The notes beneath the pieces were generated by a model. That model was given only the letters and a program-made list of their open reading frames with translations, did no database searches and was not told the DNA's origin. Shown one piece after another: positions 1 to 64,000 of a stretch of DNA of 64,000 nucleotides; position 1 is the stretch's first letter, and the number at the start of each line of letters is the position of its first letter. The position numbers and the translations under genes were made by a program. The stretch lies in NCBI GenBank assembly GCA_965238175.1, contig CBDEGZ010000003.1:2144001-2208000 (forward strand), read 5' to 3'. Source of the DNA: Gammaproteobacteria bacterium (GTDB taxonomy: Bacteria > Pseudomonadota > Gammaproteobacteria > CAJXQU01).

Positions 1-67
1 CACTTGCTGTAAGTAGTTGGGTTGATATGTCTAAGAGTTCATTAGCAGTCAAAACTTGAACACTCAT
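1..67 (-). CDS. 5' end of next operon gene, possibly an Ldh_2-family oxidoreductase (runs off window)
   Basis: ATG at 67, 5 bp after the upstream stop, reads MSVQVLTANELLDISTQLLTAS. Family is a guess from the N-terminus only. Confidence 0.3.
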   Translation of the reverse strand, partial: MSVQVLTANELLDISTQLLTAS

Positions 68-72
68 TTTTG

Positions 73-1317
73 TTAAATACCTACGCCTCTTTGTTGATTT
101 GCTGATTTTCTACGATGTATTTTTTCACAGATAGCTTTTTTCCATTCGTATAGTGAAGGCGCTGGATCATCCCATTTAAAGAACGGAAAAGTTTGTCTTT
201 TAAGAAGGCTTCTGAACCAGCCAAATAGTGATATCAAATCTTTCCCTTTCAGCTCACGATAAGCGGCTAAATCTGGCAATAGGTACCAGTAGGCAAGATC
301 TTTCCGATTTCCGATATCTGGCAAAGGCAATTCTACTAAATGATTATAAATTGCATGTGCAACATCTGCCCCACTACTCACCAATAAGGGATGTCCACCA
401 GTAAATCGCGTATTACATTCTATGATTTTGTACTTGTTATCTCGAGTATCATATTTAAATTCGATGTTGCCGTTGCCTCGGAAATCTATCCCTTGAAAAA
501 ACTTTTTGCCCTGTTCTGCTGTTTCAGGCAACCATTCAGAATGATGGTAGCAAGCAGCGCCAGAATTCATTGGGAAACGTCTGATAACTTTTTTCGTGTA
601 GTGGTATAACGACTTACCTTCACTGTCATGATAAGTATAGTAGCTTGACAATAATGAATCAGGACCGGGGATAAGTTCCGAGATCATAAATTTCAATTGT
701 TTCTCAAAAACACGTGTTGCATGTGTAACCAGCTCGTTAAAACCTTCTGCTCGCAGATATTTCTTTCCGTCAAACTGACGTTGAAACAAGTGTGAATGAA
801 TCGGTTTTATGATCACAGGAAAAATAATTTCATTTTCTATTTTCATTACATCTTCGAGTGAATCCACATTCCAAAAGTTAGGAGCCGCAACACCGACTGA
901 ATTTGCGAGTTTCAAAGTCGCTTGTTTGTCGAGTAGTAATGCATGTATTTTTGGATCGTAATCATCAAGAATGTAGTCTTGTTCTAGTAGTGTTCTATTC
1001 TCCGCAAGGAATTCAATAGCATCATCATTACAGGCAAAAACAACACTGCCTTTAAGATTTACATCTTGTCTATTCAATAATAATTCAGTCCAAAAATCCC
1101 TTTGAGTCATGGACACAGGAACGGGATATCGATCATTACAAAAACGTGATCTAAAAGCGTGCGCATCTTCACTGGCTGAGACGTTCACTACAATTCCTTT
1201 TTTGCTCAAACTTCGGACAATTGCCAGCGTATTTTCTCGCCCACCTAACAGGAGAAGTGGTGGTTTATTATTTCTATCTTTTTGTTGGTTATTCCCATCG
1301 TTACTCATTTGGATCAA
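73..1317 (-). CDS. ATP-grasp carboxylate-amine ligase (D-aspartate ligase-like)
   Basis: 414-aa ORF with ATP-grasp motifs FPVIIKP, ELIPG, NIEFKYD and IIECNTRF. Confidence 0.8.
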   Translation of the reverse strand: MIQMSNDGNNQQKDRNNKPPLLLLGGRENTLAIVRSLSKKGIVVNVSASEDAHAFRSRFCNDRYPVPVSMTQRDFWTELLLNRQDVNLKGSVVFACNDDAIEFLAENRTLLEQDYILDDYDPKIHALLLDKQATLKLANSVGVAAPNFWNVDSLEDVMKIENEIIFPVIIKPIHSHLFQRQFDGKKYLRAEGFNELVTHATRVFEKQLKFMISELIPGPDSLLSSYYTYHDSEGKSLYHYTKKVIRRFPMNSGAACYHHSEWLPETAEQGKKFFQGIDFRGNGNIEFKYDTRDNKYKIIECNTRFTGGHPLLVSSGADVAHAIYNHLVELPLPDIGNRKDLAYWYLLPDLAAYRELKGKDLISLFGWFRSLLKRQTFPFFKWDDPAPSLYEWKKAICEKIHRRKSANQQRGVGI

Positions 1318-2398
1318 TTCGCCTTTTTTGTTGGAAAATATAATTGATTATTAGTTTGCCAACAGGAGTTATTTTATCCTTTTCAAAAACAAGATCATGA
1401 TGATGTAAACCTGGAGTGGTATTCAGTTCATTAATGACACCACCACATTGAACAAGCGGCATAGTAATATCAGGAGTAATCAAGTCTACTCCCACCAGTT
1501 TTAGATCCAAAACCTGAATTAATTCCGCACCCAAATTAACTATCGAAGAATGTACTTGATCTTTAACAATATGATTCTCATTCGACGAATTTTCATTACA
1601 CACCAATTTAAGTGTTGCGGTTCTACCGCTTTCAAGAACACTGGACAACGAAAGATCTTGCTTTGCAAGGTGTGTATGCATCTCATCTGAGATAGTGATA
1701 GGACTTAGTGCAGTAACTAGAGCAGAACTGATTCTATTATCATTTTCCGACTTAATAAGCTGGCTGATCGTACTTGTTCCATTTCCAGTAACAACAGGTT
1801 TATCACGTCTGATGGCATCAATAAATTTGCCATCAAGATACAGTAGACGATACGAATCACCTTTTACCTGCTCTTCGATCAAAAGGTCATTCTTATAAGT
1901 GGAGGCAAAAACGGACGCAGCAAGTAATTCTTTTTTTGATCTGATTTCAGTGGTGATTCCATTACCAGCACCAGATCCGCTAGCCGGTTTTACAACTGCA
2001 GGCACATCAAGTCCATCAAGAAAAGTCTCTGCCTCATCAATACTTTCTAGTGAATATCTAAGATATCGAGGACCTTGATAACCTACTTCAGACAATAGCT
2101 TGTGAATTAATGGTTTGTTACCTGCAATATTTAAGCTGAGGTGATCATCGAGCATAACTCTTGACTGCCTTACATATGTGGTTAGATCACCTTTCCTAAT
2201 CCGATAATACCCTTGCCCAATATCTTCGAGCGTAGCATCAAGCGAACCTGCTACGCTTTCCCAGTAAAGCTGGTAGTAGTCCTTTCGAAGTTTGGTAAAG
2301 AATGCATACTCTTTACGCTTACCAGACGACAGGATCTTTTTTACCTTGGCAAAAACACATCTAACCCGCATTCTTTTTGCAGAAAGGCTGTTGATCAT
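1301..2398 (-). CDS. ATP-grasp ligase (cyanophycin synthetase/GshAB ATP-grasp domain-like)
   Basis: Motifs VVKPASGSGAGNGIT, LIEEQVKGDSYRLL, GVDLITPDI and INELNTTPGL. Confidence 0.8.
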   Translation of the reverse strand: MINSLSAKRMRVRCVFAKVKKILSSGKRKEYAFFTKLRKDYYQLYWESVAGSLDATLEDIGQGYYRIRKGDLTTYVRQSRVMLDDHLSLNIAGNKPLIHKLLSEVGYQGPRYLRYSLESIDEAETFLDGLDVPAVVKPASGSGAGNGITTEIRSKKELLAASVFASTYKNDLLIEEQVKGDSYRLLYLDGKFIDAIRRDKPVVTGNGTSTISQLIKSENDNRISSALVTALSPITISDEMHTHLAKQDLSLSSVLESGRTATLKLVCNENSSNENHIVKDQVHSSIVNLGAELIQVLDLKLVGVDLITPDITMPLVQCGGVINELNTTPGLHHHDLVFEKDKITPVGKLIINYIFQQKRRIDPNE

Positions 2399-2410
2399 CT
2401 TTGACTAACC

Positions 2411-3121
2411 TTAACCGTCAATAACACATTCAGATTCACTGAGAGATCGATCTACCCATTCGTTTGAAAATTCTCCACGCTTCACATCAGCAACATACTT
2501 AGCCAAAGAGTCTCTTTGAGTATAGGCTCTTTCTAGCACATCTTCTGCAAATTCTTTTTGGACAACAACAACACCGTCTTTGTCTCCCATGATTATGTCG
2601 CCAGGGTTGACAACAATACCTCCGCAACAAACAGGATAATTAATTTCACCAGGACCGCGATGAAGAGGACCGATTGGGGTAATTCCTCTTGCATACACTG
2701 GCATAGCAATTTCTTGTATTCCTGGAACATCACGAATCAAACCATCAACAATAAATGCCGCAACACCTTTATGCTTCGCTTTTTGTGATACAAGATCACC
2801 AAGCACGGCATTCATCGGTGAAGCTCCTGCATCGACAACAATAATATCGCCAGGCTGCGCTATATCCAAGGCTTTATGAACCATCAGATTATCACCCGGG
2901 AAAACTTTAACTGTTAAAGCCGGTCCAACGATTGAGTCTGTATTAATCCGGTTTTTAATTTCCCAATGCATTGTATACAGTCGATTCATCAAATCAGAAA
3001 TGTCGGGTGTCTCAAATTGTCCGAATTGTTTCACCAAATCAGGATCGGGGCGAGTTATTGTTTTAAGCACTCGGTAACCTGGTCCTGGATTGAGTTCTGA
3101 AGACTTGGGTTTATTAGCCAT
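2411..3121 (-). CDS. RraA family protein (HMG aldolase-like)
   Basis: Motifs GPALTV, GDNLMVHKA, VDGLIRD and GDIIMGDKDGVVVV. Confidence 0.85.
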   Translation of the reverse strand: MANKPKSSELNPGPGYRVLKTITRPDPDLVKQFGQFETPDISDLMNRLYTMHWEIKNRINTDSIVGPALTVKVFPGDNLMVHKALDIAQPGDIIVVDAGASPMNAVLGDLVSQKAKHKGVAAFIVDGLIRDVPGIQEIAMPVYARGITPIGPLHRGPGEINYPVCCGGIVVNPGDIIMGDKDGVVVVQKEFAEDVLERAYTQRDSLAKYVADVKRGEFSNEWVDRSLSESECVIDG

Positions 3122-3289
3122 AATATTTGTTCCTTAATTGAGGTTACTATATAGATTAATAATTTTTCTCACATCCAACCTGTGTGTCTTAAATATGGAA
3201 TGAGTAGTATATTGAACTCAAATCGAGATAAAACAGTTTGAATGTTAATAATGAACACAGCATCATTATTTGGTTATAAACTATGCAAG

Positions 3290-3304
3290 GCATAATGTAT
3301 GCCA
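3290..3304 (-). promoter_or_regulatory. Candidate sigma-54 promoter for the RraA/ATP-grasp operon
   Basis: Minus strand TGGCATACATTATGC fits GG-N10-GC. Confidence 0.45.
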
Positions 3305-3444
3305 ATGGTTTTAAAATTAATGGTGTTTGTGTCGTTCAGAGGTGACGCAAATTAGGTGCTTGTGATTTTCAGAGAAATAGCTCTTTGCTTAAAATATCTA
3401 TTAACATACTGATATTATTGAATATATTATGATATTTTCGATAA

Positions 3445-3460
3445 TGGCATAGTGATTGCT
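3445..3460 (+). promoter_or_regulatory. Sigma-54 promoter of the PEP-CTERM-type gene
   Basis: TGGCATAGTGATTGCT is one mismatch from TGGCAC-N5-TTGCW. PEP-CTERM genes typically have sigma-54 promoters. Confidence 0.75.
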
Positions 3461-3576
3461 GTGTTACAGTGGAAATTGTGATGTTTCTCAGCGGACTGAG
3501 AACATGGCAGGTAATGGATAACCTGCCAGCAAAAGGATTTGTTAGTTACATTTAGTTAATTATTAAGGAATTTAAA

Positions 3577-4473
3577 ATGATCAAAGAATATCTCAAAGGG
3601 TTTATTGGAATAACTCTTCTGCTGGCTTCAGTTAACGCAAGTGCATTGTTGTTTTGGAGTGATCGACAAACACACATGGAAGGAACTGCTAAAATCCTTT
3701 TTGACTATGTTTCGTTAGATCCTACCACTTACACAAATGGTAATGGGCGAGCATTTAAAGGTGAATATGGCAGTGCAGGAGCAGGTACCTTTTACGCAAA
3801 TGGGATAACGTTTGTTAACAGCGGCATCACCATGAATATAAGCACTAACGCACAAACACAAGCACCGATTGACTCCAGATACCAATCAGATAGTTCAGGT
3901 GTTAAAACAGCCAATGCTAATTTAGCTGCATCCGTTCATGGATTAATTGCTGGGCATGGGACCTCTTCAGACAATTTGATTAACCAAACAAACGTGCAAG
4001 CACTTATTGATACAGGAGATATTCCAAACACAGTAAATGCAGCTGATTTTGCTGGGACCGAGGATCCTTTCGATATTTCTACTACTTTCGATATTTCATT
4101 TGATCATAATGTTGTTTTGAATACAGTTTTTTTCGATGTGATCAGTCACGGTGGATCTGACAATACAGATCCTCTATTTAATCAGGCACCGACATTTGAT
4201 ATTACTGGAGGTTCTAATAGCCTTAATTTAACCGGCTTGAATACAGTCACTGCAACAGAAAACGGAAGTACTAATATTTCAGGTGGTGCTCTTTTCCTTG
4301 CAGGCGAGTTGTATACCATCACTGTAAATTCTACTGGCTCATTGAATAGCCTTGTTGAATTTCAAGCCTGGGACGTTACAGCCGTTCCACTTCCTGCTAC
4401 TGCTTGGTTTTTGTTAGGTGGTCTAGCGAGCTTGTTTGGGTTTGGTCGTAAAAAAACGCAAGTACAAGCTTAA
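3577..4473 (+). CDS. VPLPA-CTERM (PEP-CTERM-like) exosortase-sorted surface protein
   Basis: Signal peptide, Ser/Thr/Asn-rich body, C-terminal VPLPA + transmembrane segment + RKK. Confidence 0.9.
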   Translation: MIKEYLKGFIGITLLLASVNASALLFWSDRQTHMEGTAKILFDYVSLDPTTYTNGNGRAFKGEYGSAGAGTFYANGITFVNSGITMNISTNAQTQAPIDSRYQSDSSGVKTANANLAASVHGLIAGHGTSSDNLINQTNVQALIDTGDIPNTVNAADFAGTEDPFDISTTFDISFDHNVVLNTVFFDVISHGGSDNTDPLFNQAPTFDITGGSNSLNLTGLNTVTATENGSTNISGGALFLAGELYTITVNSTGSLNSLVEFQAWDVTAVPLPATAWFLLGGLASLFGFGRKKTQVQA

Positions 4474-4495
4474 ATCTGTAACCCCTATTTTTCAG

Positions 4496-4528
4496 TCCAA
4501 CTTAAGCCAGAAGTGACTTAGGTTGGGA
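4496..4528. terminator. Hairpin between convergent genes
   Basis: TCCAACTTAAG...CTTAGGTTGGGA inverted repeat. Confidence 0.5.
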
Positions 4529-4573
4529 TTTAATGTTGGTTGTGTTCCTACAGCATTCTAAACAGTTGTTAGC

Positions 4574-5671
4574 TTAGTTGGCTAATTTAGCTGGGATCAA
4601 ATTCTTCAAGATCCCCTTCACCAGATGTTTTTTATTCTCAGTAACACTCCCTAATAAAATAATCACGATGGAGACAGAGCAAAATAGTAGTAAATGTCTG
4701 ACAGGATCATCTCTTTCAAACCCGTAGACAGCATTAAAAAATTGTAACAAAGGATAATGAAATAGATATATTGAAAAAGTCAGACCTGCCCAGTACCTTA
4801 TTGGACGCTCAAAGTTTTTTAACAATTTATCAAACCTATGCGAAATAGCTTTTAATCCAACAAAATTCATTGAGATCAATAAACCGTATAGATAGCTGAT
4901 CAAAAACTCATCTGAATGCCATAGTTTCTGATCGACAAATTCTGCTCCTAATAGATCTTTAGTCATCGTTAGCAACTGATGATCAAGCCCAATTACTTTA
5001 GTTATTAAATAAATAACAGTCGGGAATAAAAAAAGAATCCAGCCTGTTCCTTCGGATAAAGTCTGTGATTGGTTGTACTTATAAACCCAAACACCCATTA
5101 ACCATATGGGTAATAAGATCATGATCTTCGGACCGGCAACCAATAATGTTAGCAAGATCAAAATCAGGCGAACATATCCTTTAAAGTAAAATGAGGCCGC
5201 AAACAATACATAATACCAAAACTCATAACTCAAAGACCAAAAAGGACTGTTTGTAAATGGCCTGATACCATAGAACCAAAGCTCGTTGACAAAAAACAAA
5301 TTAGCTAATATTCGTAATACAGGCTGTTTATCAGCATACCACCAACCATCATATGAGACGGGATCAATCGAGCTTCCCCACTTGTCTACAATAACGGTTA
5401 AGATCAAGGCCGGTATAACGACAGAGTAGAGTCTGGAAAGACGGTTCAGTGCAAAGTTGGTAAAATCCTTATCTCGAGTGTTTGCTACATAGGCAATAAC
5501 ATAGCCAGACAAAACAAAAAATACGATGACAGCATCGCTGCCTATATGTAATTCACGAAAGCCAGAATAAGTGCCTCCTGTAAGACGTGTAAAGGCAAAG
5601 TGAGAAATAAAAACTGTTAAAGCAGCACTAAATCGAATGAGATCCAAATATAAAGAGAACGTTTTGTTCAT
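4574..5671 (-). CDS. Acyltransferase-3 (OafA-like) membrane O-acyltransferase
   Basis: LDLIRF, FFVLSGY, RLSRLY, WSLSYEFWYY and SIYLFHYP motifs. Confidence 0.9.
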   Translation of the reverse strand: MNKTFSLYLDLIRFSAALTVFISHFAFTRLTGGTYSGFRELHIGSDAVIVFFVLSGYVIAYVANTRDKDFTNFALNRLSRLYSVVIPALILTVIVDKWGSSIDPVSYDGWWYADKQPVLRILANLFFVNELWFYGIRPFTNSPFWSLSYEFWYYVLFAASFYFKGYVRLILILLTLLVAGPKIMILLPIWLMGVWVYKYNQSQTLSEGTGWILFLFPTVIYLITKVIGLDHQLLTMTKDLLGAEFVDQKLWHSDEFLISYLYGLLISMNFVGLKAISHRFDKLLKNFERPIRYWAGLTFSIYLFHYPLLQFFNAVYGFERDDPVRHLLLFCSVSIVIILLGSVTENKKHLVKGILKNLIPAKLAN

Positions 5672-5674
5672 AGT

Positions 5675-7144
5675 TCAGACACCACTACTTTGCAATCTCT
5701 CCTGGAGAACCTTTCTTGCTCTCTCATCAGTTATTAGTAGTAGGCCACCATATAGTACGATTCCAACGATTATCTTGACTACTATTTCAATAAGGAACCC
5801 TTCTATTTCAATACTATCGAGAACAAAATACATAAGAATAGATAAACCAATAAATTTCGTAGCGGCGAGAAATGGAAAATCAATAATCAGAAGTTTTCGA
5901 CTATAAAAAGTTTCTAAAATGATCATCAATAAATAGGATAACAAAGTTGCTATAGCTGCACCTTCAATTCCATAAAGTGGAATAAATACAATATTCAACA
6001 CGACATTTACAAGCGCCGCTGAAAAAGTTATCCACATCAAAGCCGAAGATTTTTTAATAAAAATACCCGCGCCTAACATCGAATGTGTACCGTAAATCAT
6101 TTGGCCGGCAATAACATATGGGATAACAACACCACTTTCTATATATTTCCCACCAGTTATCAAAATAATCAAATCTGGGCCAACAACGGCCACACCAGCA
6201 ATCACAGGAAAACACATGATCAAATAAAAATATAAAGATTTTTCAATAAAGTTTTTAGTTGCAGCGACACCTTTATCAGCCCAAATTTGGAAATACATAG
6301 GTCGAATTGCTTGGAATAGAGAATCCACCATCATTATTTTTATGTATCCACAAAGTGCGTAACCGGCTGCATAAACCCCCAGCGATTCTGACCCCATTTT
6401 CCAATTAATAATATAGCGATCACCCAAGCTAAAGATAACAAACACCAATTCATTGCCAAGCAATGGCAACCCATAGGCCAGCATTTCTTTCGTCATTTTA
6501 GGCGAGAAACTATGCGGCGATAATTGTATATTTCGCATAGCATAAAACGCGAGAATTGAAACCAATGTTACGTGGACAAGTACTCGGGCAATAAAAACTC
6601 CTTCAAGGGAGCGGGTAATAAAATAAAGGGTTATTACAACCGCGAGTAGAATTCCGTAGCACTCAGAAACTGTAAAAAGACTAAGCCACCCACTTTGTTG
6701 TTTAGCCTGCAAAAACCCAGTTAACATACTAAGAATTACATGGAAAAAAATAACAACTCCGGTAAGCAAAAATAGATTTCTTAGTTTTGGCTCACCCCAA
6801 GTTGTATCTGGTAAGAAATAGACGATCAACATCCAAAGGATCGTAATGATCAGACCTGTCCCAACCATGCTAGTAACAATGGTTGAATAGTAGGTTTTAA
6901 GATCCCAACGACCTGTGCCTTCCTTGTCTTTTATATCGGAGTAATATCTGACGATTGAAAATTGCAGGCCACACTTCCCAAACGCAGCGATAAAGGTGAT
7001 CGTTGTCATAACGAGAGTGAGAAGTCCGTAATCACTCACGGATAGCATTCTTGTCAAGATTGGGAAAGATATTAACCCAGCAAGCGTCCCTGCCAATCCG
7101 GCCAGAGAGTACCGGGACGCATGTACCAAAAGATTTCTAAGCAT
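5675..7144 (-). CDS. Wzx-type polysaccharide flippase
   Basis: Multi-transmembrane protein with PILTRML..DYG, DRYII and IPLYGIEGAAIAT motifs. Confidence 0.85.
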   Translation of the reverse strand: MLRNLLVHASRYSLAGLAGTLAGLISFPILTRMLSVSDYGLLTLVMTTITFIAAFGKCGLQFSIVRYYSDIKDKEGTGRWDLKTYYSTIVTSMVGTGLIITILWMLIVYFLPDTTWGEPKLRNLFLLTGVVIFFHVILSMLTGFLQAKQQSGWLSLFTVSECYGILLAVVITLYFITRSLEGVFIARVLVHVTLVSILAFYAMRNIQLSPHSFSPKMTKEMLAYGLPLLGNELVFVIFSLGDRYIINWKMGSESLGVYAAGYALCGYIKIMMVDSLFQAIRPMYFQIWADKGVAATKNFIEKSLYFYLIMCFPVIAGVAVVGPDLIILITGGKYIESGVVIPYVIAGQMIYGTHSMLGAGIFIKKSSALMWITFSAALVNVVLNIVFIPLYGIEGAAIATLLSYLLMIILETFYSRKLLIIDFPFLAATKFIGLSILMYFVLDSIEIEGFLIEIVVKIIVGIVLYGGLLLITDERARKVLQERLQSSGV

Positions 7145-7167
7145 ATGTTCAGTATATCAGGCGAGAG

Positions 7168-8181
7168 TTATTTTATGATCTGCTGTAATTCTTTTGGTAA
7201 TGGTGCATCAATAGAAATTCGATCCATATCAGCAAGCTGAAAGCTTAAATGACTTGCATGCAGAAACAAACGTCTTAGTCCTTTTTTTTTCAATTTTTTA
7301 TTAAATTCATCATCCCCATACTTCTCATCCAAAGCAATTGGCATGCCCATGTGGGCACAATGGGCACGAATTTGATGTGTTCGGCCAGTATGTAACGTTA
7401 CTTTTAATAATGATGTGTCAGGAAATCGTTTTACCAATTCAAACTCTGTCAACGCTGACTTGCCATTCTCATCAACACGAACAACTCTTTCTCCGCCAGA
7501 AAGACTATTTTTAACTAAGGGTGCATCGACAATTTGTTTTCCACCTTTCCACTTGCCCTTGACCAACGCAAGGTACTGTTTATCCATCTTGTTCGTTTTT
7601 ATTAATTTATTCATTTGCCGTAAAACGGCAGGTTTTTTTACTAGAATCAAACAACCCGAGGTGGCTCGATCAAGCCTATGGGCAAGTTCGATATAATTAC
7701 TCTTGAATTCAGGCATGCTTCGAAACGCTTCGATTATCCCAAAATCACATCCAGTACCGGCATGAACAGGAATACCTGAAGGTTTGTTGAGGATCAAAAA
7801 AGCATCATCTTCAAAAAGGATACTTGCTTTGAGTTGATCAATGACTCGATGAGGAATTTTTAATTCGAAATTTTCCTCAAGATAAACTGGAGGAAGACGC
7901 AAATTATCATCTGGTTGCAAACGATAATTAGGTTTTATCCTTTTTTTATTAATTCGAACCTCACCCTTACGTAACATTTTATAAATGCGACCTTTGGGTA
8001 TAGTCTTAAAAAAATGACTTAGAAAATTGTCTATGCGACGACCAGCATGATCATTATCAATCGTAATATATTGTACTGTCTGGTAACTTACTGAGTCTAA
8101 ATTTGCAGAATCTACTGACGAAGTTATTATAGTCTTTTGCGAAGGCTTGTTGCTGATAGGATCCAAGCTTGCTATTATCAC
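7168..8181 (-). CDS. rluC: 23S rRNA pseudouridine synthase C (start uncertain)
   Basis: S4 domain, HRLDRATSG and TGRTHQIR motifs; divergent from rne. Confidence 0.93.
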   Translation of the reverse strand: MIIASLDPISNKPSQKTIITSSVDSANLDSVSYQTVQYITIDNDHAGRRIDNFLSHFFKTIPKGRIYKMLRKGEVRINKKRIKPNYRLQPDDNLRLPPVYLEENFELKIPHRVIDQLKASILFEDDAFLILNKPSGIPVHAGTGCDFGIIEAFRSMPEFKSNYIELAHRLDRATSGCLILVKKPAVLRQMNKLIKTNKMDKQYLALVKGKWKGGKQIVDAPLVKNSLSGGERVVRVDENGKSALTEFELVKRFPDTSLLKVTLHTGRTHQIRAHCAHMGMPIALDEKYGDDEFNKKLKKKGLRRLFLHASHLSFQLADMDRISIDAPLPKELQQIIK

Positions 8182-8485
8182 ACGACAGGTTTCGTTCGTC
8201 CATGGAATGTGGCGTCAGAGGGAAGGTGTTAATCATCACGAAACCTTGACTAAATCAAATAAAAGAATAAAACAGACTAATTATAAGTCTGAGATAAAGA
8301 ATTTTATCAATCAGTCTTTGACAAATAGTTGAATGACTGATTGCAACAGCGCTCCCAATATAGATCAGAACTATTTATGAACTTCTAACGTAAGACATAG
8401 CTAATATTTTAGTTAGGTTTATACGTATTTTTAAGAAGCTAGAATATGATCCATAAGAAGGTTGAGCGCCTACCAGGAACATACA

Positions 8486-10861
8486 ATGAAACGCATGATA
8501 ATTAACGCAACTCAGCCAGAAGAGTTGCGCGTTGCCCTTGTTGATGGGCAAAAACTTTATGACCTAGATATTGAAACGGTCGGAAAAGAACAAAAGAAAT
8601 CAAACATTTACAAAGCTAAAATCATCCGAATAGAGCCCAGTCTAGAAGCGGCTTTTGTGGATTACGGTGCTGAACGCCACGGCTTCTTACCACTGAAAGA
8701 AATCTCACGATCTGTTTTTATCAAACCACAATCAGGTAGTGGGCGCGTCAATATCAAAGACGCTATTAAAGAAGGACAGGAAATAATCGTCCAGGTCGAA
8801 AAAGAAGAACGTGGTAATAAAGGAGCAGCTTTAACGACATTTGTCAGCCTGGCTGGACGATATTTGGTTGCAATGCCGGATAACCCAAGAGCTGGTGGTG
8901 TCTCTCGTCAGATTGAAGGATCTGATCGAGAAGAATCCAAACAAGCAATGAGTGAGCTTAACATCCCAGAGGGAATGGGCTTAATTCTAAGAACAGCGGG
9001 TGTAGGGAAAGCATCTGAAGAACTACAATGGGATCTCGATTATCTCATGCAATTGTGGAGTGCGATTGAAGAAGCTGCTGAAACAAAGGCCGGCCCTTTT
9101 CTCATTTATCAAGAACATGATGTCATTATTCGTGCAATCAGAGACTATCTGAGAAATGATATCTCAGAAATTTTGGTTGATGACGAGACGCTTTACAAGA
9201 AAGCCGTGGAATTTATGCAACAGGTTATGCCACATAATCTTCATAAATTAAAACATTATCAAGATTCTACCCCACTTTTCACACGCTATCAGATCGAAAG
9301 TCAGATCGAAACTGCGTTTGGACGTGAAGTCCGACTACCTTCTGGGGGTTCGCTTGTCATTGAACCTACTGAAGCTCTAACTACAATTGATATCAATTCA
9401 GCGAGAGCGACTAAAGGCAGCGATATTGAAGAAACTGCATTAAACACAAACCTTGAAGCTGCAGATGAGGTTGCTCGACAATTAAGGCTACGCGATCTTG
9501 GCGGCTTAGTCGTGATCGATTTTATCGATATGTTAGCAGCACGAAACCAGCGTAAAGTAGAAACTCGTATTAAAGATGCTCTAAAGGTTGATCGTGCTCG
9601 GGTTCAGATTGGTCGTATATCCCGATTTGGCCTTCTTGAAATGTCACGTCAACGCTTAAGTGCCTCTTTGATTGAAGGCACGCATGAAACTTGTCCACGT
9701 TGTAGTGGCTTAGGAACCATACGCGGCACAGCTTCATTAGGTCTATCCTTATTAAGGATTATTCAAGAAGAAGCGATGAAAGACAATGTTGGCCGTGTAG
9801 TTGTACAGTTACCTGTAGATACGGCTACATTTTTACTAAATGAAAAGCGTTCTGAAATTACAGATCTGGAAAGTAGATTGGGAGTTGATGTTCTTATGAT
9901 CCCCAATCCGCAGCTTCAAACACCTCACTACGAAGTTGAACGTTTTCGCAAACAAGTCATGGAATCTTCTGACTGGAAAGAAGAACCTAGCTACGAATTG
10001 ATAAAAATCTCTGAAGAAGAGAATTCAGTTTCAACGCATTCTGAAAAGCCGGTAGCTGAGCAAGCAGCCGTTCAAGAGATTAGTCGTTCTACGCCAAAAC
10101 CGACTAAAGCTGAACCGGCTATTGCCTCGCAAGGTGGAATTATTAAACGTATGTTCTCAGGTTTATTTGGTTCTGGAACAGCAAATAAAACAACAGAGAA
10201 AGAAGAACAAACAGAGACGGCAACAAAAGAAAAACCCAGACAACAAAATCGTTCCCGTAATAATACAAATAGTGAGCGTAAGCCTGGACAAAAGAACCAG
10301 CCTACGCGCCGAAAAGCTACATCTAAAAAAACTGCTTCCAAGAAGAAAACTGCTTCCAAGAAGAAAACAACTTCCAGAAAGACAACAGCTAAGAAAGTAG
10401 ATAATACGAAATCGAGTGAATCTGAGTCTAGTAAAGAACCTGCAGTTGAAACCACAAAAGAAGTGACTAAAGCTGAAACACAGTCACAAGATAAAAAACC
10501 AAGAAATGATCGTCCTAGACGAGGGCCAAGAACTCGACGAAGTAATCGAAGTAGAAAACGCTCTGAGGATCAGAATAAACAACAAGTCGAAAACGATAGT
10601 TCTAAATCTGATCAAAAAACTGTACCTGATCAAAAACCCGAACCAAATAAGAAACCGGCTGAGATCTCTGAAGTGGAGACTCCTGTAAAAGCAGTTGAGA
10701 AAAAAGCACTAACATCCAATATGGTTGAGAAAGCCGTAGAGTCTGTAGCAGTGGCTTCAACATCAAAAGTAACAGCTACTGCATCTGATGCCTCTTCGAC
10801 AATCGAAAATGTTGTTTCTGAAGATAAAAAAACACTAAAAGAACTGAAAGCTGAAGATTGA
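8486..10861 (+). CDS. rne: Ribonuclease E
   Basis: [23 protein letters not shown]-terminus, IDFIDM, CPRCSG, disordered C-terminus. Confidence 0.97.
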
Positions 10862-10903
10862 TTTGTAGAAATTCAGATTTGATCTGACAGTTACCCAATT
10901 ATC

Positions 10904-12129
10904 TGTAGAAATTCAGACTTGATCTGACAGTTACCCCTTTTTCTGTAACTGACTGTCAGGTTAAGTTTAGTTCACAAACTTTTCCTTCCAGATAGCTTGT
11001 CCGTCGATGAGTGTTTCCATCGGCGTCCTCCCGCAGCACATTTTGCCTTGGTGAGTTCGTTGAGTATTGTATTTGAGCAACCATTCGTCAAGGTCGAGTT
11101 GCAGTTCATCAATCGATTGGTAAATTTTCTTACGCAAAGCGACTTGATAAAACTCATTGAGGATCGTCTTATGGAATCGCTCACAAATACCATTCGTCTG
11201 AGGTGATTTGACCTTGGTTTTGGTGTGTTCGATATTGTTCAACGCCATATAAAGCTGATAATCATGCTGGTCAGCTCGCCCACAATACTCCGTCCCTCTA
11301 TCTGTCAAAATGCGCAACATAGGCAAACGTTGTTCTTCGTAGAATGGGAGGACGCGGTCATTGAGCATGTCAGCTGCCGTAATCGGTGTTTTAGTCGGGT
11401 ACAGTTTCGCGTGAGCGACCTTGCTGTAAGTATCAACAAACGTTTGTTGATAAACCCGACCAATGCCTTTGAAAGTACCGACATAGTAAGTATCTTGCGA
11501 GCCAAGATAACCAGGGTGTGCCGTCTCTATCTCGCCACAAGCCTCATCGTCGTCTTTCTTGCGTTCCATCGCCGCGACTTGAGACTCAGTGAGGATCAAG
11601 CCTTCACCAGCTACCTTATCAGACAATGCCTTCAGGCGATCTTTAAAGCAAGCAAGACCATGACGAAGCCAGATACAACGAACGCCACTGGGTGAGACAA
11701 ATGTTCCCCGTTTGCGCAGCTCGTTACTGGTGCGCGTTTGACCATGTGCGGGCTCTTCCAGTGCATACTCGAGCACAACGGTTTCAATAGCCGGGTCGAT
11801 TCTGTTTTTAAGATTTGGGGTACGCCGATTACGATCAAACAAGGCTTCTACACCGCCTTCATCAGCCGCTTCTTTGTAGCGATAAAATGTATCTCTGGAC
11901 AAACCCATCATCTTGCAGGCTTTTGAGACATTGCCGAGTTCTTCAGCGAGATTGAGTAGACCAACTTTATGTTTTATAACTTTGTCATTAGTATGAATCA
12001 TGAGAGTTACCTCTTTGTGTTTTGATGTTTACGTTGCAGTTACATCAAAGCGGGTAACTCTCACTAAATCAAGCGTCGCTACGCTCCGCTTGATTTAGTG
12101 ATGTGTCAGATTGGGTCTAAACTTCTACA
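10904..12129 (-). mobile_element. IS481-family element (inner copy), 1226 bp
   Basis: TGT...ACA imperfect inverted repeats; flanked by 7-bp direct repeat AATTATC at 10897-10903 and 12130-12136. Confidence 0.92.
10967..12001 (-). CDS. IS481-family transposase
   Basis: HTH plus rve DDE core (SQDT, TDRGTEY, NGICERFH). Confidence 0.95.
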   Translation of the reverse strand: MIHTNDKVIKHKVGLLNLAEELGNVSKACKMMGLSRDTFYRYKEAADEGGVEALFDRNRRTPNLKNRIDPAIETVVLEYALEEPAHGQTRTSNELRKRGTFVSPSGVRCIWLRHGLACFKDRLKALSDKVAGEGLILTESQVAAMERKKDDDEACGEIETAHPGYLGSQDTYYVGTFKGIGRVYQQTFVDTYSKVAHAKLYPTKTPITAADMLNDRVLPFYEEQRLPMLRILTDRGTEYCGRADQHDYQLYMALNNIEHTKTKVKSPQTNGICERFHKTILNEFYQVALRKKIYQSIDELQLDLDEWLLKYNTQRTHQGKMCCGRTPMETLIDGQAIWKEKFVN

Positions 12130-12159
12130 AATTATCAGTAACCGACTGTCAGGTTAAGT

Positions 12160-13194
12160 TTAATTCACAAACTTTTCCTTCCAGATAGCTTGTCCGTCGA
12201 TGAGTGTTTCCATCGGCGTCCTCCCGCAGCACATTTTGCCTTGGTGAGTTCGTTGAGTATTGTATTTGAGCAACCATTCGTCAAGGTCGAGTTGCAGTTC
12301 ATCAATCGATTGGTAAATTTTCTTACGCAAAGCGACTTGATAAAACTCATTGAGGATCGTCTTATGGAATCGCTCACAAATACCATTCGTCTGAGGTGAT
12401 TTGACCTTGGTTTTGGTGTGTTCGATATTGTTCAACGCCATATAAAGCTGATAATCATGCTGGTCAGCTCGCCCACAATACTCCGTCCCTCTATCTGTCA
12501 AAATGCGCAACATAGGCAAACGTTGTTCTTCGTAGAATGGGAGGACGCGGTCATTGAGCATGTCAGCTGCCGTAATCGGTGTTTTAGTCGGGTACAGTTT
12601 CGCGTGAGCGACCTTGCTGTAAGTATCAACAAACGTTTGTTGATAAACCCGACCAATGCCTTTGAAAGTACCGACATAGTAAGTATCTTGCGAGCCAAGA
12701 TAACCAGGGTGTGCCGTCTCTATCTCGCCACAAGCCTCATCGTCGTCTTTCTTGCGTTCCATCGCCGCGACTTGAGACTCAGTGAGGATCAAGCCTTCAC
12801 CAGCTACCTTATCAGACAATGCCTTCAGGCGATCTTTAAAGCAAGCAAGACCATGACGAAGCCAGATACAACGAACGCCACTGGGTGAGACAAATGTTCC
12901 CCGTTTGCGCAGCTCGTTACTGGTGCGCGTTTGACCATGTGCGGGCTCTTCCAGTGCATACTCGAGCACAACGGTTTCAATAGCCGGGTCGATTCTGTTT
13001 TTAAGATTTGGGGTACGCCGATTACGATCAAACAAGGCTTCTACACCGCCTTCATCAGCCGCTTCTTTGTAGCGATAAAATGTATCTCTGGACAAACCCA
13101 TCATCTTGCAGGCTTTTGAGACATTGCCGAGTTCTTCAGCGAGATTGAGTAGACCAACTTTATGTTTTATAACTTTGTCATTAGTATGAATCAT
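12160..13194 (-). CDS. IS481-family transposase (identical protein)
   Basis: Same 344-aa translation as 10967-12001. Confidence 0.95.
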   Translation of the reverse strand: MIHTNDKVIKHKVGLLNLAEELGNVSKACKMMGLSRDTFYRYKEAADEGGVEALFDRNRRTPNLKNRIDPAIETVVLEYALEEPAHGQTRTSNELRKRGTFVSPSGVRCIWLRHGLACFKDRLKALSDKVAGEGLILTESQVAAMERKKDDDEACGEIETAHPGYLGSQDTYYVGTFKGIGRVYQQTFVDTYSKVAHAKLYPTKTPITAADMLNDRVLPFYEEQRLPMLRILTDRGTEYCGRADQHDYQLYMALNNIEHTKTKVKSPQTNGICERFHKTILNEFYQVALRKKIYQSIDELQLDLDEWLLKYNTQRTHQGKMCCGRTPMETLIDGQAIWKEKFVN

Positions 13195-13347
13195 GAGAGT
13201 TACCTCTTTGTGTTTTGATGTTTACGTTGCAGTTACATCAAAGCGGGTAACTCTCACTAAATCAAGCGTCGCTACGCTCCGCTTGATTTAGTGATGTGTC
13301 AGATTGGGTCTAAACTTCTACACATAATTGCCTTTGCGCCGCAGACT

Positions 13348-13451
13348 ACATAACGCTTACAGCAGCGGAAAAGTGGTGTGGCGGCCTTTTTGTGCTTTTT
13401 TTGCAAAAAGGGTGACGCACCAATTTTTCCGACTGCCTGTACTTGTTAAGT
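13348..13451 (-). repeat. attC site
   Basis: acataac...gttaagt imperfect palindrome. Confidence 0.85.
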
Positions 13452-13757
13452 TTTAATTTCATTCAGGTTCTCCATAAAATCCTGCAATTCCTTTGGCCAG
13501 GCTTTTGATGTGTGCTTTCCCATGTAAGCACTAATTTCTGGGTGCTCAACAAGCTCGAACCCATACGACTTATCCATAGGGTAGGTTTCCATATCATTCA
13601 GGCCATTAAAAGCAATGGTCAGCTGTGAGCTGTTGTCTGGACGTGCAATAACCCAAAATCCCGAAAACCTGTAGTCATCGCCGGGGAGCTCATCTAGAAC
13701 TCGCCAATGATTGCGCTCTAGAGTATTCCTTAATTGCTTGAGAGTGATCTCGCTCAT
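13446..13757 (-). CDS. Cassette hypothetical protein
   Basis: ORF from MSEITLKQ with stop inside attC. Confidence 0.75.
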   Translation of the reverse strand: MSEITLKQLRNTLERNHWRVLDELPGDDYRFSGFWVIARPDNSSQLTIAFNGLNDMETYPMDKSYGFELVEHPEISAYMGKHTSKAWPKELQDFMENLNEIKT

Positions 13758-13765
13758 ATTTGGAA

Positions 13766-13874
13766 ACTTAACGCCTTTGTAACAGGCTAATTTTTGTGAA
13801 GCAGTTTGTGTGATACTGACGCGCAGCGGCAACACAAAATGCGTAGCTAAAATTTGTCCTTGTTGACAAACTTG
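13766..13874 (-). repeat. attC site interrupted by IS110-family insertion
   Basis: acttaac...gacaaacttg, then IS sequence instead of the expected tta. Confidence 0.8.
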
Positions 13875-14124
13875 ATACTCATTGAGCCTTCTCCTTTAGT
13901 TTAGCGAAACTCGCTAAACTGAAGGTGATAAAACCAAAACAGGAGAAAGCCCAATGAATTTTTATAATAACCTACACCCTTATTATTGTGGTATCGATTT
14001 ACACGCACGGATCCTTTATGTTTGTATTATAGATCAGGAAGGTCAAATCTGCGTTCATAAAGAAATCTCGGCCAGTCCTGATAAGTTAAAAAAACTGCTC
14101 GAACCCTACCTGGGCAATATTATC
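13875..14124 (+). mobile_element. IS110-family element, left-end fragment with truncated transposase (13954-14124)
   Basis: MNFYNNLHPYYCGIDLHARILYVCIIDQEG is a DEDD RuvC-like N-terminus; cut by the IS3 end at 14125. Confidence 0.85.
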
Positions 14125-14153
14125 TGTAATGGTCAAGTAATCTTGAAGTAAAT

Positions 14154-15039
14154 TTAAGCCACTTTTTTCAATGCTGCTGTTTTCTGTGCGGGTGTGATAT
14201 AACCAAGCGAAGAATGTAATCGTCTGTAGTTATAAAAATAAAGGTAACTCTCTATAGCAGTAACGGCCGCAATATGATTAATAAAACTTAACAGATTCAA
14301 TCGTTCTGTTTTTAAACTCCTGAAGAATCGTTCCATCACACTATTATGCCCAAAGCACTTCGTGGGGCAGGCTCTCCCAACAATTTCCGCGACGACTCAT
14401 GCTCTGAGTGATATTTAGCTTGTTTAGATAATTAACAAACACATTAGCAGAATACTGTACGCCCTGATCGGAATGAAAAAGTAATTGACGCGTGTCAGGC
14501 TGTTGCCTTCGAATAGCATGACGCAGTGCTTCCTTTGCTAATGCCGCATTGGGGTGTTTAGACATCGCCCAACCAACAATCTCTTTTGACCCTAAATCGA
14601 GCACGCATGCCAGATAACTCCAACCTTGATGTGTGCGAACATAAGTAATATCACCCACCCAATGCGTGTTGATTGTTTTCGGATAAAATTGACGTTCAAG
14701 AATATTTTCTGCTTTGATATGGGATCTGCCTGTGTTTGGATAGTAATGCCTTTTCCGAGGCGTAATGGCAAACACATTCGCTTTTCTCATCAATGTGGCG
14801 GTCCGATAGACGCCAAGAGAAAAACCTTTGTTTAATAACGTTACATGCATGCGGCGTTTGCTGTATGAGTAGTTTGTCTCAACCGCGATGGTTTTGATTG
14901 ATTCCATCATGATACGCTCTTCATGATCAATCGGCTTATGTCGACATTGGTAATAATAGGTACTGATACTGGTTTGGAAGACGCGACAAAGTTCGTGAAC
15001 CGTATAATCAGGGTTGGCCTTTTTCATCTGAATGATCAA
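14154..15039 (-). pseudogene. IS3 OrfB integrase core, frame broken by a 28-nt insert
   Basis: WVGDITY, HSDQGVQY, SRRGNCW | insert | DNSVMERFFRSLKTE. Confidence 0.9.
14348..14375 (-). repeat. 28-nt hairpin insert, copy 1
   Basis: AGAGCCTGCCCCACGAAGTGCTTTGGGC between G and AT of the Asp codon. Confidence 0.9.
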
Positions 15040-15347
15040 CTTAGTTTGTCGTTGTCTTGAATGAAAAAAGCTGCGGCCTTTTTTAATATTTCATTGTCCC
15101 GTTTCGCACGCCAAAGCTGTTTTTCTAATTCTTGGATCTTCTGTTGTTCTGCCGTCAGTGCTTTTTTACCTTGGGGTGTTTGTCCCTTTATTTCAGCTAA
15201 ATATTGTCGCTTCCAGCGAGAGACAGCCGTGGCGCCTGCACCCGATATTTCTCTGATCTGCAGATTAGTATAACCTTCGTTGACCATTAGTTTGGCATAT
15301 TCCAATTTCTGCTCAACTGAAAAAGTAACACCTTGTTTTCGGTCCAT
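15036..15347 (-). CDS. IS3 OrfA
   Basis: HTH plus leucine zipper ending EILKKAAAFF. Confidence 0.92.
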   Translation of the reverse strand: MDRKQGVTFSVEQKLEYAKLMVNEGYTNLQIREISGAGATAVSRWKRQYLAEIKGQTPQGKKALTAEQQKIQELEKQLWRAKRDNEILKKAAAFFIQDNDKLS

Positions 15348-15414
15348 TTATAGCTCCTATTAATATTTCAAAATGTTAGGCTATAAATCCATTCAAGATG
15401 ATTAGACCATTACA

Positions 15415-15467
15415 CTTGAGCGTGACTCTATTAATTGTATGAATTCTTGCACGCAACCTCCCTTGTC
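15415..15467 (-). pseudogene. Truncated cassette 5' end
   Basis: GGAGG RBS, then GTG-QEFIQLIESRS cut by the IS3 end. Confidence 0.6.
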
Positions 15468-15554
15468 TTATAACGCCTTACTCACAGGAAAAATAAAGCA
15501 TAGTGATTGAGACGAACGACGCTTTAGTTTTTCCTGTGGAGTTACTTGTTATGT
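15468..15554 (-). repeat. attC site
   Basis: ttataac...gttatgt. Confidence 0.85.
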
Positions 15555-15557
15555 GTA

Positions 15558-15842
15558 TTATTGCTGCTTACCAAAACCATTTCCCCAGATAACACCTTTC
15601 GAAGAAATTTCTAGAACTGATGTTGAATTCAATTCTGTCCAATGTGGTTTGGTTAAACAATCATATTCCAAAATTTGATAATTTCTGCCACAGTTTTTCC
15701 AGTTCATACAAGGGCATAGATTTGGATTTTTATCCCAAGGTATTTTTGAACGTAATACTAACTCAGCGACAGCATCCTCAAATGTGTCGTACTCACCTTG
15801 CGGTTCTGCGTGTATTTCATCTTCTATTACGAATTTGATCAT
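15558..15842 (-). CDS. Cassette hypothetical protein
   Basis: ORF fills the cassette; CPCMNWKNC motif. Confidence 0.75.
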   Translation of the reverse strand: MIKFVIEDEIHAEPQGEYDTFEDAVAELVLRSKIPWDKNPNLCPCMNWKNCGRNYQILEYDCLTKPHWTELNSTSVLEISSKGVIWGNGFGKQQ

Positions 15843-15851
15843 AGTATTTAC

Positions 15852-15941
15852 ACATAACGCTTTTGTAACGGGCCGCGTTGCCGCGAAGCGGCACTTTTAG
15901 CAGTCCAGCCCGAAGGGCGATCGTTGACAAACTTGTTATTG
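15852..15941 (-). repeat. attC site
   Basis: acataac...gttattg. Confidence 0.82.
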
Positions 15942-15945
15942 GGCA

Positions 15946-16179
15946 TTAAACCTCGCTCTCGGACAGTTCTACAAAATTAGATACATCAAAGCCACTAAAA
16001 ACTTTTCCGCTCTTATGGCCTGAGACCACGCAATGCTCTGGCATATTTGGAATTTCGCCATGAAACACAAAAATATTTTCTGAGAGTAATGGTGATTGAA
16101 TATGCCCATTTTCTTTCAGCCACGCTTTCATTTCTTCTGTGACCTTAACTAGAGCATATTGTCTAATCGATTCGCTCAT
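15946..16179 (-). CDS. Cassette hypothetical protein
   Basis: ORF fills the cassette. Confidence 0.75.
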   Translation of the reverse strand: MSESIRQYALVKVTEEMKAWLKENGHIQSPLLSENIFVFHGEIPNMPEHCVVSGHKSGKVFSGFDVSNFVELSESEV

Positions 16180-16192
16180 ACTTATTTATGCC

Positions 16193-16243
16193 CTATAACG
16201 CCGGCATCACCAGCCGGAGGTCGGGTGCATGCCTTTGTTAGGT
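16193..16243 (-). repeat. attC site (51 bp)
   Basis: ctataac gccggcatcacc...gggtgcatgccttt gttaggt. Confidence 0.85.
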
Positions 16244-16245
16244 GC

Positions 16246-16701
16246 TCAGTCTTCATACACTATCTTGTATTTACTTCTGGGATCAAAATGTTTACTTATT
16301 TTACGCTCAAAGTCATTCCATTGAGAATTAATATACGATACAGGGTTTCTTGAAATATCTTTCCAGCTTACATTATCAAAAATAAATAAATTTGAATGAT
16401 CTGTGTCGTATGTCCCATATTTCTTTTCTTTGGGAAGCCATAACAAAATAAAGTCAGGGGAATAACCTTCACATGATTTCACAAGATTGACTGCTTCAAT
16501 TTCATAATGCCCAAATGGTCCAGTTTCTACTTGCTCTGTAGATGGGTAGTATTCTTCTTCAAGCTCAACTTCAATTATCTCTATAGATAATTCATCAATA
16601 TCTTTAAGAGAGACTTTTCCACACTCACATAAACTCTCATCATATTTTAGGGTTTGTTTATTCGTTAAAAAATTTTCTAGTTCAATGCATAATTCCATCA
16701 T
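16246..16701 (-). CDS. Cassette hypothetical protein, possibly immunity-like
   Basis: Acidic ORF filling the cassette; family not confirmed. Confidence 0.7.
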   Translation of the reverse strand: MMELCIELENFLTNKQTLKYDESLCECGKVSLKDIDELSIEIIEVELEEEYYPSTEQVETGPFGHYEIEAVNLVKSCEGYSPDFILLWLPKEKKYGTYDTDHSNLFIFDNVSWKDISRNPVSYINSQWNDFERKISKHFDPRSKYKIVYED

Positions 16702-16704
16702 GGC

Positions 16705-16768
16705 ACCTAACGCCGCCAACACCGGAGAAGCGCGCAGCGCTGAATCCGAGTGATTGGCCTTGTTAAAT
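16705..16768 (-). repeat. attC site
   Basis: acctaac...gttaaat. Confidence 0.85.
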
Positions 16769-17103
16769 TATTCCACAGCAAACTTAACGGTATAAAGTAG
16801 ATGCGATGGAACAAGTATTCTTTTAAACTCAAGTATTTCATAACCTGTATATTCGTCACGTTCCGCTAAGAATCGTCACGTTCCGCTAAGAATTTTTCTG
16901 CTTCTTTTACCACAGCTTTTCTAGCTTTCTTATCTATACCGTTTGTTCTAAGTTCATTCCCACCGTACATAACTTTAAGTGTATAAACATCATTCCCAAC
17001 TGCTTCAAATTTGTTCCCATACAAAGCAGTGGTCGTAATACATCCAACTAACGTCACCAAAAAAAACCATTAATGTAACTTTTGACCATGTCACTACCTT
17101 CAT
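16768..17103 (-). pseudogene. Cassette lipoprotein pseudogene
   Basis: Lipobox LVGC; extra T in a T8 tract in the signal peptide; 20-bp tandem duplication at 16853-16892. Confidence 0.75.
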
Positions 17104-17127
17104 ATTTCATTTCTCTTAGTTGATTAA

Positions 17128-17203
17128 ATTTAACGCCTTGCTCAGCGGGGAAATGCGAGCGCTTTGCAGCGAGTAGTTTTTCCAATGAAGCAACTTGTTA
17201 TGT
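17128..17203 (-). repeat. attC site
   Basis: atttaac gccttgctcagcgg...gttatgt; same family as 26247, 26874 and 30115. Confidence 0.88.
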
Positions 17204-17577
17204 AAATTTATAGTTAGCTAAAACACCACCTCTCCAATCTTCATAACTGTACTTAATTTTTTGAGTTAAAAGATTATCAATGTTTTTACGCCAAGCCCTA
17301 ATGTCTCCATGATTTATACCAATCCCTTTTCGGCAAAAGATTTTATACGATCGAGCTTATCTATTGAATTTGGCTCAGTGTATGTTGTACCAACTACGTA
17401 ATAAAGCAAATGAAGAAAGAAATTTTGTTTAGGGCACTTATGGTCTGTTGCAAACTCAATGAAGAGATTTACTTCTCTTGTCCAAGACAAGAATAAGTCC
17501 CATTCGTTATCTGGCCAATCCTCATTTGAATATGCCCATTGTTTTACCTCTTCAACTGAAGGATTACTTACATCCAT
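17198..17577 (-). pseudogene. Cassette hypothetical protein, frameshifted near 17316
   Basis: Reading continues in another frame (NHGDIRAWRKNID...YKFT) to a stop in attC. Confidence 0.7.
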
Positions 17578-17610
17578 ATTCTACTCATTATTGTTTTTGC
17601 GTCGCAGACT

Positions 17611-17683
17611 ACATAACTTAATATAACGGGGAAATGCGAGCGCTTTACAGCGAGTAGTTTTCCCGTTGATGTTTTTGTTAGTT
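17611..17683 (-). repeat. attC site
   Basis: acataac...gttagtt. Confidence 0.8.
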
Positions 17684-18092
17684 GCCCAAGTTGAACAACT
17701 TTTTCAAACTAATACCAACACCACTAATATTGGGTTCTAAGATTAGTGCATCAGCAAATCTTCTACCTTTCCCTTTATTAAGGGTTTTAGCAACGTCAAA
17801 GCCCGTTAATTCTTTTTTGTCTTTAATGTCATTGTAGATAGAATTTATTAACTTGATGACATCGTCAGTTGTTTCGCAAACCGACTTTATTGGCAAAATG
17901 GACAGGCTCTATTTCTGCTATCACCATAGATCTTGATTCTGATGCTTTTCTTGCCATATTGGTGAAGTTTGCAATTAATGTATTTGTCAGAGGTTCTTTC
18001 CATCCGTAATCTAATACATAAATAAAATAGTCTCTACCATCAACAGTGTTTGGTAAATTTCCAAGATTATGTACATGAAGTCCCATTTTCAA
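17678..18092 (-). pseudogene. Cassette hypothetical protein split into two overlapping ORFs
   Basis: ORFs 17865-18092 and 17678-17896 together fill one cassette. Confidence 0.6.
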
Positions 18093-18115
18093 ATATTCTC
18101 CATAGGATGAAAGGC

Positions 18116-18193
18116 AACTAACGCCGCCAGCAGGGGTGACAAAACCAGAGCGAAGCGGCTATTTTGGCATCCCTCTGGCTGGCTTTGTTATAC
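18116..18193 (-). repeat. attC site
   Basis: aactaac...gttatac. Confidence 0.85.
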
Positions 18194-18194
18194 C

Positions 18195-18707
18195 TTATGC
18201 AGCAAACCACGGAAGCTCACCTTGTGTATTCTTGTTTTCAGGTACTTGACGAATAAAGACTAAATAATGTGCCTCAGATAAATCCCATAATTCTTCCATA
18301 TCAATCAGCTCAGTAGGAAAGTTTTGAACAACTGTAACCGCATAGATCCCTTTGTCTATTTTAATAATCTGGTCCTTTTCATGTGTTTCAGGAAGAACGG
18401 TGTCAGAAAATTGAGCAGCCATAGTAATAGAGTCGTAAGTTGTGAGAAGTAATTCACCGTCAGTATCAATAAAAGAACTGTAAGAACGATTGCCTTCAAT
18501 AGTAGGCTCTGAAAAGTGTACTTCTATATTCCAATTACAAGCCGTACAACCCCAAGCGACAATTCGGCCTTTTAAATTCTCGTTGCGAATATGCCCCTTT
18601 AGCTGCTCTAGCTCCCAATCTTTGCTGACATACCCTGAATAGTTTGAAGTATCCAATATGGCCAAGCAACCGTAGTCAGATGACAGTTCGAATTTCACGG
18701 GATTCAA
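18195..18707 (-). CDS. Cassette hypothetical protein
   Basis: 170-aa ORF with GGAG RBS. Confidence 0.78.
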   Translation of the reverse strand: MNPVKFELSSDYGCLAILDTSNYSGYVSKDWELEQLKGHIRNENLKGRIVAWGCTACNWNIEVHFSEPTIEGNRSYSSFIDTDGELLLTTYDSITMAAQFSDTVLPETHEKDQIIKIDKGIYAVTVVQNFPTELIDMEELWDLSEAHYLVFIRQVPENKNTQGELPWFAA

Positions 18708-18722
18708 TATTTATCTCCTTGG

Positions 18723-18823
18723 GTATAACGCCCTGTTAAGGGGCTGATAATGTTTGGCTAAAATGTGTAGCGAAGCGAAACCGAGCAAACTGTATAAAGT
18801 CCCACTTTAATTGCTTGTTATGT
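18723..18823 (-). repeat. attC site
   Basis: gtataac...gttatgt. Confidence 0.85.
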
Positions 18824-19246
18824 TTTACTTTCTCTACACTGCATTACCATTGTCCCTGATATACTATTCTGGCTTTCAAAGAAAGATGAATATTGCTCTT
18901 TTAAGTTTGCTGCAATGGCTGCACCTTCCAAAGCTTTAAGTGTAGCTTTAGCTTTTCGGAACTCCTTCATATACTCACTATCACACGTATAACGAGTGCT
19001 TAGATCCATATGGCTATGGTTATTTAGGTATTCTGATAGTTTTAACTTGAAGAATTTTATTTTTTGAGTATTGTCCTTGAATTCTAATTCTTTTTTAGAA
19101 AGATCTAGTTCTTTAGTTTTTATAGACTGTACTTCTTTATAAGCATTAATAAGATCGTCTTTTAAATAAGTTAAAACACTAACTGAGATCAAAACAATTA
19201 TAGATATTTGAGCACCTATAGATTTACTAATAGTTAATATTGACAC
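18818..19246 (-). CDS. Cassette membrane-anchored coiled-coil protein
   Basis: N-terminal transmembrane segment; stop inside attC. Confidence 0.75.
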   Translation of the reverse strand: MSILTISKSIGAQISIIVLISVSVLTYLKDDLINAYKEVQSIKTKELDLSKKELEFKDNTQKIKFFKLKLSEYLNNHSHMDLSTRYTCDSEYMKEFRKAKATLKALEGAAIAANLKEQYSSFFESQNSISGTMVMQCRESKT

Positions 19247-19261
19247 TAAACCTTCCTTAAA

Positions 19262-19363
19262 ACATAACGCCTGCCGCAGCCGCTGCTAAAAATGGCGGTT
19301 GTTTTGCGGCTCTTTGCAAAACAAGTGACAGTTTTTGCAATCGGTTGCCGGCACTTGTTAGCT
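19262..19363 (-). repeat. attC site
   Basis: acataac...gttagct. Confidence 0.85.
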
Positions 19364-19367
19364 GTAT

Positions 19368-19883
19368 TTAGCATATTGCTAGCGACTTTTCTCTAGAAGA
19401 GCCTACACTAAGCTTAACCAACTCATCATAGAGTTCTTCACCTTCTCGTTCTTCGAACACTCCAATTACAAAATTATCTGTAGTATTCCATTTTTTAAAA
19501 GGTGAGCTCTCTGTGCTGCTCATATCATTTAGTTGAAGGCAGAGTTTACAATAAAAATCATATTGATATTTCACTAACTCTTCCCATGCCTCATCACTCT
19601 TACCAGCCATAAATTCTGATATTTTTTCATAGTGAGGTTCAAGAGATTCATTCATGGAGTCTTCTACATCTACAATCCATTCAGGTGGGCACCATTTAGT
19701 ATCATCTTCATATTCCCCTTCGATGTTGTAAGCGAAACATGGAGTTCCTAACATTGAATAGTCACAATAAAATAGCCAAAACCCACAGGAATATAAATTG
19801 TCTTGTTTAGGGGGATTATTTTCGATTGTTTCAATAATCGATTCTTTGATTTCTTTAAATGCTGATTCTAGTTCTATTTCCAT
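19368..19883 (-). CDS. Cassette hypothetical protein (DUF4303-like)
   Basis: Acidic protein with KWCPPEW motif. Confidence 0.7.
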   Translation of the reverse strand: MEIELESAFKEIKESIIETIENNPPKQDNLYSCGFWLFYCDYSMLGTPCFAYNIEGEYEDDTKWCPPEWIVDVEDSMNESLEPHYEKISEFMAGKSDEAWEELVKYQYDFYCKLCLQLNDMSSTESSPFKKWNTTDNFVIGVFEEREGEELYDELVKLSVGSSREKSLAIC

Positions 19884-19896
19884 ATCTACTTCCTAC

Positions 19897-19977
19897 AGCT
19901 AACGCCGCAATAAAAGGCGAGCGTTAGCGAGTCCAGCCCACGCTTTTTGTGGGCGATTTTTAATTGCCTTGTTATAT
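19897..19977 (-). repeat. attC site
   Basis: agctaac...gttatat. Confidence 0.85.
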
Positions 19978-19986
19978 GTTTGCTTA

Positions 19987-20316
19987 TTAATAAGCCCCAC
20001 CTTTTGGTACACACCCGTCTTTGTCGTGAAGTTTACCTTCTGCAACAACTTTGTCGTTGGTGCAAACTTCGTTAAAGCTCCAAATATCAAATGCGTCACC
20101 TGGAACTGCATTTTCTTTAAGATGCTCTTCAAATTCTTCGAAGTCATCAAAGCCATAAATTCTAGGACAACTTGCTCCACGATATAGCCAGTGTTGGACT
20201 ACGATTGGACCCTTTGCCAAAACCTCCTGAATTTTAGATACACTTTCTTCAGAAAGAATTTTTACACCTTCTTCAGTCCACTCGTCTGGTTCGTATCTAT
20301 CAAATACTCGTTTCAT
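19987..20316 (-). CDS. Cassette hypothetical protein
   Basis: ORF fills the cassette, ends DGCVPKGGAY. Confidence 0.78.
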   Translation of the reverse strand: MKRVFDRYEPDEWTEEGVKILSEESVSKIQEVLAKGPIVVQHWLYRGASCPRIYGFDDFEEFEEHLKENAVPGDAFDIWSFNEVCTNDKVVAEGKLHDKDGCVPKGGAY

Positions 20317-20326
20317 AGTGATTTAC

Positions 20327-20398
20327 ATATAACGACCCAGCTCACGGGATTTTGTGAAGCGCAGCGTAACAAAATTCCGGTGCAGCGCCTTGTTATGC
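20327..20398 (-). repeat. attC site
   Basis: atataac...gttatgc. Confidence 0.85.
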
Positions 20399-20767
20399 GT
20401 TTTTGAATATAACTGCTGCTCGTTCACCTGACTCACCATAATATATTGCAAGATTTGGACTAATGCCGATTATTGTACCCCAACCGTAAAATTCAGTTTC
20501 TTCTACGGCCTTGTTGAAGGCCATCGACTTGCCATCAATCTCTATTGCTGATGATATTAATATGACCTTTTCATTTGTTTTTATCTTTATGCTCTTTACT
20601 GCATCATCTAGTGACTTAAACCATTTTGTACGCTTTTCGTTTAAAGGTGGATTATGATTGAGCTTATCTAGCAACTCTTTGCGTTTATTTGGTTTATTTA
20701 AGAATTGCTCATATCTGGCAATTCTTGTTTTATCAATTGCTAGATGAACCAGTGCTATTTCATTCAT
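20393..20767 (-). CDS. Cassette hypothetical protein
   Basis: ORF from MNEIAL with stop inside attC. Confidence 0.75.
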   Translation of the reverse strand: MNEIALVHLAIDKTRIARYEQFLNKPNKRKELLDKLNHNPPLNEKRTKWFKSLDDAVKSIKIKTNEKVILISSAIEIDGKSMAFNKAVEETEFYGWGTIIGISPNLAIYYGESGERAAVIFKNA

Positions 20768-20776
20768 TTTTAATAC

Positions 20777-20830
20777 GCATAACGTCGCAAGCATGGGCGC
20801 TTTAGCGTCCAATGCCTTGCTTTGTTATGT
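20777..20830 (-). repeat. attC site (54 bp)
   Basis: gcataac gtcgcaagcatgg...ccaatgccttgcttt gttatgt. Confidence 0.85.
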
Positions 20831-21151
20831 TTTTGTATTTTTATATTCTTGAACATGATCTTGTACTAATTTGTATAATAGAAAATGATTGTAGAGCGCC
20901 ATATATAGACAACCAGTAAATATCATAGGTATTAGCAATAAAATAAACTTTTTAATTGGCTCGACATTTGCTGGCTCAATTTCTATGAATAATTCGGAAA
21001 TTTTTAAAGTAATTAAAAACACCAAAAACATACCTGGAAAAAACATGTTTGCAATCAGTTTAGATTTACCTATGCAAAAACCAAACGCTTTTTGTTTTTC
21101 TTTTTTATCAAATTCCTGTAATTCAGGAAATTTCTTATATGTATAATTCAT
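20825..21151 (-). CDS. Cassette membrane protein (2 TM)
   Basis: Two hydrophobic segments. Confidence 0.75.
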   Translation of the reverse strand: MNYTYKKFPELQEFDKKEKQKAFGFCIGKSKLIANMFFPGMFLVFLITLKISELFIEIEPANVEPIKKFILLLIPMIFTGCLYMALYNHFLLYKLVQDHVQEYKNTKT

Positions 21152-21161
21152 AATTTAAGGA

Positions 21162-21263
21162 ACATAACGCCCAATTAAGGGGCTTTTTATAGTTTGCCAA
21201 AATGTGTAGCGCAGCGAAACAAGGCAAACTTTAAAAAGTCCCGCTTGAATTGCCTTGTTATAT
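21162..21263 (-). repeat. attC site
   Basis: acataac...gttatat. Confidence 0.85.
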
Positions 21264-21487
21264 GCAGCATAAGTAAAACCAAACACAGCTAGCACTTAAA
21301 GGCACTTGTTATAAAACAACCAGCCGTAAACTTTTGAGCATTAAGCACAACTGGCCGAACTAAATTAATAACTTTGCTGCCTTTGAAAAAGGTGTAAATA
21401 ACAAAGTTTATTAGTGCATACACTAAACATTTTTAGCGAAAAACACTAAGTAAAAATATCTTGCTCTAATACGTTATCTTTTAAAGC
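21264..21487 (-). other. ORF-less integron cassette
   Basis: 224 bp between two attC sites with matching GTTATATGC/GCATATAAC ends; longest ATG ORF seen on the cassette strand is about 21 aa. Confidence 0.75.
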
Positions 21488-21593
21488 ATATAACGCCGCA
21501 AACACGGGCAGGATAAAGATGGCGGATTTTTTGCGCCCTTTGCAAAAAAAGTGACAGCTTTATATTGTCCCATTGTGGTTTGCCTTGTTAGGT
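21488..21593 (-). repeat. attC site
   Basis: atataac...gttaggt. Confidence 0.85.
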
Positions 21594-21596
21594 GCA

Positions 21597-21971
21597 TTAA
21601 TCTTCTAGGTCATTTTCTCTAGCAATTACAATCATTTTTTCGATTGCGGCTTGACTGCTGATCATTTCCTTTGCTAATTTTGCGGTTTCAATTGCTGAAT
21701 CATAGTCTTGGAATATTAAGAAACATGTATCACCTTCAGAGTCTGGTTCTAGATCATCAGGGTAGGCATCTAAACCTACTGCGATTCTAGACGCTAAAAC
21801 CAAACCCTGAATACCATAGCCATTCATATAATAATCGTTAATAGTATCCGTTTTGTATGTTTCTTTAAACCAACTCCAGTCATCAAATGACAGACGGACA
21901 TCATTCCATTCTGAATCCCTGCAATCAATAATTTCAAATGGATAGTAAGTAGTTTTATCAATATTGGACAT
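21597..21971 (-). CDS. Cassette protein, Imm51-like immunity protein
   Basis: NGYG...DSEGDTC pattern resembles Imm51. Confidence 0.6.
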   Translation of the reverse strand: MSNIDKTTYYPFEIIDCRDSEWNDVRLSFDDWSWFKETYKTDTINDYYMNGYGIQGLVLASRIAVGLDAYPDDLEPDSEGDTCFLIFQDYDSAIETAKLAKEMISSQAAIEKMIVIARENDLED

Positions 21972-22004
21972 TTCACTTCCTAATTATTTGTACAATTCAA
22001 AGCA

Positions 22005-22103
22005 ACCTAACGCCCCAATAAGCGGCAAAAAATTGTTGGTTAAAATGTTGAACGGAGTGAAAACAACCAACTGTTTTTTGTCCGTTTGAATGCCTTGTTA
22101 GCA
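22005..22103 (-). repeat. attC site
   Basis: acctaac...gttagca; closely similar to 24861-24960. Confidence 0.88.
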
Positions 22104-22508
22104 GTACGATAACTCAAACTCTGGATTACTTAAAATAGCCTCAATTAATTTTTGGTAACTATTTGAATTACAGATATAGCCAGAATATTTTTGATTATTG
22201 AAACTAAATTGATGCAGAGAGGAAAGTATTATTGATTGGTCATCAAGAAACTCTTCGAATGCAACAACACAAAAGCCAGAACTAGAAAAATCAAATAAAC
22301 CATTTATTGAAAGTTTGGTAATTACACCATCAGATACTTGAGTGTAAAACCATTGTAACTTTGAAATTTGGATACTAAGGTCTCGTAAGCACAGAGATAT
22401 TGCTTTCTCTGCTGTTTTCGATGAGTTTTTGACCAATGTATTAGATGGAAGGTGAATTACACTCCCAACAAAATTTCCTGATTTTTCCACTACGCCTATA
22501 TCTAACAC
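22098..22508 (-). CDS. Cassette hypothetical protein
   Basis: ORF fills the cassette. Confidence 0.72.
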   Translation of the reverse strand: MLDIGVVEKSGNFVGSVIHLPSNTLVKNSSKTAEKAISLCLRDLSIQISKLQWFYTQVSDGVITKLSINGLFDFSSSGFCVVAFEEFLDDQSIILSSLHQFSFNNQKYSGYICNSNSYQKLIEAILSNPEFELSYC

Positions 22509-22523
22509 TAAACTTTCCTTTAC

Positions 22524-22589
22524 TGCTAACGGTTGAGCTCACGGGCGCGCGGGCTTTTTCGCGCGTCCGTGTGGAGAGATTTGTTAGGC
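22524..22589 (-). repeat. attC site
   Basis: tgctaac...gttaggc. Confidence 0.85.
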
Positions 22590-23003
22590 ATCATCATACC
22601 CATCATATATATCTAGATCGAGCAATATTCCTCTATCTCCAAGTGCTTTTAATGATGCTGGTGAAATACTCATGCCTTCATTACCTTCTTCCATAAAAAC
22701 ACCACAAAATAAATCGACTTTATATTGAGAGGTGATTTTCACCCATATTTTTAAATCAGAGCTCAGTTTGTTTAGTATTTCAGAAATCTGCGCATCTAAA
22801 TTTTCTGGCTTGTGTTCACTTGCTTTCAAGCTCCACATTCCAAATTTGTAAATATATTTTTTACCTGTTTTTTTTCCTGTTCTAACGTCACCTTTAGAAT
22901 ATTTATCAGAAGCATCACAACCGAGTAATTCTGTAATCTCAACTGGATTAAGTTCTTCTCCTATAATTCTTAAAGAAGCAAGTGATCGATATACTTGTGC
23001 CAT
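22584..23003 (-). CDS. DUF4279 domain cassette protein
   Basis: LNPVEITELLG...LLDLDIY pattern. Confidence 0.8.
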   Translation of the reverse strand: MAQVYRSLASLRIIGEELNPVEITELLGCDASDKYSKGDVRTGKKTGKKYIYKFGMWSLKASEHKPENLDAQISEILNKLSSDLKIWVKITSQYKVDLFCGVFMEEGNEGMSISPASLKALGDRGILLDLDIYDGYDDA

Positions 23004-23013
23004 GATTTCAGAT

Positions 23014-23114
23014 GCCTAACGCCCAATTAACAGGCAAAAGATGGTTGGCTAAAATAGTGAACGAAGTGAACAAAAGCCAACTGTTTTTTGTCCTTGTTGA
23101 ATTGCTTGTTATCC
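23014..23114 (-). repeat. attC site
   Basis: gcctaac...gttatcc. Confidence 0.85.
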
Positions 23115-23438
23115 ACTTTTAACTACCACTACTTGGATGTTAGTTACACCTGAAACACTCGATTCATTTGACCATAAATCAAGCTCATCTTGAATACTTC
23201 CAGTTATAATGTAAAAACGTCCAATATTTTGGGCTAATTCCATTGCCTGAAGTACCACAAGCGACCAATCACCTTTGGACTTTGGGGTTTCAAATGAGCA
23301 AGTAAAACCACCTTTATCGTATGGCTCAATTACTAACTTTGAGTGTGAAATACCTATAGATTTGAATACAGACTTCACAACTTTCATTGCCTTATCTTTA
23401 CTACCTGCATCCGTAAAAATTTTCCAAGAAATGCTCAA
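23109..23438 (-). CDS. Cassette hypothetical protein
   Basis: TTG start after AGGAG; stop inside attC. Confidence 0.72.
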   Translation of the reverse strand: MSISWKIFTDAGSKDKAMKVVKSVFKSIGISHSKLVIEPYDKGGFTCSFETPKSKGDWSLVVLQAMELAQNIGRFYIITGSIQDELDLWSNESSVSGVTNIQVVVVKSG

Positions 23439-23457
23439 GCTAACTCCTGTGCATAAC

Positions 23458-24010
23458 GTATTCGCCAGAGTTTATGACTTGATACATATGCCCTTGTTTC
23501 TGGAACTCCTCTTTCTCCATTTCTGAGGTTATCTTAGGGTACCAAGGGTCACAGATCATTTAGACTCGCACTATCGACACATACCGATCCGATATGCCTT
23601 TGCTCCAAGTCACTATCAGAAACCTCTATATAATCTTTCTCTTCACGATCCCACACAGTGATACTCTTTCGATATTCAGTCGCTTTTTCAATGGAATCTC
23701 GAAGTGACACTACCTCCCTGTTTTTAAGATCTATCTGCTCTACATGAGCCACAGTGTCTTCAGCCAATCTGGAAAGCTCTTCTTCTCTTATTTTTATTCT
23801 CTCGCTGAGCTGCTTCTCAATGAACTCTGGCGCTCTTCGCTCGAGATCTAGGGCTTTGTCTTTCCAAAGCTTCAAGTTCTGCTCCGAGATTTTTAGCTGT
23901 GAATCTTTTAGCTGATTCACAGACCGTAGGTTTTTTATATATGCAGCATAAATAAAGCCAATTACTACTAAAGCAGTCAGGTTTGTAGCCGCAGCAATTA
24001 TTTCATACAC
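23458..24010 (-). pseudogene. Cassette gene (TM + coiled coil), frameshifted, truncated and lacking its attC
   Basis: After one extra A the reading continues VDSASL-MICDPWY...SGEY straight into the next cassette core GTTATGC. Confidence 0.7.
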
Positions 24011-24053
24011 AATAAATTCTCAGTTTTAAATGTGTGGCAGGATCTCGACAGGC

Positions 24054-24128
24054 TTATAACGCCTCAAACAGCGGCGCGCGTCAGCGCGTCCAGCCACGAA
24101 GTGGCGTTGCTGCTTTGACTTGTTATGA
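24054..24128 (-). repeat. attC site
   Basis: ttataac...gttatga. Confidence 0.85.
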
Positions 24129-24440
24129 GTTTTCGTCAAGGTGCCATCCTACAATTTCACCAACGTCATCGTAGACGTTGTAGATAACCTCGCAATCACA
24201 GAACCCGCCATGCTCACCCAGCCATGGAACAACGACCTCTGGATTTAATTTTTGTAACTCGATGAATTCAATTGACTCCTTTAGTGTGTGATCACACTCT
24301 GGAGCTGATTCACGGTTTAAGAAAGAGAGAAGATCTTTAAGCTCATCGATACTCATTGGTATAGATGCGCGAATTTCATCTTGCTCATTTTTCTTGTACT
24401 GAGTCTTCAACTTTTTCTTCTGATCTTTATCCATACTCAA
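24123..24440 (-). CDS. DUF2695 domain cassette protein
   Basis: CDHTL...GGFCDCEVIYNV. Confidence 0.85.
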   Translation of the reverse strand: MSMDKDQKKKLKTQYKKNEQDEIRASIPMSIDELKDLLSFLNRESAPECDHTLKESIEFIELQKLNPEVVVPWLGEHGGFCDCEVIYNVYDDVGEIVGWHLDENS

Positions 24441-24443
24441 GAC

Positions 24444-24509
24444 TCATAACGCCGCGCTTTGCGAAGAGCGAGCGCAGCGAGTGATTCCGACAACAGCGCT
24501 TTGTTATGT
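24444..24509 (-). repeat. attC site
   Basis: tcataac...gttatgt. Confidence 0.82.
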
Positions 24510-24845
24510 GCTTTTTCTAACATGGTTATGGATGTACCTCATTACCTTGCTTTCCATAATTTGAATTAGTACTGGATCCATTCTTTCAAAATCGTCGGGG
24601 ATATCAAGGCAAATCATACGTTTTGTTTTCATAAGAGGCTTGAACTGTTTTGAAATCTTATTCCTATGGCTTTTTTCCATTACAAAAATTATATCGGACC
24701 ATTCAATTAAATCAACGCTGACTGGTGTTGCAGCATGCTTATTGGTGCCGCAGCCAATTGCATTGATGCCTTCATACTTAGAAAATACTTCCTCACCCGT
24801 CGGACTGCGCAATCTATTTTCACTACAAACGAATAGAAGATTCAT
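24504..24845 (-). CDS. Low-molecular-weight phosphotyrosine phosphatase family cassette protein
   Basis: LFVCSENRLRSPT P-loop and CLDIPD. Confidence 0.88.
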   Translation of the reverse strand: MNLLFVCSENRLRSPTGEEVFSKYEGINAIGCGTNKHAATPVSVDLIEWSDIIFVMEKSHRNKISKQFKPLMKTKRMICLDIPDDFERMDPVLIQIMESKVMRYIHNHVRKST

Positions 24846-24860
24846 GATATTCCTAAGTAC

Positions 24861-24960
24861 ACATAACGCCTCATTATAGAGGCAAAAAATTGTTGGCTAA
24901 AATGTTGAACGGAGTGAAAACAGCCAACTGTTTTTTGTCCTTTTGAATGACTTGTTAGCA
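24861..24960 (-). repeat. attC site
   Basis: acataac...gttagca. Confidence 0.85.
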
Positions 24961-24983
24961 GTACATTGCCACCAAACCATACG

Positions 24984-25244
24984 TTACTTTAGATCTTTAT
25001 CATCTGCTACAGAGCCACGACTAAATAACATGAAAAGAGCTTTTGGCATGTAACCCGCGATAGCAACATAAGAAAATGAAACAGCACCAATTAACATACC
25101 GATAACCAGCTCCCAGTTTTGATATTTTCCTGAACCATTTTCGAGTACCGAAACTAAACTAAAACAGCAAACAATCCACATTAGCAAAGCAATGATAAAA
25201 GAAAGCACTCTAAATAGTGGACGAGCCTCGTTAGTTTTCATCAA
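24984..25244 (-). CDS. Cassette membrane protein (2 TM)
   Basis: Hydrophobic ORF. Confidence 0.72.
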   Translation of the reverse strand: MMKTNEARPLFRVLSFIIALLMWIVCCFSLVSVLENGSGKYQNWELVIGMLIGAVSFSYVAIAGYMPKALFMLFSRGSVADDKDLK

Positions 25245-25255
25245 ACTCCCTGTAC

Positions 25256-25313
25256 TGCTAACGCCAAGCTAAACCGCGCGTCTTTTCGCGTCGGTTTGAG
25301 CGTTTTGTTAGCA
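25256..25313 (-). repeat. attC site (58 bp)
   Basis: tgctaac...gttagca. Confidence 0.85.
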
Positions 25314-25315
25314 AT

Positions 25316-25747
25316 TTACTGAGAGACACTAAACAAAATATTTAGGTCATCTCTAAATCTAATAGAGTTAACAAGCCAATTATCTTCTGGCTTATAAAAA
25401 GTTAACTCCCAGTAAATAGCATGATTATTGAATTTATGGAGGTAATAATAACGAATTAGTGAGTCGCCTGCCTCCTCAGACCTAACGAAGTCACTACCAA
25501 TAGCCTTACCAAAACGCTGCTCGACTATTGGCCATTGAGTGTTGATGGTATTGGCTAAGCCATCAATTTCAACTTCCGATAAGGGCCAGTATGGTTTTGC
25601 TAGAGAAAGGCCTTCCTCAAAATGTTTTTTAATGAATTGGTTAATCACCTTATCGGACAACTCCCTTATTTCTTCTTTAGAGCTGAGAGTATCGGCTAGT
25701 GTACAAGCTGAGCTTAATAAAATTACCAATGAGAAAATGTACTTCAT
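25316..25747 (-). CDS. Cassette exported protein
   Basis: Signal peptide; ORF fills the cassette. Confidence 0.78.
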   Translation of the reverse strand: MKYIFSLVILLSSACTLADTLSSKEEIRELSDKVINQFIKKHFEEGLSLAKPYWPLSEVEIDGLANTINTQWPIVEQRFGKAIGSDFVRSEEAGDSLIRYYYLHKFNNHAIYWELTFYKPEDNWLVNSIRFRDDLNILFSVSQ

Positions 25748-25774
25748 AGATAGACCCTTAATATTATGGTTGAT

Positions 25775-25866
25775 TGCTAACGATTGAGTTAACGGGCTCG
25801 AAAAAGCAAGCGAGAGCGCCGCTTTTGAGAGTCCAACAGGTTTGAAAAACCTGCGTCTTGTTATGC
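25775..25866 (-). repeat. attC site, apparently missing one L box
   Basis: tgctaac...gttatgc; no partner for gagttaacg before cttgtta. Confidence 0.65.
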
Positions 25867-26232
25867 GTGTTTTTCAAGCATTTTCTTTGCTTCATTGGGA
25901 ACATGTTCATAACTTGGATACTCCGGTTCCATTTTCTCTACAATTTTCCATTGCTCTATGGCTTTCTTTTTTTTATTAGCTTTTAGATATGATTCAGCTA
26001 AGAAGAGTCTAGCATCTCCTTCGCAGTAATGTGGTTTCAAGGATATGCCTTTTTCTAATTCATTTATTGATTGTTCTAAGTGCCCGAGTTTTTGTAAGCA
26101 GATTCCATAAGCTATAAAAAACCGAGCGTCTTCTTTTGCCTTTATAAGTTCTGGATATATAGTAAGGGCTTCAGGATGGCTTCCCTTTCCCTCGAGTTCG
26201 ATAGCTTGTTGATATAATGTTTCGGTATCCAT
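25861..26232 (-). CDS. TPR-repeat cassette protein
   Basis: AYGICLQKLG and ARLFLAESYL helical repeats. Confidence 0.82.
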   Translation of the reverse strand: MDTETLYQQAIELEGKGSHPEALTIYPELIKAKEDARFFIAYGICLQKLGHLEQSINELEKGISLKPHYCEGDARLFLAESYLKANKKKKAIEQWKIVEKMEPEYPSYEHVPNEAKKMLEKHA

Positions 26233-26246
26233 AGATGTTTTTTCAC

Positions 26247-26318
26247 GCATAACGCCTTGCTCAGCGGAAAAATGCAAGCGCGAGCGAGTAGTTTTTCCGC
26301 TGCAGCAATTTGTTAGGC
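26247..26318 (-). repeat. attC site
   Basis: gcataac...gttaggc. Confidence 0.88.
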
Positions 26319-26543
26319 ACTTTTATTATTGTTCCAAGAAATATCTACTTTTCTGTGATGAAGCACGCAGTCTCTTAAATACAAATTAATAAGACTTTGA
26401 TATGGAACTCCAGACTCAACAGACATATCTTTAAAATAGCTAATAATATCCTCACTAAGTCGCATAGTTACAGACTTTTTTAATTTTGAGGCGTAAGGGT
26501 TTTTCCTAGATTTTAATTTTGAAAGATCGTATTCTTTTTTCAT
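26313..26543 (-). CDS. BrnA-family antitoxin
   Basis: MKKEYDLS...VTMRL...GVPYQSLINLYL. Confidence 0.88.
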   Translation of the reverse strand: MKKEYDLSKLKSRKNPYASKLKKSVTMRLSEDIISYFKDMSVESGVPYQSLINLYLRDCVLHHRKVDISWNNNKSA

Positions 26544-26831
26544 GAGATATCACCTTGATAGAACTTACGTTCATTTTTAGTAGCTTTTCTAGCTGAGATA
26601 ATTCGAAGTACGTCACCTGATTGTTTTTCACAATGGCAAACCATGAGCATTCGTGATTTGTTACTGACACCTAAAATTAGAAACCTGTCTTCCTCTAATA
26701 TAGAATGTTCAGAATCATAAAATTGAACAGCAAAATCATCATAGAAAACGGATGATGCTTCTTCTAAAAGAAACACCATGTTTTTCAATGTTTTTTGAAG
26801 CTTTGACATCACTCCATTCAAACTTAATCAT
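26540..26831 (-). pseudogene. BrnT-family toxin, +1 frameshift near 26765
   Basis: MIKFEWSDVKASKNIEKHGVSF, extra A, then EEASSVF...RIISARKAT. Confidence 0.85.
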
Positions 26832-26837
26832 ACATAC

Positions 26838-26865
26838 ATTGTATGGAATAATTTGAAAATGTCAA
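26838..26865 (-). promoter_or_regulatory. Sigma-70 promoter inside the toxin-antitoxin cassette
   Basis: TTGACA-N16-TACAAT. Confidence 0.7.
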
Positions 26866-26873
26866 TTTGGGTT

Positions 26874-26944
26874 GCCTACGCCTTGCTCAGCGGAAAAATG
26901 CGAGCGCGAGCGAGTAATTTTTCCGATGAAGCAACTTGTTAGAC
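26874..26944 (-). repeat. attC site with mutated core (GTAGGC instead of GTTAGGC)
   Basis: gcctac gccttgctcagcgg...gttagac. Confidence 0.8.
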
Positions 26945-26955
26945 TTTTAATAATT

Positions 26956-27534
26956 TTAGGTGGAAATCTTTTCTGCATTATAATGATTATTACCAATATC
27001 AGAGACTTTGGAAACAATACGAAACCCATATTTAGCCAAAAGCTCTTTGTATTTTTCTAAACCAAGTGAGTCACACTCAATGCCAGTGTTCAAATCGCTC
27101 CATTTTCCTTTTTCTGTTGGTGCTGTAAAGAAGAAAAATCCATTCTTTAACAGGATATTAGAAACCTTTTTGATAAGCTCTTCTTGTTCTGATTCAGGTA
27201 GAAGAAACAATAGACCGATAGCAATAACAGCATTAAAATTTTTACTGAAGAAATCCGATGTTTGAACACGTTCACACTTAGCAGGAATATTAGGAAACCT
27301 TAAACGAAACTCAGCAAGTAAGGTTTCTGAGCTATCAAGTGCCCAAAGATTCAATTCCGCTTTTTCAAGCTCAGAGGTAACGGGATAACCTCCTCCACAG
27401 GCGATCTCAAGAACTTCGGATCCTTTGGGTAAATTTTTAGCCCAGTTTTGTACTACTTTATAACCTGTATTAGATTTATCCCTACCACTTAAAAAAGTAT
27501 GAGCGTTTTGTTCATATGCTATTGCAGAGTTCAT
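26956..27534 (-). CDS. Class I SAM-dependent methyltransferase (cassette)
   Basis: VLEIACGGG motif I. Confidence 0.88.
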   Translation of the reverse strand: MNSAIAYEQNAHTFLSGRDKSNTGYKVVQNWAKNLPKGSEVLEIACGGGYPVTSELEKAELNLWALDSSETLLAEFRLRFPNIPAKCERVQTSDFFSKNFNAVIAIGLLFLLPESEQEELIKKVSNILLKNGFFFFTAPTEKGKWSDLNTGIECDSLGLEKYKELLAKYGFRIVSKVSDIGNNHYNAEKIST

Positions 27535-27546
27535 AATGTTTTTTTA

Positions 27547-27598
27547 GCCTAACGCCTCAAGCATAGGCGCTTGCGTCCTATGCCTTGACTTGTTATCA
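27547..27598 (-). repeat. attC site (52 bp)
   Basis: gcctaac gcctcaagcatagg...cctatgccttgactt gttatca. Confidence 0.85.
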
Positions 27599-27599
27599 C

Positions 27600-28190
27600 C
27601 TATTTTAAAGCTGAAATTATAACTTGGTTGTTTCTAAGCATTTCGCTAATCATATTATCGTACAAACCAGGAATATCTCGTTCTAAACCACCTTTTGCAC
27701 CAGTCATTACAGTTCCTTTTATGGAAACTTTGTTTTTAATAACATCTGTTGCGCTAATATCTCCATTACGATTCATAACATTAACTTTAATTTCATACCA
27801 AAGCTCTGCATTTTGATATCCATTAAAATGCCATTGCAGTATATCTATTGATAATGCTTTCCCAGATTTAGAATTTTTATACCCTAGGTTTACTAACTCT
27901 TCAGAAATATCTTTCTGAATCTGTTCTTTAAGAGGAACCTTATTAAGTGTAGTTACCTCGAATGCTTTTCCAAAACCGCCCCTGTAAAATCCTATTAGAT
28001 AATCAGGTCGCCCTTCCTTTAACACATAATCTCTTTTATCCTCAACTTGAACTGATACAAGGTTTTTACTTTCATCTTGTTGTTGTTCAGTTGGAATATG
28101 ATCAATATTGATATGTTGACCAACAGCGCACCCAGTTAAGATTGGAGGCGCTAACAATATAGCTGCCATAATAGCTTTTTTCATTTTCAA
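27600..28190 (-). CDS. Cassette lipoprotein (YajG-like)
   Basis: Lipobox LTGC and VEDKR motif. Confidence 0.78.
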   Translation of the reverse strand: MKMKKAIMAAILLAPPILTGCAVGQHINIDHIPTEQQQDESKNLVSVQVEDKRDYVLKEGRPDYLIGFYRGGFGKAFEVTTLNKVPLKEQIQKDISEELVNLGYKNSKSGKALSIDILQWHFNGYQNAELWYEIKVNVMNRNGDISATDVIKNKVSIKGTVMTGAKGGLERDIPGLYDNMISEMLRNNQVIISALK

Positions 28191-28216
28191 ATTCCTATAG
28201 TTAGTTGTGAATTGTG

Positions 28217-28291
28217 TGATAACGTTGAGCTAAGGGGCGTGGAGCGCAGCGGAACGTCCCAGCCGTAGGCGTCTTGAGCGATTTGTTATGT
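28217..28291 (-). repeat. attC site
   Basis: tgataac...gttatgt. Confidence 0.85.
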
Positions 28292-28312
28292 TGTCCGTTA
28301 TATATATTGGCA

Positions 28313-28606
28313 CTAATTTTCATTTAGGATAGACGGCTTAATCGTTATTCCAGTTGAATCCATGCCATGCTTTTTAATATAAGATACTTGAGCTGCATGA
28401 CAGTCTAAAGCTAATTTATCTCTCCTTTCCCTCTCTTCAGACGAGTATCTTACTTTTTCGTCAAACTCTATAGCTAAAGCTTTACATGAGGGGAGGGACA
28501 TTAACAGTTCCTCACTCAGGTGTACGGTACTAATAGTTGAAGGTTTCGATTTAAGAACAAGAATTGTTACCATTACGAATAAAAAAAGAACTATAACTTT
28601 TTTCAT
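28313..28606 (-). CDS. Cassette exported or membrane-anchored protein
   Basis: N-terminal hydrophobic segment. Confidence 0.72.
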   Translation of the reverse strand: MKKVIVLFLFVMVTILVLKSKPSTISTVHLSEELLMSLPSCKALAIEFDEKVRYSSEERERRDKLALDCHAAQVSYIKKHGMDSTGITIKPSILNEN

Positions 28607-28612
28607 GGATCA

Positions 28613-28685
28613 ACATAACGCCCCGCATCACCGGCAAATCGCGAGCGTAGCGAGTGATTTGTCCGTGTGCATGCGCTTGTTATGC
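28613..28685 (-). repeat. attC site
   Basis: acataac...gttatgc. Confidence 0.88.
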
Positions 28686-29501
28686 GGGCCTTTTGCATAT
28701 TAGTTGTATCGGACAAGTTCTATTCTCTTTGATGTTGCGGGCGGCATTTTTTGTTATATCTGGCGAACTCTTGCCCAAAAGAATATGAACTCCAAGAGTA
28801 GGAAGCTTATCCTGGTCTGCAAGCTCAATTGCCCGCTGATATGCGATTAAATACTTGCTACCTGTATTTTCAATTTGAATGTCTGTAAAACCGGTTTCTG
28901 TGAGAAGCCTGTTGGTTTCTTCAGGAGTAATGAGATATTCGTTACCACCATCTGCAGACCAGGGCAATGGATGGTGGGGATTTTTCATTGGACCAAGCCC
29001 ATGCTCGCTGAGGGCAAAAAAGCCGCTAGGTTTAAGTACCCTGAAAGCCTCGGAAAAGAACCGTGTTCTATCAGCGACGTTCATTGTTACATGTTGGGCG
29101 TAAGCACCGTTGAATGTCTGATCCTGGTAAGGCAAGTGGTTTCCATCACCCAGTTCTATTTTTACCTTATGCTCTAGTCCCAGTAATACTGTCAGTTTGT
29201 TTGCTACGTCGATAAAGGACTCAGTAATATCGATACCTGAAACATAACAGTCAAATCTGTTTGCAAGATAACGAGCAGGGCCACCTATCCCGCATCCAAT
29301 ATCGACTAGCTGATCACCACTATTAATAGGAAGTTGGTCGGCTAACTCGACAGTTGCAGGGTAACCACGAGCGTGAAAATGATCGACAGGAGAAAGATCA
29401 TCAATCGATAGCGTTTCTAAAGACTTTCCACTTTCGACCAAAGCAGAAATGATCTTTTCGTAAAGATCATCTTTCCCCCAATGGTCTGATAATGATTTCA
29501 T
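28680..29501 (-). CDS. SAM-dependent methyltransferase (sarcosine/dimethylglycine N-methyltransferase-like, cassette)
   Basis: DHFHARG, LVDIGCGIGGPAR and RVLKPSG. Confidence 0.88.
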   Translation of the reverse strand: MKSLSDHWGKDDLYEKIISALVESGKSLETLSIDDLSPVDHFHARGYPATVELADQLPINSGDQLVDIGCGIGGPARYLANRFDCYVSGIDITESFIDVANKLTVLLGLEHKVKIELGDGNHLPYQDQTFNGAYAQHVTMNVADRTRFFSEAFRVLKPSGFFALSEHGLGPMKNPHHPLPWSADGGNEYLITPEETNRLLTETGFTDIQIENTGSKYLIAYQRAIELADQDKLPTLGVHILLGKSSPDITKNAARNIKENRTCPIQLICKRPA

Positions 29502-29536
29502 TTTTCCTTTATGTCTACTCGGAGATTAGATGGACC

Positions 29537-29623
29537 GCATAACGTTAAAGCCCAGTTGGCGCCAAAAGCATAGCGACGATAGGAGCGACGCTTTTGTGCG
29601 TCAACTGGGGCGCCTTGTTAGGG
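29537..29623 (-). repeat. attC site
   Basis: gcataac...gttaggg. Confidence 0.85.
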
Positions 29624-30106
29624 CTGTACATGTTCGATGCTATCTACAAGTGATTTTGCAATTTCAAAATCACTTTCTGAATCAAAATATATTGAAAGTT
29701 GCACATGCGCGTTCTCAGATAGAACATAACTATTATATGAATATGAGGTTTCCCCGTTATTTTTTTCATTGAGTCTATAAGCATGAACATATGATGTACC
29801 TTTCTCATATGAAGTGACTTCAAATGCTTCTGGTGAAGATTCTGAAATAATCCACTTCAATCGTTCTTTGATTGTTTCATTATTATCATTGTTCCAGATA
29901 TTCACCCATATAGTTAAACCTGGCCGCCAAATAACCAAAGAACCTTCTTCTATTCTTCGATTATAAGGCTGTTCAAGATTAATGCTCCATTCAGATGTCA
30001 TCTGATATTTATTTTCGATTACAGGAAAATCTGGATGCAACATTTTTTCTCCTCCTATGGCATTAATGCTTATGAACACTAGTATTAGTATTATGATATT
30101 TTTCAT
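29618..30106 (-). CDS. Cassette exported hypothetical protein
   Basis: Signal peptide MKNIIILIL. Confidence 0.75.
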   Translation of the reverse strand: MKNIIILILVFISINAIGGEKMLHPDFPVIENKYQMTSEWSINLEQPYNRRIEEGSLVIWRPGLTIWVNIWNNDNNETIKERLKWIISESSPEAFEVTSYEKGTSYVHAYRLNEKNNGETSYSYNSYVLSENAHVQLSIYFDSESDFEIAKSLVDSIEHVQP

Positions 30107-30114
30107 TTTGGTAG

Positions 30115-30186
30115 CCCTAACGCCTTGCTCAGCGGAAAAATGCGAGCTCGAGCGAGTAGTTTTTCCGATGCAGCAACTTGTTACAC
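30115..30186 (-). repeat. attC site
   Basis: ccctaac...gttacac. Confidence 0.88.
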
Positions 30187-30198
30187 GTTTTAACCACT

Positions 30199-30723
30199 TC
30201 AATACTTATTGAGCAATTCAACTGTGTCGGCTTTTTCTCCAGTGACCGCATAATCTTTTGCTGTTTTATTAAATTTATTTCGATGCTTAGGATTGGCACC
30301 ATTTTTTAGGAGAATTTCCATGACCTCATAACCTTCAGCTTCGGTTGAATGAATTAATAATGGAGTATTGCCATTATTGTCTTCTAGTTCAATATTTGCT
30401 CCAAGCTGGATAAACAACTCAGCAATTTCTGGATAACTTGCGATATGTAGAGGTGCAATGCCTTCATCGTTTTGTACATTTATATCTAAACCAGAGCTTA
30501 CTAAGAAATTTATTATTTCAGCATTTTCTTCGGTTGCGGCTAAATGAAGAGCACTAAAACCGTATTTGTCTTTGGATGTGATAATACTTGAGTCTTTTGA
30601 TACTAGTTCTTTTAGTGTTTTGATATCGCCATATTGGGCGGCTTTAAAAAAAATGTCCATTTGAGATCCCGCTAAGCTTATGGAGCTGAATAGTATAATT
30701 GTTAATGTAAGTATTAATTTCAT
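30199..30723 (-). CDS. Exported ankyrin-repeat protein (first cassette)
   Basis: GFSALHLAA, GIAPLHIAS and GNTPLL repeats; signal peptide. Confidence 0.9.
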   Translation of the reverse strand: MKLILTLTIILFSSISLAGSQMDIFFKAAQYGDIKTLKELVSKDSSIITSKDKYGFSALHLAATEENAEIINFLVSSGLDINVQNDEGIAPLHIASYPEIAELFIQLGANIELEDNNGNTPLLIHSTEAEGYEVMEILLKNGANPKHRNKFNKTAKDYAVTGEKADTVELLNKY

Positions 30724-30727
30724 TTTC

Positions 30728-30790
30728 GTGTAAAGTCTGTTATACGGGAATATTTCCCGCATAACATTATTATAAGGAATATTTCCCTAT
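30728..30790 (-). other. attI region
   Basis: Minus strand GTATAACAGACT|TTACACG, where TTACACG is complementary to the first cassette's CGTGTAAC; GGAATATTTCCC direct repeats. Confidence 0.65.
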
Positions 30791-30952
30791 TAATAGGGTT
30801 TATAAATTTCACAAAATCATAACCTTTTGATTTATAATATCTTTTAAATTTTCCTTTATTTTCTTTCCGAAAACAAGGGAACGATTCCTGGATAATGGAA
30901 TTTATTTTATCTAGTATCTTAAAGAGATTTTATAACAGAAAAGGACTTTGCT

Positions 30953-31925
30953 ATGTATCAATCACCATTTTTAATGAATATCCATAATTTTATGTTGGCT
31001 CGTCGTTACAGCAAACGAACGATCAAAACGTACATCGTATGGATAAAACGCTATATTAATTTTTCTAATACAACAGCACCCTAGAGATTTAAGTGCTTTG
31101 GATGTTGAACGGTTTTTAACGCATCTTGCTGTAGATAGAAACGTCGCAGCAGCTACCCAATCCATCGCTTTAAATTCGATTGCTTTTTTGTATAACACTT
31201 ATCTGGATATGCCAATTGATAACTTTGCTGAATTTAGACGAGCGAAACGCCAAGCTAAATTACCAACTGTATTAACACAAGAAGAAGTTGCGTTGTTATT
31301 GTCTAATCTTGATGCTAAATACAAATTAATTGTTGGATTATTATATGGTTCTGGTTTGCGGCGTATAGAATTAGTTCGACTTCGGGTGGATGATTTCGAT
31401 ATCGAATTTAAACAGTTAAGAATTTGGAATGGAAAGGGATTTAAACACAGATTAACAACCCTGGCGCCTGAGTTAATACCTGCGATTAAGCGACAAATTC
31501 AAAAGGTAGAACACTATCTGGCTGAAGATATAGAAAACCAGGAATTTGCAGGGGTGTGGTTACCTGATGCACTTGAGCGAAAGTATAAAAATGCGAACAA
31601 ATCTTTAGGATGGCAGTACCTATTTCCTTCTCATAAATTAAGTATTGACCCTCAAAACAACCAAGTTCGGCGACATCATATTGATGAAAGTGGTATTAAC
31701 AAGGCGATTAAACAGGCTGCCTTAAGGGCCGGCATTAGAAAGCCTGTCAGCTCTCACACGATGAGGCATTCTTTTGCTACGCATCTTTTACAAAATGGTG
31801 CAGATATACGAACTGTTCAACAACAGCTTGGACATAGTGACGTGAAAACTACAGAAATTTATACGCACGTTTTGAAACAAGGGGCTAACGGCGTGAAAAG
31901 CCCATTAAGTCAGTTGTTTAGTTAA
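30953..31925 (+). pseudogene. intI: Integron integrase, +1 frameshift near 31071
   Basis: MYQSPFL...RRYSKRTIKTY...INFSN, extra C, then KQHPRDLSALDVERFLTHLA; IntI-specific VWLPDALERKY...WQYLFPS; HTMRHSFATH; LGHSDVKTTEIY. Confidence 0.92.
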
Positions 31926-32036
31926 GGTAAGCGAGCATTGTTGACAGAATTCCTGAAAAAACTATCTGCTCGAACTCTTTTACTTTTCACGAGATGCATG
32001 TGTTTTTGTTCTTTAACTTTAGTAATTAAAAACACC

Positions 32037-32558
32037 TCACTCCTTCAACCTTGGGATCAACTCAGCCAAATTACATGGCCGAGTTCTATAATCCAACTGA
32101 TGCTGAATGATTTTATCCCAAGCAGTAGCACAAGCATTTGATGAGCCCGGCAGCACAAAAACATAAGTGCCATTTGCAACACCCGCAAGTGCTCTGGATT
32201 GTAGTGAAGACGTTCCAATATCTTCTACTGAGATCTGTCTAAACATTTCACCAAAACCATCTAGCTGTTTATCAAAAAGTACACTGATCGCTTCTGGTGA
32301 TCCATCTCTTCCAGTTACGCCTGTCCCGCCAGTTGTGAGAACAACATTGACATTTTGATCAGCGATCCAGCAGGCGACAGCAGCACGGATTTGATAGACA
32401 TCATCAGGAACGACAATTTTATCCTGACAAATATGTCCAGCTTTTTCTAAACGTTTAACCAGTAACTTTCCTGATTTATCTTCCTTTTCTGATCGTGTGT
32501 CACTGGCGGTGAGCACGCATATATTTAACGGTCTGAACTCTCTTTTTTTAGTTGCCAT
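32037..32558 (-). CDS. moaB: Molybdenum cofactor biosynthesis protein B
   Basis: VLTASD, TTGGTGVTGRD and LPGS. Confidence 0.92.
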   Translation of the reverse strand: MATKKREFRPLNICVLTASDTRSEKEDKSGKLLVKRLEKAGHICQDKIVVPDDVYQIRAAVACWIADQNVNVVLTTGGTGVTGRDGSPEAISVLFDKQLDGFGEMFRQISVEDIGTSSLQSRALAGVANGTYVFVLPGSSNACATAWDKIIQHQLDYRTRPCNLAELIPRLKE

Positions 32559-32723
32559 TATTTTTCCAATATCGCGAAAGTTATTTCGCTCCCACGCTGT
32601 GTTGAAAACATGCTCCATCGGTCATTTATAAAGCATAAACTCCCTCTTTGCGCGTGTTTTCGCCTTGCCTGAAAACTAAATATTCTTCCGTGCATATATT
32701 TCTCTTTATTTCATTAAGTTAAC

Positions 32724-34580
<1,857 letters not shown>

Positions 34581-34613
34581 TCATGGATTGGGAACGATTT
34601 GATGCCGCTAGAG

Positions 34614-34690
34614 TAGCTTCCCTACGTCGGTTTTAACCGAATCAGGTTCAAAGGGTGAATCTCAGCTCGTCTTATCGAGCACCCCTAGCT
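34614..34690 (-). ncRNA. TPP riboswitch
   Basis: GGGGTGC...CTGAGA..CACCC..GAACCTGAT..GGTTAAAACC..CGTAGGGAA upstream of thiC. Confidence 0.95.
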
Positions 34691-34746
34691 GCAAGTCGTT
34701 TTGAAGCGCTATAATAGCACGCTAATACAACACACGATAACGATAT

Positions 34747-35406
34747 ATGATGAATATAGAACAAGCTCGTTTTAATATGGTGGAACAACAGATCCGCCCA
34801 TGGGATGTTGTTGATCAAAAGGTACTCGACTTGATCACAAATACACCACGTGAGAAATTTGTTTCCGATCAATACCAACACCTGGCTTTTTCTGACACCA
34901 ACATTCCATTGGGTCATGATCAAATTATGATGACACCAAAATTTGAAGCCAGAATGCTACAAGCTTTAGAGATCCAGACTGATGAAGAGATCCTTGAAAT
35001 CGGCACTGGCAGCGGCTATGTAACAGCATTGTTAGCACAACTAGGTAAGCATGTTACAAGCGAAGAAATTTTTGCAGATTTTTCTAACAAAGCGGCAGAA
35101 CGAATATCGGCGATAAACCTAACCAATAATGTAACCTTGAACGTCACAGATTCTACCAAGAAACGTAAATTTTATAATCGCTATGATGTGATTGTAGTAA
35201 CAGGCTCAATGCCAGAATATGATCCCATTTTTCAAGAACAATTATCCATCGGTGGACGCTTATTTATCATCGTTGGAGAATCCCCTGTAATGGAAGCACT
35301 TTTAATAGAACGACTTTCAGAACGAGAATGGCAAAAGCAGATCTTATTAGAAACAAATTTACCAGCCTTGTTGGGACTATCTACTCCTAGTAAATTCGTT
35401 CTCTAA
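34747..35406 (+). CDS. pcm: Protein-L-isoaspartate O-methyltransferase
   Basis: ARFNMVEQQIRPW and LEIGTGSGY. Confidence 0.9.
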   Translation: MMNIEQARFNMVEQQIRPWDVVDQKVLDLITNTPREKFVSDQYQHLAFSDTNIPLGHDQIMMTPKFEARMLQALEIQTDEEILEIGTGSGYVTALLAQLGKHVTSEEIFADFSNKAAERISAINLTNNVTLNVTDSTKKRKFYNRYDVIVVTGSMPEYDPIFQEQLSIGGRLFIIVGESPVMEALLIERLSEREWQKQILLETNLPALLGLSTPSKFVL

Positions 35407-35425
35407 CGCACTTTAACATATACTG

Positions 35426-35746
35426 ATGGACTCCATAACGGTTACCCAACTTTCCAATCTAATCAAAGATCCAGAAGCAGAAATCATCATTGTCGATGTG
35501 CGCGAAGAATCGGAGCTTGAAATTTGTAAAATTGAACCCAGCTTACATATTCCCATGGGCAATATCCCAAACTCGCTCGATCAATTAGAATTTAATTTGC
35601 CGATTATCGTTTATTGTCATCATGGTCTTCGCAGCTTGCAGGTCGCTCATTTTTTAGACAATCAGGGATTTATCCATGTTTTGAATTTGGAGGGTGGCAT
35701 CAATGCATGGGCTCAGAATGTTGACCCTACGATGGCAAAGTATTAA
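35426..35746 (+). CDS. Rhodanese-like sulfurtransferase
   Basis: VDVRE, YCHHGLRS and LEGGINAW. Confidence 0.92.
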   Translation: MDSITVTQLSNLIKDPEAEIIIVDVREESELEICKIEPSLHIPMGNIPNSLDQLEFNLPIIVYCHHGLRSLQVAHFLDNQGFIHVLNLEGGINAWAQNVDPTMAKY

Positions 35747-35972
35747 ATGAGAAAATTTTTAACACTAACAACAAGACTTCTTACCGTTTTATTTTTCTCT
35801 CCCGTTTTTGCACAACCTCAAAACGAAAACTTGCTCTAAAAAATGATCTCAAAATCAGAGCGCAACAAGCGTCACTTGAAACAGAACTCAAAACCCGTTT
35901 TCAAGCAAAGGTATACTAGAAGACATAGAACAAATAAACTCGCTTTTATCAGCTAAACAAATTTCAAAATGA
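35747..35972 (+). pseudogene. tolC: TolC deletion remnant (5' and 3' ends fused)
   Basis: Signal peptide + ENLL, then LALKNDLKIRAQQA, then EDIEQINSLL; pcm-rhodanese-tolC gene order. Confidence 0.65.
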
Positions 35973-36553
35973 CCCACTCTACAAACAATACCTCAAACAA
36001 TGTCTTATGCGATGTAAATAACAGCGTATTAGTCATCATTGATATTCAAACAAGATTAGGTAGCGCAATGCCGGCGAAGGTATTAAATCGCGTGATTGAG
36101 AATAGTGCTTTTTTGATCAAATCTGCTAATTTTCTCGGCGTACCCGTTATTGCAACAGCTCAATATCCAAAAGGTCTAGGCGGGATTGTTGAAGAAATTA
36201 ATGACAATCTTTCTGACTCGTCTCATTACGTTGAGAAAACGTGTTTTTCTTGCTGTGGTTCAGATAAATTCATGCAGACATTGAAAGAAAGTGGGCGTCG
36301 ACAAGTTATTCTAACGGGAATGGAGACACATGTTTGTGTTCTACAAACAGCCATAGAATTACAAGAAAATAGTTACGATGTTTTTACTGTCAGTGATGCA
36401 ATCTGTTCACGACGATCAGATAACTATCACAATGCAATTGAACGGCTGAGTTTATTAAATATTCAACAGACCAACTCAGAATCGGTTGCTTTTGAGTGGC
36501 TACGCGATGCTAAAAACCAACACTTTAAAAAAATCTCAAGTTGGTTAAGGTAA
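35969..36553 (+). CDS. Isochorismatase-family hydrolase
   Basis: IIDIQ, QYPKGLG and GMETHVCVLQT. Confidence 0.9.
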   Translation: MTHSTNNTSNNVLCDVNNSVLVIIDIQTRLGSAMPAKVLNRVIENSAFLIKSANFLGVPVIATAQYPKGLGGIVEEINDNLSDSSHYVEKTCFSCCGSDKFMQTLKESGRRQVILTGMETHVCVLQTAIELQENSYDVFTVSDAICSRRSDNYHNAIERLSLLNIQQTNSESVAFEWLRDAKNQHFKKISSWLR

Positions 36554-36574
36554 ACTCGAAATTTATCCCCTTAT

Positions 36575-37042
36575 CTACCGTATTAAAGAAGAAAGAATTT
36601 CCTGCACCGATAGCTCACCACTTTTTGAAAATGGAATCTGTCCAACCGACGTTTCCACACCACCACTAAAATTATAATTAGCCTGTCGTTTAGTAAATAC
36701 GCTTTTTGCAGCTTCGATCAATGCATTTTGATCTAATTGCACTGGAACAGTAACTGTTTGCGTTGTATTCGCAGTCAAACTTTTATCACTACTCACATCA
36801 AGACTACCAATAGCTAACTTATTCAAACTCATATTTCCACTCAAACCTGTCAGCGGCAAAGTAAAGGGATTAGGGTTAAATAAGTCGACCTCAAAGACCA
36901 CCTTCTTATCCTGTGCTGAAAACGATTTAAGTCGAATATTTTTCACCTGTGGCGGCTCAATAAACTGTTGAATCATTTCCGAACCACAACCCAATAAACT
37001 CATTGAAAATAATACAATTACAAATATTTTTTTCATCCTCAC
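36575..37042 (-). CDS. LEA type 2 (WHy) lipoprotein
   Basis: Lipobox LLGC and NPNPF motif. Confidence 0.85.
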   Translation of the reverse strand: MRMKKIFVIVLFSMSLLGCGSEMIQQFIEPPQVKNIRLKSFSAQDKKVVFEVDLFNPNPFTLPLTGLSGNMSLNKLAIGSLDVSSDKSLTANTTQTVTVPVQLDQNALIEAAKSVFTKRQANYNFSGGVETSVGQIPFSKSGELSVQEILSSLIR

Positions 37043-37119
37043 CTCTCCTTAATTACGGATATTTTAAATGTTTTTCATTAATAAAGTATGAATCCAAGAC
37101 CTTAAATTTTTTGTAACGA

Positions 37120-38424
37120 TTAACTATCTTTTATCTCTAATAGCTCTTTGATTAAATCCATATGCTTTTGTGTTGAACCCTGGTTTCTTTCCACAAGATC
37201 TTTCGCACGTTTTCCTATCGCAAATCGTTCCTGCTCATTTTGTAAATATGATACTATTTTTTCAGTGAGTTCATCCGTATTATTTATACAAACTACTGCA
37301 TTCTCATCAACAAAGGTTTGAAATATTTTTTCTATTTTAAATGTATGTGGTCCCATAATGACGGGAACGCCTAGACTCACAGGCTCAAGTAAATTATGGC
37401 CACCAATTTCTGCAAGGCTACCACCGACAAATGCAACATCTGCCGCGCCATAGCACAACAGTAAATCACCCATCGTATCAGCCAGGTAAACCTGGTTATT
37501 AGCTTGTTGTTGTTCATTATTTTTCTCAAGGCTACGCCGACCAGTTTTAAACTTCGATTTTTCACATAGCGCATATACGTGATCAAACCGCTCTGGATGC
37601 CGTGGTACTAGGATGAGTAAACAGTCTGGGATTTTTTTAATGATTTGTTTGTGTGCCACAAGTACTTTTTCTTCTTCACCTTCGTGTGTACTGGCAGCAA
37701 TCCAGACAGGTCTTTTTGATCCAAAATTTTCTCGCAATTCAAAAGATCTTTTTTCTATATCCACAGGTAGTTTTTGATCAAACTTTAGACTACCAGAAAC
37801 AACTACATTATCTGTTTTAGCTCCCAAAGAAATGATCCGTTTCGCATCTTGATCTGTTTGAGCTGCAACTGCATTCAATTTCGAGAAAGTAGGCTTTGAT
37901 AGTGATGAAAGTCGTTGATAGCCTTTTGCTGATCGTTCTGACATTCTGGCATTTGCTATCATTATTGAAATATTTTTTTGATCACAAACATGGATAAAAT
38001 TTGGCCAAACTTCTGTTTCCATAATGATTATTAAATCTGGATTTGCTTTTCTTATAAAACGACTTATTAAAATAGTTAAATCATAAGGAATATAAAAATG
38101 TTTTATCCGTTTATCAAACTGAACTGGATAACGTCGTGCAACTGTCTCTGCTCCTGTTGGCGTAGTAGTAGTCATTATGATTTGAAGATCAGAATATTCT
38201 GTAAACAACTTTTTAACCAAAGGAGCCGTTGCTTCAACTTCTCCAACAGAAACCGCATGGATCCAGATTACTTTTTGAGAATTATTATTTTTTATTTCAG
38301 GAATAATAGCCAACCGCTCTTTCCAGCGCTGACGATACATTGGATTTAGACGACCCTTAAAATACAACCGTCCAAAAATAACAGGAAGTGCAAGGAAGAG
38401 CAGAAATGAATAAAGTCTGCGCAT
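37120..38424 (-). CDS. waaA: Kdo transferase
   Basis: WIHAVSVGE, AASTHEGEE, VPRHPERF and GGHNLLEP. Confidence 0.96.
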   Translation of the reverse strand: MRRLYSFLLFLALPVIFGRLYFKGRLNPMYRQRWKERLAIIPEIKNNNSQKVIWIHAVSVGEVEATAPLVKKLFTEYSDLQIIMTTTTPTGAETVARRYPVQFDKRIKHFYIPYDLTILISRFIRKANPDLIIIMETEVWPNFIHVCDQKNISIMIANARMSERSAKGYQRLSSLSKPTFSKLNAVAAQTDQDAKRIISLGAKTDNVVVSGSLKFDQKLPVDIEKRSFELRENFGSKRPVWIAASTHEGEEEKVLVAHKQIIKKIPDCLLILVPRHPERFDHVYALCEKSKFKTGRRSLEKNNEQQQANNQVYLADTMGDLLLCYGAADVAFVGGSLAEIGGHNLLEPVSLGVPVIMGPHTFKIEKIFQTFVDENAVVCINNTDELTEKIVSYLQNEQERFAIGKRAKDLVERNQGSTQKHMDLIKELLEIKDS

Positions 38425-38433
38425 ATTAGAAGA

Positions 38434-39369
38434 TCAACTATTGATCAAATCGAGATACGCTTTTGTACCTTCTTCTACAGTTTTAAATTCAGAAGCATAT
38501 CCAACTGAACGAAGATCAGAAATATCTGCTTGAGTAAAACTTTGATAACGACCGACTAAATGTTCAGGGAATGGAATATATTCTAATTCACCTTTGCCAT
38601 GCCATGCTAAAACAGCATTAGCAACATCATTAAAAGTTTGGGCACGACCCGATCCCAAATTAAAAATACCACTTACATTTGAATTTTCCATTAGCCACTG
38701 GTTCACATCGACAACATCTCCAACATAAACAAAATCACGTTGTTGTTCACCATCAGCATAACCATCGCAACCTTCAAATAATTTTATTTTCCCAGTTTCT
38801 TTTATCTGATTATTCAAGTGCCATGCAACACTCGCCATACTACCTTTGTGTTGTTCGCGCGGCCCATAAACATTAAAGTATCTCAAACCGACAACCTGGC
38901 TATTTATTTTATGTTCATTCTGACGCACATATTGATCAAATAATAATTTTGAGTATCCATAAACATTTAGTGGTGCTTCATTCTCAGGTGTTTCCTTGAA
39001 GGTTTCATTGCCACCATAAACGGCAGCACTTGATGCATAAACGAAAGGGATCAATTTACCAACACAATATTCGAAAATATTTTTCGTGTAGGTGAAATTA
39101 TTTTCCATCATAAATTTCCCATCCCACTCTGTGGTGGTGGAACAAGCACCTTGATGAAAAATAATATCAATACGACCACTTAATTGATCTAACTTTTTAG
39201 TAAACTCGTCTTTATCAAAATAATCCATAATCGTGCAATCAGCGATGTTTTTAAATTTGGTTCCGTCGCTTAAATCATCGACAACGATAATATCTTCACG
39301 TCCCATTTCGTTAAGACGTTTTACTTGATTACTACCGATAAAACCGGCACCACCTGTAACAATAATCAT
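38434..39369 (-). CDS. hldD: ADP-L-glycero-D-manno-heptose 6-epimerase
   Basis: [22 protein letters not shown] and YFNVYGPRE. Confidence 0.96.
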
Positions 39370-40805
39370 TTATCTTCACCTTGATTTTTTTGTGCAGTCT
39401 CGATCAATTTAGTGGTTGAATATCCATCAAGAAAATCTAGCACAATCACCTTCCCACCATTTTCTGAAACCTGCGTACCACCGGCAATTTCTTCTGGTTT
39501 GTAATCCCCACCTTTGACTAAAATATCTGGCAATAAATTACCAATTAATCTTTCTGGCGTATCTTCAGAAAAAGGCACCACCCAATCGACGCATGACAAA
39601 GCTTCAAGGACTTTCATTCTATCATTGAGAACATTTAATGGTCTTGTTTCACCTTTTAACTTTTGTACTGAAGCGTCATCATTCACGGCAATAATTAAAC
39701 GGTCACCCAATGCTCGTGCCTTTTCCAAGTAGTTAATATGTCCAGCGTGCAAAATATCAAAACATCCATTTGTCATGACAATGGTTTCACCACGTAGTCG
39801 TGCAGCTTCCATTTGAACGATCATTTGTTCTTCATTGACTGTACCAGTATCTTCCTTGCGCGGTTCATGCAAAGCAGTATGTAATTCTTCCAAAGTAACC
39901 GTTGCGGTTCCGAGTTTTGCCACGACTAATCCCGCGGCAGTATTCGCTAATGCAGTCGCGTGCAATAGGGTTCCACCTGCAGCTAATGCGCTTGCAAGTG
40001 TTGCAATAACTGTATCTCCTGCGCCAGTTACGTCAAAAACCTCTGCCGCACGGGCCGGAAAATGCGCTGACTCTTCAGTAGGCTGAATAAGTGTCATGCC
40101 ATGTTCTCCGCGTGTTACTAGTAAAGCATCAAGCTTAAGATCTTTACAAAGCTTATTACCCTTAGTAACTATTTCTTCCACGTTCTGACATTCACCAACA
40201 ACGGCCGTAAACTCACCAAAATTGGGTGTTATTAAGGTAGCATTTTTATATTTTTGAAAGTCACTTCCTTTTGGATCAACGATGACTTTTTTTCCAGCCT
40301 TGCTGGCTATCTCGATCAATTCTTCTACGTTAGTTAAGCAACCTTTAGCATAATCCGACAAGATAACAACATCGATTTCTTCAAGTAGCTTTCGATATTT
40401 TTTGATCAGTTTTTCATGATCATACTTGATTGAAGTAGATTCAAAATCCAGGCGGATCAATTGTTGATGCTGACTCAATACGCGAAGCTTTGTGATCGTT
40501 GGAAAATCTTTCAATTGTGAAAAGTGGCAATCTACCCCTGATTGTCCAAGCTTATGCTCCAATACATCTGACGCTTCATCTTCACCGGTCAATCCCATCA
40601 AGGAGGCATGGGCACCCAAACTTGCAATGTTTAAGGCTACATTTCCAGCACCTCCAGGACGTTCCTCGATCTTTTCAATTCTAACAACAGGCACTGGCGC
40701 TTCCGGTGAGACGCGTTGCGTTGGCCCCGACCAGTATCGATCAAGAATAATGTCTCCAACAACGAGAATGCGGCTAGATTCAAATGGGAGATATGTAGAA
40801 AGCAT
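39366..40805 (-). CDS. hldE: Bifunctional heptose kinase/adenylyltransferase
   Basis: SPEAPVP, DVTGAGD and [11 protein letters not shown]. Confidence 0.96.
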
Positions 40806-40848
40806 GAAACTATGGCAAAATGGAAAAGTCGAATTCTACCATATGCCT

Positions 40849-41598
40849 ATGAAACAATACTTATTTCCTGTCATTTTAACGTTTCTCATCAATATCTCCG
40901 CCCAGGCCGAATTGCCTGGGTCATTCTCAGCTGTTTATACGCTCCATTACGACGATCTTCGTGTTGGTATTATGGAACGTCACTATATAGATAAGAAAGA
41001 TGGCACAGGCACTTTTGAGTCGTTTGGAAAATTAACCGGTTTGGCTGCACTCTTTCGTAAAGATCAAATAAATGAAAGTAGTCGTTGGGAGATGAAGCAC
41101 GGAATGTTACGCCCTGTTGTTTATAAATATGAAAAGACTGGCGGTGACAAGGTGAAAAAGGAAGTACATCGTTTTGACTGGAAGAAAAACACCGTCACCA
41201 GTGTTACTGATTCAGGTAAAAACCAATTAGCCTTAAAACCTGGCCTGTTAGATAAACTACTCTATCAACTGGCAGTTATGCAGATTGAAGATCCAAAAGC
41301 AGGACTAAGTTATAATTTGATCGATGGTACTGATCTGAAAAATTATCAGTTTGAGTTTATGGGGGAAGAAGAATTATCAACCCCAATGGGTAAATTAAAG
41401 GCTTTTAAGTTTCAACGTAAACGAGACAATAAAAAACCCAAAGAGCAGACGAATGATTTAACAAATAAAAGTGCTAAACGAAGCACAATTATCTGGTGTG
41501 CTCCGTCCTTGCATTACTTACCGATTCGGGTTGACAATATCGACAAAAAAGGCCATCTGACCTCTATTGTTATTAAAAGTGTCAAAGGTCTGAATTAA
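40849..41598 (+). CDS. DUF3108 domain exported protein
   Basis: Signal peptide, GEEELSTPMG and WCAPSLHYLPIR. Confidence 0.8.
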   Translation: MKQYLFPVILTFLINISAQAELPGSFSAVYTLHYDDLRVGIMERHYIDKKDGTGTFESFGKLTGLAALFRKDQINESSRWEMKHGMLRPVVYKYEKTGGDKVKKEVHRFDWKKNTVTSVTDSGKNQLALKPGLLDKLLYQLAVMQIEDPKAGLSYNLIDGTDLKNYQFEFMGEEELSTPMGKLKAFKFQRKRDNKKPKEQTNDLTNKSAKRSTIIWCAPSLHYLPIRVDNIDKKGHLTSIVIKSVKGLN

Positions 41599-41636
41599 AT
41601 TAACAACACACAGGATTAATCATCATGATCTATTAT

Positions 41637-42371
41637 TTATAATCCGCCCTTAAAAAATCGAACCAGTTCTTCAGCAGGAATGTAACCACCCATTTCTTTG
41701 CCCGTAGACAAATAAACAGAAGGTGTGCCACGCACACCCATTGATTTACCCATATTATATTGATCTGCAACGCGGCTATCACACACCGCCGGATCTATAT
41801 TTTGACCAGATTTTGCAGCTGTTAAAGCTGACTTTTTATCATCCGCGCACCAGGCTGATTCAGCTGCAGTATAAGCAGATGACTCTAATCCAGCTCGAGG
41901 AAACGCAAGATAACGAACCGCAATGCCATTATCATTAAGTGTCTTCATCTGATTATGAAATTTTTGACAGTAACCACAATCAATATCAGTGTAAACGTAG
42001 AGGACATGTTCAGTTTTTTCAGGAGCGTATTCGATCAGTTTATTTACATCAATATTTTCAAAAGTCGTACCTCTCGCAGCCATTCGAGTATTCTCAGTTA
42101 AATTTTGTCGATCAACCAAATCCATTAAATCGCCTTCAAAAACATAGCGACCATCGTCCGACATATAAACAACCTTGCCATTATCAAAAACGATTTCATA
42201 CAAACCAGCTACTGGTGTAGGTGTAATCGAGTTCAATACAACATTCTCGCCGAGCACTTCTTTAATTTTTCCCGTGAGCATTTTTTCCGTTTCCGGATTT
42301 GTCTCTGCATGTGCAGAAGTAATCAACGTAGCCGTGAACAACAACGCGATAATTAATTTAAGTTTTTGCAT
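41637..42371 (-). CDS. dsbC: Thiol:disulfide interchange protein DsbC
   Basis: TDIDCGYC, LAFPRAG and GVRGTP. Confidence 0.93.
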   Translation of the reverse strand: MQKLKLIIALLFTATLITSAHAETNPETEKMLTGKIKEVLGENVVLNSITPTPVAGLYEIVFDNGKVVYMSDDGRYVFEGDLMDLVDRQNLTENTRMAARGTTFENIDVNKLIEYAPEKTEHVLYVYTDIDCGYCQKFHNQMKTLNDNGIAVRYLAFPRAGLESSAYTAAESAWCADDKKSALTAAKSGQNIDPAVCDSRVADQYNMGKSMGVRGTPSVYLSTGKEMGGYIPAEELVRFFKGGL

Positions 42372-42512
42372 GTTTAAGGTGGCTCCTATAAATTTTTAGA
42401 TTGATCTAACAAGGCAAGTTTTATTCCTGAAAATACTTTATCAGCTAATTCTATCAGACTACAATTCCTATGGCAGGTTCCCTGAAGAAAATCACTGTAA
42501 CCTTAAATAAAA

Positions 42513-43904
42513 TTAATAGCGTTGCAGAACTTTAGTAATAAAATCTAAAAAACCAATGTCGTCATAACCAGATCCGACTAAATAAACAACCACAAAGACA
42601 ACTGTAACTATCCCAACTCCTATAATTAAAAACATAAAAATCCTTTCTATAAACTGGACAATATTCTTTAGAGTTATTGCTAATCCATTAATAAAATAAT
42701 TTATTGCAGCTATAAATCCAGAAATAACCTTTGAAAAAACAAGACTAATCAATCCAAAAAAAGAATGCTTTTCTGAATGGCCAGAAGGCGATCCTAAATT
42801 TTGTGCAAAATGCCTAGATCGTTTTTCTAGTAGAATTTGTCTTTCTAACTCGTTGCGCTTTGCATCTTCATTAATGACAGTCCTCAGTGCAGCAGGAAAA
42901 AACGCTTGCTCTGATGCTTCTATTTCCGCGACGTCTTCTGAAACTTCCGCAGCGACGACATCTTCTGAAACTTCCGCAGCGACGACATCTTCTGAAACTT
43001 CCGCAGCGACGACGTCTTCTGAAACTTCCGGAGCGACGACGTCTTCTGAAACTTCCGGAGCGACGACGTCTTCTGAAACTTTCGCAGCGACGACATCTTC
43101 TGAAACTTCCGGAGCTACGACGTCTTCTGAAACTTCCGGAGCTGTTGTATCCGGAAATCTATGTTTTTTGTGGCTGCGTATTACTCGAGCAATAAAATCA
43201 TCAGCAGCCTTTATAGCTCTAGTCAGCTCAAAAAGTGACGCTTTTTCAATTTTATCTTCAATCTGATGAGCAACTTGTAAACAATGCACCGATAGTTGTT
43301 TATACTTTTTAGCTCTAGTTGGAATAACAACAATATCTCGTTGTAAAATATCTGCCTGTTTTTTAAGTGTATGGACACGTTGTGTCAAAAGCATAATCGC
43401 TTCTTCTCGCAACTTAATTCTTTGAGCCTGTCGAAGATCTATACTTTTTTCGTATAACTCACTGGCCATGATGAGTAATTCTTCAATATCCGGTAAGGCA
43501 GCAATATCAACACTTTCTTTACAAACTGAGGCTATTTTCCGGCAATCTTCCGCAAGCAATTTAAATTCTGCTTTTAAACCAGGCCATCTACCTGCCTCTA
43601 GTTCAAGTCCTGTGGCTTCCTGTTTGAGGTGGTTAATCCGTAATTTTAACCGTAGACGACGGCCTTCTGTAAGAAAAGCATTCGCTGTTCTCAGAGACGA
43701 TAACTCTAGATCTCTATTGTTTTGTTGGCGATTTTGTTGAATTTTTTTAGCAGCGACACTGCAATCGGCCGAATGTTTCTTTAATGATCGTTCGTAATCC
43801 GGGAACTGTCGAGATAACTGATCAAAATAACGCACCTCGCTTTGTAGTTGTACGACAGCTTGTTCTATGTTTTGTACTTTGATATTTTGCTTACCTACCG
43901 ACAT
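42513..43904 (-). CDS. Hypothetical helical protein with acidic tandem repeats and C-terminal TM
   Basis: 463-aa ORF. Confidence 0.7.
   Translation of the reverse strand: MSVGKQNIKVQNIEQAVVQLQSEVRYFDQLSRQFPDYERSLKKHSADCSVAAKKIQQNRQQNNRDLELSSLRTANAFLTEGRRLRLKLRINHLKQEATGLELEAGRWPGLKAEFKLLAEDCRKIASVCKESVDIAALPDIEELLIMASELYEKSIDLRQAQRIKLREEAIMLLTQRVHTLKKQADILQRDIVVIPTRAKKYKQLSVHCLQVAHQIEDKIEKASLFELTRAIKAADDFIARVIRSHKKHRFPDTTAPEVSEDVVAPEVSEDVVAAKVSEDVVAPEVSEDVVAPEVSEDVVAAEVSEDVVAAEVSEDVVAAEVSEDVAEIEASEQAFFPAALRTVINEDAKRNELERQILLEKRSRHFAQNLGSPSGHSEKHSFFGLISLVFSKVISGFIAAINYFINGLAITLKNIVQFIERIFMFLIIGVGIVTVVFVVVYLVGSGYDDIGFLDFITKVLQRY
42928..43143. repeat. 27-bp coding tandem repeat, about 8 copies (xEVSEDVVA)
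   Basis: gcgacgac(a/g)tcttctgaaacttccg(c/g)a units. Confidence 0.92.
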
Positions 43905-44047
43905 TTTAGGCTTAATTATCTTCCTTTTATAATTGATTAATCCTTAGTGTAACTTATAATAATAAATAGTTAAAATATTGTTTTTTAATAAATATTAAAA
44001 AATTTTAGTACTAGATATCTAGTACTTCTCTATAGTGAGTTCTCCTA

Positions 44048-44438
44048 TTATTCACCCATACAAATCTGAAGAAATGCCTGAACGGCTCTAGAACGTAAAT
44101 CCTTTTTCGGTGCAATCAGGTTTAAGTGCCACATCAAACCATAAAGATGGATTGATTTTGAGTGGCACTAGTTCTGACGTTGCGTGACGTAGCGCTTGTA
44201 ATGAAGCAAAACTAATTCCAAGTTCAGCTCTTACAGAACCTAAAACGCCAGCAGCACCTTGTACTTCTATGTTTATAGGAGCGGTCTATTCCGTGATCGA
44301 CCAATGTCGATTCAATAAGTTGCCTCGCACCTGATTGAGATTCCCGCCATATGACCTGATACTCATTAAAAACCCTTTAAAGGCACTCCGTCGGGGGTAT
44401 TTTTTGATCAATTCGTGATCATCACGAACAACCAGAAC
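44048..44438 (-). pseudogene. Degenerate duplicate of the 3' part of the LysR gene at 59167-59553
   Basis: Near-identical nucleotide sequence with scattered substitutions and small indels. Confidence 0.9.
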
Positions 44439-44545
44439 TATGGCTATCGTGCTGCCCAGAAAACACTCTGTTTTGGGTGTAAGCTCCATGTGGTATCTAC
44501 ACAGGCTTCTGTCCATGACATCCATTATCTCAATGATGTTAAAAC
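44436..44545 (+). pseudogene. IS982-like transposase fragment
   Basis: YGYRAAQKTLCFGCKLH...ASVHDIHYLNDVK. Confidence 0.55.
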
Positions 44546-44601
44546 GCCGTTTTTAGAGGCCCTTAAACGTAAAAATCAAACGAATTTCAAAGCTGTAGGA
44601 A

Positions 44602-44870
44602 CTAAGCCGCATTGAGTAACATTTGTATTTATTAGTGCTGGCGCTATATATCCAATCGTCGAATTAATTCTTTTGTTGTTATAATTCCGGATGTAATGCT
44701 CAACAGCTGACACAACTGCTTGATGATTAATGAATGATAGTCCGTTTAAATATTCGCTTTTTAGACTTCTAAAAAATCGTTCTTGAACAGCATTATGCCC
44801 AAAACACTTCGTGGGGCAGGCTCTCCCAGCAGTTACCTCTTCTACTCATACTTTGAGTGATGTTGTGCAA
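44602..44870 (-). pseudogene. IS3-family OrfB C-terminal remnant containing the 28-nt insert
   Basis: ITQSMSRRGNCW | insert | DNAVQERFFRSLKSE. Confidence 0.85.
44797..44824 (-). repeat. 28-nt hairpin insert, copy 2
   Basis: AGAGCCTGCCCCACGAAGTGTTTTGGGC, one mismatch to copy 1. Confidence 0.9.
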
Positions 44871-45168
44871 TGACAATGTTTGTTTGAATAGGCTATCAAG
44901 TCCTACAAGTTTATTAAACCATTGCAACCCTTCAATCCGACACTGAGGAAAGCAAAAAAGCGTATCAGAGACACTTTTCTCGCCGCTGTACCAATTTATG
45001 ATCAGGCGCATTTATGTCAAATCATTTCATGGCTTTTCGACGAAAATACTGTCGAAAATTACAGCGTTAACTATCCTTTAATGGTTCAGTAAATAGATCT
45101 GGAATAACATCAATCACCTGAAATCGTGACCGCCTAAACACACTACGGGTTGTCTATAGTTATCAACC

Positions 45169-45185
45169 ATGCGTCAAATGACGTA
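45169..45185. promoter_or_regulatory. Candidate response-regulator binding site
   Basis: ATGCGTCAAATGACGTA imperfect palindrome; related copy at 56414. Confidence 0.55.
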
Positions 45186-45278
45186 GTTCGGTAGTGTAAT
45201 TAACTAATTCTGAGATCTCATATCGTTCAGCATAATTACCTCAAAACACTTTTACAACCAAAGTAGAGAGGTAGGAAA

Positions 45279-46541
45279 ATGCGACAATTTAATAAAAATA
45301 ACCCGCTATTTAGCATACGGCGGCGTTTTGTGAAAAGTTTGATGATATTACCAGCAACCCTTTTTTTCTCCACGATAAGCCTTGCTGGTGGGCCAGCTAC
45401 GTCTGAAGTTAACACAACAGGCCTCGCTGTGACTGATGATACTGTTACAATCGGTATCCTCCATTCTATTACCGGCACTATGGCGATTAGTGAAACGGGT
45501 TCTGTGCAAGCCGAAAAGCTTGCAATCGAACAGATTAATGCGAGTGGCGGCGTATTGGGTCGCCAGATTAAATTCATACAGGAAGATGGTGCTAGTGACT
45601 GGCCAACTTTTGCCGAAAAATCTAAAAAGCTTCTGGTTAATGACAAAGTAGCAGCGGTGTTTGGATGTTGGACATCAGCTTCCAGAAAAGCAGTTCTACC
45701 TATTTTTGAGCAATACAACGGAATGTTGTATTACCCTACCTTTTACGAAGGTTTAGAGGCGTCACCAAACGTTATTTATACTGGGCAGGAAGCAACCCAG
45801 CAGATTCTTGCAGGAATCGATTGGGTTGTTGAAAACAAAGGAGCTAAAAGTTTCTTCTTGCTGGGTTCGGACTATATCTGGCCGCGAACTTCAAACAAAA
45901 TCGCTCGAAAACACATTGAGAAGCTTGGACTTAAAGTTGTGGGTGAGGAGTATTATCCACTTGGGCATACACAGTTCAATTCGGTTATCAATAAAATCAA
46001 ACTGAAAAAACCTGATGTTATCTATCCAATTGTTGTTGGAGGCTCAAATGTGGCTTTCTACAAACAACTTAAAGCAGCAGGTATTGATATGACCAAAGAA
46101 AAACCTTTGCTCTTAACAAATTCAGTTACTGAAGATGAGGTTCTGGGGATTGGTGGTGAAAACATCGTTGGTGCTTATACTGCTGCGAAATACTTTCAAC
46201 GTTTGGATAATGAAAATAACAAAGCATTTGTTAAAGCATTTAAAAAACGTTGGGGGGATCAAATAGTTATTGGTGATGTTACTCACGCAGCCTACCTCAG
46301 CGCATGGTTATGGAAGGGAGCGGTAGAAAAAGCTGGATCATTTGATATTGACAAAGTTCGTGAAGCATCTGTAGGTATTGAATTAACCACTGCTCCAGTA
46401 GGTTATGTGAAGATTCACGCTAATCACCATCTATGGGCTAAAACAAGAATTGGTCAGGCTAGAAGTGACGGCCAATATGACATTGTTTTTGAAACGGATG
46501 AGTTGGTTGAACCCGATCCTTTTCCAGAAGGTTATCAATAA
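45279..46541 (+). CDS. urtA: Urea/short-chain amide ABC transporter substrate-binding protein
   Basis: GILHSITGTMAISE and FGCWTSASRKAV. Confidence 0.9.
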   Translation: MRQFNKNNPLFSIRRRFVKSLMILPATLFFSTISLAGGPATSEVNTTGLAVTDDTVTIGILHSITGTMAISETGSVQAEKLAIEQINASGGVLGRQIKFIQEDGASDWPTFAEKSKKLLVNDKVAAVFGCWTSASRKAVLPIFEQYNGMLYYPTFYEGLEASPNVIYTGQEATQQILAGIDWVVENKGAKSFFLLGSDYIWPRTSNKIARKHIEKLGLKVVGEEYYPLGHTQFNSVINKIKLKKPDVIYPIVVGGSNVAFYKQLKAAGIDMTKEKPLLLTNSVTEDEVLGIGGENIVGAYTAAKYFQRLDNENNKAFVKAFKKRWGDQIVIGDVTHAAYLSAWLWKGAVEKAGSFDIDKVREASVGIELTTAPVGYVKIHANHHLWAKTRIGQARSDGQYDIVFETDELVEPDPFPEGYQ

Positions 46542-46558
46542 GTAAACACGTGGTCATT

Positions 46559-46590
46559 GCGGCCTGGATATCTGTCTAGGCCGCCTTTTT
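46559..46590 (+). terminator. Hairpin with U-tract after urtA
   Basis: GCGGCCTGGA...TCTAGGCCGC-CTTTTT. Confidence 0.55.
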
Positions 46591-46632
46591 CCTACCGACT
46601 TATTTAATTACCTAACATAAGAGGATAATGTA

Positions 46633-47559
46633 ATGTTTGCTGAATATTCAATGGCCGAACTTACTTCGATTTTTGCAATGCAAGGTTTTGCCGGTCTTAT
46701 ACTATTTTCAGTTTTTGTGTTGATGGCGTTAGGTCTGGCAATAATTTTTGGACAGATGGGTGTCATCAACATGGCTCATGGTGAATTTATGATCCTTGGT
46801 GCTTATATCACATACCTCACTTCTACATTTTTCACAAACTATTTACCCAGTTTGTTCACGGGTTACTTTTTTATAGCAATGATCTTGGCTTTTATCGTGA
46901 CCTTTGTTTTTGGTGCATTTGTTGAGTGGGCAATGATACGGCATTTGTACAAAAGGCCACTCGATACTCTACTTGCCACTTGGGGATTAAGTCTGATTAT
47001 GCAACAAGCGTTTCGCACAGTTTTTGGAGCCCGTGAAGTGGGAGTATCTTTACCAGACTGGATGATAGGTTCCTATGCTGTTACTGATGTGATTGAGATC
47101 CCAATCAATGGAATCTTCGTAATGATTCTAACTATTGTAGTCACCACGGCAGTTTATTTGATAATGCAGAGAACACGATTCGGCAAACAAACTCGAGCTG
47201 TTGTTCAAAATCGACCCATGGCTGCTGCAGTCGGAATTAATACAGAAAAGGCCGACCGTTATACTTTTGCATTAGGTTGTGGTACGGCCGGCATTGCAGG
47301 CTCAGCTTTCACTATGATTGGCTCAACTGGGCCAACTTCCGGTCAGCTCTATATCGTAGATACCTTTTTGGTTGTCGTTTTTGGTGGAGCATCAAGTTTA
47401 CTTGGTACAGTCGCTTCTGCATTCACTATTTCGCAGGCTCAATCAACAATGGAGTTTTTCCTGAGTGGTTCGATGGCTAAAGTACTCACCTTACTAACTG
47501 TTGTCGGGATTCTAATGCTTCGTCCGCAAGGTTTATTTTCACTCAAAATTCGTCGATAG
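46633..47559 (+). CDS. urtB: Urea/amide ABC permease
   Basis: GVINMAHGEF and RPLDTLLATWG. Confidence 0.9.
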   Translation: MFAEYSMAELTSIFAMQGFAGLILFSVFVLMALGLAIIFGQMGVINMAHGEFMILGAYITYLTSTFFTNYLPSLFTGYFFIAMILAFIVTFVFGAFVEWAMIRHLYKRPLDTLLATWGLSLIMQQAFRTVFGAREVGVSLPDWMIGSYAVTDVIEIPINGIFVMILTIVVTTAVYLIMQRTRFGKQTRAVVQNRPMAAAVGINTEKADRYTFALGCGTAGIAGSAFTMIGSTGPTSGQLYIVDTFLVVVFGGASSLLGTVASAFTISQAQSTMEFFLSGSMAKVLTLLTVVGILMLRPQGLFSLKIRR

Positions 47560-47568
47560 GAGATCACC

Positions 47569-48708
47569 ATGTCGTTTACTAAAATATGTGCATTAGTGCA
47601 AAAGAATAATCTGTTAAGTTTTGCAGTGCTAGCATTAATCATCATTGTTGTGATGCCATTGTCCCTAGATATTTTTCGTCTGAATCTAATGGGGAAATAT
47701 TTAACCTATGCTTTCGTTGCACTTGGACTCGTACTTTGCTGGGGTTATGGAGGTATTCTAAGCCTGGGACAAGGAGTATTTTTTGGTCTGGGTGGATATT
47801 GCATGGCAATGTTTCTTAAGATTGAAAATTCAAGTCCAGAACTTACTGCAATCCAGTCTACACCGGGTATCCCTGATTTTATGGACTGGAATTCGTTGAC
47901 TGAACTCCCATGGTTCTGGGAACCGTTTCATAGTTTTGGATTCACTTTGATAGCTGTATTAGTTGTTCCTGCTTTATTTGCATTCATTATCGGCTTTGCA
48001 ATGTTTAAACGACGAGTTAGCGGTGTTTATTTCGCCATTATTACTCAAGCTATTGCTGCGATACTAACGATCCTGATTATCGGACAACAAGGTTATACCG
48101 GTGGCTTGAATGGAATAACTGATTTTCGGACTATGCTTGGATGGGATATTCTCTCCGACTCAGCAAAATACGTACTCTATTTTGTCAATGCGATTCTGTT
48201 ATTTGTCTGTTTATTTGCTGCACAGTACGTTCTTAAAAGTAAACTTGGACGACTACTCGTTGCAATGCGTGAGCGTGAAGATCGAGTGAGGTTTTCTGGC
48301 TACGATGTGGCAAGTTTCAAAATATTTATATTCTGCTTAGCAGGAGTATTTTCTTCCATTGGTGGGGCAATGTTTACCTTACAGGTTGGTTTTATGTCAC
48401 CTTCTTTTGTTGGCATCGTCCCTTCAATTGAGATGGTTATATTTTGTGCTGTCGGCGGACGTCTTTCTATTCTTGGTGCTGTCTATGGAACTCTGATCGT
48501 TAATTATGCAAAAACAATTTTTTCTGAATCATTTCCAGAGTTGTGGCTTTTCGCGATGGGAGCTCTATTTATTGGTGTGGTGTTGGCGTTTCCTAACGGT
48601 CTCGCTGGGTTATATGAATCTTATTTTCAACCCACGTTGAAAAAGCTAAAAGTATATTTGCCAGCTCAGTTAGATGGTCAAAAAACAACAAGTAAAATCA
48701 CGGAATAG
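47569..48708 (+). CDS. urtC: Urea/amide ABC permease
   Basis: WGYGGILSLGQG and PGIPDFMDW. Confidence 0.9.
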   Translation: MSFTKICALVQKNNLLSFAVLALIIIVVMPLSLDIFRLNLMGKYLTYAFVALGLVLCWGYGGILSLGQGVFFGLGGYCMAMFLKIENSSPELTAIQSTPGIPDFMDWNSLTELPWFWEPFHSFGFTLIAVLVVPALFAFIIGFAMFKRRVSGVYFAIITQAIAAILTILIIGQQGYTGGLNGITDFRTMLGWDILSDSAKYVLYFVNAILLFVCLFAAQYVLKSKLGRLLVAMREREDRVRFSGYDVASFKIFIFCLAGVFSSIGGAMFTLQVGFMSPSFVGIVPSIEMVIFCAVGGRLSILGAVYGTLIVNYAKTIFSESFPELWLFAMGALFIGVVLAFPNGLAGLYESYFQPTLKKLKVYLPAQLDGQKTTSKITE

Positions 48709-48718
48709 GAGAGTAGAT

Positions 48719-49486
48719 ATGGGCATAACAAGCACAAAAAAAAAGAACCCTCAGGAAAACGTTTTAAGTGTTGAAGGATTAACTGTTTCGTTCGATGGGT
48801 TTAAGGCTGTTAATGATTTGTCACTATGTTTGAAGGATCAGGAAATACGAGTAATTATCGGTCCAAACGGTGCTGGCAAAACCACAGTTCTGGATTTGAT
48901 CTGCGGACGTACAAAAGCCACGTCAGGAACTATTAAATTTAAAGGACAGGAGCTTACGAAATTGAAAGAACATGGAATTGTTCGAGCAGGAGTTGGCAGA
49001 AAATTTCAAAACCCATCTATTTATGAAGATTTAACTGTTTTCGAAAATCTGGAAATTTCTTTTCCACGAGGACGTAGTGTTTGGGGCGCGCTAAAGTTTC
49101 GTAGAGATGCTGAGGTGATCAACAAAGTAAAAAAAATTGCCAGCATGATTTTCCTTGAAGATAAGCTTGAAACCTCGGCTGATTTGCTTAGTCATGGTCA
49201 GAAGCAGTGGTTAGAAATTGGCATGTTACTTATTCAGGATCCAGAGTTATTGATGCTCGATGAACCAGTCGCAGGAATGTCTGCTTCAGAAAGGAAACAA
49301 ACAGCAAAATTACTGCAAAGCATTACTAAAGATCGATCAGTTTTAGTCATTGAGCACGATATGCAATTTGTAGAAGACATCGCTGACAGCGTCACTGTAC
49401 TCCATCAAGGACAGGTGCTTTCGGAGGGTTCAATGGAACAAGTGCAGGCCGATCCTAAAGTTATTGAAGTTTACCTGGGACATTGA
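48719..49486 (+). CDS. urtD: Urea/amide ABC ATPase
   Basis: GPNGAGKT and LSHGQKQWLEIG. Confidence 0.9.
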   Translation: MGITSTKKKNPQENVLSVEGLTVSFDGFKAVNDLSLCLKDQEIRVIIGPNGAGKTTVLDLICGRTKATSGTIKFKGQELTKLKEHGIVRAGVGRKFQNPSIYEDLTVFENLEISFPRGRSVWGALKFRRDAEVINKVKKIASMIFLEDKLETSADLLSHGQKQWLEIGMLLIQDPELLMLDEPVAGMSASERKQTAKLLQSITKDRSVLVIEHDMQFVEDIADSVTVLHQGQVLSEGSMEQVQADPKVIEVYLGH

Positions 49487-49496
49487 GGGGAAAATT

Positions 49497-50186
49497 ATGT
49501 TTGAACTTAAAAATTATCACGTTGCATATGGCCAAAGTAAAGTGATTGATAATTTGAATTTCTCATTACATCCAAAAGAAATTGTAGCCATTCTAGGACG
49601 CAATGGTATGGGAAAAACCACCTTGATGAAGTCAATGATTGGCATGATTCCAACACGAGAAGGATCGATTAAATTAGAAGGGATAGAGCTAGGCGATATG
49701 AAGAGTCATCAACGTGTTGCAGCTGGGCTCGGTTTTGTTCCACAAGGACGCATGATTTTCTCTACGATGACTGTAGAAGAGAATATTGAGACAGGGTTAA
49801 CAAGCACAAAGGTAAAAAAAATCCCTCAGGATCTTTACTCTCTTTTTCCTGTGTTATCTGAAATGAAAGATAGACGAGGTGGTAATTTATCTGGTGGACA
49901 GCAACAACAACTGGCTATTGCGCGTGCTTTAGCAAGTGAACCCAGTGTGCTATTGCTCGATGAACCCACAGAAGGCATACAGCCTTCAATTATCAAGGAT
50001 ATGGCTCGCACCCTGAAGAAAATCCGTGATCAAAAAAATTTATCCATCATTGTATCCGAACAAGTTTTAAGTTTTGCACTTGATATAGCGGATCGAATCA
50101 TCGTCATCGAAAAAGGAAAGATCGTTCACGATGATCCACGTGATGCTGTTGATGAGACCAAAGTCGCTGCTTATCTATCAGTATAA
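49497..50186 (+). CDS. urtE: Urea/amide ABC ATPase
   Basis: GRNGMGKT, LSGGQQQQL and DEPTEGIQPS. Confidence 0.9.
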   Translation: MFELKNYHVAYGQSKVIDNLNFSLHPKEIVAILGRNGMGKTTLMKSMIGMIPTREGSIKLEGIELGDMKSHQRVAAGLGFVPQGRMIFSTMTVEENIETGLTSTKVKKIPQDLYSLFPVLSEMKDRRGGNLSGGQQQQLAIARALASEPSVLLLDEPTEGIQPSIIKDMARTLKKIRDQKNLSIIVSEQVLSFALDIADRIIVIEKGKIVHDDPRDAVDETKVAAYLSV

Positions 50187-50232
50187 CTTCAGATAACTCG
50201 ATACTACTAAATAAAATATAGGAGAAATTACT

Positions 50233-51465
50233 ATGACTGAAACTATTATTAAAATAGATCTTAATACTTCTGCATACGAACACGATAATGTTCACAATCG
50301 CTGGCACCCTGATATACCAATGGCTGCTATGGTTAAATCTGGCGATGATTTTAAAATAGAATGTTTTGACTGGACTGCAGGTCAAATCAAAAATAATGAC
50401 GATGCCTCAGATGTAAGAGATGTGGATCTGAGTCAAGTACACTTTTTGTCAGGGCCTGTTGGTGTAGAAGGTGCTGAACCTGGTGATCTTTTGGTGGTAG
50501 ATATTCTTGACATTGGCACATTCGAAGATAGTCAATGGGGTTTTAATGGTTTCTTTTCTAAGCAAAATGGTGGTGGTTTTTTAACAGAGCACTTTCCTGA
50601 AGCGCAGAAATCGATCTGGGATTTTAATGGCATGTTCACCAAGTCACGGCATATTCCAGGTGTGGAATTTGCAGGATTAATTCATCCAGGTCTGATTGGT
50701 TGTTTACCATCTAAAGAACTTCTTGATGAATGGAATACTCGTGAAACTGCGTTATTCAATACTGAACCAGAACGAGTCCCCCCTCTTGCAACGTTACCTT
50801 ATGCAGAAACTGCACATATGGGGCGTATGAGTGGTGATGAAGAAAAAACAGCGGCAGCAGAGGCAGCGCGCACCGTACCACCAAGAGAACATGGTGGAAA
50901 CTGTGATATCAAGGATTTATCTCGCGGATCAAAAGTTTACTTCCCTGTTTATGTTGAGGGCGGCGGTTTATCTGTTGGAGATCTTCATTTTAGTCAAGGT
51001 GATGGGGAAATCACATTTTGTGGTGCAATTGAAATGGCAGGGTGGATACACTTGCGCGTAAATCTGATCAAGGGTGGTATGGAGGAATACAGTATTAAAA
51101 ACCCTATTTTCAAGCCTAGCCCCATCACTCCACGATATGACGATTATCTCATTTTCGAAGGTATTTCAGTCGATGAGCAAGGTGAACAGCATTATCTGGA
51201 TGTGCAGATTGCGTATCGGCAAGCATGTTTGAACGCAATAGAATACCTTAAGAATTTTGGTTACTCGGGTGCACAAGCTTACGCTTTATTGGGTACAGCA
51301 CCTGTTCAAGGTCATATCAGTGGCGTCGTAGATATACCTAATGCCTGTGCAACACTTTGGCTGCCAACTGATATTTTTGAATTTGATATAAATCCTGGTG
51401 CAGATGGTCCTACAGAGTATCTGGATGGCAGTATTGATGTGCCATTAGCGCCTGATAAAAAATAG
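50233..51465 (+). CDS. fmdA: Formamidase (FmdA/AmdA family)
   Basis: HNRWHPDIP, PPREHGGNCDIK and GDLHFSQGDGE. Confidence 0.94.
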   Translation: MTETIIKIDLNTSAYEHDNVHNRWHPDIPMAAMVKSGDDFKIECFDWTAGQIKNNDDASDVRDVDLSQVHFLSGPVGVEGAEPGDLLVVDILDIGTFEDSQWGFNGFFSKQNGGGFLTEHFPEAQKSIWDFNGMFTKSRHIPGVEFAGLIHPGLIGCLPSKELLDEWNTRETALFNTEPERVPPLATLPYAETAHMGRMSGDEEKTAAAEAARTVPPREHGGNCDIKDLSRGSKVYFPVYVEGGGLSVGDLHFSQGDGEITFCGAIEMAGWIHLRVNLIKGGMEEYSIKNPIFKPSPITPRYDDYLIFEGISVDEQGEQHYLDVQIAYRQACLNAIEYLKNFGYSGAQAYALLGTAPVQGHISGVVDIPNACATLWLPTDIFEFDINPGADGPTEYLDGSIDVPLAPDKK

Positions 51466-51482
51466 AAAGGGAGTAATATAAT

Positions 51483-51836
51483 ATGCCAGTTTATGACTAT
51501 AAGTGTACTGATCATGGTCTTTTTCACGAGCTCGCGACAATAGATGAACATGCCAATCCATCACCTTGTCCGGAATGCCAGAATTTGTCTCCTCGTGTCA
51601 TTATGATTTCTCCAGATATCCTGGATATGGATTTAGGAAAAAAACAGGCTATCGAAAAAAACGAAACAGCTCAGTATGAACCACAAATATCAACTATAGA
51701 TACTCGAGCAGAGAATACTGAAAAGCTAGCGCATGGCTCTGGATGTCAGCATAAGAAACGAAGTTCAAAACTTTTGTATCTAGCAGACGGTAGTAAAATT
51801 TTTCCATCAATGCGTCCATGGATGATTAGCCATTAA
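51483..51836 (+). CDS. fmdB: FmdB-family zinc-ribbon protein
   Basis: MPVYDYKC...CPEC...RPWMISH. Confidence 0.88.
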   Translation: MPVYDYKCTDHGLFHELATIDEHANPSPCPECQNLSPRVIMISPDILDMDLGKKQAIEKNETAQYEPQISTIDTRAENTEKLAHGSGCQHKKRSSKLLYLADGSKIFPSMRPWMISH

Positions 51837-51843
51837 ATCATGA

Positions 51844-51881
51844 TCAGATAAACCTCATGTACTTCTATGGGGTTTATCTGA
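51844..51881. terminator. Hairpin terminator after the fmd operon
   Basis: TCAGATAAACCTCAT...ATGGGGTTTATCTGA. Confidence 0.65.
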
Positions 51882-52037
51882 TCTTATAACTTGACATTAT
51901 TTTAGGATGTGCGGAAGAATCGTAATATAGAGTTAACGAATAAACTAAAGTGAGTTTCACTTTAGTTTTCAATAAGTATAATTTTGTGATAAATCCTCTG
52001 AAAAATAAAACCGTATCATCAAATAGATCTAAATTAT

Positions 52038-52952
52038 TTATTGATAGTTATTATTTAATATATTAATGGCAGCAGCGGCAGCTGATGTGCGGTTATCCAC
52101 TTCCAGTTTGCGATAAATTTGCTCCAGATGCTTGTTAACAGTACGTGGGCTAATTTTTAGTATTTTTGCAATTTCCCAGTTTGATTTGCCAAGTGATATC
52201 CACAATAGGACATCTGCTTCTCTTTTTGTAATGGGTAATTTTTTTATAAGCTGGTCACTGGTTGGTTCAATGTGCTGTAAAGAGATCTTTACAAGATGGT
52301 CAAATTCACTTTGCTTGCCGATATAGATAACTTTTATTGGTTCAATAAACTCTTGGAATAAAAGATCGTTTCTTTCATTTGATTGGTTCAACCATTTTTC
52401 AAGTTCTCTGGTGAATCTGGTGAATGCTTGATTATCTTTTCCTGAAGTAGTGATACTTTCAAAAAAATCCTGTGCTTGTTGGGTTGACCATAATATATTC
52501 CCGAGACTATCAACAGAGAAAATATGTTGGCCAGTGCTATCGAGAGCCGCTCTTGCACTTATCGTCTTTCTTGCATTTGCGATATGTACCCTTGCACGAG
52601 CAATTACCTCTTCAGGTTTAATCGGTTTGGTTACATAATCAACTCCACCAGCATTAAAGCCTGCAACTATATGTTCAACTTCAGTTAAACCAGTCATAAA
52701 AATCACAGGAATATCAGGAAAGTTTTGTTTAATTTTTTTACAAGTGTCAAAACCGTCCATCCCAGGCATCATAGCATCTAGTAAAACAACATCTGGTATG
52801 ACTTTTCCAAGGATAGATAGTGCTTGTTGTCCGTCTAGGGAAACGAGTACTGTATAGCCAGCTTCACTTAGAGCCATATTTAACATGCCAAGTGAATTAG
52901 GCGAATCATCGACTACAAGTATTGTTGTATTTTTGGTTAGTTTCTCAGTCAT
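52038..52952 (-). CDS. Response regulator (REC + LuxR HTH)
   Basis: ILVVDD and LLDAMMP; TKREADVL...SPRTVNKHL. Confidence 0.92.
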   Translation of the reverse strand: MTEKLTKNTTILVVDDSPNSLGMLNMALSEAGYTVLVSLDGQQALSILGKVIPDVVLLDAMMPGMDGFDTCKKIKQNFPDIPVIFMTGLTEVEHIVAGFNAGGVDYVTKPIKPEEVIARARVHIANARKTISARAALDSTGQHIFSVDSLGNILWSTQQAQDFFESITTSGKDNQAFTRFTRELEKWLNQSNERNDLLFQEFIEPIKVIYIGKQSEFDHLVKISLQHIEPTSDQLIKKLPITKREADVLLWISLGKSNWEIAKILKISPRTVNKHLEQIYRKLEVDNRTSAAAAAINILNNNYQ

Positions 52953-55900
52953 TGATTAGTTTTTTTTAGAGTTTTTATAAATTCATTAAAGTTGTACGAA
53001 GAAAGCTGTGCATCGAATTCATTGAATAGAATATCACTGATTTCTCCTTTTTTATTCAGTAAATTTATCTCAAGGTTTAGCGCGTTAAGATGTCCAATTT
53101 CTGCCAATGAGTAGAGTTTCTTAACTATTTCGGGTTCAATATTCCGATCAGTTACTACCGGAGATAAATCAAGAATGGTATGAGGGTTTTGAGGTGCATA
53201 AATCCAGTCGAGTTGTAAAAACACACCTATTTTTTCAAGCAATAAATGAAGTTGTACAGGTTTAGCCATGTTCACAATATCAAGCTGTTTCGAAAGTTGA
53301 ACATGCTGAGGTTCCTTATGACTGGCTGAAAGCATAAAAATGGGTTGTTGGTAACCTGAGTCACGTAATTTTTGTGCCAGTTGCCAACCGTCAATATCTG
53401 GCATAGATATATCTAACAAGAATAAATCAATCGATATTTCTTCCAGTAAGCACATACATGTGTCGGCATGATCGGCTTCAAAAAAATTAAAGTTCCGAAT
53501 ACTAAGAAAGTCAAATAACAGACGGCGGTGAGAATGATCATCGTCAACAACAAGAATATTCTTCCGAGAACCCTGATATCCTTTGATGTTTTTATCAATG
53601 TCTATATAAGGTCGATATGGTTTTGCTAGTTTTGATAACATTAAGCTTAAAGTAAAAGTACTTCCATTATTCAGGGAGCTAAGTAACGAAATTTCACCGC
53701 CCATTGCATTGGCAAGTAGACGTGTAATTGAAAGTCCTATCCCTGTACCGGATATTTCTTGTGTGGTTCGATTCCGGACTCTCTCAAAAGGTTCAAAAAT
53801 AAGTTCTTGATCCTTCTGGTCTATACCAATTCCGGTATCTTTGACAATGAATTGTGCAACTTGATTGTAATAGATCACCTTAAAGGTTATGGCGCCCTCG
53901 CATGTAAATTTGATGGCATTTGATAGCAAGTTATATAAAATTTGGCGTAGTCGTTTGATATCAACAAATACATATTCAGGAATATCCTTCGATATTTCAT
54001 ATATAAAATTTAAACCATTTTTTTGTGCTTGCAGGCTAAATATCGTGACAATTTGATCGATTAAGGATGTAAGACGTACTACACTTTTTTGCAGCTCAAG
54101 CCTTCCAGCTTCAATTATGGAAATTTCTAGTAACCCCTCTATAAGAGCAGTTAGATGATCACTGTTTTTCCTGATCAGTTGAATAGATTGTTTGTGCTTA
54201 TCAGAAATATCAGGAGCACCCTCCAGTATCTGTGCGTAACCAAGAACAACATTCAATGGCGTTCTCAATTCATGGCTAATGCCAGTTAAGTATCTGCTTT
54301 TTGCGAGATTGGCAGCATCAGCGGACTCCTTGGCCTGTTGCAACTTTTTATCAGTTTTATCGTGGGCTTTGACTTCATTTGCCAATAATTGTGTTTGTTG
54401 CTGAGATTCTTTTAATGCGCTATTACGACTTTGCCGACTTAGAACATAAAGCCAGGTCAATACGCCAAGTACGATGAGTAATATCAAAAAAGCTTTGATT
54501 AAAATACTCGACATAAACTGTTGCTCGTCGGCACTATTGAAAGGTATCTGGAAATAAATTAATGCCAATAAACTAGCCACAACAGTACTGACACAAATAA
54601 AAACAACAAAAAAATGTGTCAGCGTTGGATTGATTTTGTTAAGTAACTTTTCTGGAAATAATACACGCATTCCTTGTGCTAATTGGGCAGAAAAACTTGC
54701 ATCTGGACGACACTTGTCTCCACAACGCGAATCGAGAGAACAGCATAGTGAACAGATAAACCCTCCATAAGCAGGACAGGAAGTCATATCTTCATGATCG
54801 AAAGAATGTTCACAGATGGAGCAGGTGAAAGTATCATTGTCGGGTAAATCTAGAGCATCCCTACTGACCAAGTAATATTTACTTTCAGTTATCCATGCAA
54901 TAAATGGTACTGTAATAAAAGGTACAAATAATGCGATAAAAGGTGATAAAGCCTTGGATAGATCACCAAAAACACCAAGATGAGCAAATATGGCGAGTGT
55001 TGAGCCTATAGCCATTGAACCAACACCCACGGGGTTTATGTCGTAAAGGTGTGAACGTTTAAATTCGATGTGCTTGGGACTCAAACCTAAAGGTCTATTT
55101 ATAACCAGATCCGCCACAATGGATCCTATCCATGCCAGAGCTAAGACTGAGTATATTTGCAGGATCTCCTTTAGAAGCTCAAAAACCCCCAATCCAACAA
55201 GGAGCAAGGCTATAGCTACATTGAAAACTACCCAGACAACTCGTCCTGGATGTTGGTAAGTTATTCGAGAGAAAAAGTTTGACCAAGCTAAGGATCCGGC
55301 ATATGCATTTGCGACATTGATCTTCAGTTGACAAACCATCACAAATACACAGGCAAGAATGAGAGCAATTTCAGGTGAGTTTGTTACATATTTAAATGCG
55401 ATTTGATACATGTGTGTAGGATCAACCGCATAAACTGCTGCTACACCATGCTTGATTGCCAGAAAAGTCAAAAACGAACCTGCCAGTATTTTTAACATTC
55501 CAAATATTACCCAACCCGGACCTGCTGTGATCAATGCTATCCACCAGCTAATTTGATTGCCTTTTTTCTTCTCAGGTAGAAAGCGTAAAAAATCTACTTG
55601 TTCACCAATCTGTGCGACCATTGAGAATATGACAGCACAGGCTCCACCAAATAAAAAAATATCAAATTGATTGTTATTTTGACCTTCCTGCACATTCAGT
55701 CCCTGGAATTCTTTCCATTCGTTAATCGAAACAAGATCGTTTTGAAAGATATAAATAAATGGCAGGATCTGCAAAACGATCCATAGCGGCTGAGTCCAGA
55801 CCTGAAAACGACTGATCATAGAAATACCATGCGTAACCAGAGGAATGATGACGATAGAGCTGATTAGGTAACATAGCGCTAATGGAATTTTAGACAGAAT

Positions 55901-56359
55901 ATTAAGTGCCACCGACATAATGGTGGCTTCAAGTGCAAAAAATATGAAGGTGAATGAAGCATAAACCAGAGAGGTAATAGTCGAGCCTATATAACCAAAA
56001 CCAGCTCCGCGTGAGAGAAGATCAATATCGACGCCGTACTTGGCCGCATAATATGTGATAGGCAAGCCTGTAAGGAAAAAAAGAGTACAAAATACAAGGA
56101 TCGCATAGAGCGAATTTGTAAAGCCATAACTGAGTGTGATACTACCGCCAATAGCTTCAAGTACCAGAAAGGAAACAGTTCCTAGAGCAGTATTAGCAAT
56201 ACGTGCAACAGACCAGCGTCGTGCATGTTTGGCGGTAAAACGCAGGGCAAAGTCCTCTAACGTCTCATTCGCGACCCATTTGTTATAGGTTCTTCGAGTT
56301 AACGGAACTTTCTTGACCACTTCCTTAGCTGATGATTGATCCATATGACAACATTGCAA
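52949..56359 (-). CDS. Hybrid sensor histidine kinase with N-terminal permease-like membrane domain
   Basis: ANETLEDFALRF, many TM segments, Cys cluster, SHELRTPL, HATPase and REC domains. Confidence 0.92.
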   Translation of the reverse strand: MQCCHMDQSSAKEVVKKVPLTRRTYNKWVANETLEDFALRFTAKHARRWSVARIANTALGTVSFLVLEAIGGSITLSYGFTNSLYAILVFCTLFFLTGLPITYYAAKYGVDIDLLSRGAGFGYIGSTITSLVYASFTFIFFALEATIMSVALNILSKIPLALCYLISSIVIIPLVTHGISMISRFQVWTQPLWIVLQILPFIYIFQNDLVSINEWKEFQGLNVQEGQNNNQFDIFLFGGACAVIFSMVAQIGEQVDFLRFLPEKKKGNQISWWIALITAGPGWVIFGMLKILAGSFLTFLAIKHGVAAVYAVDPTHMYQIAFKYVTNSPEIALILACVFVMVCQLKINVANAYAGSLAWSNFFSRITYQHPGRVVWVVFNVAIALLLVGLGVFELLKEILQIYSVLALAWIGSIVADLVINRPLGLSPKHIEFKRSHLYDINPVGVGSMAIGSTLAIFAHLGVFGDLSKALSPFIALFVPFITVPFIAWITESKYYLVSRDALDLPDNDTFTCSICEHSFDHEDMTSCPAYGGFICSLCCSLDSRCGDKCRPDASFSAQLAQGMRVLFPEKLLNKINPTLTHFFVVFICVSTVVASLLALIYFQIPFNSADEQQFMSSILIKAFLILLIVLGVLTWLYVLSRQSRNSALKESQQQTQLLANEVKAHDKTDKKLQQAKESADAANLAKSRYLTGISHELRTPLNVVLGYAQILEGAPDISDKHKQSIQLIRKNSDHLTALIEGLLEISIIEAGRLELQKSVVRLTSLIDQIVTIFSLQAQKNGLNFIYEISKDIPEYVFVDIKRLRQILYNLLSNAIKFTCEGAITFKVIYYNQVAQFIVKDTGIGIDQKDQELIFEPFERVRNRTTQEISGTGIGLSITRLLANAMGGEISLLSSLNNGSTFTLSLMLSKLAKPYRPYIDIDKNIKGYQGSRKNILVVDDDHSHRRLLFDFLSIRNFNFFEADHADTCMCLLEEISIDLFLLDISMPDIDGWQLAQKLRDSGYQQPIFMLSASHKEPQHVQLSKQLDIVNMAKPVQLHLLLEKIGVFLQLDWIYAPQNPHTILDLSPVVTDRNIEPEIVKKLYSLAEIGHLNALNLEINLLNKKGEISDILFNEFDAQLSSYNFNEFIKTLKKTNQ

Positions 56360-56413
56360 CCTTAAAATAGCCTTAGGCTAGTTAATTTTAGCTCGAATAT
56401 TCAATATATCAAT

Positions 56414-56431
56414 ATGCGTTGAATGACGTAT
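56414..56431. promoter_or_regulatory. Candidate response-regulator binding site
   Basis: ATGCGTTGAATGACGTAT. Confidence 0.55.
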
Positions 56432-56667
56432 GCATCTAGTTAATTTTGCCCATTCTAACTTTCTTTTGTGCAGTTCAGTATCTGGTACTTAGGATTTATT
56501 GAAAGCGATGATTAACATGGAGATAACTATAGTTCTTACCACATATAGTTATCAAATTTTAGAGCTAGGGAAAGCATTGGCGGTTGATATTTCCATACAG
56601 ATTTATCCGATCAACCAAGAACTATATTAACGCCAATCAAGGGCAAACTTAAGGAGAACATAATATT

Positions 56668-57828
56668 ATGAAAATCAATAAATCATTATTAGCTACAGGG
56701 GTTGTTAGCAGTTGTCTAATGTTCTCGTCGGGGACATTTGCTGGAGCCAAGATAGTTGTCGACGATACTAAGTGGATCAGTATAGGTGCAGGTTTGAGAA
56801 CTTCGTTTTCAGCAGTTGAAGACTCAGCTGGATCGAGAGGAGATGATTATTCGTCTGATTTTGCTGTGGAAAGCATGCGATTATATATCAGTGGCCAGAT
56901 TCATAAGTACTTAAAAATGACATTCAACACTGAGTGTCAAACCACTACGCCGGGTGATTGCACGGAGGATCCAGATATTGAAATACTAGATGCCATTGCC
57001 CAATTTGAATTTAGCCCTGGATTTAATGTTTGGGCGGGTCGCATGTTAACACCTGCTGATCGTATTGAAATGAATGGCCCTTACTATGCTCTATCCTGGA
57101 ATCAATACACAGTACCTCTATTGCCATCAGACCAGTTTGGCGAAGCAGGTGCTTATGGTCGAGATGAGGGTGTTACTGTTTGGGGTACATTGGGAAAGTT
57201 TCAATATGCTGTAGGTGTTTTTGACGGTCTCGAAGATGGTGCAAATGTAGATGATAACTTTCTCTATGCTGGTCGTTTTGCATACAACTTCCTTAATATG
57301 GAAGGTAATCCAGCTTATTACACGAGTAGTACCTATTATGGTGGTGCGGGAGATGTCTTTACCGTAGGTCTGTCTTTACAGCATCAGTCTGATGGTACAG
57401 GAACAGCTGCCGAGCCTGGTGATTTCACAGCCTACATTGTTGATGCTCTGTTTGAAAAGCCATTGGCAAATGAAGGAGTAATAACCATTGAAGGGGAATA
57501 TAAAGTATTCGATGCAGATAATAGTGCAATAGCGATAGCCGATCCCGCATGTTTTTGTTTGTTTGATGGTGACTCCTATTTTGTGACAGCGGGCTATTTA
57601 TTTCCACAAAAAATCGGATTTGGGAAGGTACAACCTTACATTCGATGGAATGAAAATATGCCGGAAGCAGGTGATGACAGTGATCTGCTTGAAGTTGGCT
57701 TGAATTATATCATCTCAGGACATAACGCAAGGCTTAATATTCACTGGAGAACGGGGGATGCTAATGCATCTGGTGCAGCTGGTACCGATGTTGATACGTT
57801 CTTATTAGGTGCCCAATTTCAGTTGTAA
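56668..57828 (+). CDS. Outer-membrane porin (short-chain amide/urea porin, FmdC-like)
   Basis: Signal peptide, beta-strand pattern, C-terminal AQFQL; genomic context. Confidence 0.8.
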   Translation: MKINKSLLATGVVSSCLMFSSGTFAGAKIVVDDTKWISIGAGLRTSFSAVEDSAGSRGDDYSSDFAVESMRLYISGQIHKYLKMTFNTECQTTTPGDCTEDPDIEILDAIAQFEFSPGFNVWAGRMLTPADRIEMNGPYYALSWNQYTVPLLPSDQFGEAGAYGRDEGVTVWGTLGKFQYAVGVFDGLEDGANVDDNFLYAGRFAYNFLNMEGNPAYYTSSTYYGGAGDVFTVGLSLQHQSDGTGTAAEPGDFTAYIVDALFEKPLANEGVITIEGEYKVFDADNSAIAIADPACFCLFDGDSYFVTAGYLFPQKIGFGKVQPYIRWNENMPEAGDDSDLLEVGLNYIISGHNARLNIHWRTGDANASGAAGTDVDTFLLGAQFQL

Positions 57829-57850
57829 TCATTGTAGACAACCCAAATAA

Positions 57851-57890
57851 AGATAACCCTTGAGGATTTTCTCTTCTTCGAGGGTTATCT
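57851..57890 (+). terminator. Hairpin after porin gene
   Basis: AGATAACCCT...AGGGTTATCT. Confidence 0.55.
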
Positions 57891-57912
57891 CTTCAACGAG
57901 AAGGAAAAAAAT

Positions 57913-58093
57913 ATGAAAGTAGTTACATCAAGACATCACGATGTATTGCTTTTGGAATCCCAATCATGTCAGCTAGTTTCCCCTCTTATGTGGAAGACAC
58001 AATCAAGATTGGTGTTTTACATTCACTACCTTGGATCCTGGCTATTAGTGAAACAACTCTTTAAAGACACTACTTAATATTAATCGAAGAGCA
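57913..58093 (+). pseudogene. urtA: Decayed urtA 5' remnant
   Basis: EDTIKIGVLHSL...AISETTL / KDT / LILIEEQ across frameshifts. Confidence 0.75.
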
Positions 58094-58113
58094 GTATGCT
58101 AAAAACTGTTGGG

Positions 58114-58140
58114 AGAGCTACCCTACGAAGTATCTTGGGC
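58114..58140 (+). repeat. 27-nt degenerate hairpin insert, copy 3, in a tiny IS3 remnant
   Basis: AACTGTTGGG|AGAGCTACCCTACGAAGTATCTTGGGC|ATAATAGTGTGATGGA. Confidence 0.8.
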
Positions 58141-58148
58141 ATAATAGT

Positions 58149-58270
58149 GTGATGGATCGTGATGCAAAGAAAATACGTGATGATAAACCTTTATGTATTT
58201 GCTAATTTGAAAACCGAAAAGGGTTTGGAACAGGTTGTCGATTTTATTATGTAAGGAGAGGTTGTTAAAT
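58149..58270 (+). pseudogene. ureG: ureG 3' remnant
   Basis: VMDRDAKKIRDDKP / VFANLKTEKGLEQVVDFI matches the UreG C-terminus. Confidence 0.72.
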
Positions 58271-58271
58271 C

Positions 58272-59135
58272 ATGATTAAGAAAAATTTAAGATTATTAAA
58301 GCCGATCAGACATATCGATGAGATAGTGACACTTTTTTGCCTATGTTGCCTGCTTCCATCTTCGCTATTATATGCTAATGATGAAATAGAAAAAGCAGAC
58401 GTTTCATTATCCACCCTGATTCATTTTAGTGATCCTTCCATGTGGACTGATCTGGATAATAAAACACAGGAAGATCTTTCAATAAACCTTGAACAGGAAT
58501 GGATGAAACGTGGCTTACCTGAAAACAAACAATCCATTTGCATCAACATTGAATGTACACCTGCGGCTATGAGTGATTATTTGCTTGAAATCACTGTTGC
58601 TGGCGTAACCAAGGGAAAATTAACACAGGGAATATCCATCAGTATTGAACAATCTGACCCACGCAAAGCACATATCCACGAACAGATTGTATTACCAATC
58701 ACATGCACACTAAGATATGTAGAGAATGCGAAAATGATCAATTTGAATCAATGGAATGCTCCTTTACCTGCGAGAGTAAAATCCGGAGAGCAAACTGATG
58801 GCCACCATCTCGCAAGATTGCTGGTAGATGCCTGCCAAGGTACAGTCTTCAATAGTGGTATTCAATATGCGGGCATGTCGCCAAAAAATCAAACTGATTA
58901 TTCAACTCCATTTCCCGAAGTTACAGTAGAAAAACGGATAATAAAATCAAATTCAGATACTGCCTCTCCTCATTCCGCATTGCTTAATAAGGTTAATGAT
59001 GATGTAACGGAAGCGGATGATAAGAAAAAGAATCAGCTCAAAATCACTAGAGATAATTCAGAAAACGAACATACACAATATGTCATCAAAAATCCTGCAA
59101 GCGAAGTGATTATAGAATTTGGGCGACAGAGATAA
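58272..59135 (+). CDS. Hypothetical exported protein
   Basis: 287-aa ORF with a signal-like segment. Confidence 0.65.
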   Translation: MIKKNLRLLKPIRHIDEIVTLFCLCCLLPSSLLYANDEIEKADVSLSTLIHFSDPSMWTDLDNKTQEDLSINLEQEWMKRGLPENKQSICINIECTPAAMSDYLLEITVAGVTKGKLTQGISISIEQSDPRKAHIHEQIVLPITCTLRYVENAKMINLNQWNAPLPARVKSGEQTDGHHLARLLVDACQGTVFNSGIQYAGMSPKNQTDYSTPFPEVTVEKRIIKSNSDTASPHSALLNKVNDDVTEADDKKKNQLKITRDNSENEHTQYVIKNPASEVIIEFGRQR

Positions 59136-59166
59136 AGTGTATTAGTTAACCTCTCATGGGATCGCC

Positions 59167-60063
59167 TCACTCACCCATACAAATCTGAAGAAATGCCTGA
59201 ACGGCTCTAGAACGTAAGTCCTTTTTCGGTGCAATCAGGTTTAAGTGCCACATCAAACCATAAGGTGGATTGATTTTGAGTGGCACTAGTTCTGACGTTG
59301 CGTGACGTAGCGCTTGTAATGAAGCAAAACTAATTCCAAGTCCAGCTCTTACAGAACCTAAAACGCCAGCAGCACCTTGTACTTCTATGTTTATAGGAGC
59401 CTCTATTCCGTGATTGACCAATGTCGATTCAATAAGTTGCCTCGCACCTGATTCAGGTTCCCGCCATATAACCTGGTACTCATTAAAAACGCTTAAAGGC
59501 ACTCCGTCGGGGTGTTTTTTGATCAATTCGTGATCATCACGAACAACCAAAACAATTTCATCTTCTCGCCAGGGAAATAGATCATAATCTGCGGGCAAGC
59601 AATCTTTTCCTACCACTCCCTCAATAAAAACAAGATCTAATTCATCAAACTTTTCTAATAATTCCTGGGTACTACCCGTGTTCATAAATATCTGCAGCCC
59701 AGGAAATTGGGTCTGTGCTAACACTAGGTATTTCGGTAGAAAATAGCTGGCGATGGTTGTTGTACTACCGATTCGTAACTCACCAGTATCCATATCCTGG
59801 AGACAACGAACATATTCATTAGATAAGTGTAATGAATATTCTAGTTTTTCCGCATATTCAAGCAGAGTTTTACCCACAGATGTCAATTCAATATGATGTC
59901 CTTTACGGTGGTAAAGAGGCTCCCCTACGCGTTCTTGCAATAACTTGAGCTGACCCGATACCGCAGGTTGACCGAGATGGAGGTGCTCTGCAGCTCGAGT
60001 AACACTTTTCATTCGTGCGACTACTGCAAAAGTAAGAAGTTGGTTAGGGTTAATGTTTTTCAA
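59167..60063 (-). CDS. LysR-family transcriptional regulator
   Basis: SVTRAAEHLHLGQPAVSGQLK HTH; WREPESGAR. Confidence 0.93.
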   Translation of the reverse strand: MKNINPNQLLTFAVVARMKSVTRAAEHLHLGQPAVSGQLKLLQERVGEPLYHRKGHHIELTSVGKTLLEYAEKLEYSLHLSNEYVRCLQDMDTGELRIGSTTTIASYFLPKYLVLAQTQFPGLQIFMNTGSTQELLEKFDELDLVFIEGVVGKDCLPADYDLFPWREDEIVLVVRDDHELIKKHPDGVPLSVFNEYQVIWREPESGARQLIESTLVNHGIEAPINIEVQGAAGVLGSVRAGLGISFASLQALRHATSELVPLKINPPYGLMWHLNLIAPKKDLRSRAVQAFLQICMGE

Positions 60064-60402
60064 TCTGCTTCCCTGTGAAATTAAAAACCAGGATCATGAT
60101 TATTATTAACTCCAGGTAATCACTACGGAGTATCCCTTTGTAAGTATTCCTTTATAAGTACCTGATAACCCAATGATAAATAAATCCAAAATCACCTTTA
60201 CTTAATGATATTAGCAAGGCAGAATTCAAGCATGATCTTTTCAATATCATTTTTTATGATAGATCTGTTCAAAAAGATGATTTGTATTGTATATCACCGA
60301 TACCTAACATTAAAACTCTACATTCAGGACTAATGAGCATGGTTCATGTTTTTTGGTAATGTAAATAGGCAATAAATATTTAATTAGGGGAGACCATTTC
60401 TT

Positions 60403-62103
60403 GTGGCGGCAAATGAATCAACCGTTGATATAAGCCAGATTAAAAAGAGACGCATGGGTGGCAAGGGCCGTATCATCGATCTCATAACGCTGGAAGAAAT
60501 TCGTCAGTTGCTGGGAGATCAACCTCGGCAAAAAGATCTGTTAATCGAACATCTCCATAAAATTCAAGATAAGTACCAATTTATTTCGTCAAAACATTTG
60601 GTCGCACTTGCCCATGAAATGAGCATTTCCACCACTGAAGTCTACGAAGTTGCCACCTTTTACCACCATTTTGATGTCATCAAGGATAACGAAACACCTC
60701 CGCCACCTTTAACCGTTAGAGTTTGCGAATCAGTCTCGTGTGAACTTGCAGGCTCCGGTGATATGGTAGAAGCACTGAAGGCTAGCATGGGTGAAGGTGT
60801 TCGCATTCAGCCCGTCCCGTGTGTTGGCCGATGTGACAGAGCCCCCGTAGCGGTTATCGGACAAAATGCTATCGATCACGCAACAACAGAAATGGTAACT
60901 AAAAAGGTCAGTGAAAACGCGATCGAGTCTGCCGTCACTGAATATATCGATTATAAAGAATATCAAAATCAAGGCGGCTATAAGCTTGTCTCAGAATGCT
61001 ATGCTGGTACTCGCAGCATAGATGATGTTAAAAAAACGATGGAAGATTCAGGCCTGCGCGGTTTAGGTGGAGCAGGTTTCCCTGCCGGTCTGAAATGGAA
61101 AATCGTCAGCGGTTTTGAAGGACCTCGCCTGATGGCCGTCAACATTGACGAAGGTGAACCTGGCACATTTAAAGATCGTTATTATCTGGAAATTGATCCT
61201 CATCGTTTTTTCGAAGGCATGCTAGTCGCTGCTTGGGCTGTGGGTATTGATGAGATCTACGTTTACCTACGTGATGAATATGCGGGTGTAAGACACATAT
61301 TGACTGAGGAATTAAATAATCTCCAGACTAATCCACCGACAGAGCACCCATTACCGAAAATCCACTTACGTCGGGGTGCTGGAGCGTATATTTGCGGTGA
61401 AGAATCAGCAATGATCGAGTCAATCGAAGGCAAACGTGGTATGCCGAGACTCCGTCCCCCTTTCGTCGCTGAAGTTGGCTTGTTTGGAAAACCGACACTT
61501 GAACACAATATGGAAACACTCTATTGGGTTCGCGAAATCATTGAAAAAGGTCCTGATTGGTTTACTTCCCACGGACGTAACGGACGCAAAGGCTTACGCT
61601 CATTTTCAGTCAGTGGTCGAGTCAAAAAACCGGGTGTGCATCTGGCACCTGCTGGGATCACAATCAAAGAATTGATCGAAGAATATTGCGAAGGAATGCT
61701 TGATGGCCATGACTTTTATGGTTACTTTCCTGGTGGTGCATCTGGCGGTATTCTCCCTGCAACAATGGGTGATATCCCATTAGATTTTGATACTTTAAAC
61801 GAATATGGCTGTTTTATCGGTTCTGCTGCTGTGATGATATTTTCTGATCAAGACAGTGCAAAAAATTTAGCCCTGAATGCGATGAAGTTTTTCGAAGATG
61901 AATCTTGCGGTCAATGTACACCTTGCCGAGTTGGGACAGCAAAAGCTGTTGATCTTATGAAAGAAGAAGACTGGGATACCGATCTTCTTGAAGAACTGGC
62001 GAATGTGATGGTCGATGCTTCAATTTGCGGCCTTGGTCAAGCAGCACCAAATCCACTGCGTTGTGCAGTGAAATATTTCCCTGAAGAATTTAAAAGAGGT
62101 TGA
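60403..62103 (+). CDS. NAD-dependent formate dehydrogenase beta subunit (NuoE/NuoF-like fusion)
   Basis: GLRGLGGAGFP, DEGEPGTFKD, GAGAYICGEE and ESCGQCTPCR. Confidence 0.9.
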   Translation: MAANESTVDISQIKKRRMGGKGRIIDLITLEEIRQLLGDQPRQKDLLIEHLHKIQDKYQFISSKHLVALAHEMSISTTEVYEVATFYHHFDVIKDNETPPPPLTVRVCESVSCELAGSGDMVEALKASMGEGVRIQPVPCVGRCDRAPVAVIGQNAIDHATTEMVTKKVSENAIESAVTEYIDYKEYQNQGGYKLVSECYAGTRSIDDVKKTMEDSGLRGLGGAGFPAGLKWKIVSGFEGPRLMAVNIDEGEPGTFKDRYYLEIDPHRFFEGMLVAAWAVGIDEIYVYLRDEYAGVRHILTEELNNLQTNPPTEHPLPKIHLRRGAGAYICGEESAMIESIEGKRGMPRLRPPFVAEVGLFGKPTLEHNMETLYWVREIIEKGPDWFTSHGRNGRKGLRSFSVSGRVKKPGVHLAPAGITIKELIEEYCEGMLDGHDFYGYFPGGASGGILPATMGDIPLDFDTLNEYGCFIGSAAVMIFSDQDSAKNLALNAMKFFEDESCGQCTPCRVGTAKAVDLMKEEDWDTDLLEELANVMVDASICGLGQAAPNPLRCAVKYFPEEFKRG

Positions 62104-62107
62104 AATC

Positions 62108-64000
62108 TTGTCAGCTAATCCAGAAGATCTAAACATCAATAAAATCGCATTTGATCTCAATGGCAAAAGCATTGAGGCCTATGAAGACGAAACTATTCTT
62201 CAGGCGGCTAAACGAGAAGGTGTCGAAATTCCACATCTCTGTTATACCGACGACATGCGTGCAGATGGCAACTGCCGTGCTTGTGTTGTAGAAGTTGATG
62301 GCGAGCGTGTACTTGCACCGTCTTGCTGTCGATATCCAACAGATGGGATGAAGGTAAATACAGAGAGTGAAAGAGCTCTCAAATCTCAGAAGATGGTTCT
62401 GGAATTATTGATCTCCGACATGCCAGAACAAGGTGAGTCGCCCTACTCCAATGTCTCCGAACTTGATAGCTGGGCAAAAAAACTGGAGGTATCAAAACCT
62501 CGTTTTGATCAGCGAAACCAACCAGCAGAGGATATATCTCATCCTGCTATCGCGGTTAACCTTGATGCCTGTATCCAATGTAATCGCTGTGTACGTGCCT
62601 GTCGTGAAGAACAAGGTAATGATGTAATCGGCTACGCTCATCGTGGCTCGCACTCAAAAATCGTTTTTGATCTTGATGATCCAATGGCTGAAAGTACCTG
62701 TGTTGCTTGCGGTGAATGTGTACAAGCCTGCCCTACTGGTGCATTAATGCCGGCCAATGAAGTAGCTCTGGTTAAAACTGATAAAGCGGTCGATTCAACA
62801 TGCCCGTATTGTGGTGTCGGTTGCTTGATCAAATATCACGTTAAAGATAACGAAATCCTATATACCGAAGGCCGAATGGAAGGTCCTGCGAACAAAGGAC
62901 GGCTGTGTGTAAAAGGTCGTTATGGTTTTGACTATATTCATAATCCATTGCGTCTGACTAAGCCCCTCATTAGAAGAGAAGGAGTCGCTAAGACAGTTGA
63001 GCTTCTTGATCCTGCTGATCTTGATAAGGTATTCCGAGAAGCATCATGGGATGAAGCACTCGATTTTGCCGCTGATGGTCTTAAAAAAATCCGAGATGAA
63101 ATTAGTCCAAAAGCACTCGCAGGGCTCGGCTCGGCAAAAGGCAGTAACGAAGAAGCTTACTTGTTCCAAAAATTGGTGCGGACTGGATTTAGAAGCAATA
63201 ATGTCGATCACTGTACGCGACTTTGTCATGCATCATCTGTTGCAGCATTACTGGAATGTATTGGATCCGGTGCTGTTTCGAATCCTGTTGAGGACGTAGC
63301 TTTAGCTGAAGTTGTTATTCTTATTGGTGCAAACCCAACCATAAATCATCCGGTTGGCGGCTCATTCATCAAAAATGCCACAAAAAACGGAACGAAATTG
63401 ATCGTCATTGATCCCAGACGAAACGGCATGGCCAACTATGCAAGCCATTATCTTCAATTCCGTCCTGATACTGATGTTGCCCTGTTAAACGGGATTATGC
63501 ACACCATTCTCGATGAAGGTCTGCAAAACGATGAGTACATGGAACAGTATACAGAGGGTTTCGAGAAACTCGCTGAACATTTAAAAGATTACCCTGCAGA
63601 AAAAGTCGCCCCAATTTGTGGGATTGATGCAGATACTATCAAAGAAGTAGCACGTTTATATGCATCATCTAAAGGCTCTATGATTCTCTGGGGCATGGGT
63701 ATTTCTCAACACATCCATGGTACTGATAATTCACGCTGCCTGATCTCTATGGCATTAATGACAGGTCAAATTGGTCGTCCAGGATCAGGGCTACATCCAT
63801 TACGTGGACAAAATAATGTACAAGGTGCATCTGATGTAGGTTTAATTCCAATGGTTTATCCAGACTATCAACCTGTCACTAACTCAACAGTCAGAGAGAA
63901 ATTTGAAAAACTTTGGGGTACAGATCTCGATCCGGAAAATGGCCTGACTACTGTTGAAATGGTTCATGCAGCCTATGACGGAAAAGTTAAAGGAATGTAC
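62108..64000 (+). CDS. fdhF: Formate dehydrogenase alpha subunit (partial, runs off window)
   Basis: IPHLCY..GNCRAC, CIQCNRC, CPYCGVGC, DHCTRLCH (Cys ligand) and PLRGQNNVQG. Confidence 0.92.
   Translation, partial: MSANPEDLNINKIAFDLNGKSIEAYEDETILQAAKREGVEIPHLCYTDDMRADGNCRACVVEVDGERVLAPSCCRYPTDGMKVNTESERALKSQKMVLELLISDMPEQGESPYSNVSELDSWAKKLEVSKPRFDQRNQPAEDISHPAIAVNLDACIQCNRCVRACREEQGNDVIGYAHRGSHSKIVFDLDDPMAESTCVACGECVQACPTGALMPANEVALVKTDKAVDSTCPYCGVGCLIKYHVKDNEILYTEGRMEGPANKGRLCVKGRYGFDYIHNPLRLTKPLIRREGVAKTVELLDPADLDKVFREASWDEALDFAADGLKKIRDEISPKALAGLGSAKGSNEEAYLFQKLVRTGFRSNNVDHCTRLCHASSVAALLECIGSGAVSNPVEDVALAEVVILIGANPTINHPVGGSFIKNATKNGTKLIVIDPRRNGMANYASHYLQFRPDTDVALLNGIMHTILDEGLQNDEYMEQYTEGFEKLAEHLKDYPAEKVAPICGIDADTIKEVARLYASSKGSMILWGMGISQHIHGTDNSRCLISMALMTGQIGRPGSGLHPLRGQNNVQGASDVGLIPMVYPDYQPVTNSTVREKFEKLWGTDLDPENGLTTVEMVHAAYDGKVKGMY

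Follow-up and report, generated by a model that had tools for sequence, protein, structure and literature searches.

The closest known counterparts of the sequence described here, a 28-nt insert hereafter called E, are the cyanobacterial SDRs and the REP/REPIN elements. SDRs are small conserved hairpins with compensatory changes, too small to encode anything; as reportedly described by Elhai et al. in 2008, they are dispersed units of 21–27 nt, nested or in tandem, within heptamer repeats or small transposons. To our knowledge, the mechanism by which SDRs move, the only comparable class, is still unknown. Judged from the definition of the class rather than from SDR sequences, E resembles them in being 28 nt long, dispersed, arranged in tandem at one locus (L081), located inside mobile elements and flanked by heptamer repeats, and its small predicted hairpin is likewise supported by compensatory changes. 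It differs in its hosts, which are Gammaproteobacteria together with single MAGs labelled Haliangium and Parasphingorhabdus rather than cyanobacteria, and in its low copy number (1–22 per genome). We know of no strong residence of SDRs in transposase coding sequence at conserved motifs, where E is found. REP/REPIN elements are short, hairpin-forming, non-autonomous repeats mobilised by RAYT (Y1/HUH) transposases (PMC3116915). E is also a short, non-autonomous repeat with a weak predicted hairpin; it occurs inside Y1/HUH-like genes and forms the basis of a palindrome at locus L015. Unlike REPs, however, it has no GTAG-type head, and inverted doublets are not the rule. Whereas REPs number tens to hundreds and are mainly extragenic, E has 1–22 copies per genome and is mostly intragenic. 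The search turned up no E-flanked RAYT gene, and in four of the six E-bearing genomes searched the Y1 family was not found.

IS200/IS605 elements insert seamlessly, without target duplication, in a hairpin-dependent manner and at a short sequence-defined target beside the insertion point. Their single-strand 'peel and paste' transposition has been described (PMC6006769). If E works like anything known, it would work in this mode: its insertion is also seamless, without target duplication and adjoining a short target. E nevertheless has one hairpin instead of two different ends, and its conserved flank is only A|Y (the bar marking the insertion point) instead of a 4–5-nt word. IS110-family elements use the same IS3 GNCW-DN codons as E for landing (TGG GAY|), but they are full IS with their own DEDD transposase, whereas E encodes nothing. 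Mitochondrial translational-bypass elements (byps) and ciliate IESs (26–30 bp) are tiny mobile inserts that genes can carry in their coding sequence because the insert is either skipped or excised. E is likewise a tiny mobile insert in coding sequence, and byps and IESs are the models for a removable E; unlike them, E lacks take-off and landing codons that match, and the data examined showed no excision.

The window analysed is a 64,000-nt stretch (C3:2144001-2208000) of a 3.35-Mb genome, referred to below as the source genome. Three copies of E lie in this window, with the following features given in window positions:

14348-14375, minus strand: E copy 1, within the GNCW-DN Asp codon of IS3 orfB, exactly 28 nt against the empty sites of relatives
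14125-15414, minus strand: full-length IS3-family element carrying copy 1, 1290 bp with E included
14125-14160 and 15379-15414: inverted repeats of this element, 36 nt
15036-15347, minus strand: orfA of this element, 103 aa
15078-15084, minus strand: A6G slippery site of this element
14344-15039, minus strand: N-terminal part of its orfB, a 231-aa ORF ending in ...GNCWESLPHEVLWA and a stop
14154-14339, minus strand: C-terminal part of its orfB, a 61-aa ORF resuming at ...MERFFRSLKTE
44797-44824, minus strand: E copy 2, with one C-to-T change relative to copy 1 (GTGTTTT for GTGCTTT), coding strand 44824->44797
44636-44894, minus strand: IS3 orfB remnant around copy 2, found by tblastn (genome 2188636-2188894)
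58114-58140, plus strand: E copy 3, 27 nt, degenerate, with 8 differences from copy 1 over 28 aligned positions, hosted by a short remnant of IS3 orfB

On the coding (minus) strand, copy 1 at 14375->14348 reads TGT TGG G|AGAGCCTGCCCCACGAAGTGCTTTGGGC|AT AAT. The register 14347-14374 is equally good (GAGCC...GGGCA at 14374->14347), the boundary being ambiguous by one A. The host of copy 1 has the TG...CA inverted repeats, the orfA/orfB arrangement with an A6G -1 frameshift site and the rve DDE domain of the IS3 family, and homologues carry PF00665, PF13276, PF13333 and PF13683. The first-pass annotation of this DNA had reported three inserts at one nucleotide of IS3 orfB, an otherwise intact IS3 around copy 1, and an insert better conserved than its host. 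These observations were reproduced: sequence and coordinates agreed, both 36-nt inverted repeats, the A6G site and the 103-aa orfA were present, and copies 1 and 2 differed at 25 of 88 flank positions and at 1 of 28 positions in the insert. The recognisable host of copy 2 comprises about 33 aa preceding the insert and 51 aa following it, and belongs to a lineage different from that of copy 1 (tblastn and tree). A 19-mer of E matched the window twice at ≤3 mismatches, against 0.00 expected from 100 shuffles. Other mobile-element genes surround copy 1, among them a 344-aa ORF (12160-13194, minus strand) whose translation resembles by eye an rve/IS481-type transposase, and a 65-aa piece (13954-14151, plus strand) that may be the N-terminus of an IS110-type transposase. 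Elsewhere in the window, a 463-aa ORF (42513-43904, minus strand) contains a series of nearly identical 9-aa repeats (APEVSEDVV) as well as a hydrophobic segment at its C-terminus.

The consensus of E is GAGCCTGCCCCACGAAGTGYTTTGGGYA, 28 nt of non-coding sequence in which a 5-nt tail precedes a weak, bulged hairpin. Empty-site alleles, which the first-pass annotation had proposed to look for, were found: filled and empty IS6 alleles were exactly 28 nt apart at two sites, with no target duplication beyond one ambiguous A. Neither the absence of a target-site duplication nor the ends GAGCC and GGGTA, which are not inverted repeats, fits a MITE. Among the matches listed, which fall into 59 contexts, the base at -1 was A in 50 and the base at +1 was Y (C/T) in 57, and all other target positions carried ≤0.28 bit each. 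When A|Y sites drawn at random from these loci served as the reference, A|YGGC was used 8 times against 1.2 expected (0/500 draws) and A|YAAY 8 times against 2.2 expected (1/500 draws), tests that overstate significance because the flank clusters are not fully independent. Since E favours GA|YAAY, the near-invariant GAY AAY (Asp-Asn) before the catalytic Glu of IS3-family transposases becomes a recurrent landing site. The low target information also means that target choice cannot explain why nearly all copies of a genome reside in a single kind of mobile element. Entry of E at the loop/3'-arm junction of target palindromes was considered as well and rejected, the mean best stem being 1.97 bp against 1.95 at random A|Y sites.

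The hairpin consists of the pairs T6-A28 and G7-Y27, CCC/GGG, a CAC-GAA-GTG inner stem-loop and a CTTT bulge. The predicted fold equals the one proposed at first pass, but it is weak and no more stable than shuffled sequence (DNA MFE -3.3 kcal/mol, z = -0.31; 77/200 shuffles folded as well). Pair 12-18 changes from A-T to G-C in 5 of 43 distinct sequences, with two G-T intermediates, and pair 7-27 is G-T or G-C among the variants. The stem-compensated variant (CAC/GTG to CGC/GCG) was present in four unrelated contexts in four genomes, plus IS6 site 2 in genome G001, and this variant is itself mobile.

Pattern and tblastn searches of the source genome revealed about ten copies of E in IS3 orfB, all at one codon; seven came from the pattern search and three more were degenerate, window copy 3 among them. 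Thus 10 of 11 copies sit in IS3, and the eleventh is a 37-nt variant with 9 extra nt in the loop, in an intergenic spacer outside the window (C3:823640-823680). A similar 36-nt variant occupies IS6 site 2 in G001. Copy 1 is the only one of the roughly ten E-bearing IS3 to be full length. Insert-free IS3 are also present in this genome: an apparently intact family of eight copies (GECHDNAVAESFF; e.g. C3:213975-214775), which indicates that not every IS3 has been hit, a copy at 2.07 Mb and, at 1.745 Mb, a remnant whose empty site reads TGCTGGGATAAT. The contigs of one DNA sequencing run, probably of the source sample, showed no joint across the insert and yielded only one unrelated insert-free IS3, from another, low-depth contig.

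An OrfB tree was built from the E-bearing copies of the source genome and 104 full-length insert-free database homologues. Six E-bearing copies (2158k, 2228k, 1282k, 675k, 1091k and 514k) formed one clade, with the insert-free database protein P0001 (84% identity) as sister. A single clade of insert-bearing copies, which the first-pass annotation had named as a result that would speak against it, was therefore recovered for these six, but copy 2 and the 3.28-Mb copy were placed elsewhere in the tree, which implies at least three separate insertions in the source genome. Diversity over all ten copies was 0.198 in the insert and 0.372 in the flanks, with 0 of 10000 random sets of flank columns as low; within the six-copy clade it was 0.172 against 0.261 in the coding flanks (31 of 10000 random column sets as low). 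E was less diverged than its flanks in 43 of 45 copy pairs, the exceptions being 675k/1282k (equal) and 1282k/514k, and in dead IS3 copies it had decayed to 3 to 8 differences from copy 1. The nearest homologue of copy 1 among those listed (84% identity) was insert-free. The CWESLP tail was present in none of the 73 sequences examined out of 120 listed homologues of copy 1, the remaining 47 being proteins of 259-287 aa with C-terminal rve domains. On the preferred reading, the E copies of the source genome were inherited inside IS3 elements that E inactivates. Four copies of 27 nt are in frame, yet the same copies have other nearby indels, taken as decay, and a frame-restoring deletion under selection was rejected. 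A strand bias relative to replication was not supported either (8 of 11 copies on one sense, not significant). The E-bearing remnants at C3:1282580 and 2228077 start at almost one internal point (AACGCA|CTGAAT) and may be copies of one internally deleted derivative.

The search of source and public genomes suggested at first pass yielded, besides the copies above, exact matches to a 23-mer of E at more than 117 loci in GTDB species-representative genomes. In most of these loci the surrounding sequence is unrelated. The matches listed comprised 140 distinct instances in 59 flank clusters, and their carriers were mostly uncultured marine or sediment Gammaproteobacteria, in addition to the MAGs labelled Haliangium and Parasphingorhabdus. 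In an even sample of 400 other genomes of the class, eight contained E at ≤2 mismatches, every one from a different family, and a reversed-pattern control gave no match in the same 400. None of the 40 nearest relatives of the source genome contained E, and no exact match was found in viral contigs. Literature searches of the main texts of open-access papers found no description of E or its motif. Outside the source genome E is thus a repeat at many unrelated sites, an outcome that had been named in advance as contrary evidence: among the matches listed it occupied 59 contexts, with at least ten mobile-element gene families and intergenic repeats. The earlier proposal of a mini-element that targets and inactivates IS3 accordingly survives as a discrete mini-element and loses its IS3 specificity, given the many other host families.

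Hosts were identified by Pfam scans or alignment. They comprise IS3, IS6 (two sites), IS256, IS91, IS66, IS5, rve_3 and other rve genes, and further IS110-adjacent sequence, a group II intron RT, IS3 orfA, a Y1/HUH family and a gene with HTH_38 domains only. By our tally, about 25 of the 59 clusters among the matches listed lie in mobile-element genes, and these clusters hold most instances. E occurs both sense and antisense to its host genes; the two IS6 sites are antisense in ...SYAV|WLYYRF and sense in VDQ|DGEV, and nearly all copies of genomes G001 and G003 are in IS6. In IS3 and rve genes E is always at GA|Y of an Asp-Asn pair. The IS3 Asp codon has been hit in at least ten rve/IS3 lineages with 12-65% identity over the flanking 85 aa (91% in one pair), and two more, non-homologous Asp-Asn sites carry E at loci L036 and L085; in all, three non-homologous Asp-Asn dipeptides in rve genes are split, each at GA|YAAY. 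Other contexts are largely intergenic, with short repeats of CACGAAG-, CACAACG- or CGCAGAG-type or larger palindromes. Locus L081 is a head-to-tail array of E with period 28, and L015 contains a long, perfect palindrome formed from E. An E-bearing IS66 was considered as a case of recent transposition and rejected, the two 'identical' copies sharing only fragments of 133-459 nt.

The Y1/HUH transposase-like family, multi-copy and about 330 aa long, carried E at 20 loci, antisense in YYHCVSRC|V|RRAFLCG. Its members (L018:5608-6591 and the G005 loci L141-L152) display the motifs SNHYHVV and YVDLNPVRA, and the longest ORF had no Pfam match at 1e-3. Genome G005 contained 27 matches to the family, with at least seven open full-length genes free of E and two E-bearing pieces, both fragments. 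In three genomes an IS110-family element with a DEDD transposase was observed in IS3 orfB, one base further downstream than E (TGG GAY|ACTCAGTT...; L131:3640-3990, L139:50-420 and L140:3170-3500), and database proteins ending in CWD+TQFI... (P0024, P0072, P0075 and P0085) are explained by such an insertion.

We consider it somewhat better than even (probability about 0.58) that E is a 28-nt non-coding, non-autonomous mobile mini-element, SDR/REP-like, which breaks the transposase genes it enters. E is discrete, exact in size, widespread in many contexts and polymorphic for presence or absence, and it has a target bias, disrupts the reading frame and is conserved above its hosts. In the proposed course of events, E would insert precisely at A|Y without target duplication, favouring GA|YAAY and A|YGGC; the +1 shift would truncate OrfB ahead of the third catalytic residue, so that each copy hit would be inactivated and, at best, mobilisable in trans. 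In the source genome, E would have arrived and spread with IS3, one E-bearing lineage giving rise to at least six copies, now decayed, and separate insertions would have entered two or more further IS3 lineages. We infer that E moves as DNA by means of a trans-acting enzyme, our leading guess being a hairpin-recognising single-strand enzyme of the HUH/Y1-like kind. Its high conservation probably reflects selection for its own mobility, in which only intact copies seed insertions, rather than a service to the host IS. The copies themselves look like dead ends: none of the 73 homologues examined has CWESLP, the E-bearing Y1 pieces of G005 are fragments, and one of about ten IS3 copies is full length.

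No mobiliser of E was found in this analysis. With the E host as query, the Y1 family had no match at E≤1e-5 in G001, G002 and G004, a weak one in the source genome (34% over 61 aa) and a distant one in G003 (35% identity); co-occurrence therefore failed for this family as mobiliser, as it was not found in four of six E-bearing genomes searched. Further points against a mobile mini-element are the low target information, the divergence of the E-bearing IS6 genes described next, the variants held in common, the conservation of E at the level of a clade and a hairpin stability equal to that of shuffled sequence.

IS6 copies were collected by protein homology and not by the E motif. At site 1, E was carried by 17 of the 21 copies; of the 12 copies at site 2, eight had it, three were empty and one was deleted. 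The E-bearing copies have dS > 1 with dN/dS of 0.03-0.19, and their E copies are 0-4 nt off the consensus; the insert-free copy g3_41k is as near to copies with three inserts as those are to one another. Two diverged IS6 copies of one genome have a rare stem variant in common at one site. Gene conversion as the means of spread was rejected: no conversion tract was seen around E, and the flanks differ right beside it (copy 1/copy 2; g1_757k/g1_767k). Either very many independent hits have fallen on two sites, or these genes have been under selection while carrying E. Two readings remain. In one, E strikes the same few sites repeatedly and the intact copies are young; in the other, E has long resided at those sites, where selection retains it because it is removable. 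Repeated strikes are needed in any case, because IS3 subgroups were hit independently, and they also fit the insert-free forms that dominate the IS3 subfamily, the E-free full-length Y1 genes of G005 and the movement of E variants between contexts. Long residence under selection is the better fit to one host type per genome and to variants common to diverged copies in one genome.

The second of these readings belongs to a broader alternative, which we judge unlikely: E may be a removable intervening sequence, excised precisely either at the DNA level, as an IES is and for instance by a single-strand HUH enzyme, or at the RNA level, such that transposase genes stay functional but throttled and selection on the IS keeps E intact. 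It would account for an insert far better conserved than the synonymous sites of its host (0-4 differences in 28 nt where dS > 1) and for host ORF segments that remain open and subject to purifying selection, even where a single IS6 gene carries three inserts, each shifting the frame by +1. The insert-free yet closely related g3_41k would fit precise loss, rare E variants are common to diverged same-family copies within one genome, and the C or T at position 27 mostly follows host context. However, E lies in both orientations relative to host genes, which argues against an RNA signal, flanking repeats able to drive deletion are absent, the IS3 subfamily and the Y1 family consist predominantly of insert-free forms, their E-bearing copies being mostly fragments, and recurrent insertion exists regardless. 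That E is a bacterial counterpart of an intron or IES, a 28-nt mobile cassette in the transposase genes of many IS families that a shared enzyme, of the host or of a mobile element, removes precisely from DNA or RNA, seems doubtful to us; if true, IS would carry a reversible off-switch and E would be a hyperparasite riding between genomes, kept intact by selection.

Programmed recoding had been offered at first pass together with removal; whether by a +1 frameshift at YUU-U or by ribosome bypass, we now hold it to be very improbable. The +1 frame is indeed open across E, and a slip site, CUU-U or UUU-U, survives in either position-20 variant. Neither a slip nor a hop, however, can restore an Asp codon that is split (GA|Y). 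Any read-through product would be nine residues longer, with His or Tyr where Asp is conserved; the take-off/landing TGG codons either stand in the frame of a stop or open into the wrong frame; and E is also found antisense and in non-coding DNA. The footprint of a larger element once at the site (a group II intron, an IS110-type IS or a recombinase product) likewise has little to commend it. The IS110-family element one base downstream in three genomes and the group II intron RT genes at some E loci are compatible with such a scar; the IS110 end (ACTCAGTT...), however, is unlike E, the 28-nt unit is precisely what separates filled from empty alleles, and this unit is constant in 59 contexts among the matches listed and in tandem arrays. 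No larger element with E-like ends was seen in the loci examined. Rfam gave no match at E in the window or in five loci and an unrelated weak match in L020, and a unit of 28 nt contrasts with the hundreds of nt expected of a group II intron. One chance event, in which 28 nt entered a single IS3 ancestor at random and were then passed on under neutral decay, agrees with the six-copy clade sister to insert-free P0001 and with the decay of E in degenerate copies. As a complete explanation it is already contradicted by copy 2 and the 3.28-Mb copy outside the clade, by the same 28 nt in 59 contexts elsewhere among the matches listed and by the lower divergence of E than of its flanks in 43 of 45 pairwise comparisons, and we give it hardly any weight.

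Elements as small as E cannot encode their own mobility. With a fixed sequence, exact boundaries, filled and empty alleles, a moving compensated stem variant and a target bias, E makes the question of their mobility testable. As a mobile mini-element, E would represent a parasitism of parasites, the silent inactivation of IS copies. Conserved transposase codons act as landing pads for other mobile DNA, as seen with E, with a 16-17-nt insert and with the IS110-type element. For annotation, 'split' or 'frameshifted' transposases of IS3, IS6, IS256, IS91 and IS66 in Gammaproteobacteria may often be E insertions rather than random decay.

The 16-17-nt sequence is a second tiny insert, GCCGGTGTGCCGGACCA-like and with a CCGG-TGTG-CCGG hairpin, that was observed in IS6-family transposase genes at loci L118-L126, L006, L037, L063, L072, L083, L111 and L117 (e.g. 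L120 ~13573, minus strand). It follows DEVF in 13 of 16 instances and lies at LSH(R)|IEDLL in the other 3. It is absent from the source genome and shows presence/absence polymorphism among IS6 copies.
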